DNA of 26,296 nt from Minisyncoccia bacterium (GTDB lineage Bacteria > Patescibacteriota > Minisyncoccia > Phycocordibacterales > UBA9973). The position numbers were made by a program, and so were the translations under genes. A model generated the notes under the pieces. It was not told the DNA's origin, ran no database searches, and saw nothing but the letters and a program-made list of their open reading frames with translations. The stretch spans positions 1 to 26,296 of the forward strand of contig JBDHUQ010000001.1 of assembly GCA_039809205.1 (NCBI GenBank), given 5' to 3'. Positions 1-26,296 of this stretch are shown here, in pieces (the stretch's first letter is position 1; each line of letters begins with the position of its first letter).

Positions 1-7
1 ACAGATA

Positions 8-35
8 TTGACTTTTTGGTCAAAATATGTAATAT
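8..35 (+). promoter_or_regulatory. Candidate sigma70 promoter of the 107..1771 gene, overlapped by a TTGAC-N6-GTCAA palindrome
   Basis: TTGACT at 8-13, 16-nt spacer, TAATAT at 30-35; inverted repeat TTGAC 8-12 / GTCAA 19-23. Confidence 0.4.
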
Positions 36-106
36 AAAATTCAAAATAAACCCAAATCTCCAGGGTATTTTGGAGACCAATTGCTCATTAAAACTAAAAA
101 TAAAAA

Positions 107-1771
107 ATGAAAAAAATCTTAACTTTGCTGTGTGTGCTTGCAGTGTTTTCTGCTTGTCACAAAGATAAGGACATGGTTCCTAACAATCCGACACCTGTTA
201 TAAAGCAGGATCCGATTCTAAAGAAAGATACAACCTACCAAAACAGGACATTGATTGTGCCCATTGATACCGTCATTGGTTCGTGGGTACTTGATACCAA
301 GGATGCTCAGGGGATGACAGCAATCGGCGCAAAAGTAAGTTTCACTTATACTGGTGCTTTCAAGCCATCTGAAGACCTTCAGAATGTCTATTTTGTGGTC
401 AAAGATGCTGGGACTATTGTCTTTACATCAAACTCACTCTCTACCGTAAACGATGCGGTGAATTCTTTTACTCAAAGTGCTTTTCTGAGTTTTACTCAGT
501 CAAAGAGCTATAAGGTTGAAGTGTGTGCCAAAGTTTTAGCTTCGGCCACAGACAATGCTGGGCCTGTTGATGGATGTATTACAAAATTTGAATTGATTTA
601 TCAATCAAACGGAAGTAGTGAAAATAAAAGTCTTTCTGAAACAGGTCAGACGATTAATTTCTCTGGGGTTGTACCTAACCCTACCTCAAATCTACAGACT
701 GCCATTGATCCATCTTCACCCGTAAGTGATACCATAACTGGTTCTCAGGAAATAGAATTGTTGAGACTTAAGATGAATAGTACTCTCGGAACATCAATTG
801 TTGATGATCTGAAGTTCTTGGTTTCTGATGCCAATGGCTCTGCTGTAGTTTCCTCTCTCAGGGTTTACGAAGGGTCAAATCTTTTGGGTTCTGGCTCAGT
901 TTTGTCACAGAGTTCAACAGTTACACTTAATACAAATATTCCTATTAATGTGACCAAAATTTTTTCTGTTAGAGCGGTTATTGGTAACGTAAATGTTAAT
1001 GCCTCAGGCTCAAATTTGAGGCTTACCCTCGACAATATTTCTTATAGGGATCCAAGCGGCATTGTTAAGTTTAATGATACCGATCGGGTTGGGAGCTCAT
1101 TTACTTTGCTGAAAGCCAAACAGGTAATCACTTCGATTCCACTTCCTGGGACTCTTCAAAATGGAGTCATATCTGATGGGAACAAAATCAGCATCTTATC
1201 TTTAGGTGGTAACACTGCTACTAAGCAGTTAACTTATAAGGTTGCACTTATTGATAATGCTACGCATATCGATACGCTCTCTTATAAGAATTTATACCTC
1301 AAGGTCAATGGTGTGATAATGACCAATGTAAGATTTACCAACAGTTCAGATCAGGTTATAGACTCTATTGGACCTGGGGATAATATTGTTCATGTTACCT
1401 TCATTTCTGGTTCCCATGAATATATTAATCCAGTGGGAATTTCAGTCGACTATGTCTTGGGTGGCAAATTTACTGGTTTCAATCATCAATCCACAGATGG
1501 TGATGTAGGTAGTATAGAACTATTAACAACGGATGTTTCTACAACTTATCGTTATGGAAATAGCGGGGTTTCACCAACCAATCTTAGTTTCAAGATGTGG
1601 AGTTCTCCTATGGCAAACGCAGGAGCAGTTTCGATGAACTACGGTTGGTCTGATATGTCAGCTGGTCCAGCACATTCTTTTGCTTTCGGGTCTTGTACCG
1701 CAGATGGTAAAAATGCTTCTATTGGAGTTGTTTTTAATACAGCTCCTCAGGTTTGGCTTCGGCGCCAGTGA
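107..1771 (+). CDS. Secreted, putatively lipid-anchored surface protein with beta-rich (Ig-like) repeats
   Basis: 554-aa ORF; MKK + hydrophobic stretch + lipobox-like VFSA-C17 followed by HKDKD; Ser/Thr/Asn/Val-rich alternating beta pattern; followed by a terminator. Confidence 0.7.
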   Translation: MKKILTLLCVLAVFSACHKDKDMVPNNPTPVIKQDPILKKDTTYQNRTLIVPIDTVIGSWVLDTKDAQGMTAIGAKVSFTYTGAFKPSEDLQNVYFVVKDAGTIVFTSNSLSTVNDAVNSFTQSAFLSFTQSKSYKVEVCAKVLASATDNAGPVDGCITKFELIYQSNGSSENKSLSETGQTINFSGVVPNPTSNLQTAIDPSSPVSDTITGSQEIELLRLKMNSTLGTSIVDDLKFLVSDANGSAVVSSLRVYEGSNLLGSGSVLSQSSTVTLNTNIPINVTKIFSVRAVIGNVNVNASGSNLRLTLDNISYRDPSGIVKFNDTDRVGSSFTLLKAKQVITSIPLPGTLQNGVISDGNKISILSLGGNTATKQLTYKVALIDNATHIDTLSYKNLYLKVNGVIMTNVRFTNSSDQVIDSIGPGDNIVHVTFISGSHEYINPVGISVDYVLGGKFTGFNHQSTDGDVGSIELLTTDVSTTYRYGNSGVSPTNLSFKMWSSPMANAGAVSMNYGWSDMSAGPAHSFAFGSCTADGKNASIGVVFNTAPQVWLRRQ

Positions 1772-1789
1772 TTTCATTATTTTATTTTC

Positions 1790-1818
1790 AAAGCCTCTGC
1801 ACTGTAGAGGCTTTTTTT
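1790..1818 (+). terminator. Intrinsic terminator
   Basis: aaagcctctgc-act-gtagaggcttt hairpin followed by a T run, 18 nt after the stop at 1771. Confidence 0.85.
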
Positions 1819-1862
1819 ATTGCTTTTATTTTGTAGAATGCTACAGTAGAAAAAAATACAAC

Positions 1863-2522
1863 ATGTTCATTTTATACATCATTGCATTTATTCTTCTCCT
1901 GCAGTCGATAATAGCAGTTTGCCTCATTAGAAAGATTCGTAAAGCTAAGGATATTTGGATGGTTAGCCTCATTTTACAGAAATATATTCATGATTCTAGT
2001 ATAAATATCGTGAAATGGGCTACGTTTTATGTTGTTTTATTGCTAACACAACGGAGAATCTTTGGTCTCGGTATGCAGTATCAACGAAAAGAAAAATACC
2101 CAAATTTGTTATTCGCTACTACGCTTTTTCAGTCCAACAGAACACCATTTCATATTAAAAATATGAAGAATCAAGTTGCTTTCTTTTACGATAGATTTTT
2201 ATTTGAAAAAATAAAAGAAAGGACTTCTATGCTTTTATCGGGCGATATTGAGTATAGTCAATATCGTCATGAAGTTGCAGGATATCTCTTGAAGCTTGAA
2301 CACTATGATCTACTACCTCAAATTCTAAAAGAACTACAAAAGCCGGTAAATTTATTTAGAAAAACAAACGATGATCAGGATTTAGAGTTTGATTTTTTTA
2401 TCTATGCTGCCAAAATGGGGGTCTTAAGCAAGTTTATATCGAGCTTCGGCAGTTCAGTTGGGGTTATTTTGGGAGGAGAAGATAATGTCCTAAAAGAGTT
2501 ACAAAAAGCCTTATGTGAATAA
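1863..2522 (+). CDS. Hypothetical protein with N-terminal transmembrane helix
   Basis: In-frame ATG at 1863 (MFILYIIAFILLLQSIIAVCLIRK) lies after the terminator; the ORF-track extension to 1680 overlaps the upstream gene and terminator. Confidence 0.6.
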   Translation: MFILYIIAFILLLQSIIAVCLIRKIRKAKDIWMVSLILQKYIHDSSINIVKWATFYVVLLLTQRRIFGLGMQYQRKEKYPNLLFATTLFQSNRTPFHIKNMKNQVAFFYDRFLFEKIKERTSMLLSGDIEYSQYRHEVAGYLLKLEHYDLLPQILKELQKPVNLFRKTNDDQDLEFDFFIYAAKMGVLSKFISSFGSSVGVILGGEDNVLKELQKALCE

Positions 2523-2531
2523 GGCTTTTTA

Positions 2532-4697
2532 TTATTCAAAATGCATTTGTTCGTAGCTTTTTACAATCTCATTTAGAAGGGGGTATTTAAAAAGATTTGG
2601 GTCTTCTTTTATTATTTTTTTTGCGCTTACCTGTGCTGCTTCTACGAGTTTGGTATTGCGTAAGGCTTCCATGCCGATATCAGAAATACCCCATTGCTTC
2701 AGTCCGGTCAGTTCTCCAGTGCCACGAATAGAAAGATCGTACTCGGCGAGTTCGAAACCGTTTTTTGCTTGAGTGAAAAGCTTCATACGCTCTTTCGTTT
2801 TGTCACTTTTTGCATCGGCAAATAAAAAACAATAAGGTTGATAGCTGCTGCGCATCACTCGACCTCGAAGCTGATGAAGTTGTGCTAGCCCAAACCTCTC
2901 TGCTCCTTCTATGATGATAGATGTAGCATTGGGAACATTAACTCCAACCTCTACTACGGAAGTAGCAACCAAAATATCAGTTTTGTGCTCATAAAAGTCT
3001 CCCATTGCCTCCTCTTTTTTGTCTTTGGTCATTTTGCTATGGATTACACCAATACGATATTCTGGGAAAATATCTTTCTGCAAGCGCTTTGCTTCTTCTA
3101 GTACACTCTTTGCAATGACTGCTTGAGCTTTATCTGGGTCAGGAGTATCAATTCTTGGGCAGATAATATAGGCTTGCCGACCTTCATTTAAAAGGTTTCT
3201 TATTTTTTCATATGTTTCCTCTCTTTTATTTGAGGGGACTATCTCAGTTATTATTTGTTTTCTTCCTTTAGGCGTCTCATCTAACACTGACAGGTCTAGG
3301 TCTCCATAGATAGTTAGTGCCAGCGTTCTCGGTATTGGGGTAGCGGTCATAGAGAGCAGATGTGGAAAATGAGAATCTTTTTTTGCCATAGATTTTCTTT
3401 GGTTTAAACCAAAACGATGCTGCTCGTCAATAATAGCTAAGGCTAGGTGCTTAAATATCAAACTCTTTTGAATAAGAGCATGAGTTCCTATGACTATAGG
3501 TATTTCTCCATTTGAAATCCATTTTTGGAGTTGGGGTCTTGAAATGTTAGTCCAGGGTGTAGGACTAGAAGCGACTTTCGTAGGGAACTTGCGACAACCA
3601 CTTCCTGTTATAAGAGCGATAGAAATACTAGTATGTCTAAAATATTCTATAAAAGATTCAAAATGCTGAGTCGCAAGTATTTCCGTTGGAGCCATGTAGG
3701 CCACTTGAAGTGAACCGAATGTTTGCTTGTTTTCTTTGGTTCCAGGCCTATTCATAACTGTGGCATAGACTGCACTAGCAGCTACTGCAGTTTTCCCACT
3801 ACCTACATCCCCTTCGAGAAGTCTAGACATTGGAACGTCCTTTTCTAAATCAATTAAAATATTTTTAATTGATTTTTCTTGGGCTTTTGTTAGAGGGAAA
3901 GGAAATCTAGAAATAAAATCTTCTATATTTAAATCTTTTGTATTGATACTATATGCTTTTTCTTTTTCAAGTCTTGATCGTTCTTTTGCTCTAGCTAGAT
4001 TTATTTGGAATATTTCATCAAAAGCAAATCTTTTGCGAGCCTTTAGTGCATCCTCTTTTTTCTTTGGGCTATGAATCCAGAAAAGTGCAGTTTTTAAGGT
4101 TGGTAGGGAATAATCCTTAATAACTTCTTCAGGGATATGATCTATGAAATCTATTTTTGAGGAAAAAACTTTAGCTATGGCGTGTGAGAACCACTGGCTT
4201 GATACTCCTTTGCTTTCAGCATACATAGGCGTGAGAACACCTCCTTCGTCTTTAGAAAAAAGTGAGTCATGGCTATCTATAGGCAAGACTTTTTCTTCTT
4301 TGGTACTAGGATTAACCATCGTTAACTTTTCTTTGTTTAAAGAAACTTTCCCAGTTAATTCTACAGTTTGTCCTATGGAAAACATTTTTGCCAAGTAGGG
4401 TTGATTAAACCAAACTACTTGTAGGCTTCCACTTACATCTTCAATAGTTGCTTCACTTAGAGAAACTTTTGTTTTCCAAGATTTTCTGTTTTTTATATTT
4501 TTTATTCTTCCTCGAATAGTTACAACGTCACCTTCTTTGAGATTTGATATAGAAACAAAGCTAGTTTCGTCTGCATAACGAGTGGGGAAGTGGTAAAGTA
4601 AGTCTCGTATTGTTTTTATTTTAAGCTTATTGAGGGCCGCCTTTGTTTCTTGTTTTAGTTTGGTGAGGGATTCTACTTGTGAATCAAGGCTTATCAT
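2532..4697 (-). CDS. recG: ATP-dependent DNA helicase RecG
   Basis: 721 aa; DLLYHFPTRY wedge/OB region, motif I GDVGSGKT, Ia MAPTEILATQH, DEQH box, SMTATPIPRT, GLAQLHQLRGRV, TRG motif. Confidence 0.97.
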   Translation of the reverse strand: MISLDSQVESLTKLKQETKAALNKLKIKTIRDLLYHFPTRYADETSFVSISNLKEGDVVTIRGRIKNIKNRKSWKTKVSLSEATIEDVSGSLQVVWFNQPYLAKMFSIGQTVELTGKVSLNKEKLTMVNPSTKEEKVLPIDSHDSLFSKDEGGVLTPMYAESKGVSSQWFSHAIAKVFSSKIDFIDHIPEEVIKDYSLPTLKTALFWIHSPKKKEDALKARKRFAFDEIFQINLARAKERSRLEKEKAYSINTKDLNIEDFISRFPFPLTKAQEKSIKNILIDLEKDVPMSRLLEGDVGSGKTAVAASAVYATVMNRPGTKENKQTFGSLQVAYMAPTEILATQHFESFIEYFRHTSISIALITGSGCRKFPTKVASSPTPWTNISRPQLQKWISNGEIPIVIGTHALIQKSLIFKHLALAIIDEQHRFGLNQRKSMAKKDSHFPHLLSMTATPIPRTLALTIYGDLDLSVLDETPKGRKQIITEIVPSNKREETYEKIRNLLNEGRQAYIICPRIDTPDPDKAQAVIAKSVLEEAKRLQKDIFPEYRIGVIHSKMTKDKKEEAMGDFYEHKTDILVATSVVEVGVNVPNATSIIIEGAERFGLAQLHQLRGRVMRSSYQPYCFLFADAKSDKTKERMKLFTQAKNGFELAEYDLSIRGTGELTGLKQWGISDIGMEALRNTKLVEAAQVSAKKIIKEDPNLFKYPLLNEIVKSYEQMHFE

Positions 4698-4714
4698 ATA
4701 AGCTATTTTAGCAT

Positions 4715-4747
4715 AACAAAAGCCACCTTCTTGAGGTGGCTTTTGTT
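4715..4747 (-). terminator. Intrinsic terminator of the RRM gene (possibly bidirectional)
   Basis: 14-bp inverted repeat aacaaaagccacct-N5-aggtggcttttgtt, 4 nt past the stop at 4752. Confidence 0.85.
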
Positions 4748-4751
4748 TAGT

Positions 4752-5039
4752 TTATTGTTGTCTAGGACCTTTGAATCCTCCTTCTTTCTTTTCGCTTGGT
4801 CGAGCAATGTCTACAAAGATTTCTCGCCCATCGAGAGTGCTACCATTTAATTTTTCTACTGCTGCTTGAGCTTCAGCATCAGAAGAAAATTCGACGAAAC
4901 CAAATCCTTTTGATTTGCCAGTCATCTTATCCATGATGATGTTTGCAGAAGTGACTGTTCCAGCACTTGCAAAGTGAGCTGCTAATCCATCATTGTCGGT
5001 TTTGAATGAAACACTACCGACGAAAACTTTATTACTCAT
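4752..5039 (-). CDS. Single-domain RRM (RNP-1) RNA-binding protein
   Basis: RNP2-like KVFVGSV and RNP1 KGFGFVEF; IDGR-like NGSTLDGREIFVDIA; short basic/Gly tail. Confidence 0.95.
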   Translation of the reverse strand: MSNKVFVGSVSFKTDNDGLAAHFASAGTVTSANIIMDKMTGKSKGFGFVEFSSDAEAQAAVEKLNGSTLDGREIFVDIARPSEKKEGGFKGPRQQ

Positions 5040-5165
5040 TATTTATGTACTAAGTTAACTATTTAAATTTGCAACGCACTATTTCGAGAAGTGTACATTA
5101 CAATAGAGAAACTATACCACGGCCAGCCTTATTTCTTAACAAAACCATCTGTGGATTAACTAGGA

Positions 5166-5723
5166 CTATGATCTAGGTAGGAAATAAAAAAGTGGAGGGA
5201 TAATCAAAAGTGCGTAGGTTATAGGCAAGAAAAAGAAGGTACTGATAACAGCTAAACCGTATATTATTGGTCCAACTAAGCTTCTTTTAAAAGGTATAGA
5301 CGCTCTTTCTTGGTGCCTATGAACAAAGAACCTAAGACCTGTAAAACTAATAGAATTGGCAAAAAGGATAAAGCTATAAGTAAGGATACTAAGAGGATTT
5401 CCAGGGTTTTCAGTCACTACGGAAGTAGCAAAAGGTATAAGAGTCACAAAAAGTAAGAATAGTATGTTGCTCCAGATTATTCTCCTTGAAATAGTTTCGA
5501 TATGCCCTGTCAGCTGGTGATGATTAACCCAAAAGATAGCGATAGTGATAAATGAGAGGATAAAGGTAGCTACGTTTGGAATAAGTGGTAGAAGTTCTCT
5601 TAGAGAAGAGCCTATATCTTGGCTTACTAATTGTGGAACTTTTAGCTCAAGAGCTAACAATGTAATAGCAATGGCAAATACTCCATCGCTAAATTGTTCT
5701 AGTCGAGCTTTGTTGATAGGCAT
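5166..5723 (-). CDS. TMEM175-family potassium channel
   Basis: RLEQFSDGVFAIAITLL signature in TM1, FWVNHH motif, LIPF, six hydrophobic segments. Confidence 0.92.
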   Translation of the reverse strand: MPINKARLEQFSDGVFAIAITLLALELKVPQLVSQDIGSSLRELLPLIPNVATFILSFITIAIFWVNHHQLTGHIETISRRIIWSNILFLLFVTLIPFATSVVTENPGNPLSILTYSFILFANSISFTGLRFFVHRHQERASIPFKRSLVGPIIYGLAVISTFFFLPITYALLIIPPLFYFLPRS

Positions 5724-5724
5724 A

Positions 5725-5895
5725 TTAGATCCAGTGAGCTAAAAAGGCGATAAAGAGTATTGCAGCTACAAGTCCCAAAAGTTTTTGAGCTCTAGAAACT
5801 AGTGCTATAACAACTACTACGATAATGCTCTTAATAAGACCAAAAGCAACTAATGAAGCCCAGATTGTTTGCAATGTTGTTTGTAACCATGTCAT
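5725..5895 (-). CDS. Small (56 aa) membrane protein
   Basis: MTWLQTTLQTIWASLVAFGLIKSIIVVVVIALVSRAQKLLGLVAAILFIAFLAHWI; TGcTATACT 9 nt upstream of the ATG at 5895; stop 1 nt before the TMEM175 start. Confidence 0.6.
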   Translation of the reverse strand: MTWLQTTLQTIWASLVAFGLIKSIIVVVVIALVSRAQKLLGLVAAILFIAFLAHWI

Positions 5896-5958
5896 ATGTA
5901 TATAAGTATAGCATTCTACATAATTTGACTCCAAGAAATCATTTACTACACTCAATAT

Positions 5959-6315
5959 ATGAAAACCTATAAAAATGTTGATCAATATATAAAGAAAGCT
6001 GACAAAGATAAACAAGAGGTTTTGCAAGAAATTCGGCAAATGATTTTAAACAGTTTTAAAAATGTAGAAGAAGAAATTTCCTATGGCATGCCATCATATA
6101 AATATGCAAATAAACCATTTTTCCATTTTGCGGCAATGAAGGGACACCTTGGTATTTATCCAACTCCTGGCCCAATTTTAACTTTAGCAAAGGAGTTAAA
6201 AGATTACTCTACATCCAAGGGGTGTGTGAGGTTGACTTACGGCAAACCAATTCCCAAAAAATTAATAATGAAACTACTCAAAGAGAGAATTAAGGAGATA
6301 AAAAAAGAAAAGTAG
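5959..6315 (+). CDS. DUF1801 (YdhG-like) protein
   Basis: VDQYI, EEISYGMPSYKY, HLGIYP, SKGCVRL and GKPIPKKLIMKLLKER pattern typical of DUF1801. Confidence 0.88.
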   Translation: MKTYKNVDQYIKKADKDKQEVLQEIRQMILNSFKNVEEEISYGMPSYKYANKPFFHFAAMKGHLGIYPTPGPILTLAKELKDYSTSKGCVRLTYGKPIPKKLIMKLLKERIKEIKKEK

Positions 6316-6370
6316 TAAAAAAATACACTAGGCTTTTTATTTAAATTGAGTTACCTAATCCTATTATTTG

Positions 6371-6455
6371 CGGAGGTGGTGAGATTCGAACTCACGGTCC
6401 GGTTAAGGACGACGGTTTAGTAAACCGTTGATTTAAACCACTCATCCACACCTCC
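6371..6455 (-). tRNA. tRNA-Ser with anticodon ACT (CCA not encoded)
   Basis: GGAGGTG/CACCTCC acceptor, G73, D-loop AGTGGTTTA, anticodon arm ACGGT-TTACTAA-ACCGT, long variable arm GTCC-TTAACC-GGAC, T-arm GTGAG-TTCGAAT-CTCAC. Confidence 0.93.
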
Positions 6456-6542
6456 ATTGTGTGGGTAATTACGGTCTCACTATACTACAGGTTAGATTTT
6501 TGTAAAAGTAATACCAAATGTTTTGCTTCGTCTTTATTACAT

Positions 6543-7472
6543 ATGAAGAAGATTGGAATAGTAGCCTTTATTATAAGTATGTTGGTTTTATCACCGGTTG
6601 CTTTAGCACTCGATAATCCTATTTTGCCGGTAAACGAGCCAACAGTTTCAAATATAAGTTCTACAAGTGCAACTGTTTCTGTACCAGAAGCAATACTTAA
6701 AAGTCTTACTCAAGAGCAAGTCTCTAGAATATATTTTGAATATATCCCGACAAACCAAGTTTGTATCATGATATATCCAACACCAGAGAACTGTCTGCCC
6801 AAGAAAACACCCCAGGGTCAAAGTATTGTTAATCTTCAAAATTTAAAACCTAGCACTTCTTATACAGTTAAATATAAAGTAGACAATACCATTAGGTGTA
6901 TTACTGCTCCTTGTCCTGAAAATGGTTTTCAGAGCGCTAGTGTAGAATTCTCAACCTTGTCTCAAGGTAGTGGATATACATTCTCGAAAAATCTATGGTT
7001 TGGTTCTAGAGGGAATGATGTTGTTGCCCTTCAAAATATTTTGAGAGAAAAAGGATACTTCTCATTAAATAGTACTGGCTACTTTGGCATAGCTACACTT
7101 AAGTCAGTAAAATCTTTTCAAAAAAACTATATGCACATCTCTCCAACTGGCTTTGTTGGAACAAAAACTAGAGCTGTTCTCAATACTCTAAGTTACTCTG
7201 TTAATTCTGAAGAGTATTTTGAGGGAACAATCCAAGCTGTCTCAACTGCTTGTTATGCAGACGGTATTTGTAGTGTAACTATTGATGGCAAGATTGTAGT
7301 TACTACTATTGGGTGGACAGGGGGAGCACTGGGTTCTATAAAAGGAACAGTCAACAATATTGGAGACATACAAACTAGCAAGATAGGAGCTCGTGCAAAG
7401 GTTTATGCCAAGAAGACTGCTGACGGATATACTCTCTATGGAAATACAAACTACTATATAGAAGTTTTGTAG
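6543..7472 (+). CDS. Secreted protein with Fn3-like domain, peptidoglycan-binding (PG_binding_1-like) domain and Cys-containing C-terminal domain
   Basis: Signal peptide MKKIGIVAFIISMLVLSPVALA; NLKPSTSYTVKY Fn3 motif; LWFGSRGNDVVALQNIL...TGYFGIATLKSVKSFQ...TGFVGTKTRAVLN peptidoglycan-binding pattern. Confidence 0.85.
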   Translation: MKKIGIVAFIISMLVLSPVALALDNPILPVNEPTVSNISSTSATVSVPEAILKSLTQEQVSRIYFEYIPTNQVCIMIYPTPENCLPKKTPQGQSIVNLQNLKPSTSYTVKYKVDNTIRCITAPCPENGFQSASVEFSTLSQGSGYTFSKNLWFGSRGNDVVALQNILREKGYFSLNSTGYFGIATLKSVKSFQKNYMHISPTGFVGTKTRAVLNTLSYSVNSEEYFEGTIQAVSTACYADGICSVTIDGKIVVTTIGWTGGALGSIKGTVNNIGDIQTSKIGARAKVYAKKTADGYTLYGNTNYYIEVL

Positions 7473-8143
7473 TTTGACCTGGCTCTATACTCATTAACAC
7501 TTTTGTGGGCCAAGCGAGTTGGTTCGGGTAAACGATGTTTCTTTAGGCAGGTTTTAATTATCTCTATTGATTCTTCTAAGCTAATCAAATGTCCAGGCGA
7601 TATAAAAATAGGTTTTACTCCTTTTTTTGATCTTAGGGCTACACCAAGCACTTCTTTAGTAAATTTGTCATACATATAGGAGAAGTCGCCCTTGTTATTG
7701 CCAGGCTCTTTGTAAACACCAGTTAAAACACTCTTGGCACAACCAATAGTAGGCACTCCTAGAACCAATCCAAGATGGGTGGCGATGCCTATGCGTCTCG
7801 GGTGTGCTATACCTACCCCATCTACTACTATGAGATCTGGCTTTGTTTTAAGTTTTTGCCAAGCCTTAAGTAACATTGGTATTTCTCGAAAGGAGAGGAG
7901 TCCTGGTATGTAGGGGAAATTTATCTTATCTTTCACAACACTTTCATCAAGCTTGTTGCATTTAGGATAGGATAAGGTTACAAACCCTGCAAAACCATCT
8001 TTGGCAAAGAGGTTCATGCTGACATCACAGCCGCCTATTAGATTTATCTTCTTTTTTAGAGGTTGAATTTTTACCTTCTTGGATAAATCTTTTTGAAGAG
8101 AAATTGCTTCTTTGGCAGAAAGATTCCAGACTATTTTACTCAT
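7454..8143 (-). CDS. nfi: Endonuclease V (deoxyinosine 3'-endonuclease)
   Basis: IGGCDVS, FPYIPGLLSFREIP, VDGVGIAHPRRIGIATHLG, TIGCAKS, PIFISPGH, RLPEPTRLAH motifs. Confidence 0.96.
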   Translation of the reverse strand: MSKIVWNLSAKEAISLQKDLSKKVKIQPLKKKINLIGGCDVSMNLFAKDGFAGFVTLSYPKCNKLDESVVKDKINFPYIPGLLSFREIPMLLKAWQKLKTKPDLIVVDGVGIAHPRRIGIATHLGLVLGVPTIGCAKSVLTGVYKEPGNNKGDFSYMYDKFTKEVLGVALRSKKGVKPIFISPGHLISLEESIEIIKTCLKKHRLPEPTRLAHKSVNEYRARSNYKTSI

Positions 8144-9299
8144 TGGTTTTTTTCCAGTATTTTTTACCTTTTAATTTTTCTGGAAGTAGATCTTCTTTTG
8201 TGTATTTTTCGTAACCTTCATGATAGCCAAGATCTTTCATAAGTTTAGTTGGTGCATTTCTAATGCTCATAGGTATAGGAAGGTTGCCGTATTTTTTAGC
8301 ATCTCCTAAGGCTTCCAAATAAGAATAATAAACGGCTTTTGTTTTTGGTGCTTCTGATAAATAGATAGCTCCATGAGTGAGGTTAATACCAGCTTCTGGA
8401 TAGCCTATGGTTTCTACTGCTCTAAAAACAGCATTTGCCAAAACTAAAGCTTGGGGATCCAACATACCAATATCTTCAGAAGCAAAGATAACCATACGTC
8501 TGGCAATAAACTTTGGGTCTTCTCCAGCCTCAATCATACGAGCTAAATAATACAAAGCTGCATCTGGCTGACTAGCACGCATGCTTTTAATAAAGGCAGA
8601 AATAGTATTGTAGTGCTCATCGCCTTTTTTATCGTAACGCAAGAACTTGGACTGAATCGTTTGAGTTAAGTTTTTAACTGTAATCTTCCCATATAGAGAA
8701 ACGGTATTTTCAATAATGGTGATTACTTGTCGAGCATCGCCGCTAGAGATATTTAAAATCCATTCTTTTTCTTTTTCGCCCATTTTATAACCAGTTCTTG
8801 AAATTATTTTTTCTACCTCTTCATTTTTCAAGCTCTCCATCACAAACACCCTTAGTCTTGAAAGTAGGGGAGATATAATCTCAAAAGAAGGATTTTCTGT
8901 TGTGGCTCCGATCAGGGTTAGTTTGCCACTTTCGACAGCCGGTAGTAGATAGTCTTGTTGGGCTTTATTAAATCGATGAATCTCATCTAAAAATAAAATT
9001 TTAGGGCCAAATAATTCTCCTCTAGACTCTATTATTTTTCGAATATCTTCTTTGCTCGCTGAAACTGCTGAGAGTTCGTGATAGTCAGCACTTAAGGCTT
9101 CGGCATAGATACGAGCTAGGGTGGTCTTACCTACGCCAGGAGGGCCCCAGAGGATAAATGAAAATAGCTGTTTTTCTTCAATAGCTACCCGAAGTGGACC
9201 CTTGGCGTTCTCTTTTCCATCGCCTAAACCAACCAAGTGTTCTTGGCCAACAAATTCTTCTAGATTTTTAGGTCTGATTTTAGAAGCAAGGGGTTCCAT
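8136..9299 (-). CDS. rarA: Replication-associated recombination protein A (AAA+ ATPase)
   Basis: PLASKIRP, LWGPPGVGKTTLA, LDEIHRFNKAQQD, GATTENPSF, ISAFIKSMR, ASEDIG; start placed at 9299 (MEPL) because TATACT lies 6 nt upstream; ORF track extends to 9314. Confidence 0.95.
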   Translation of the reverse strand: MEPLASKIRPKNLEEFVGQEHLVGLGDGKENAKGPLRVAIEEKQLFSFILWGPPGVGKTTLARIYAEALSADYHELSAVSASKEDIRKIIESRGELFGPKILFLDEIHRFNKAQQDYLLPAVESGKLTLIGATTENPSFEIISPLLSRLRVFVMESLKNEEVEKIISRTGYKMGEKEKEWILNISSGDARQVITIIENTVSLYGKITVKNLTQTIQSKFLRYDKKGDEHYNTISAFIKSMRASQPDAALYYLARMIEAGEDPKFIARRMVIFASEDIGMLDPQALVLANAVFRAVETIGYPEAGINLTHGAIYLSEAPKTKAVYYSYLEALGDAKKYGNLPIPMSIRNAPTKLMKDLGYHEGYEKYTKEDLLPEKLKGKKYWKKTNE

Positions 9300-9399
9300 A
9301 TTCTTAGTATACATACCGAGTCAACTGCCAAATCCTTACGCCAATGTTCTTATTTGCAGAAAATAAGATACAAATGTAAAGTATAAGGTACTCTTTTTT

Positions 9400-11169
9400 A
9401 TGAAGAAAAATAAACCAGAAGCAAAAAATAAAGAAACCAGGCAAAAGGGCCAAAGAGGCCCAAGTGTTTTTTCTATTTTAGGTCCCTACAAAAAGATGAT
9501 TGCCCTTTTGATCAGTTTTGCACTTGCAACCAATGCTTTGAATCTATTCATTCCACGAATTATCTCCCGGAGTATTGATTCCTATATTTCCGGAACGCTT
9601 GTGGTCAGTCAGATGATATTGCAGTTCTCCATAGCCATGATATGTATCTTTGTTTTTCTTTATTTGCAAAGTATTGTACAAACATATGCTTCTGAGAGAG
9701 TAGCCAAAGATACGCGCACCAAGCTTTCAGCAAAAATTTCTCGCCTTCGCTATTCTGATATAGAAACTATCGGATCATCAAAGCTTCTGACTACACTTAC
9801 TTCTGATATTGATTCCATCAAAATGTTTGTGTCAATGGCAATAGCTTCGATTGTTTCTTCTTTGGTTGTCATTATTGGCGTTGCCGTCTTGCTTCTTACT
9901 ATTAATTGGCGACTTGCACTTGTCGTACTTGCTGTTATACCAGTTATTGGTTTTACCTTTGCCATTATTTTTTCTAAAGTGAAAGGTCTCTTTGGTAAGA
10001 CGAGAGAAGTAGTTGATAAGCTCAACAAGGTTATTAATGAAAGCATTCTTGGTGCAGCTATTATTCGAGTCGTGAATGCTCAGCAAGAACAATCTAGAAA
10101 ATTCCTTGAAGTAAATACGGAAGCTCGAAGCGTAGGTCTTTCTATCTTGGCACTTTTTGCTGCCCTGATTCCTATTATTACTTTTGTTTCTGGCTTAGCC
10201 ACTCTTGGCATCGTAGTTCTTGGAGGAAAATTTGTGATCGGTGGATCTATGACTCTTGGATCTTTTACTGCCTTTTATAGTTATGTTGGTATGTTGGTTT
10301 TTCCTATTATTATGATTGGTTTTATGAGTAACTTCATTGCACAAGCTTCAGCTTCATATGCTCGAGTCCAGGGTGTGATAGATACCACAGAGATTCCCCC
10401 AACTGGTATCAATAAAGCTGTTATTGCTGGAGATGTTGAAGTTAGACATCTTACTCAGACATATGGTGAGAAAACAGCACTTAAGGACGTCAGTTTCAAG
10501 GTAAAAGCTGGCACTAAAACAGCTATCATCGGTCCTACCGCAGCGGGGAAAAGTCAACTTCTATATATTCTTACTGGTCTTGTAATTCCAACAGAAGGAG
10601 AAGTGTTCTATGACGGCATAAAAATTACTGAGTACGACATAGAACATTTTCATGCCCAAGTCGCTTTGGTCTTTCAAGACAGTAGCATGTTCAATATGAG
10701 TATTAGAGAAAACATTGCCTTTAACACTTCCGTGACAGAAGAGTCTTTGAAGAAGGCGATTGAAACTGCTGAACTTGGAGATTTTATCAATACGCTCCCA
10801 CAAGGCCTCGACACTATTGTTTCAGAGCGCGGAACAAGTCTCTCTGGCGGACAAAAACAGCGTATTATGCTTGCTCGGGCACTCGCTATTAATCCAAAAG
10901 TTTTGCTACTTGACGATTTCACCGCTCGAGTTGATACAAAAACTGAAAAATCAATTCTCCAAAATATTTCTCAAAACTATCCAGAGCTTACGTTAATTTC
11001 AGTCACTCAAAAACTTGCAGCTATAGAAAACTATGACTCTATCGTTGTGTTAATGGAAGGGGAGCTCTTGGCACAAGGAACACATGCTGAGCTTATGAAT
11101 ACTTCGCCAGAATATGTTCAAATATATAACTCACAACAATCAACAAATGCTTATGAAGTACGCACTTAA
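9400..11169 (+). CDS. ABC exporter subunit (TMD+NBD) with degenerate catalytic motifs
   Basis: Six-helix TMD; Walker A GPTAAGKS, signature LSGGQKQR, Walker B LLLDD (E to D), switch TQK (H to Q). Confidence 0.93.
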   Translation: MKKNKPEAKNKETRQKGQRGPSVFSILGPYKKMIALLISFALATNALNLFIPRIISRSIDSYISGTLVVSQMILQFSIAMICIFVFLYLQSIVQTYASERVAKDTRTKLSAKISRLRYSDIETIGSSKLLTTLTSDIDSIKMFVSMAIASIVSSLVVIIGVAVLLLTINWRLALVVLAVIPVIGFTFAIIFSKVKGLFGKTREVVDKLNKVINESILGAAIIRVVNAQQEQSRKFLEVNTEARSVGLSILALFAALIPIITFVSGLATLGIVVLGGKFVIGGSMTLGSFTAFYSYVGMLVFPIIMIGFMSNFIAQASASYARVQGVIDTTEIPPTGINKAVIAGDVEVRHLTQTYGEKTALKDVSFKVKAGTKTAIIGPTAAGKSQLLYILTGLVIPTEGEVFYDGIKITEYDIEHFHAQVALVFQDSSMFNMSIRENIAFNTSVTEESLKKAIETAELGDFINTLPQGLDTIVSERGTSLSGGQKQRIMLARALAINPKVLLLDDFTARVDTKTEKSILQNISQNYPELTLISVTQKLAAIENYDSIVVLMEGELLAQGTHAELMNTSPEYVQIYNSQQSTNAYEVRT

Positions 11170-12919
11170 CACCAACACAATAAAGGGAGAAAGAAAAAGC
11201 GGAGTCATATCTGTTATTCGTTCGCTCTGGCCGCTTCTTTTGACTGAGAAAAAGAAATTAGTATATGCCTTTGTAGCTATTATCTGTAATTCAGCACTTA
11301 CTCTTGCGGCACCTTTGTTGATTGGGCACATTGTTGATACATATATCGTAAAGAGAGATTTTCATGGAGTGTTGGTTTTTGGTGGGATATTGCTCTTGGT
11401 ATACATTGGAGGCTTGATTACGAGCTATTTGCAAACCAATCTCATGGGTACTGTTGGACAAGGTGCTCTCTATAATGTTCGTCATAAGCTCTTTACTAAA
11501 ATTCAGTCCCTACCGATTGCCTTCTTCAATCAAAATAAATCAGGTGATTTGATTTCTCGTATCAACAATGATACTGACAAGCTCAATCAAGTTATTTCTC
11601 AGCAACTTGTCCAGCTTGTCGGCGCTGTGGTTGTAATGATTGGTGCTGCTATAACTCTCGTTTCGCTTAATCCAAAGCTCGGTTTGGTGGCACTGATTCC
11701 TGCAATCGCTGTTTTTATTTTCACTCGCGTGCTTTCTCCTTGGGTCAAAAAAAGAAATCTGAACAACTTAAAAAGCATTGGAAGCTTGAGTGCAGAAGTT
11801 CAAGAATCACTCTCAAACTTCAAAGTCATTGTTGCGTTTAATCGTCGAGATTATTTTAGGACCCGTTTTGCTGAAGCAAACCAGAAGACATACAGTGCTG
11901 CAACCAAAGCAGGGGTTGCAAACAATTTATTCCAGCCAGTATATGGCCTATCTTCAAACATTGCCCAGCTCTCTGTTCTTGCTTTTGGTATCTCTCTTAT
12001 AACGCAGGGGTTTTTGACCATTGGACTATTGGTGAGTTTCTTGGCATATGTCACAAACTTCTATTTTCCGCTTCAGCAACTGGCTGCAACCTGGGCGAGC
12101 TTCCAGGTAGCTATGGCCGGCTGGGATCGCATCAGTGAAATTTTATCCCTTGAAACAAACCTTATTCATATTGAAGGAGGTAAGAAATCTAAAGAAGACG
12201 ATTCTGTGCTCTCATTTGCTGATGTTGACTTTGCCTATCCTGATGGACCACTTGTACTCCATGATATTAGTTTTTCACTAGACAAAGGTAAGACATATGC
12301 ACTTGTTGGTCCAACAGGAGGTGGCAAGACAACCACTGCTTCTCTTATGGCTCGCTTGTATGATCCGACACAAGGAATGGTCCTCTTGAAAGGCAAAGAT
12401 ATACGAGAATATGGAGATGAGGAGCGGACAGAAACGATCGGATTTATTTTACAGGAACCATTTCTCTTTAGTGGCACTCTTAAAGACAATATTTTGTACG
12501 GCAATAAGAAATATCAAGATTATGATTTTAAACAAACAGAAGAACTAGTAAAAGAGTCTGGTCTTTCTGATCTTCTTTCACGGTTTGAACAAGGTCTTGA
12601 AACTCCAGTTTCAGTTGGAGGAAGTTCTATAAGTCTTGGACAGAAACAGCTCATTGCCTTTATTCGAGCAGTACTTCGAAAGCCTGAGATTTTGATTCTT
12701 GATGAGGCAACTGCAAATGTGGATACTTTGACTGAAGAAAGTCTTCAAGTTGTTTTGGATAAACTTCCGAAAGAAACCACTAGGGTTATTATTGCTCATC
12801 GACTTCATACGATTGCAAAAGCAGATGAGATATTCTTTGTAAACAGCGGGGAAGTGGTTTCTGCTGGATCCATGGAGCATGCTGTAGAAATGCTGATGCA
12901 TGGCAAGAGAAAAAGTTAG
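11147..12919 (+). CDS. ABC exporter subunit (TMD+NBD), partner in a heterodimer
   Basis: Walker A GPTGGGKT, signature ISLGQKQL, Walker B ILILDEAT, IAHRL; overlaps end of the first subunit; start at 11147 or 11153. Confidence 0.93.
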   Translation: MLMKYALNTNTIKGERKSGVISVIRSLWPLLLTEKKKLVYAFVAIICNSALTLAAPLLIGHIVDTYIVKRDFHGVLVFGGILLLVYIGGLITSYLQTNLMGTVGQGALYNVRHKLFTKIQSLPIAFFNQNKSGDLISRINNDTDKLNQVISQQLVQLVGAVVVMIGAAITLVSLNPKLGLVALIPAIAVFIFTRVLSPWVKKRNLNNLKSIGSLSAEVQESLSNFKVIVAFNRRDYFRTRFAEANQKTYSAATKAGVANNLFQPVYGLSSNIAQLSVLAFGISLITQGFLTIGLLVSFLAYVTNFYFPLQQLAATWASFQVAMAGWDRISEILSLETNLIHIEGGKKSKEDDSVLSFADVDFAYPDGPLVLHDISFSLDKGKTYALVGPTGGGKTTTASLMARLYDPTQGMVLLKGKDIREYGDEERTETIGFILQEPFLFSGTLKDNILYGNKKYQDYDFKQTEELVKESGLSDLLSRFEQGLETPVSVGGSSISLGQKQLIAFIRAVLRKPEILILDEATANVDTLTEESLQVVLDKLPKETTRVIIAHRLHTIAKADEIFFVNSGEVVSAGSMEHAVEMLMHGKRKS

Positions 12920-12933
12920 AATAAGGGTTAGAA

Positions 12934-12961
12934 AAAAGCCTGCTTATGGAGCAGAGCTTTT
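12934..12961. terminator. Probable bidirectional terminator between convergent genes
   Basis: aaaagc-ctgct-tatgg-agcag-a-gctttt imperfect hairpin with A and T flanks. Confidence 0.6.
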
Positions 12962-12963
12962 AG

Positions 12964-13374
12964 TTAATTCTTTTTGGTATATGTACCCGAGTAAGAAACT
13001 CCTTTCGACGTATCAATCTTAAGAGCGATACCAAGATCTTCAGCAAACAATTTGATAAGGTTAAGTCCTATACCAAAGTTCGTGCCAGGGTTGATTGAAC
13101 TCCAATTTTTTGCACAATCAGCAAGATTTACCGGCTCTGTACCATCATCCTTTATACAAAAGGTATATTGGGAACCAGCTTGTTCAATAAAAATAGATCC
13201 TTTTCCTCCTGCGTGATCAAAAATATTTTTTGCTATTTCATGGAGCAGCGCGTCTAATGTCATCTGTTCCTCAATAAAATCTATCACCTGAACACGGCTA
13301 GATTGTAAGAATTCGTCTCGGTCAAGTACAGTCCCATCAAATAATATATGGAGGGTCTTTTCTTGTTTTTTCAT
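12964..13374 (-). CDS. Stand-alone GHKL/HATPase_c-fold protein (anti-sigma-factor/Ser kinase-like)
   Basis: N box HEIAKNIFDHA, G1 box IKDDG, G2 box GIGLNLI in 136 aa; no HisKA domain seen. Confidence 0.75.
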   Translation of the reverse strand: MKKQEKTLHILFDGTVLDRDEFLQSSRVQVIDFIEEQMTLDALLHEIAKNIFDHAGGKGSIFIEQAGSQYTFCIKDDGTEPVNLADCAKNWSSINPGTNFGIGLNLIKLFAEDLGIALKIDTSKGVSYSGTYTKKN

Positions 13375-13435
13375 AAAGAAATACTTTGTTTCAAGTCACT
13401 TTAGTCCAACAATAAAAGAAAGTAAAGAGGTATTT

Positions 13436-13460
13436 GCGGTGTACTCGGGTATGGTACCCA
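13436..13460 (-). repeat. Degenerate tRNA-3'-end-like site E
   Basis: + strand GCGGTGTA-ctcgggtatg-GTACCCA; same GCGG-N16-AC frame as the tRNA-Ser 3' end and same GCGGTGTA-N10-GTACCCA as site C. Confidence 0.6.
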
Positions 13461-13503
13461 GACCGTCAATCTCCATAAGAACAGTTTTAGATAATTTCAG
13501 AGA

Positions 13504-14010
13504 TTAAACTGAGGATTGTGGGTCGCGAGAAGCAAAATATTTAAAGGTGAAAAGTGTACCCCAGACTATAATTATCAAACAGAAAAAATCTGCAATCCAC
13601 CAATATGGGCTATCAAACTTTCCAACCAGCCCATGAGTAAAAGTTACAGCTATATAATCTTCAAACACAAAATAAAAAGGTAGGACTGCCATAAAAGGGA
13701 CCACCCACTTGGGGTGTTTTGAATAAACCCACCAGTAAACTAAACAGAGACTTCCGCCGACAAAGAAGCTGACAGCGATATAGAAATCAAGGGGAAACCC
13801 AAGCACAAGTCCATTTGCGGTGTAATGCCAAAATCCATATTTCTGCTCAAAGAAATCTACGATCAGATTGAGGATTCCTGCGATCCAGCACATCCTAAAA
13901 ACAAGAGTTACCAAATATTTCGGAGCGCGAACCAATTTTGCTACAAGAAAAATACTGCCTGCTCCAGCAAAAATCAGCCCGACTCTTATAATTGTGATCA
14001 CTGACACCAC
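13504..14010 (-). CDS. Hypothetical multi-pass membrane protein
   Basis: 168-aa ORF, GTG start with TAAAAT 6 nt upstream, about five hydrophobic segments; no family recognised. Confidence 0.7.
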   Translation of the reverse strand: MVSVITIIRVGLIFAGAGSIFLVAKLVRAPKYLVTLVFRMCWIAGILNLIVDFFEQKYGFWHYTANGLVLGFPLDFYIAVSFFVGGSLCLVYWWVYSKHPKWVVPFMAVLPFYFVFEDYIAVTFTHGLVGKFDSPYWWIADFFCLIIIVWGTLFTFKYFASRDPQSSV

Positions 14011-14016
14011 TTAACA

Positions 14017-14116
14017 ATTTTAGCTTACTTACGCGAGTTTAGGTACTCGGGTCTGCCGATAAAAAGTTCTTACTGCGGGCCACTCGGGATTCAAACTTTC
14101 AAGCTCAAGCCCTGTA
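14017..14116 (-). repeat. Cassette-head repeat A (promoter + conserved spacer + degenerate tRNA 3' half)
   Basis: 14049-14103 aligns without gaps to 17204-17258 (34/55 identical, including 13-bp gggtctgccgata and gggattc.aac); colinear with repeat B. Confidence 0.85.
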
Positions 14117-14184
14117 GGGGTTTCTTGGAAAATTTTGGTAACTAATTTTGAGGCACATGAGTCTAGTTGATATATAATATCTTC

Positions 14185-14931
14185 ATGGAAAACGAAGAAT
14201 TCACACTTGGAGATCTCCTAAACAGAGAACATGAGCTTGTTTTGACTGCAATGCAAGAAAATAGATATTTTATTCATGCCGAAAACATGGTCACTCTTTT
14301 GAATAACGTAGTCCATACTGTTGATAGGCCACTGAGGATATTTTTCTTTCAGTTTTTGTCTCAAGTAAGGAATCACTTAACACTAGCACTTTTCTCAAAT
14401 GCTCGACTTCATTATGTACAAGCTGGTATGAACTTGCGACAAGTACTTGAAGCGGGAGCATGGGCGGCATATGGCATGGCTCACGAGGAAAGCACGCTTT
14501 TCTATACTGAACAAGATGGACGAATCACAACTCCAGAAAATTTAAGTCGAGCGAGAAATACTTGGCTTAATACAAACTACCCAGAAAAATCAGAAACGAT
14601 AAGGAACCTTAAAAATAATTTGAATGAATCCGTTGCCCATTCAAATGTCACATACACGACGATGAATTTTGGTTTTAATGATGGAGTTACTCCTGGGTTT
14701 ATAACTTCTTTTTTTGATTCTGAGGATGGATTCCAGATGAATATGGGATTGCTTGCAACTGCCAATTTCGCAATGGGGATGATTGATTTATTTGTAACTA
14801 TTAACCAAAATGAACATGTGTTTCAGACACCAGAAGGTTTTGCTGAGCAATTTATCAATCTGGTACAAGAACATAATTCATTGCGTAGAGAAATGGAAAA
14901 TCATCCGCGCTTGAGACAAGCAAGGCAGTAA
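14185..14931 (+). CDS. Hypothetical protein, possibly HEPN/DUF5677-like helical fold
   Basis: ATG 14185 with TATAAT 6 nt upstream; LRQVLEAGAWAAY and LNESVAHSN resemble the R..lE and late ..H motifs of DUF5677/HEPN-like families (recognition by eye only). Confidence 0.6.
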   Translation: MENEEFTLGDLLNREHELVLTAMQENRYFIHAENMVTLLNNVVHTVDRPLRIFFFQFLSQVRNHLTLALFSNARLHYVQAGMNLRQVLEAGAWAAYGMAHEESTLFYTEQDGRITTPENLSRARNTWLNTNYPEKSETIRNLKNNLNESVAHSNVTYTTMNFGFNDGVTPGFITSFFDSEDGFQMNMGLLATANFAMGMIDLFVTINQNEHVFQTPEGFAEQFINLVQEHNSLRREMENHPRLRQARQ

Positions 14932-14936
14932 ATTTT

Positions 14937-15524
14937 CTATTTTAAAAATATTACTTTTACTACAAAAGTAATCACCCCTAAAATACCGAGGATAATTCCT
15001 AGTTTTCCCCAAAGTTGACCTGCCCCAAAAGACATATCTCTAACTTTTTCTTTCGTTCTTTGAAAAGCAATTACAGGACCAACCGATAATAGACTAATCG
15101 CAATTCCAATGAGTGCACCCCAACGAGCACTTCTTAAGAAACTTGCATTAAAAATGCTTGCCCATATACCGACTACAAGCGCATAAAGTATTATGTAGAA
15201 GAATGAATCCCAAATAGCTGTCCCTACCGCCTGACTTCTCGAAATAGAAGTGCCCACTGCATTTATTCTTTCCCCGAGCTCTCTTATGGTCTCTGGATCA
15301 TTAGTATTTTTACCCTGAGACTCTGCGTCGGCAATCATTTTGTCGGCAAGGTTAGCCTTCATTTGTAGCGTCTCTAAAAGGAAAATATTGCTGTCTTTTA
15401 TATCTGTAAGATTTTCCAATCCTAATTTGGCAGCGCGATATTTACCATTTATAGCATTATCTCTGGAGTAGATATCGGCCTTAATAAGTGCACCCTTTTC
15501 CTTAAGATTCTCGACTTTTTTCAT
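14937..15524 (-). CDS. Hypothetical protein, soluble N-terminus and three C-terminal transmembrane helices
   Basis: 195-aa ORF; TAGAAT 6 nt before ATG; hydrophobic segments in the C-terminal half. Confidence 0.7.
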   Translation of the reverse strand: MKKVENLKEKGALIKADIYSRDNAINGKYRAAKLGLENLTDIKDSNIFLLETLQMKANLADKMIADAESQGKNTNDPETIRELGERINAVGTSISRSQAVGTAIWDSFFYIILYALVVGIWASIFNASFLRSARWGALIGIAISLLSVGPVIAFQRTKEKVRDMSFGAGQLWGKLGIILGILGVITFVVKVIFLK

Positions 15525-15530
15525 AATTCA

Positions 15531-15632
15531 ATTCTAGCTTAAAAAGACCTTTTAAGGTACTCGGGTCATGCCGATAACAGGTTCTTAATGCGGAGAGCCT
15601 CGTGTTGGAACTTTTCTCGGACAAGCCCTGTA
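15531..15632 (-). repeat. Cassette-head repeat B
   Basis: Shares aggtactcgggtc, tgccgataa, gttctta, tgcgg, aacttt and caagccctgta with repeat A in the same order and nearly the same spacing; gcggaga matches the tRNA acceptor end. Confidence 0.85.
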
Positions 15633-15682
15633 AGGTTGATTTCAGACATTTCGAGAAATTAAGATAACGCGTCTCGTGCAGA

Positions 15683-16237
15683 CTAGCCTCTCGATGATTT
15701 TCTAAACTCATCAAACTTTTCTTTCAACGAATCAAAATCTGTAATTCCAAGATCCCAAGAGTCCAAGCCTTCAGCGACCACAGTAAAGCCATCTTTTTGA
15801 ATATCCGCTCCCACTGTTTGCCATTGTGGCTCGATGATTTCCCAACCTTTTGCTTTGTCGTATACACCAACAAAAATATGTCCATCGTTGTTTTCAAAAT
15901 TCTCCAATCCTTTGGTCTGTATCGTCTCAATATACTTTGCAGGGATGCCTGCAGCTCGGGCAAGAGCAATAAATGCTAACCCTTCATCTGTGCACCCTGT
16001 AATAAAGCCATCTTCTATAATCTGATCCGCTGTTCTTTTTCTAAAGATCTCGCGCTTGTTAGTTTGATCCATCCGTAGGTTTTTGATGTATTGAAATATA
16101 CCCTCAATTTTCTCTTCGAACGATCCATTAAAAGAAGATGCGGCCTCCCTGATTCTCGAAGTGATAATTGTCTGCTCGCCAGACTGCAAGTAGCGCTGGA
16201 CTTCGGGACTGTACGGTGATGTTTCCATTGATTCCAT
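15683..16237 (-). CDS. Transglutaminase-like (papain-fold) protein
   Basis: GCTDEGLAFIALARAAGIPAKYI, GHIFVGVY, GWEIIEP: Cys-His-acid triad with Glu at the usual Asp position. Confidence 0.85.
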   Translation of the reverse strand: MESMETSPYSPEVQRYLQSGEQTIITSRIREAASSFNGSFEEKIEGIFQYIKNLRMDQTNKREIFRKRTADQIIEDGFITGCTDEGLAFIALARAAGIPAKYIETIQTKGLENFENNDGHIFVGVYDKAKGWEIIEPQWQTVGADIQKDGFTVVAEGLDSWDLGITDFDSLKEKFDEFRKSSRG

Positions 16238-16290
16238 AATCCAATTATATCAGAATGCTTTCTTTTAAAGTGTCTCGTGCTATCTGTTAA

Positions 16291-16317
16291 TGGCGGTGTA
16301 TGTGAGTTAAGTACCCA
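16291..16317 (-). repeat. Degenerate tRNA-3'-end-like site C
   Basis: + strand TGGCGGTGTA-tgtgagttaa-GTACCCA; TGGCGG equals the reverse complement of the tRNA CCGCCA end; GCGG-N16-AC frame. Confidence 0.6.
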
Positions 16318-16386
16318 CGCTATCAATGTTAATAAGGGTATTTTAGCGAGGTTTTGGGTATTGAAACAAGGTGTGTGGGTCGGGGT

Positions 16387-17130
16387 CTATAAATCAATTT
16401 CTACAAAAAGTGCTGCGTGATCTGAAACCTCTTCTTCGCACACTGCAAAACTGAGCACCCTTATATCAAGGGAAGCAAAAATGTAGTCCGCAAATTTTCC
16501 AGATGTTTCCGATCTAGTATAAAAAGAGGTTCTTGTAGAGGTCACATTATTCATTTTCACCAAATCTTGCATTCCTTCCGCCAAAATAGAAAGGGATTCT
16601 GTTTCTGGAAGCAGATTAAAATCCCCGCAAATTATTTGAGACCCTTTTATTGAATTCATAAAATCCCTGATTCGTCTTGATTGCTCATTTCTTTCAGGAG
16701 TATCTGTCTTTCCCTTACCATTCCATAGTCCATGGACATTCAAAATAGATAACTGCTTTCCATTTATACCAATCTCATGCCAAAGGGCTTTTCTTGAGTG
16801 GTTTCCGCCTTTTCCGTCGTATTCTGGATTATCGTAAATTGTAATATCTCCAGACGCTTCGATATAGAGATCTTTTCTTATGAAGGTTGCAATTCCATAG
16901 TAATCGCCAACATTCGGGCAAAAGTATCCGTTGTGATTGGGTAACAAAGATTTTATTTCATTGAAAAGATCTAGATGGGCACCATCGAAATCGCCTTTAG
17001 TTTTATCCGCCGCGTCGTGATATATTTCTTGGAAGCAAAATATATCAACATTATTTCCGTGTTTTTTAACAAAAGACATAAGAGGTTCTCTTACTCTTCC
17101 TCCCCATGTGTTTAAAGTGATTATTTTCAT
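16387..17130 (-). CDS. Endonuclease/exonuclease/phosphatase (EEP) family protein
   Basis: ITLN, DIFCFQEI, NVHG, IICGDFN, DYIF, SDH catalytic motifs. Confidence 0.93.
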   Translation of the reverse strand: MKIITLNTWGGRVREPLMSFVKKHGNNVDIFCFQEIYHDAADKTKGDFDGAHLDLFNEIKSLLPNHNGYFCPNVGDYYGIATFIRKDLYIEASGDITIYDNPEYDGKGGNHSRKALWHEIGINGKQLSILNVHGLWNGKGKTDTPERNEQSRRIRDFMNSIKGSQIICGDFNLLPETESLSILAEGMQDLVKMNNVTSTRTSFYTRSETSGKFADYIFASLDIRVLSFAVCEEEVSDHAALFVEIDL

Positions 17131-17227
17131 AATTAAATATTAGCTTAATATTCAATATTTGTGTAATAAATGATTTAGGGTCGCCCCACATGTCTAATCC
17201 TGTGGGTCTGCCGATACTTTATTTTCT

Positions 17228-17319
17228 TGGCGGAGACGGAGGGATTCGAACCCTCGAGGGGGTATAAAGCCCCTGCCTCTTTAGCAAAGAGGTACGTTAG
17301 ACCACTCTGACACGTCTCC
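17228..17319 (-). tRNA. tRNA-Ser(GCT), CCA encoded
   Basis: GGAGACG/CGTCTCC acceptor, G73-CCA, anticodon arm CCTCT-TTGCTAA-AGAGG, long variable arm, T-arm GAGGG-TTCGAAT-CCCTC. Confidence 0.96.
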
Positions 17320-17335
17320 GTATTTGTACGAGGTC

Positions 17336-17344
17336 ACTCTAACA
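17336..17344 (-). promoter_or_regulatory. Extended -10 candidate for tRNA-Ser(GCT)
   Basis: TGtTAGAGT on the - strand, 16 nt upstream of the mature 5' end. Confidence 0.45.
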
Positions 17345-17367
17345 CAAAGAAGGTATTTTTTCTATAT

Positions 17368-18036
17368 CTATCTTCTTTTGTATCCATGAGCTAGAGCAAT
17401 GCAGAGAATATTCTTTGCTCCGCCGGCTTTGAGAGCTCGCTTTGCTTCAAGAAAAGTTGCGCCGGTTGTTGTCACATCATCAACTACTATATAGATCTTT
17501 TTGTTATCAAGGCTAGATTTTGTTCTCATGGTGTTGGTTGTATTTGAAAGTCGTTGTTTTCTTTCTGAGAGATGGGACTGAGGGAGCGTTTCTTTAGTTT
17601 TCTCTAGTACTTTTTCTATTTTTGAGTTGGGTAAGATCTCTGCTATCCAGTTAGCTATTAGTTCACTTTGGTTGAAACCTCTTTGGTGAGTTTTTCTTTT
17701 GTACTGAGGAACAGGCACCAAGATTAAATCTTCGAGATTCTCAGATATCAAATGTTCAGATATTATGTCGTCTACTATATGCTGAGCTTTTAATACAAGT
17801 AGTTTAGCCACTTGTTTTCGGTGTTTGTACTTCAAGCTCCAAATCGCTTCACTAACTATCCTGTTTCCATAGTCGTAAATACCATAAATACCGTCATGTT
17901 CTGTGGTTTCAGAAATAGGTATTTTAGAAAGACAGTTTTTACAAATAGCTTTTCCCGGGGTATGACAAAGAGTGCAAGCTGACCCAAATAAAAATGTTCC
18001 TATATATTCCTGGATAGTAAATAAGACTTTTTTCAT
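17368..18036 (-). CDS. comF: ComF family competence protein (phosphoribosyltransferase fold)
   Basis: CxxC...CxxC (CTLC, CKNC), LVPVP, RGFNQSELIA, VVDDVTTTGATF motifs. Confidence 0.92.
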   Translation of the reverse strand: MKKVLFTIQEYIGTFLFGSACTLCHTPGKAICKNCLSKIPISETTEHDGIYGIYDYGNRIVSEAIWSLKYKHRKQVAKLLVLKAQHIVDDIISEHLISENLEDLILVPVPQYKRKTHQRGFNQSELIANWIAEILPNSKIEKVLEKTKETLPQSHLSERKQRLSNTTNTMRTKSSLDNKKIYIVVDDVTTTGATFLEAKRALKAGGAKNILCIALAHGYKRR

Positions 18037-18051
18037 TTATACTGTATGTAT

Positions 18052-19182
18052 ATGGATAGTATACTCGGTGGCCTAAAGAAATTCCTTGCAGGGATGTTTG
18101 GCACAAAAAAAAGCAATATAGCGGTTGGTATAGATATTGGAACATCTTCCATTAAGGTTGTTCAACTTAAAAAAGAGGGAGGCCGGGCTGTGCTTGATAC
18201 TTATGGCGCACTTGCTCTCGGACAATACGCTGACGGCGGGATTGTTGGTCAGGTTACAAATCTAGACGCTGAAACTTTAGCTAAGGCCCTAAAGGACGTT
18301 TTGAATGAAACTCATATAACTAGCAAGAATGTTGTTATTGGACTGCCTTCAGTTTCTTGTATTATTTTCATACTCCAATTACCGGCTGAGATAGAAGAGA
18401 GAGATTTGGCAACTGTCATCCCAAATGAAGCAAAGAAGTTTATACCTGTTCCTATTGGTGATGTTTCTTTGGATTGGTATGTTATTCCTAGACGTGAGGA
18501 TTCTGGATCAGAGAGTAGGGCTCTTTCAGAAAGTGGCGGAGAAGCACGCATGAGTGTTTTGGTTGTTGCTACTCTAAACGAAACCTTAGTTAAATATACT
18601 CAACTGATGCAAAAAGCAGAGTTACCAACTGATGCTTTAGAGATAGAAGTCTTCAGTCATATCCGTAGTGTTCTAACTCGAGAACTTTTCCCAGTTATTA
18701 TTGTCGATATCGGAGCTTCAAAAACAAAACTATCAATAGTTGAGCACGGAGTAGTAGAAACTTTCCGGTTGGTAAATAAGGGTTCTCAGGACTTTACTCT
18801 TTCCATTGCTCACTCTTTAGAACTTACTTTTGATAAAGCAGAAAATATTAAGAAAGAAAATGGTCTTATCCCAACTCCAGAGCATCCACAAGTGCCAGAT
18901 TTATTAAAAATTCACCTTGCTGACATTTTTCAAGAAACCAACGCTACAATTTTGGCTTACGAAAAACGTTACAATAAAAATATAGGAAAGATAATCTTTA
19001 CGGGAGGGGGAGCAATGACTCGAGGGCTCTTAGAATATGCTAAGCAAAACTTTTCTGCTGACTTGGTGATAGCCGATCCTTTTTCAAAAGTTGACTCACC
19101 TGTATTTTTACAAGGAGTTTTGAAGACAACTGGTCCAGAATTCTCTGTGGCTCTAGGACTTGCGATGAAACTTCTTCAGTAA
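18052..19182 (+). CDS. pilM: Type IV pilus assembly protein PilM
   Basis: VGIDIGTSSIKVVQL, VDIGASKT, IIFTGGGA, VALGLA actin-like motifs; start 18052 (TATACT 8 nt upstream) or 18046. Confidence 0.93.
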   Translation: MDSILGGLKKFLAGMFGTKKSNIAVGIDIGTSSIKVVQLKKEGGRAVLDTYGALALGQYADGGIVGQVTNLDAETLAKALKDVLNETHITSKNVVIGLPSVSCIIFILQLPAEIEERDLATVIPNEAKKFIPVPIGDVSLDWYVIPRREDSGSESRALSESGGEARMSVLVVATLNETLVKYTQLMQKAELPTDALEIEVFSHIRSVLTRELFPVIIVDIGASKTKLSIVEHGVVETFRLVNKGSQDFTLSIAHSLELTFDKAENIKKENGLIPTPEHPQVPDLLKIHLADIFQETNATILAYEKRYNKNIGKIIFTGGGAMTRGLLEYAKQNFSADLVIADPFSKVDSPVFLQGVLKTTGPEFSVALGLAMKLLQ

Positions 19183-19239
19183 TCCACTTTTTTGTTGTAC
19201 AAATGAATACATAATGGTGATATACTAATCTTGTATATT

Positions 19240-19908
19240 ATGGAACCAACTATTCCTACATCTTTTATCCCAAAAAAACCTGTCGATACTGGTACAGTAA
19301 CTTCTGTACACCACAGTAGAAGTGTTGGCCTCCTATCACTTTTAACTTTTGTCATAGTTGTTGGTACAGGACTAGCTTTTGGCGCTGTCTATTTATATGA
19401 AAAACAACTAACAGCTCAAAAGTCTAAACTAAGTCAATCTATATCAGATGCTCGAGATGGTATCGGTACAGAATTTGTAGCTGATATGAAGCGCTTGGAT
19501 GCTCGTATTGCTGGAGTTAAGGACCTAATAAAAAATCATATAGTTGTGACTCCTATCTTTGAAGCTTTACAAGCTACAACACTACGCTCTGTTCAGTACA
19601 AAGATTTTGGCTACAGTATTAAAACTGATCCAGCCACTAAAGTTTCTACTGTTGTTGCAGACTTAAGTGGTACAGCCAAAAACTATGCAACTATTGCTCT
19701 TCAATCCGATGCCTTTGCCACTAACTCTCTTATTAAGAATCCAGTATTTTCAAATTTAACAGTTGATGACAAGACTAGAACTATAAATTTTAAACTTACT
19801 TTCTCTGTAAATATGTCAGATTTATCTTACCAGTCTTTTATAGATAGTCGTAGTAAGGTTATTCAGCCCACTGAGGAGTTACCAGAAAATAATCAAGTAA
19901 CACCATAA
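19240..19908 (+). CDS. PilN-like single-pass membrane protein
   Basis: IPTSFIPKK N-terminus, one TM helix, coiled coil, then ferredoxin-like pattern (LSGTAKNY...FSNL...FKLTF); lies between pilM and pilO. Confidence 0.7.
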   Translation: MEPTIPTSFIPKKPVDTGTVTSVHHSRSVGLLSLLTFVIVVGTGLAFGAVYLYEKQLTAQKSKLSQSISDARDGIGTEFVADMKRLDARIAGVKDLIKNHIVVTPIFEALQATTLRSVQYKDFGYSIKTDPATKVSTVVADLSGTAKNYATIALQSDAFATNSLIKNPVFSNLTVDDKTRTINFKLTFSVNMSDLSYQSFIDSRSKVIQPTEELPENNQVTP

Positions 19909-20474
19909 TGAGATACTTATATTTACTATTATTAATAGGAGTTTCAATCGCAGTGTTTAGCACTGTTATTATTCCTAGATACAAAGAGGTTAAGGCTCTT
20001 AGGGCTGATGTGGCTAGCTATAACGGCAAGCTTTCTACTGCTAGTGCTCTGAAGGCTTCACGTGAAGATTTGATAGCAAAATATAACGCTATCCCTAAAG
20101 CTGATCTTGATAATATAAAGGTTTTACTTCCAGATACAGTTGATAATATCCGTCTCATTATTCAGCTTGATGCTTTGGCTACAAAAAACGGCTTATCTTC
20201 ACTTCGAGATGTTCAGTATGACACCGCTAGAAATGATCAGACAAGTGCTACTCCTGCTGTTACCACCTCCGTAGTTAAACCTTATGGAGAATTTAGTCTC
20301 TCTTTTAACACTAGTGGTCCTTACAAGAACTTTTTGGCATTTATATCTGACTTAGAGCAGAATCTTAGATTGGTAGATATTACTGAGGTTAAATTCAATC
20401 AAAGTAACACTTCTGCCATGGTCGATAATCTTAGTTATAGTGTTAAGTTAAAAACTTATTGGTTAAAGAAATAA
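19908..20474 (+). CDS. pilO: Type IV pilus assembly protein PilO
   Basis: N-terminal TM, LLPD, GPYKNFLAFISDLEQNLRLVDI, LKTYWL pattern; operon position. Confidence 0.85.
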   Translation: MRYLYLLLLIGVSIAVFSTVIIPRYKEVKALRADVASYNGKLSTASALKASREDLIAKYNAIPKADLDNIKVLLPDTVDNIRLIIQLDALATKNGLSSLRDVQYDTARNDQTSATPAVTTSVVKPYGEFSLSFNTSGPYKNFLAFISDLEQNLRLVDITEVKFNQSNTSAMVDNLSYSVKLKTYWLKK

Positions 20475-20476
20475 TT

Positions 20477-21121
20477 ATGAGTAAAAAAGTTAAAATTTTT
20501 GCCTTAGTCGTTGTCGTTATAGCTATTATAATCTTGGCTACTTCAATTTTAGGTGGCAAGAAAACTCCTTATCCTAGTAATCCTACTAAAAGCCCACTGT
20601 CTTCAGCTACAGGTGTTATTCCTTTGCCGGGAGCTACTGCTAATACTACAAACAACGATGAGTTTAGCTCTCTTTTATCAAATATAAATCGTATAACTAT
20701 AGACACATCACTTTTTGATAATTCTGCATATAAATTACTTAGGGATTTTCCAGTTTCGTTGGGCTCAGAGGTTGTAGGTAGGAGTAATCCGTTTGCCCCT
20801 ATTGGTTCTGATAATGGCTCTAGTTCTCAAACTGTTTTAGTTCAGACAATTCAGCCTGGTAAAATAACTTCTAACTCTGCTGAACTTGGCGCACAGGTAA
20901 CTTTGCCTGATACTGTTCCTACAAATATTGTTTTTGAATACGGAACCACTGATACTTTCGGAAGTGCTAGTGCGCCAGTTGTTGTTAGTAAGAGCACTAC
21001 TACTTTGATCACTATCAATAAACTCAGCCCGGAAACTACTTATTATGTAAGAGCTGTTGCTAACAGGGGAGGGTCAACAATTTTAGGAAATACCACTTCT
21101 TTTACTACTCTTAAAAAATAA
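20477..21121 (+). CDS. Membrane-anchored protein with C-terminal Fn3 domain in the pilP position
   Basis: N-terminal TM; GRSNPFAP; FEYGTT and INKLSPETTYYVRAVA Fn3 motifs. Confidence 0.75.
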   Translation: MSKKVKIFALVVVVIAIIILATSILGGKKTPYPSNPTKSPLSSATGVIPLPGATANTTNNDEFSSLLSNINRITIDTSLFDNSAYKLLRDFPVSLGSEVVGRSNPFAPIGSDNGSSSQTVLVQTIQPGKITSNSAELGAQVTLPDTVPTNIVFEYGTTDTFGSASAPVVVSKSTTTLITINKLSPETTYYVRAVANRGGSTILGNTTSFTTLKK

Positions 21122-21135
21122 ACGAGAATGAAATA

Positions 21136-22869
21136 ATGATGTTTCTAGATTTCTTGTTGTCACAAAATATAATCAACGAGTTTCAGTACAACAAAGTACT
21201 AGCTGAACTCGACACTACCTTTGAGGGAAATCTAACTAGGGGGCTTTTGTCCGTCGGTCTTTCTGAGGATTCTTTAACTCAAGCCAAAGCTTCTTTCTAT
21301 AAGTTGCCATATCAAAAAGTAGAAGCTAGGAATGTAGCTTATGATATTTTGAAATACATACCGGAGGATGCAGCTCGTCACTATAAGTTTGCTCCTATTG
21401 CCTTTGCTGACGGTGTCCTCTCTGTTGGTGTGACTGAGCCAGAAAATATAGAAGGCATGAACGCTCTTCAGTTCATGTCTGTTAAAATCGGAGTACCTTT
21501 TAAAGTTTTCTTAATTTCCTATAGTGACTTTTTAGCTATAGTTGAAAGTTACAAGACTATTTCGCAAGAAGTCGATAAGGCTGTAGGAGAGTTAAATAGT
21601 GAGCTAGCAGAAGAATTAAATTTAACAACAAAAAATACTACCAAGAATAATGAAAAGAAGGATGTAAACGATGAAACAAAAATAGTTGAAGATGCGCCTA
21701 TAATTAAAATAGTGGCGGTTATCATTAATCACGCTGTTGAAGGCAATGCTTCAGATATTCATATTGAAAATACCGGAGAAAAGGTTCATGTCCGATATCG
21801 AGTAGATGGAACACTCCACACTACTCTTGTTCTGCCAATAAATTCTTTTGACGGTATTGTTGCTCGTATAAAAATTTTGGCTAAGCTTCGGCTAGATGAA
21901 AAACGTAAACCTCAAGATGGAAGTTTTGCTACTGTTATTGAAGGTAGAAAAATAGAATTTCGAGTATCAACATTCCCAGCTTATTATGGCGAAAAAGTAG
22001 TTATGCGTATTTTGGACTCTGAAAAAGGTATCAAGAGTCTGGAAGACCTAGATGTTAGCCCAGAAAATTTAGCCATGATTCGAGAAGCTATTTCTAGGCC
22101 TTATGGACTTATCCTCATGTCTGGACCAACAGGATCAGGTAAAAGTACTACTCTTTATTCAATGCTAAATGAGGTAGATAAAGAAGGTTCCAATGTAGTT
22201 TCACTAGAAGATCCAGTGGAGTATCAGATTCCGGGGGTTACTCAGTCACAAGTGATGCCTGAAATTGGTTATACTTTTGCTTCTGGACTTAGGTCCATTT
22301 TGAGACAAGATCCAAATATCATTATGGTGGGAGAGATTCGAGACAAAGAAACTGCTCAACTAGCTATTCAAGCTGCTCTTACTGGTCACTTGGTTCTATC
22401 TACCATTCACACTAACTCTGCTATAGGTATTATTCCTAGATTGGTAGATATGGGAGTTGATCCTTATCTTATTGCCCCAACGCTTATACTAGCTATGGCT
22501 CAAAGACTAGTTAGAAGGGTGGCTAAAGATGCTCGGCACGAGGTACCGATGGATGATGTTACAAAAGAAATGATAAAAAAACAGTTTTCAGATTTAGACA
22601 AAAAATATTTAGATAAGCTTACTATTCCTAACACTATGTATGAGGTAAGACCAACAAAAGATTCACCTTCAGGACTAAAGGGAAGAGTAGCTATATTTGA
22701 AATGTTTAAAATAGATAGAGATTTACAGGAGCTTATTTTGAAGAATCCTGTTGAACCAGAACTTTATAAAATGTGTAGAGCAAAAGGAATGCTAACTCTT
22801 CGAGAGGATGCTCTGATGAAAGCCTTAAAAGGAGATGTCTTAATGCAAGAAGTCTATACTTTTAACTAG
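21136..22869 (+). CDS. pilB: Type IV pilus assembly ATPase PilB (GspE/PulE family)
   Basis: NASDIHIE, RYRVDG, RKPQDG, GPTGSGKSTT, LEDPVEY, LRQDPNIIMVGEIRD, TGHLVLSTIH. Confidence 0.93.
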   Translation: MMFLDFLLSQNIINEFQYNKVLAELDTTFEGNLTRGLLSVGLSEDSLTQAKASFYKLPYQKVEARNVAYDILKYIPEDAARHYKFAPIAFADGVLSVGVTEPENIEGMNALQFMSVKIGVPFKVFLISYSDFLAIVESYKTISQEVDKAVGELNSELAEELNLTTKNTTKNNEKKDVNDETKIVEDAPIIKIVAVIINHAVEGNASDIHIENTGEKVHVRYRVDGTLHTTLVLPINSFDGIVARIKILAKLRLDEKRKPQDGSFATVIEGRKIEFRVSTFPAYYGEKVVMRILDSEKGIKSLEDLDVSPENLAMIREAISRPYGLILMSGPTGSGKSTTLYSMLNEVDKEGSNVVSLEDPVEYQIPGVTQSQVMPEIGYTFASGLRSILRQDPNIIMVGEIRDKETAQLAIQAALTGHLVLSTIHTNSAIGIIPRLVDMGVDPYLIAPTLILAMAQRLVRRVAKDARHEVPMDDVTKEMIKKQFSDLDKKYLDKLTIPNTMYEVRPTKDSPSGLKGRVAIFEMFKIDRDLQELILKNPVEPELYKMCRAKGMLTLREDALMKALKGDVLMQEVYTFN

Positions 22870-22902
22870 TTAAAAATCTCTGTTAGAGTTATACTTAGAA
22901 AC

Positions 22903-23316
22903 ATGGCAGAAGAAAATCTTTCTAATCCAGATACTAAAAAAACAATTCTTATTGTGGATGACGATTCATTTCTTCTTGATATGTATTCTCTTAGATTTAC
23001 TCAGGCGGGTTTCAATGTAGAAACAGCTATGAGTGCTGATGAGGTTTTGCAAAAACTTAGATCTGGACTAGTCCCAACTGCTTGTCTCTTTGATGTGGTC
23101 ATGCCTTCGATTGATGGTTTTGAAATGCTTGAGATGATAAATCAGGAAAATTTGATACCAAAAACTATCAAGATTTATCTCTCTAATTTAGGGCAAGATC
23201 AGGATATTGCACGTGGTAAGTCTTTGGGAGCGGCTGGGTATATAGTTAAGGCCAATAGCACTCCGAGTGAAGTTGTTGAAAAGGTTAATTTAATTTTAAA
23301 AAACAATGGAATATAA
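22903..23316 (+). CDS. Single-domain response regulator (receiver)
   Basis: ILIVDDD, phosphoacceptor FDVVMP, LSN, GYIVK; no output domain. Confidence 0.92.
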   Translation: MAEENLSNPDTKKTILIVDDDSFLLDMYSLRFTQAGFNVETAMSADEVLQKLRSGLVPTACLFDVVMPSIDGFEMLEMINQENLIPKTIKIYLSNLGQDQDIARGKSLGAAGYIVKANSTPSEVVEKVNLILKNNGI

Positions 23317-24364
23317 AGAAACATTTGAACAATTGATAGAAACTCTTATAGCTGAAGATGGTTCAGACTTGCACCTTTCTTCCGGCAGATTTCCGGCTAT
23401 AAGGGTAAATGGCGAATTAGTTTTTCTACTCTCTAGGGCAGAACTTTCTCAGGCAGATATTGAGGGTATACTAAAAGTTATTTTGTCGGCTGATCAATAT
23501 GCAAGATTTACAAAATATCAAAATCTTGATTTTTCATACGAACATAAAGAGAAGACTAGACTTAGAGGAAATGCTTTTGTTCAACAAGGCAAATTTGTTG
23601 TTGTTTTACGCTTGGTCCCTCATGTTAAAACCCTACAAGAGCTCAATCTCCCAGCTTCTTTGGCTGATTTTGCTAGAAAGAGACAAGGATTTTTCTTGGT
23701 TGTGGGTCCAGTAGGTCAGGGTAAGAGTGCTACTATGGCAGCTATGGTTAGTCTTATAAATGAAGAAAGACAGGCTCACATTTTAACTATCGAAGACCCA
23801 GTAGAATATGTTTATGACCAGAAAAAATCCATAATAGACCAAAGAGAGGTTGGTATCGATACTCCTGACTTTGCTGATGCTCTTAAGAGTGCTTTTCGAC
23901 AAGATGTGAATGTAATTTTGATAGGTGAGATGAGAAACACAGAGACAATCGGGACTGCGGCTACTGCTGCTGAGACAGGTCACCTTGTATTATCAACTCT
24001 TCACACAAACACCGCTTCTCAAACTATAGATCGTATTATTGACTCTTTTCCGGCAGAACAACAAGATCAAATTCGGGTTCAACTGGCAGCTTCTTTAATA
24101 GGTGTGTTTTCGCAACGACTTGTGCCGAGAATTTCAGGAGGAAGAATTCCAGCTTATGAACTAATGATTAACAACAACGCCATTTCAAATCTTATCCGGG
24201 AAAAGCGAACCCATGAGATTGACACTGTTATTGAAACAGGATTTGAGCAGGGTATGATAGATATGAACCGTTCTCTCATAGAACTTGTGAGAGCGGGAGA
24301 AATAACCGTTGAGAATGCGTTTGCTTATTCAACAAATCCAAAAAACCTTGAGCGTTTAATTTAA
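23306..24364 (+). CDS. pilT: Type IV pilus retraction ATPase PilT
   Basis: SDLHL, GPVGQGKS, TIEDPVEY, IDQREVG, FRQDVNVILIGEMR, AETGHLVLSTLHT, IDRII, GMIDM. Confidence 0.95.
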   Translation: MEYKETFEQLIETLIAEDGSDLHLSSGRFPAIRVNGELVFLLSRAELSQADIEGILKVILSADQYARFTKYQNLDFSYEHKEKTRLRGNAFVQQGKFVVVLRLVPHVKTLQELNLPASLADFARKRQGFFLVVGPVGQGKSATMAAMVSLINEERQAHILTIEDPVEYVYDQKKSIIDQREVGIDTPDFADALKSAFRQDVNVILIGEMRNTETIGTAATAAETGHLVLSTLHTNTASQTIDRIIDSFPAEQQDQIRVQLAASLIGVFSQRLVPRISGGRIPAYELMINNNAISNLIREKRTHEIDTVIETGFEQGMIDMNRSLIELVRAGEITVENAFAYSTNPKNLERLI

Positions 24365-24367
24365 AAT

Positions 24368-25573
24368 ATGAATTTTCGATATACAGCTGTTACAGATAAA
24401 GGAGAAAAGAGAGATGGTGTCATCGAGGCTGTTAACCGTGAGCTAGCTATTTCAGGTCTTCAAAGGCGGGGATTAATAGTAACCTCAGTTAAAAGTGAAG
24501 AAGAAGCTAAGAAATGGTTTGAAATTAGTCTTTGGGAAAAGGTACCAATGAAAGAGATTGTTATTCTCTCTAGGCAGATGTCTACCTTGTTTGAGGCTCA
24601 GGTCTCTGCTCTTAAGGCTTTTAGCTTGCTCTCAGGTAACACACAAAACAAACTTCTAGCAAGTAAAATGAATCAAATAGTTTCTGATCTTCAAGCAGGA
24701 AGTTCTATAGCTGGAGCCCTATCTAAGCACCCAGATATTTTTTCTGATTTTTATGTAAACATGGTTAGGGCTGGAGAAGAATCAGGGAAGTTAACTCAAG
24801 TATTTTTATTCTTGGCTGATTATTTAGATCGCCAGTATGCTTTAACTTCCAAGACTAAACACGCTCTTGTTTATCCAGCCTTTGTTATTGGTATCTTTAT
24901 TGTGGTTATGACTCTCATGTTTACTGTGGTTGTGCCTAAACTCTCAGCTATTATTTTAGAAAGTGGTCAAGAAATACCTTTTTATACAAAAATAGTTCTG
25001 TGGGTAAGTGACTTTCTGGTTAATTATGGAATCTTCTTCTTAATCTTTGTGGTTGTTGGTCTTGGTTATCTATTTAGACTAACTAAATCTAAAAAAGGTA
25101 AAAAGTTCCTAGATGATACTAAGCTAAATGTTCCTATTTTGGGAACTTTGTTTAAAAAAGTTTATTTGGCTCGTATTGCAGATAACATGGATACCATGCT
25201 CTCCGCAGGTATTCCTATTGTTAGAGCTATTGAAATCACGGGGAATGTTGTTGGTAACAAAAAGTATCAGGATATTTTAAAAGAATCTATGGAAGCAGTT
25301 AAGGCGGGTAAAAGCTTCTCCGATTCTTTGCAAAATCATGTAGAAATACCAAAGATTATGCCTCAGATTATCAGGGTAGGTGAAGAAACTGGTTCTATGG
25401 GTCAAATCTTGAAAATGTTGGCTAAGTTTTATAAGAGAGAGGTGGACGAAGCAGTTGATACTTTGGTTGGGCTGATTGAACCTTTTATGATTATCAGCCT
25501 TGGTCTAGGTGTGGGACTTCTTCTGGTTTCTGTTTTGGTACCTATTTACAATATTGCAGGAGGAATACAGTAG
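24368..25573 (+). CDS. pilC: Type IV pilus platform protein PilC (GspF family)
   Basis: SRQMSTLFEA, MVRAGEESGKL, LVYPAFV, RVGEETG, LIEP motifs; three TM helices. Confidence 0.95.
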   Translation: MNFRYTAVTDKGEKRDGVIEAVNRELAISGLQRRGLIVTSVKSEEEAKKWFEISLWEKVPMKEIVILSRQMSTLFEAQVSALKAFSLLSGNTQNKLLASKMNQIVSDLQAGSSIAGALSKHPDIFSDFYVNMVRAGEESGKLTQVFLFLADYLDRQYALTSKTKHALVYPAFVIGIFIVVMTLMFTVVVPKLSAIILESGQEIPFYTKIVLWVSDFLVNYGIFFLIFVVVGLGYLFRLTKSKKGKKFLDDTKLNVPILGTLFKKVYLARIADNMDTMLSAGIPIVRAIEITGNVVGNKKYQDILKESMEAVKAGKSFSDSLQNHVEIPKIMPQIIRVGEETGSMGQILKMLAKFYKREVDEAVDTLVGLIEPFMIISLGLGVGLLLVSVLVPIYNIAGGIQ

Positions 25574-25609
25574 TTTTAACTATCCACTTGCGTTTTTATC
25601 TGGGACTCA

Positions 25610-25618
25610 TGGTATACT
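25610..25618 (+). promoter_or_regulatory. Extended -10 promoter candidate for the pilin gene
   Basis: TGgTATACT at 25610-25618; TTGCGT 19 nt upstream of the hexamer. Confidence 0.55.
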
Positions 25619-25689
25619 TATCAAAGTTACAAAGGGATTTGTAATAATCGATTATTAAATTTTCAATATAAATAAAGTTATTCATAGTT

Positions 25690-26187
25690 ATGAAAAAGAA
25701 TTACTCAAAAGGTTTCACACTCATTGAATTGTTGGTTGTGATTGCAATTATTGGTATCTTGGCTTCTGTGGTGCTTGCATCACTTAACTCAGCTCGAACA
25801 AAGGGGGCTGACGCAGCTATTAAGGCTAACCTTAACAACATGCGTGCTCAAGCAGAACTGTTTTATGATAGCAACACAAACTCTTACCTTCCTTCAGGTG
25901 GAACAGCTATCACAACAGCAGCTACTTGTCCTTCATACAACGGTTCAGGAACAAGTATGGTAGCTAAAGATCAAAACATTGCTAACGCTATTGCACAAGC
26001 TACAACTCAAGGTGGAGCAGGTAATGCTTGTTACAACTCTGCTAGTGCATGGGCGGTTGCAGTTACTCTTAAGTCAGCAAACACAACAGCTTGGTGTGTA
26101 GACTCTGCAGGTAACTCAAAGTCTGTAACTATTACAGCAAGTACTCCAGCTGGAGCTATCTCAAACACAACAGGAAACTGTATCTAA
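25690..26187 (+). CDS. pilA: Type IV pilin, probably the major pilin
   Basis: Short class III leader KG|FTLIELLVVIAIIGILASVV with E5; four Cys in the globular domain; own promoter and terminator. Confidence 0.88.
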   Translation: MKKNYSKGFTLIELLVVIAIIGILASVVLASLNSARTKGADAAIKANLNNMRAQAELFYDSNTNSYLPSGGTAITTAATCPSYNGSGTSMVAKDQNIANAIAQATTQGGAGNACYNSASAWAVAVTLKSANTTAWCVDSAGNSKSVTITASTPAGAISNTTGNCI

Positions 26188-26202
26188 ATATAAGTTTCTT
26201 TC

Positions 26203-26229
26203 AAAAACACCTCGTAGCGAGGTGTTTTT
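26203..26229 (+). terminator. Intrinsic terminator after the pilin gene
   Basis: aaaaacacctcg-tag-cgaggtgttttt perfect 12-bp inverted repeat followed by gttttg. Confidence 0.9.
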
Positions 26230-26296
26230 GTTTTGTTCACCAAACTCTGTTCTTAGTCGATAGTCAGCATGGTATAATTTATCTATGATTTTTTTA

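Follow-up and report, generated by a model that had tools for sequence, protein, structure and literature searches.

The window, that is, the whole stretch of 26,296 nt from a Minisyncoccia bacterium that was analysed here, contains two tRNA genes according to ARAGORN, both on the minus strand and both for serine, one with the anticodon ACU and one with GCU (Table 1). The former had attracted attention in a preliminary description as an intact tRNA-Ser whose anticodon starts with A, and ARAGORN, which was proposed there as a check, called tRNA-Ser(act) at 6370-6455. The Rfam model RF00005 was covered over its full length by 6371-6455 (58.1 bits, E 2.4e-10, gathering score 29). The RNA can be written as GGAGGUG-UG-GAU-GAGUGGUUUAA-AUC-A-ACGGU-UUACUAA-ACCGU-(long variable arm)-GUGAG-UUCGAAU-CUCAC-CACCUCC-G. 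Its acceptor stem (GGAGGUG/CACCUCC) provides the pairs G1-C72, G2-C71 and A3-U70 next to the discriminator G73, the D loop contains G18 G19, the T loop GUUCGAAUC is canonical, and the helix of the long variable arm (GUCC-UUAAC-GGAC) is kept among relatives via compensatory changes. Position 11-24 is A-U, compared to C-G in E. coli. The anticodon stem ACGGU/ACCGU closes a 7-nt loop UUACUAA, in which A34 corresponds to a T at 6421 on the plus strand. Each of the serine identity elements listed in the preliminary description is thus present, and the loop and the place of the anticodon were borne out by direct reading. Judged by covariance model, variable arm, G73, G1-C72/G2-C71 and the elongator features read from the sequence (G18 G19 and the GTTCGAATC T loop), the gene belongs to the class II elongator tRNAs for serine; it does not belong to the GCU isoacceptors, since its anticodon is ACU and invariant in relatives.

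Table 1. Coordinates of the features in the window that are treated in the text.
Feature	Position	Strand	Evidence
tRNA-Ser(ACU) gene, class II, 85 nt, no encoded CCA	6371..6455	minus	ARAGORN, Rfam RF00005
Anticodon ACU (A34 = 6421, C35 = 6420, U36 = 6419)	6419..6421	minus	read from sequence
Candidate sigma-70-like promoter: -35 TTTACA (6506-6501), 16-nt spacer, -10 TATAGT (6484-6479)	6479..6506	minus	consensus scan
Canonical tRNA-Ser(GCU), partner AGY reader	17231..17319 (ARAGORN 17228-17319)	minus	ARAGORN, Rfam (46.5 bits)
Endonuclease V gene	7454..8143	minus	Pfam (246 bits)
95-aa RRM protein	4752..5039	minus	RRM_1 domain (71 bits)

The -10 element that had been proposed for the gene was found again and is paired with a -35 element, so that the candidate promoter matches the consensus at 10 of 12 positions; it lies about 23 nt before the first nucleotide of the tRNA. 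The same TTTACA-16-TATAGT arrangement is also present upstream of the gene in four relatives (L004, L005, L006 and L026); no intrinsic terminator was found downstream of tRNA-Ser(ACU). Its neighbours encode RecG, an RRM protein, a TMEM175-like channel, a DUF1801 protein and a peptidoglycan-binding protein, and further endonuclease V, RarA/MgsA and an ABC transporter. A prophage or a mobile island at this locus was ruled out by these housekeeping neighbours, and the tRNA gene is solitary and not part of an array. The immediate flanks are common to only few relatives, the one general linkage being that to the GCU gene. The RRM protein, which adjoins RecG, consists essentially of one eukaryote-type domain. 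The endonuclease V gene lies 1 kb from the A34 tRNA, and enzymes of this family cut inosine-containing nucleic acids. As no endonuclease V match was found in the loci of relatives within about 1.5 kb on each side, this adjacency is probably a coincidence.

The GCU gene is located 10.8 kb from the ACU gene, and the two tRNAs are 64% identical. The closest paralog of the ACU tRNA in the genome is Ser(UGA), with 70% identity and an identical acceptor stem. A recent duplication of the GCU gene was thereby ruled out as its origin, in agreement with what had been concluded before from the stems. Both the window gene and bacterial tRNA-Ser(GCU) are class II serine tRNAs of the same codon box with G73 and G1-C72/G2-C71/A3-U70, and around the anticodon they have in common the pair U31-A39 as well as U32, U33, A37 and A38. 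Besides the body, the difference lies in A34 in place of G34: while tRNA-Ser(GCU) reads both AGY codons, the ACU tRNA of the window is expected to read AGU only.

An erroneous base at the anticodon had been considered as a trivial explanation. In DNA contigs of an independent wastewater study, 6370-6438 and 6409-6449 were matched with zero differences, and hence the anticodon at 6419-6421 is identical there. Since the same ACT is also carried by 38 other species of the genus, an assembly error was ruled out. At the RNA level, three metatranscriptome runs yielded thin contigs over the gene (depth 3-6, about 3), possibly from carried-over DNA. One thin RNA contig with foreign flanks spans tRNA-Ser(ACU), with no change listed at 6421, and sampled words of the exact 85-nt sequence were found in two RNA libraries.

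At 27 loci of the order, of which 26 belong to the genus and one to a different family, the same tRNA body was found with 80-92% identity to the window gene and with ACT in all of them; GCT in this body, which had been suggested as a sign that A34 is not selected, was seen in none. When 37 bacterial copies were aligned, the loop TTACTAA and the pairs that close it were the same in every copy, and 15 of the 27 predicted stem pairs show compensatory changes, the acceptor pair 6:67 occurring as A-U, C-G, G-C and U-A. An invariant loop in combination with compensated stems is indicative of selection on the tRNA structure. What is established for tRNA-Ser(ACU) is a genuine, conserved gene on the chromosome, with selection acting on its tRNA structure.

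The survey across Patescibacteria that had been proposed gave the following picture. By pattern search tRNA-Ser(ACU) was found in 39 of the 51 species of the genus, which belongs to the Saccharibacteria (CPR), and in 30 of 36 when only high-quality genomes are considered. A looser pattern yielded no extra copies in the remaining 12 species; in one of these (G013) the copy is broken off at a contig end, and in another (G010) neither the ACU nor the GCU pattern was found, which makes its status as a non-carrier uncertain. Of the 39 carriers in the genus, 36 have the GCU gene as well, and in those compared the two genes share a contig at a distance of 0.1-23 kb; the GCU pattern was not found in the other three. 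In the order about 32 of 151 evenly drawn genomes carry a true Ser(ACU), scattered over many families, and in a sample of the phylum about 20 of 401. Most matches to the looser pattern are false, and the true ones were separated by visual inspection or with ARAGORN. A scan of the genomes of all species, which like the scan of viral contigs speaks of presence only and not of frequencies, gave 24 true Ser(ACU) genes among the 120 matches listed, mostly in Saccharibacteria, Paceibacteria, Levybacteria, Magasanikbacteria and other Patescibacteria, with six on MAG contigs labelled as other phyla. Carriage is patchy: on a tree of 81 Saccharibacteria genomes its state changes at least 17 times. The genes on the six MAG contigs (L051, L062, L103, L133, L057 and L061) are solitary, and the labels are Gammaproteobacteria, Verrucomicrobiales and Planctomycetaceae; the contigs labelled Gammaproteobacteria have 35-40% G+C and one is 170 kb long. 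They may represent real carriers outside the CPR or mis-binned or mislabelled contigs.

Among the 119 matches listed for viral contigs 44 proved to be true Ser(ACU), most often as members of phage tRNA arrays. A Saccharibacteria-type Ser(ACU) was noted on a viral contig of 238 kb (L303). The phage arrays that hold Ser(ACU) (L337, L257, L264, L266, L282 and L303) contain other unusual anticodons too: many have tRNA-Ile(UAU), and one has tRNA-Gly(ACC), which according to a 2026 preprint is the only universally absent ANN tRNA of the family boxes. The anticodon arm GGTTTACTAAACC recurs on phage bodies and, within the CPR, on two or more different tRNA bodies. In Microgenomates and Levybacteria (L041, L111, L118, L136, L140 and L144) the body of Ser(ACU) is unlike the Saccharibacteria type (L002-L030), has the D arm TCGCATAGTGGCCTAGTGCA and is near to the Ser(UGA)/(GGA) bodies, the anticodon arm GGTTTACTAAACC still being common to both. 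Different bodies with the same arm hint at several origins or at an exchange of the arm. In one genome of the genus that is 72% complete and in which no ACU gene was found (G016), a tRNA-Ser(UGA) is located on an ACU-type body (L028:1501-1586) with 82% identity to that of the window. It nests among the ACU genes in the tRNA tree, and its alignment with relatives is confined to the tRNA itself plus about 28 nt on the upstream side; tentatively, this looks like a switch of the anticodon within one tRNA body. The tRNA gene tree, with its few columns, is weakly supported as regards single versus multiple origin and the direction of any phage transfer.

The assembly to which the window belongs comprises 504 kb in 56 contigs with 37% G+C and is 89.6% complete. 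Its 31 tRNAs include ACU, GCU, UGA and GGA for serine and GCG, UCG, UCU and CCU for arginine, and ACU is the only A34 anticodon among them. No tRNA-Arg(ACG) is contained in the tRNA set of this 89.6%-complete genome, which has Arg(GCG) instead, in line with the published observation that CPR bacteria lack tRNA-Arg(ACG) and rely on GCG (Shulgina and Eddy 2021, PMC8629427). A search for tadA and tRNA-Arg(TCT) had been recommended in the preliminary description: PF00383 and PF14437 gave no match for a TadA-type deaminase in the 89.6%-complete genome, and tRNA-Arg(UCU) is present. A deaminase-domain match is likewise absent in 23 of the 39 carriers of the genus, including genomes that are 98-100% complete, and the other deaminase-domain matches in carriers are mostly ComEB/dCMP-deaminase-like. 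Because there is no match for a TadA-type deaminase and Arg(GCG) stands in place of ACG, A34 of tRNA-Ser(ACU) probably stays unmodified. Three carriers encode a small protein that is TadA-like or guanine-deaminase-like (L031:1063-1965 in G012, L032:1456-1974 in G025, L033:1342-1842 in G020). It scored 60-84 bits against a TadA model with a cut-off of 150 and is about equally near to guanine deaminase; in the PDB it matches TadA (1wwr) and guanine deaminase (1wkq) best, two enzymes which the sequence cannot separate. The tRNA-Arg(ACG) pattern was not found in these three genomes. A gene for SerRS is present in the window's genome, and the identity elements suggest that tRNA-Ser(ACU) is charged with serine. 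TsaD is present too, with TsaC/Sua5 giving only a sub-threshold match of 17.6 bits; the t6A37 pathway may be incomplete, divergent or unassembled in this 89.6%-complete genome.

Genome-wide we counted 2241 AGT and 1003 AGC codons. AGU thus makes up 69% of AGY, with 61-88% U in the other NNY pairs, and no enrichment of AGU beyond other NNU codons was found in the window's genome. For highly expressed genes we used those for ribosomal proteins, EF-Tu and EF-G in 40 genomes from the genus and 60 from the order, and restricted the codon count to regions that a single reference set matched in tblastn. For the preference D, ln(U/C) was taken over the six two-fold boxes whose only readers are G34 tRNAs and was subtracted from ln(AGU/AGC). 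Mean D was +1.03 in carriers of the genus (n=29, AGU 68% of AGY), +0.63 in carriers of the order (n=24, 64%) and -0.29 in non-carriers of the order (n=25, 45%); the six other two-fold NNY boxes had 47-53% U in all three groups. An ANCOVA gave a carrier effect on AGU preference of +1.11 +/- 0.21 log-odds. As related genomes are not independent, 17 pairs of a carrier and a non-carrier, connected by paths without a common branch, were drawn on a tree of 12 concatenated proteins from 85 genomes. D was higher in the carrier in about 12.8 and lower in 4.2 of the 17 pairs, with a mean difference of +0.81 log-odds (Wilcoxon median p 0.017, 5-95% range over random pairings 0.001-0.06; sign test median p 0.039). 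Five carriers at the level of the order have clearly negative D, and three near-complete non-carriers of the genus still lean to AGU. In highly expressed genes of the window's genome the other two-fold boxes shift to C (log odds ratio -0.44), whereas AGY does not (+0.30), a contrast with z = 2.44 and p = 0.015. The pairs revealed neither a general U/C (U3) shift in carriers (paired p = 0.75) nor an avoidance of AGR relative to CGN (paired p = 0.68), and the AGY share of serine codons was not higher in carriers (p = 0.12, in the opposite direction). Carriers thus prefer AGU in highly expressed genes, a signal that is correlational and of moderate strength. It is nevertheless the signal to be expected from a working AGU reader. 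At conserved alignment columns of carriers AGT stands at serine in 120 cases and AGC in 44, AGA stands at arginine in 654 cases, and AGG is found at arginine columns too. With AGT at serine and AGA at arginine the genetic code of the carriers is standard, and the AGN box is split into AGY for serine and AGR for arginine.

The tRNA is most likely functional, and we consider it rather probable that it is a working elongator tRNA for serine, dedicated to reading the codon AGU by Watson-Crick pairing. Expression, serylation, an unmodified A34 and reading restricted to AGU are each inferred here. Transcription would start from the gene's own promoter. Seryl-tRNA synthetase does not read the anticodon, and it would charge the tRNA via the long variable arm and the acceptor end. 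In a lineage without TadA, A34 would remain a plain adenosine and would pair with U3 of AGU, while AGC would be left to tRNA-Ser(GCU) and AGA/AGG to tRNA-Arg(UCU)/(CCU), so that the code stays standard. That SerRS ignores the anticodon would explain how an A34 isoacceptor could arise for serine with charging retained, in contrast to Phe, Tyr, His, Asn, Asp and Cys; two tentative observations fit the same logic, namely the UGA anticodon on an ACU-type body in G016 and the occurrence of one arm on several bodies. The dedicated AGU decoder is the best reading in view of a published precedent, although with a different tRNA body and in E. coli: an orthogonal tRNA with ACU anticodon read AGU at 9.4% and AGG at 0.36%, AGC and AGA were below detection, and no inosine was seen despite the presence of TadA (Schmitt, Tittle and Fisk 2024, PMC11066159). 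Moreover, Ser-tRNA(ACU), one of two such split-box A34 tRNAs, was tolerated and improved growth when overexpressed in E. coli (bioRxiv 10.64898/2026.05.15.725136). The preliminary description had suggested an AGU decoder in an AT-rich genome. Conservation, the lack of TadA, codon use and the E. coli precedent uphold the decoder, but not the motive, as AT-richness alone is insufficient when the genome-wide AGU share is not above that of other NNY pairs.

A different weighting of the same observations would be that the tRNA works in translation but is kept mainly as a protection in the conflict of phage and host, its loop being a variant that escapes a nuclease or depletion directed at tRNA-Ser(GCU) and moves between phages and CPR bacteria. 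Such an escape from anticodon nucleases had been among the earlier suggestions, and we regard it as unlikely. The true Ser(ACU) genes in phage arrays and the patchy carriage in Saccharibacteria fit this idea, as do the grouping of the viral copy L303 with Saccharibacteria-type genes in the weakly supported tRNA tree and the finding of Ser(ACU) in tRNA arrays that were gained by horizontal transfer (Tran et al. 2015, PMC4758250). In its strongest form, tRNA-Ser(ACU) would be mobile translation hardware traded between phages and CPR bacteria, with an A34 loop that evades a hypothetical nuclease or depletion defence directed at Ser(GCU) and with AGU decoding as a secondary benefit; this would explain the abundance in phage arrays, the patchy distribution and the same anticodon arm on several bodies, and yet we find it doubtful. 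The gene in the window resides among housekeeping genes without prophage or tRNA array, its genus-wide linkage to the GCU gene looks like vertical inheritance, and protection alone would not predict a preference for AGU in highly expressed genes. It also counts against protection that we know of no nuclease that targets tRNA-Ser(GCU). Codon usage that co-varies with carriage speaks likewise against a tolerated, redundant or little-used paralog or a non-translational tRNA, for instance for the synthesis of cell-wall peptides, which we judge to be quite improbable. It is true that tRNA-Ser(GCU) alone can read both AGY codons, that many close relatives do without the ACU gene, and that the anticodon on this body is apparently changeable, as seen from the UGA version in G016. 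However, an invariant loop and compensated stems over dozens of species argue for purifying selection on a translating tRNA, and the elongator features G18 G19 and the T loop are intact. A Fem-type cell-wall tRNA was ruled out: PF02388, the model for a FemAB-type transferase, had no match in the window's genome, and the D and T loops are canonical.

There is little chance that a non-canonical enzyme turns A34 into inosine or some other base, with the tRNA then reading AGU and AGC and perhaps AGA. An engineered split-box Phe-AAA tRNA was converted to I34 in E. coli, three carrier species possess the small TadA-like deaminase without having tRNA-Arg(ACG), and the GCU pattern was not found in three of the 39 carriers. 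Against this, 36 of the 39 carriers have kept the GCU tRNA, neither 23 of the 39 nor the window's genome show a deaminase-domain match, and E. coli TadA left the tRNA with ACU anticodon unmodified (PMC11066159). I34 would also read AGA, which is the commonest arginine codon in the window's genome, stays at conserved arginine positions and is not avoided. With AGA as the commonest arginine codon even slight A34:A misreading would be costly, which weighs against the AGU decoder too. The controlled Arg-to-Ser mistranslation proposed in the preliminary description found no support. As a programmed low-level event at AGA/AGG we hold it to be extremely improbable. Depending on the context, A34 tRNAs can also read further third bases (Boren 1993 and Inagaki 1995, as cited in PMC11066159), and the 0.36% at AGG in E. 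coli points in this direction, but AGA was below detection in the same experiment (PMC11066159), the competing tRNA-Arg(UCU) and tRNA-Arg(CCU) are present, and nothing suggests regulation. In carriers AGA and AGG stand at conserved arginine columns, and AGR codons are used equally in carriers and non-carriers.

With the dedicated AGU decoder as the preferred reading, tRNA-Ser(ACU) is not a new system but a serine isoacceptor with a 'forbidden' wobble base. To our knowledge, textbooks and reviews exclude anticodons starting with A from split codon boxes in all life owing to the risk of misreading. For the Ser-Arg box one review calls A34 'universally missing' (PMC8007984), the tRNA arrays of Acidithiobacillus are noted in passing to include a Ser(ACU) gene (PMC4758250), and our literature search found no paper that links A34 tRNAs to CPR bacteria. 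The array units of Acidithiobacillus (Tran et al. 2015, PMC4758250) and of phages have the ACU anticodon, the arm GGTTTACTAAACC and the class II serine features in common with the window gene. They are, however, part of mobile multi-tRNA arrays and mostly have another D arm and acceptor stem, whereas the window gene is solitary and chromosomal. The tRNA-Thr(AGU) of Mycoplasma, as cited in PMC11066159 and PMC8007984, resembles it in an encoded A34, a reduced genome without the deaminase and a second isoacceptor for the box. The window gene thus matches this class of unmodified A34 tRNAs in having A34 without a matching deaminase, but not in the box: the tRNA-Thr type as cited there serves a four-codon family box in which misreading is harmless, and the window gene a split Ser/Arg box. 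The engineered ACU tRNAs of E. coli have the same anticodon, read AGU specifically, are unmodified and are tolerated or beneficial (PMC11066159; bioRxiv 10.64898/2026.05.15.725136); they are laboratory constructs on other bodies, while the window gene is natural and has been kept over long evolutionary time. TadA-dependent tRNA-Arg(ACG) is alike in that A34 is encoded in a bacterial tRNA gene, but it needs TadA and works as ICG, and the window's genome has neither a match for TadA nor tRNA-Arg(ACG).

A natural and long-conserved tRNA-Ser(ACU) means that the exclusion of A34 from split boxes is not absolute. It provides a natural system for asking how specific an unmodified A34 is, whether the absence of TadA permits such a tRNA, and why serine alone allows it. 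Annotation pipelines and codon-adaptation models that assume reading of AGY by G34 only are wrong for these lineages and for many phages, and natural AGU-specific tRNAs may serve the engineering of codon reassignment.

Follow-up and report, generated by a model that had tools for sequence, protein, structure and literature searches.

Positions 12921-17233 of a 26,296-nucleotide stretch of DNA from a Minisyncoccia bacterium (the whole of which is called the window below) probably hold a tandem array at the 3' end of a tRNA-Ser(GCT) gene, consisting of four integrase-less modules and a terminal unit that would be moved in trans by a large serine recombinase (LSR). The Patescibacteria (CPR) have very small genomes, and to our knowledge little is known about how they exchange genes. 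If read correctly, the locus represents a concrete and widespread route of gene exchange in this group, namely LSR elements aimed at the last bases of tRNA-Ser genes, which exist both at full size and as miniature, integrase-less forms that stack into strain-variable arrays. One such module of 0.94 kb, at 99.4-100% identity, links species with core proteins that are only about 60% identical.

Layout of the array and its repeats

The original prediction was built on five sites that share the frame GCGG-N16-AC, at 17230, 16293, 15590, 14075 and 13436, and all five are present at these positions. Their spacings (937, 703, 1515 and 639 bp) and their distances to the next minus-strand start (99, 55, 65, 64 and 61 nt) were also given correctly. 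The frame occurs nine times in the window against 2.41 +/- 1.69 expected, a count reached by 0 of 100 shuffled sequences; besides the five sites, the matches comprise a second tRNA-Ser end (6370) and three unrelated ones.

The array is anchored by tRNA-Ser(GCT) (17228-17319, minus strand, called by ARAGORN), and nucleotides C71-C72-G73-C74 of this tRNA (17233-17230) form the first CCGC core. Contigs with cassettes start at 17233, and contigs bearing ComF and PilM end at 17228; ComF and pilus genes flank the locus. From the core onward, each module is proposed to consist of a head (the putative right att arm, with CA/A, about 11 nt, TATCGG and a GACCC box), a -10-like box, one or two genes, a tRNA-Ser-like repeat of about 95 nt that we call EL (the putative left att arm), and another CCGC.

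Cassette 1, the EEP module (16293-17233, minus strand), has its head at about 17196-17229 (CA AGAAAATAAAG TATCGGCA GACCC), an EEP gene (16387-17130, minus strand) with TAATAT 6 nt ahead of the ATG, and EL "B2" (16289-16385, minus strand), which ends in the core at 16293-16296. Cassette 2 (15590-16296, minus strand) carries a transglutaminase-like (TGase) gene (15683-16237, minus strand; TATAAT 6 nt ahead of the ATG) and EL "A2" (15587-15683, minus strand; core 15590-15593). Its head (16256-16292) is atypical, containing GCACGAGACAC and lacking TATCGG, which counts against our explanation. Cassette 3 (14075-15593, minus strand) has its head at 15555-15589 (ATTAAGAAC..TATCGGCAT GACCCGAG), a 195-aa gene (14937-15524, minus strand; TAGAAT 6 nt ahead of the ATG), a convergent 248-aa gene (14185-14931, plus strand) and EL "A1" (14071-14167, minus strand; core 14075-14078). 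Cassette 4 (13436-14078, minus strand), supported by nhmmer and covariance-model (CM) matches, has its head at 14040-14074 (AGTAAGAAC..TATCGGCA GACCCGAG) and a 167/168-aa gene (13504-14010, minus strand; TAAAAT 6 nt ahead of the GTG), the last codons of which overlap EL "B1" (13432-13528, minus strand; core 13436-13439). The terminal unit (12921-13435, minus strand) encodes a HATPase-like protein of 136 aa (12964-13374, minus strand), and a terminator scan places a shared terminator hairpin at 12939-12955. This unit has neither a TATCGG head nor an EL and yet differs between strains, a second point against our explanation.

The EEP and transglutaminase-like gene calls of the original prediction are borne out by Pfam (PF03372, 1e-17, and PF01841, 2e-10), while the HATPase call falls below the cut-off (22.8 versus 26.4 bits); the 248-aa protein, labelled HEPN-like, and two "membrane" proteins match no Pfam family above cut-off. 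Cassette genes 1-4 and the convergent gene all begin behind the motif TAnAAT plus 6 nt. A -35/-10 consensus scan gave no match at any of these starts, and the boxes are recognised from their letters alone. Contigs from RNA libraries cover 16293-17161 in cassette 1 with 0 mismatches and lose the match exactly at 16293.

Each intergenic site turned out to be the 3' tip of an EL, which is followed by the conserved head (AAGAA..TATCGG..GACCC) and then by the next gene. A fifth EL lies on another contig of the genome (C4:10501-10595), 17 ELs from the genus and order align gaplessly over 97 nt, and 24 of 51 genomes of the genus carry between one and six. The 3' third of the EL has tRNA geometry, with a 5-bp stem, a 7-nt loop, then 5 + 7 nt, G and CCA. 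The gapless likeness claimed between one copy (copy A) and the tRNA end with its flank is real and includes a 13-nt exact block in register (TATCGGCAGACCC), although the claimed 34/55 identities become 32/59 on recounting. The EL was also considered as a tRNA gene or pseudogene and rejected, the cloverleaf being absent and the tRNA geometry being kept only in the 3' third; ARAGORN calls no tRNA at any EL, and the Rfam tRNA covariance model (RF00005) matches none even at E<=10. Nor can the sites be displaced host tRNA 3' ends, as had been supposed. Only the 4-nt CCGC core is common to the sites and the tRNA, and each tRNA-like arm moves together with the gene that precedes it, so that the sites are better regarded as element-borne att arms.

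Serine recombinases and full-size elements

As predicted, searches with PF00589 and PF00239 find no recombinase inside the window; in the genome as a whole, they match only contigs C2, C4 and C17. The sole PF00589 protein is a 304-aa Xer-type recombinase on C2, far from any head- or EL-type site. The other two contigs encode large serine recombinases, LSR-B on C4 and LSR-A on C17, both with Resolvase, Recombinase and Zn_ribbon_recom domains. The suggestion of a recombinase in trans has thereby gained candidates, while their action remains an inference. LSR-B itself is probably part of a different island (C4:1-10595), a point against our explanation.

How common are such elements? Among species-representative genomes, 115 stretches contain the head motif, and almost all of these are labelled Patescibacteria; by our own rough estimate, chance would give about 0.5. 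At the loci that were fetched, 41 of the 82 left arms examined were called tRNA-Ser, with five anticodons represented, and at least 9 of the 82 were ELs. Sixteen loci hold an LSR, and in 15 of them a relative of the C4 LSR (59-76% identical) is encoded on the strand opposite to the head, 0.8-6.3 kb downstream of it. Intact elements span 14-19 kb, with the head and EL as their two ends and the LSR between them. Two genomes (G067 and G069) have a single head and a single EL each, on one strand and 15.2 and 13.7 kb apart, with the head abutting tRNA-Ser(GCT); in a third (G068) the only head, next to tRNA-Ser(GGA), and one of three ELs are 19.3 kb apart. LSR-B lies inside the element in all three. 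Head and EL would then be the ends of an integrative-element family that carries LSR-B in many Patescibacteria metagenome-assembled genomes (MAGs). One full-size element carries type I R-M, Fic and GNAT genes.

These results bear on a more classical interpretation, in which the locus is a tRNA island formed by a tyrosine integrase, with displaced tRNA 3'-end copies, or else an integron with IntI and attC. The 3' ends of tRNA genes are classic targets of tyrosine integrases, and the short, co-oriented cassettes with a repeat behind each gene are in keeping with this interpretation. It is nonetheless very improbable, considering that the repeats share only four nucleotides with the tRNA and arrive with the cassette, that the one PF00589 protein is of Xer type and distant, and that the genes inside intact elements are those of LSRs, not of tyrosine recombinases. 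In neither enzyme nor site does the integron-likeness of the original prediction hold: IntI and an attC-like imperfect palindrome are both absent, and the cassettes, to judge from sequence, bring their own -10-like boxes.

Junctions and the inferred movement of modules

The comparison of relatives that had been proposed beforehand as a test favours serial acquisition of 1-2-gene cassettes at the tRNA: in public assemblies cassette content varies, and the breakpoints coincide with the CCGC cores to the base. Eight foreign contexts contain the EEP module (17233-16293), either 941 bp long and 100% identical or 968 bp long and 99.4% identical; it breaks off at CCGC on both sides, and contigs that encode the exact EEP protein match the window only from 17233/17260 to 16293. 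What precedes the module there is either tRNA-Ser(GGA) from another species or the far end of an element with a serine recombinase; SecD, SecF, LemA and M48 of the other-species host are only 54-64% identical to their counterparts in the present genome. At one locus (L043), decayed att remnants without an LSR gene lie beside the EEP module.

From 16296/16299 to 15590, the TGase cassette shows 100% identity at three loci (L055, L056 and L061), a sister strain among them, and these diverge beyond it. After 15590 the sister strain has three other cassettes (DUF4440, ART-PolyVal and DUF1761, the last in place of the terminal unit), followed by the same ABC genes, and identity of L055 with the window resumes only at 12921. 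Locus L066 matches cassette 3 at 100% starting from 15593, with unrelated sequence ahead of that position, and contigs L071 and L072 begin at 13439, in the core that ends cassette 4. The core at 14075 has the same anatomy as the others, and no variant of it was seen, which likewise counts against our explanation.

Contig ends alone are weak evidence, because Logan contigs break at any graph branch; divergent continuations are stronger. Metagenome contigs often break or mis-join at repeats, and many Logan contigs simply end at the cores, so one might suspect an assembly or binning artefact in which contigs are chimeric at shared tRNA-like repeats. Such an artefact is scarcely credible, however, when the same junctions were obtained independently, and by different assemblers, in an NCBI MAG, in metaSPAdes contigs of several ENA samples and in Logan contigs of several studies, with 4-6 kb of coherent flank on either side, and when the ELs and heads have no exact repeats of at least 31 nt in common within the genome. 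Arrays of this kind would account for the contigs of CPR MAGs that break at tRNA-Ser genes.

A CCGC is found at every junction. In mixed junctions the left arm is a tRNA-Ser (GCT, GGA, TGA or ACT), an EL or an LSR-A arm, and each kind is joined to cassette heads or LSR-A arms, always at CCGC. Right arms diverge from the first base after the core, and left arms are unlike one another as far as the last base ahead of it. Because the arms differ right up to and right after the core, alignment of the junctions places the presumed strand exchange within the 4 bp CCGC (tRNA positions 71-74), although recombination has not been directly observed.

Could the ELs instead be regulatory or structured-RNA elements such as promoters, terminators or leaders, with strain differences arising from homologous recombination or transformation in which ELs supply the homology, and without any site-specific enzyme? 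EL length and blocks are kept across genus and order, the EL behind EEP is apparently transcribed, and a locus flanked by ComF and pilus genes would suit transformation. Furthermore, the 5' box of the EL and columns 66-73 are complementary and covary (65% paired versus 54% in shuffles, a level reached by 0 of 500). Against this, RNAalifold finds no shared structure or consensus hairpin on either strand, Rfam gives no match at E<=10, and the EL boxes are direct, not inverted, repeats. It is also difficult to see how homology could join the EEP module to four left arms (tRNA-Ser GCT and GGA and two LSR-A arms) without homology beyond CCGC, with right arms diverging at the first base past it, or why head and EL should be the sole copies in their genome and the ends of an element in two of three intact cases. 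We therefore regard this interpretation as decidedly improbable.

Somewhat less easily set aside, though still unlikely, is a graveyard of full-size LSR elements that inserted serially and decayed in place to head, gene and EL, leaving the modules as immobile scars. Intact relatives of 14-19 kb have the same ends, the remnants at L043 are decayed, and a circle junction has not been found (see below). Independent decay, however, could not have placed the identical 0.94-kb EEP module, complete at either end, at a different tRNA-Ser gene in each of two species. In addition, what sets the sister strain apart is entire modules lying within identical flanks, and several modules have kept tidy heads with a -10-like box placed precisely 6 nt ahead of the start codon. 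Modules that lack a recombinase thus appear still to move, judging from EEP at a different tRNA-Ser gene in another species and from the whole-module differences between sister strains.

Under the mobile-array interpretation, attP would be EL/CCGC/head and attB the tRNA-Ser 3' end/CCGC/flank. Serine recombinases acting in trans, with LSR-B and LSR-A as candidates, would insert and exchange modules and carry them between genomes, whether in the form of small circles or, through accretion and cis-mobilisation, along with a complete element integrated at a neighbouring core, and the exchange would produce strain-level variation in accessory genes. Whether LSR-A, LSR-B or both move the mini-modules, and whether these move alone or only with a full element, cannot be told. 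In serine integrases the half-sites of attP and attB are offset by 5 bp. An offset of this type is present in the LSR-A arm, whereas the EL-to-core spacing equals that of the tRNA, without the offset, which again counts against our explanation. The search for excised circles and empty sites was unsuccessful: neither a circle junction of the EEP cassette nor an EEP-less tRNA/TGase-head junction was found in JGI metagenome contigs, the only ones scanned.

Perhaps the system is a "serine integron", in which individual cassettes of 0.6-1.5 kb, made up of head, promoter, gene and tRNA-Ser-like tail, excise as EL/CCGC/head circles that an LSR inserts or exchanges in trans at any tRNA-Ser gene or any EL already in place; we advance this possibility tentatively, at somewhat less than even chances. 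If true, it would amount to gene capture functionally equivalent to that of integrons, by a different enzyme and a tRNA-mimicking site, widespread among Patescibacteria. The pairing of EL/CCGC/head with the tRNA-Ser 3' end provides candidate natural attP/attB pairs, which could serve as integration tools for organisms with almost no genetics so far, and the new LSRs could serve genome engineering.

Comparison with known systems

No published description of this array or element family was found in the literature; the closest are the Dehalococcoides ssrA islands and SCC. The family shows features of LSR elements with integrase-less tandem members (the ssrA-GI, SCC and CIME type): its complete members encode an LSR with Resolvase, Recombinase and Zn-ribbon domains, and its units lie between att sites that have a short core in common with the 3' end of the target. 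Integration and excision at the core by the recombinase, with a 2-bp staggered cut, are inferred by analogy. As in integrons and CALINs, compact and mostly co-oriented one-gene cassettes, each with a 3' recombination site, are gathered at one chromosomal site, and cassette content varies between strains. Unlike integrons, the array has no IntI, attC hairpin or attI/Pc, its cassettes have, to judge from sequence, -10-like boxes of their own, and its site is tRNA-derived or tRNA-mimicking. CIMEs, known from site-specific accretion in ICESt1/ICESt3, are att-flanked, integrase-less units that can join and excise with a complete element once this has integrated at one of their att sites. The junctions of an LSR-A arm with the EEP head and of EL B2 with an LSR-A arm fit this scheme, but CIME systems involve tyrosine integrases and conjugative elements, and no conjugation genes were seen here.

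The SCC/SCCmec elements (CcrAB/CcrC), discussed by McMurdie et al. (2011, PMC3146451), are likewise LSR-driven cassettes at the 3' end of a conserved gene that move between species, and together with ccr-less pseudo-SCC they form tandem composites with recombinase-less members between att repeats. Their target is a protein gene, rlmH (orfX), rather than tRNA-Ser, and they measure 20-60 kb, without a tRNA-mimicking arm or single-gene modules.

The ssrA islands of Dehalococcoides stand in tandem downstream of a tRNA-like gene and are bounded by a repeat of its 3' end; their integrase is a serine recombinase of about 540 aa, encoded on the reverse strand and adjoining attL, and the region is highly variable between strains (McMurdie et al. 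2011, PMC3146451). For the fifteen islands without an integration module, cis-mobilization by accretion was proposed (PMC3146451). The array resembles them in its tandem units at a tRNA-type 3' end, its serine recombinase, its integrase-less members and its strain variability. It differs in that no second small recombinase (DsiA/CcrA-like) was seen, the host belongs to the Patescibacteria, the target is tRNA-Ser rather than ssrA, and the core is 4 nt at positions 71-74 rather than a 20-bp T-loop repeat (PMC3146451). Finally, the modules described here measure only 0.6-1.5 kb, and each combines a fixed head and one or two genes with a tRNA-like tail of about 95 nt.

Anatomy of the array

The window is the complete contig C1 of the source genome (G000; 504 kb in 56 contigs, 37% G+C), and its array starts at the tRNA-Ser(GCT) that ARAGORN calls at 17228-17319 on the minus strand. 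The five sites that the original prediction had read as tRNA-3'-end-like (cores at 17230, 16293, 15590, 14075 and 13436) do exist, and re-measurement returned both the spacings between them and the distances to the next minus-strand start codon that had been claimed. Their shared frame, GCGG-N16-AC, occurs 9 times in the window against 2.4 expected, a number reached by none of 100 shuffles. The gene calls held in part: Pfam supports the EEP and transglutaminase-like (TGase) assignments, the HATPase match is sub-threshold, and the other three cargo proteins are without a Pfam family. PADLOC found no defence family among the cargo proteins.

Every intergenic site proved to be the 3' tip of a far longer repeat, here called EL, which is about 95 nt long and ends in the 4-nt core CCGC. 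Searches with nhmmer and a sequence-only covariance model found five copies in G000, four of them in the window and one on contig C4 (C4:10501-10595). Homologues are present in 24 of 51 genomes of the genus, with 1-6 copies each, and also in other families of the same order; 17 copies could be aligned without gaps over 97 nt. The last third of the EL is laid out like a tRNA 3' end (5-bp stem, 7-nt loop, 5+7 nt, G, CCA), and beyond that third the ELs are not tRNAs. ARAGORN called no tRNA on any EL, no Rfam match appeared even at E<=10, and a comparison of the tRNA with a profile of EL plus flank gave a match at E=0.25 only, limited to the 3' part and the flank.

Several other identities for the repeat were considered. 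A full tRNA pseudogene is suggested by fragments (TGCTAA, GAGACGCGT and the T-arm geometry) but lacks statistical support. A structured RNA or riboswitch was rejected, with no Rfam match and no RNAalifold consensus on either strand; a hairpin at EL columns 64-73/79-86 is weak. Coding on either strand is ruled out by stops in all frames and the absence of codon periodicity, and descent of the repeats from paralogous cassette genes by the lack of any similarity among those genes. A 5' box (columns 6-13) is complementary to columns 66-73, where the T-arm-like stem has its 5' strand, and the two covary (alignment A6); this pairing holds in 65% of cells, whereas shuffles give 54% and slid controls no more than 37%. 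In addition, the 5' and 3' boxes are direct repeats of each other. The 5' box may provide an alternative pairing or protein sites, and neither role is assigned.

Directly after the core, the tRNA end and all but one of the four window ELs are continued by a conserved segment that we call the head. Its parts are CA or A, some 11 A-rich nucleotides, TATCGG and a GACCC box. The head of the TGase cassette is atypical, and the terminal HATPase unit lacks both head and EL and yet is strain-variable. A TAnAAT box lies exactly 6 nt 5' of the start of cassette genes 1-4 and of the plus-strand 248-aa gene (window 13375-17161), a spacing that, as far as sequence alone can tell, suggests leaderless transcripts. 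A scan for the sigma-70 -35/-10 consensus gave fewer matches than shuffled sequence did, and no match falls at a head.

Breakpoints in strains and species

The organism is frequent in wastewater and activated-sludge data sets, and breakpoints were sought in public assemblies that encode exactly the same cargo proteins. The EEP protein is encoded on more than 23 contigs. Among the ten contexts shown, two are colinear with the window, while the other eight match it only from 17233 (or 17260) to 16293, at 100% identity (941 bp) or 99.4% (968 bp). In one context the EEP module sits behind tRNA-Ser(GGA), downstream of SecD, SecF, LemA and an M48 peptidase. These flanking core proteins are only 54-64% identical to the G000 versions, and this context therefore represents a different species and a recent transfer of the module. 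In another context, the EEP module adjoins the far end of a serine-recombinase element. Contigs from RNA libraries carry EEP and its EL without mismatch, the match ends exactly at 16293, and other sequence follows.

The remaining modules give a similar picture. A sister strain, with 98.5% identity in the ABC genes, has the TGase cassette at 100% identity over 16296/16299 to 15590. From 15590 to the ABC genes it holds three other cassettes (DUF4440, ART-PolyVal and DUF1761), all equipped with a head and an EL of their own. Another contig, which bears the 195-aa gene, is unrelated to the window before 15593 and matches it at 100% identity from that base on, and contigs starting at 13439 were found. 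In all comparisons the left arms diverge up to the base before CCGC and the right arms from the base after it. The comparison of relatives on which the idea of serial acquisition had been staked thus came out in its favor, with cassette content varying and breakpoints at the sites. Divergent contexts in public assemblies mark four of the five sites as breakpoints; for 14075 no variant was found. The excised circles and empty sites that had also been foreseen did not appear, the circle junction and the EEP-less junction both having 0 matches in JGI metagenome contigs. In relatives, ComF, PilM and the tRNA are kept, and in this synteny comparison none of the six genes comes after the tRNA in any other genome. 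Taken together, these data establish a modular anatomy, an exact 4-bp exchange point and strain variation at the level of modules.

EEP homologues with 40-46% identity lie directly downstream of an ABC-transporter gene, with no EL, at two loci in the genus, and the mobile EEP cassette therefore has chromosomal relatives there. Metatranscriptome contigs (runs X25-X27) span window 16293-17161, and the other cassettes are scarcely covered. EEP is probably expressed and transcribed through its EL, although DNA carry-over is not excluded.

Large serine recombinases at the same cores

The original prediction saw no integrase in the window and proposed looking for a recombinase elsewhere. Indeed, besides one Xer-like tyrosine recombinase (C2), G000 encodes two large serine recombinases (LSRs), on C4 and C17, both with Resolvase, Recombinase and Zn-ribbon domains. 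The first, LSR-A (C17:359-1936), adjoins tRNA-Ser(TGA), and flanks of its type follow tRNA-Ser(GCT), (ACT) and (TGA) in relatives. The opposite end of LSR-A elements is an arm, TTCGAAy-N15/16-CCGC. Because this arm is joined in other samples to the heads of the EEP, TGase and 195-aa-gene cassettes, LSR-A elements integrate at the tRNA and at ELs alike.

The window holds a further serine tRNA, tRNA-Ser(ACT) with anticodon A34 (6370-6455, minus strand, ARAGORN), and its pairing with a canonical tRNA-Ser(GCT) recurs in at least five further genomes of the genus. In genome G020, tRNA-Ser(ACT) is itself targeted by an LSR-A element. LSR-A genes are bracketed by inverted copies of their own att arm (C17:42-1955, locus L030; also L045 1467-1650 and 5876; L011 1327 and 3878), so that a complete arm|CCGC|arm site is mirrored within the element. 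Adjacent cargo, 4.2 kb in L045 and about 2.5 kb in L011, is likewise enclosed by inverted copies of this arm, which also agree in the 30-40 nt upstream of it. If crossover takes place at the palindromic CG, site-specific inversion may lie behind these mirrored arms; the question is unresolved.

The second enzyme, LSR-B (C4:576-2003, minus strand), is likely the cognate enzyme of the cassettes. Among GTDB species representatives, 115 stretches contain a 23-nt head motif, where chance would give about 0.5 (our own rough estimate), and nearly all are labelled as Patescibacteria or Paceibacteria lineages. Of 82 left arms of heads in the 80 loci fetched, 41 were called as tRNA-Ser genes, with five anticodons among them; at least nine are ELs and at least four are LSR-A arms. 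In 15 of the 16 loci that hold an LSR, a protein 59-76% identical to that of C4 is encoded on the strand opposite to the head, 0.8-6.3 kb further downstream.

The whole LSR-B element is visible in three genomes, with the recombinase gene between head and EL on one contig and both ends on the same strand. The left end is tRNA-Ser(GCT)|head in G067 and G069 and tRNA-Ser(GGA)|head in G068; the distance from head to EL is 15.2 kb in G067, 19.3 kb in G068 and 13.7 kb in G069. Each genome has a single head, with one EL in G067 and G069 and three in G068. In all three the EL ends in CCGC, after which unrelated flank begins. Given these intact elements, head and EL are the left and right ends of LSR-B elements, and on that reading of the sequences attP would be EL|CCGC|head. 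The cargo of the G069 element (C23:1-14078) comprises a complete type I restriction-modification system (HsdM, HsdS, HsdR) along with GNAT, Fic/DOC and a 569-aa protein of unknown nature. The element has no conjugation or phage genes and is an island of the defence type.

In G000 itself, C4:1-10595 probably represents the right portion of an LSR-B element, containing the LSR, ParB_N plus N6_N4 methylase, weak small- and large-terminase-like ORFs, and, as its right end, the EL at 10501-10595. Beyond this EL come DoxX, a 151-aa protein and tRNA-Arg(GCG). The order from EL through the 151-aa gene to tRNA-Arg is syntenic in G005, G012 and G025, and in G012 that EL comes second among those downstream of tRNA-Ser(TGA). 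Another, richer cassette array is present in a Patescibacteria MAG (G071), where four contigs together carry six exact copies of the head motif and six ELs, in part arrayed at 0.8-1 kb spacing.

Movement of modules and related systems

One module has thus been transferred between species, and LSR elements are physically linked to the same cores. We infer that the modules of the window belong to the LSR-B family as members without an integrase of their own, which would be moved in trans or in cis. Accretion fits the junctions: an LSR-A element inserted at the EL that ends the EEP module (EL B2, 16289-16385), or at the tRNA, could excise together with that module, and the arm|EEP-head junction could then serve for integration at the tRNA-Ser(GGA) gene when a new host is reached. 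Such a route reproduces the observed order of tRNA, EEP module, EL B2 and LSR-A remnant. Which LSR acts on which site, and whether single modules circularize, is not known.

Literature searches returned nothing relevant on serine-recombinase, integron or integrative elements of this kind in Patescibacteria/CPR. The proposed likeness to an integron survives only as an analogy, in that the array works alike; it does not pass the tests of integron membership. The nearest described systems are SCC composites, CIME accretion and the ssrA islands of Dehalococcoides, in which a serine recombinase lies beside attL and tandem islands, 15 of them integrase-less, are bounded by ssrA 3'-end repeats (PMC3146451). 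The array differs from all of these in its tRNA-Ser target with a 4-nt core at the acceptor end, its tRNA-mimicking arm of about 95 nt, its miniature modules with putative promoters of their own and its host phylum.
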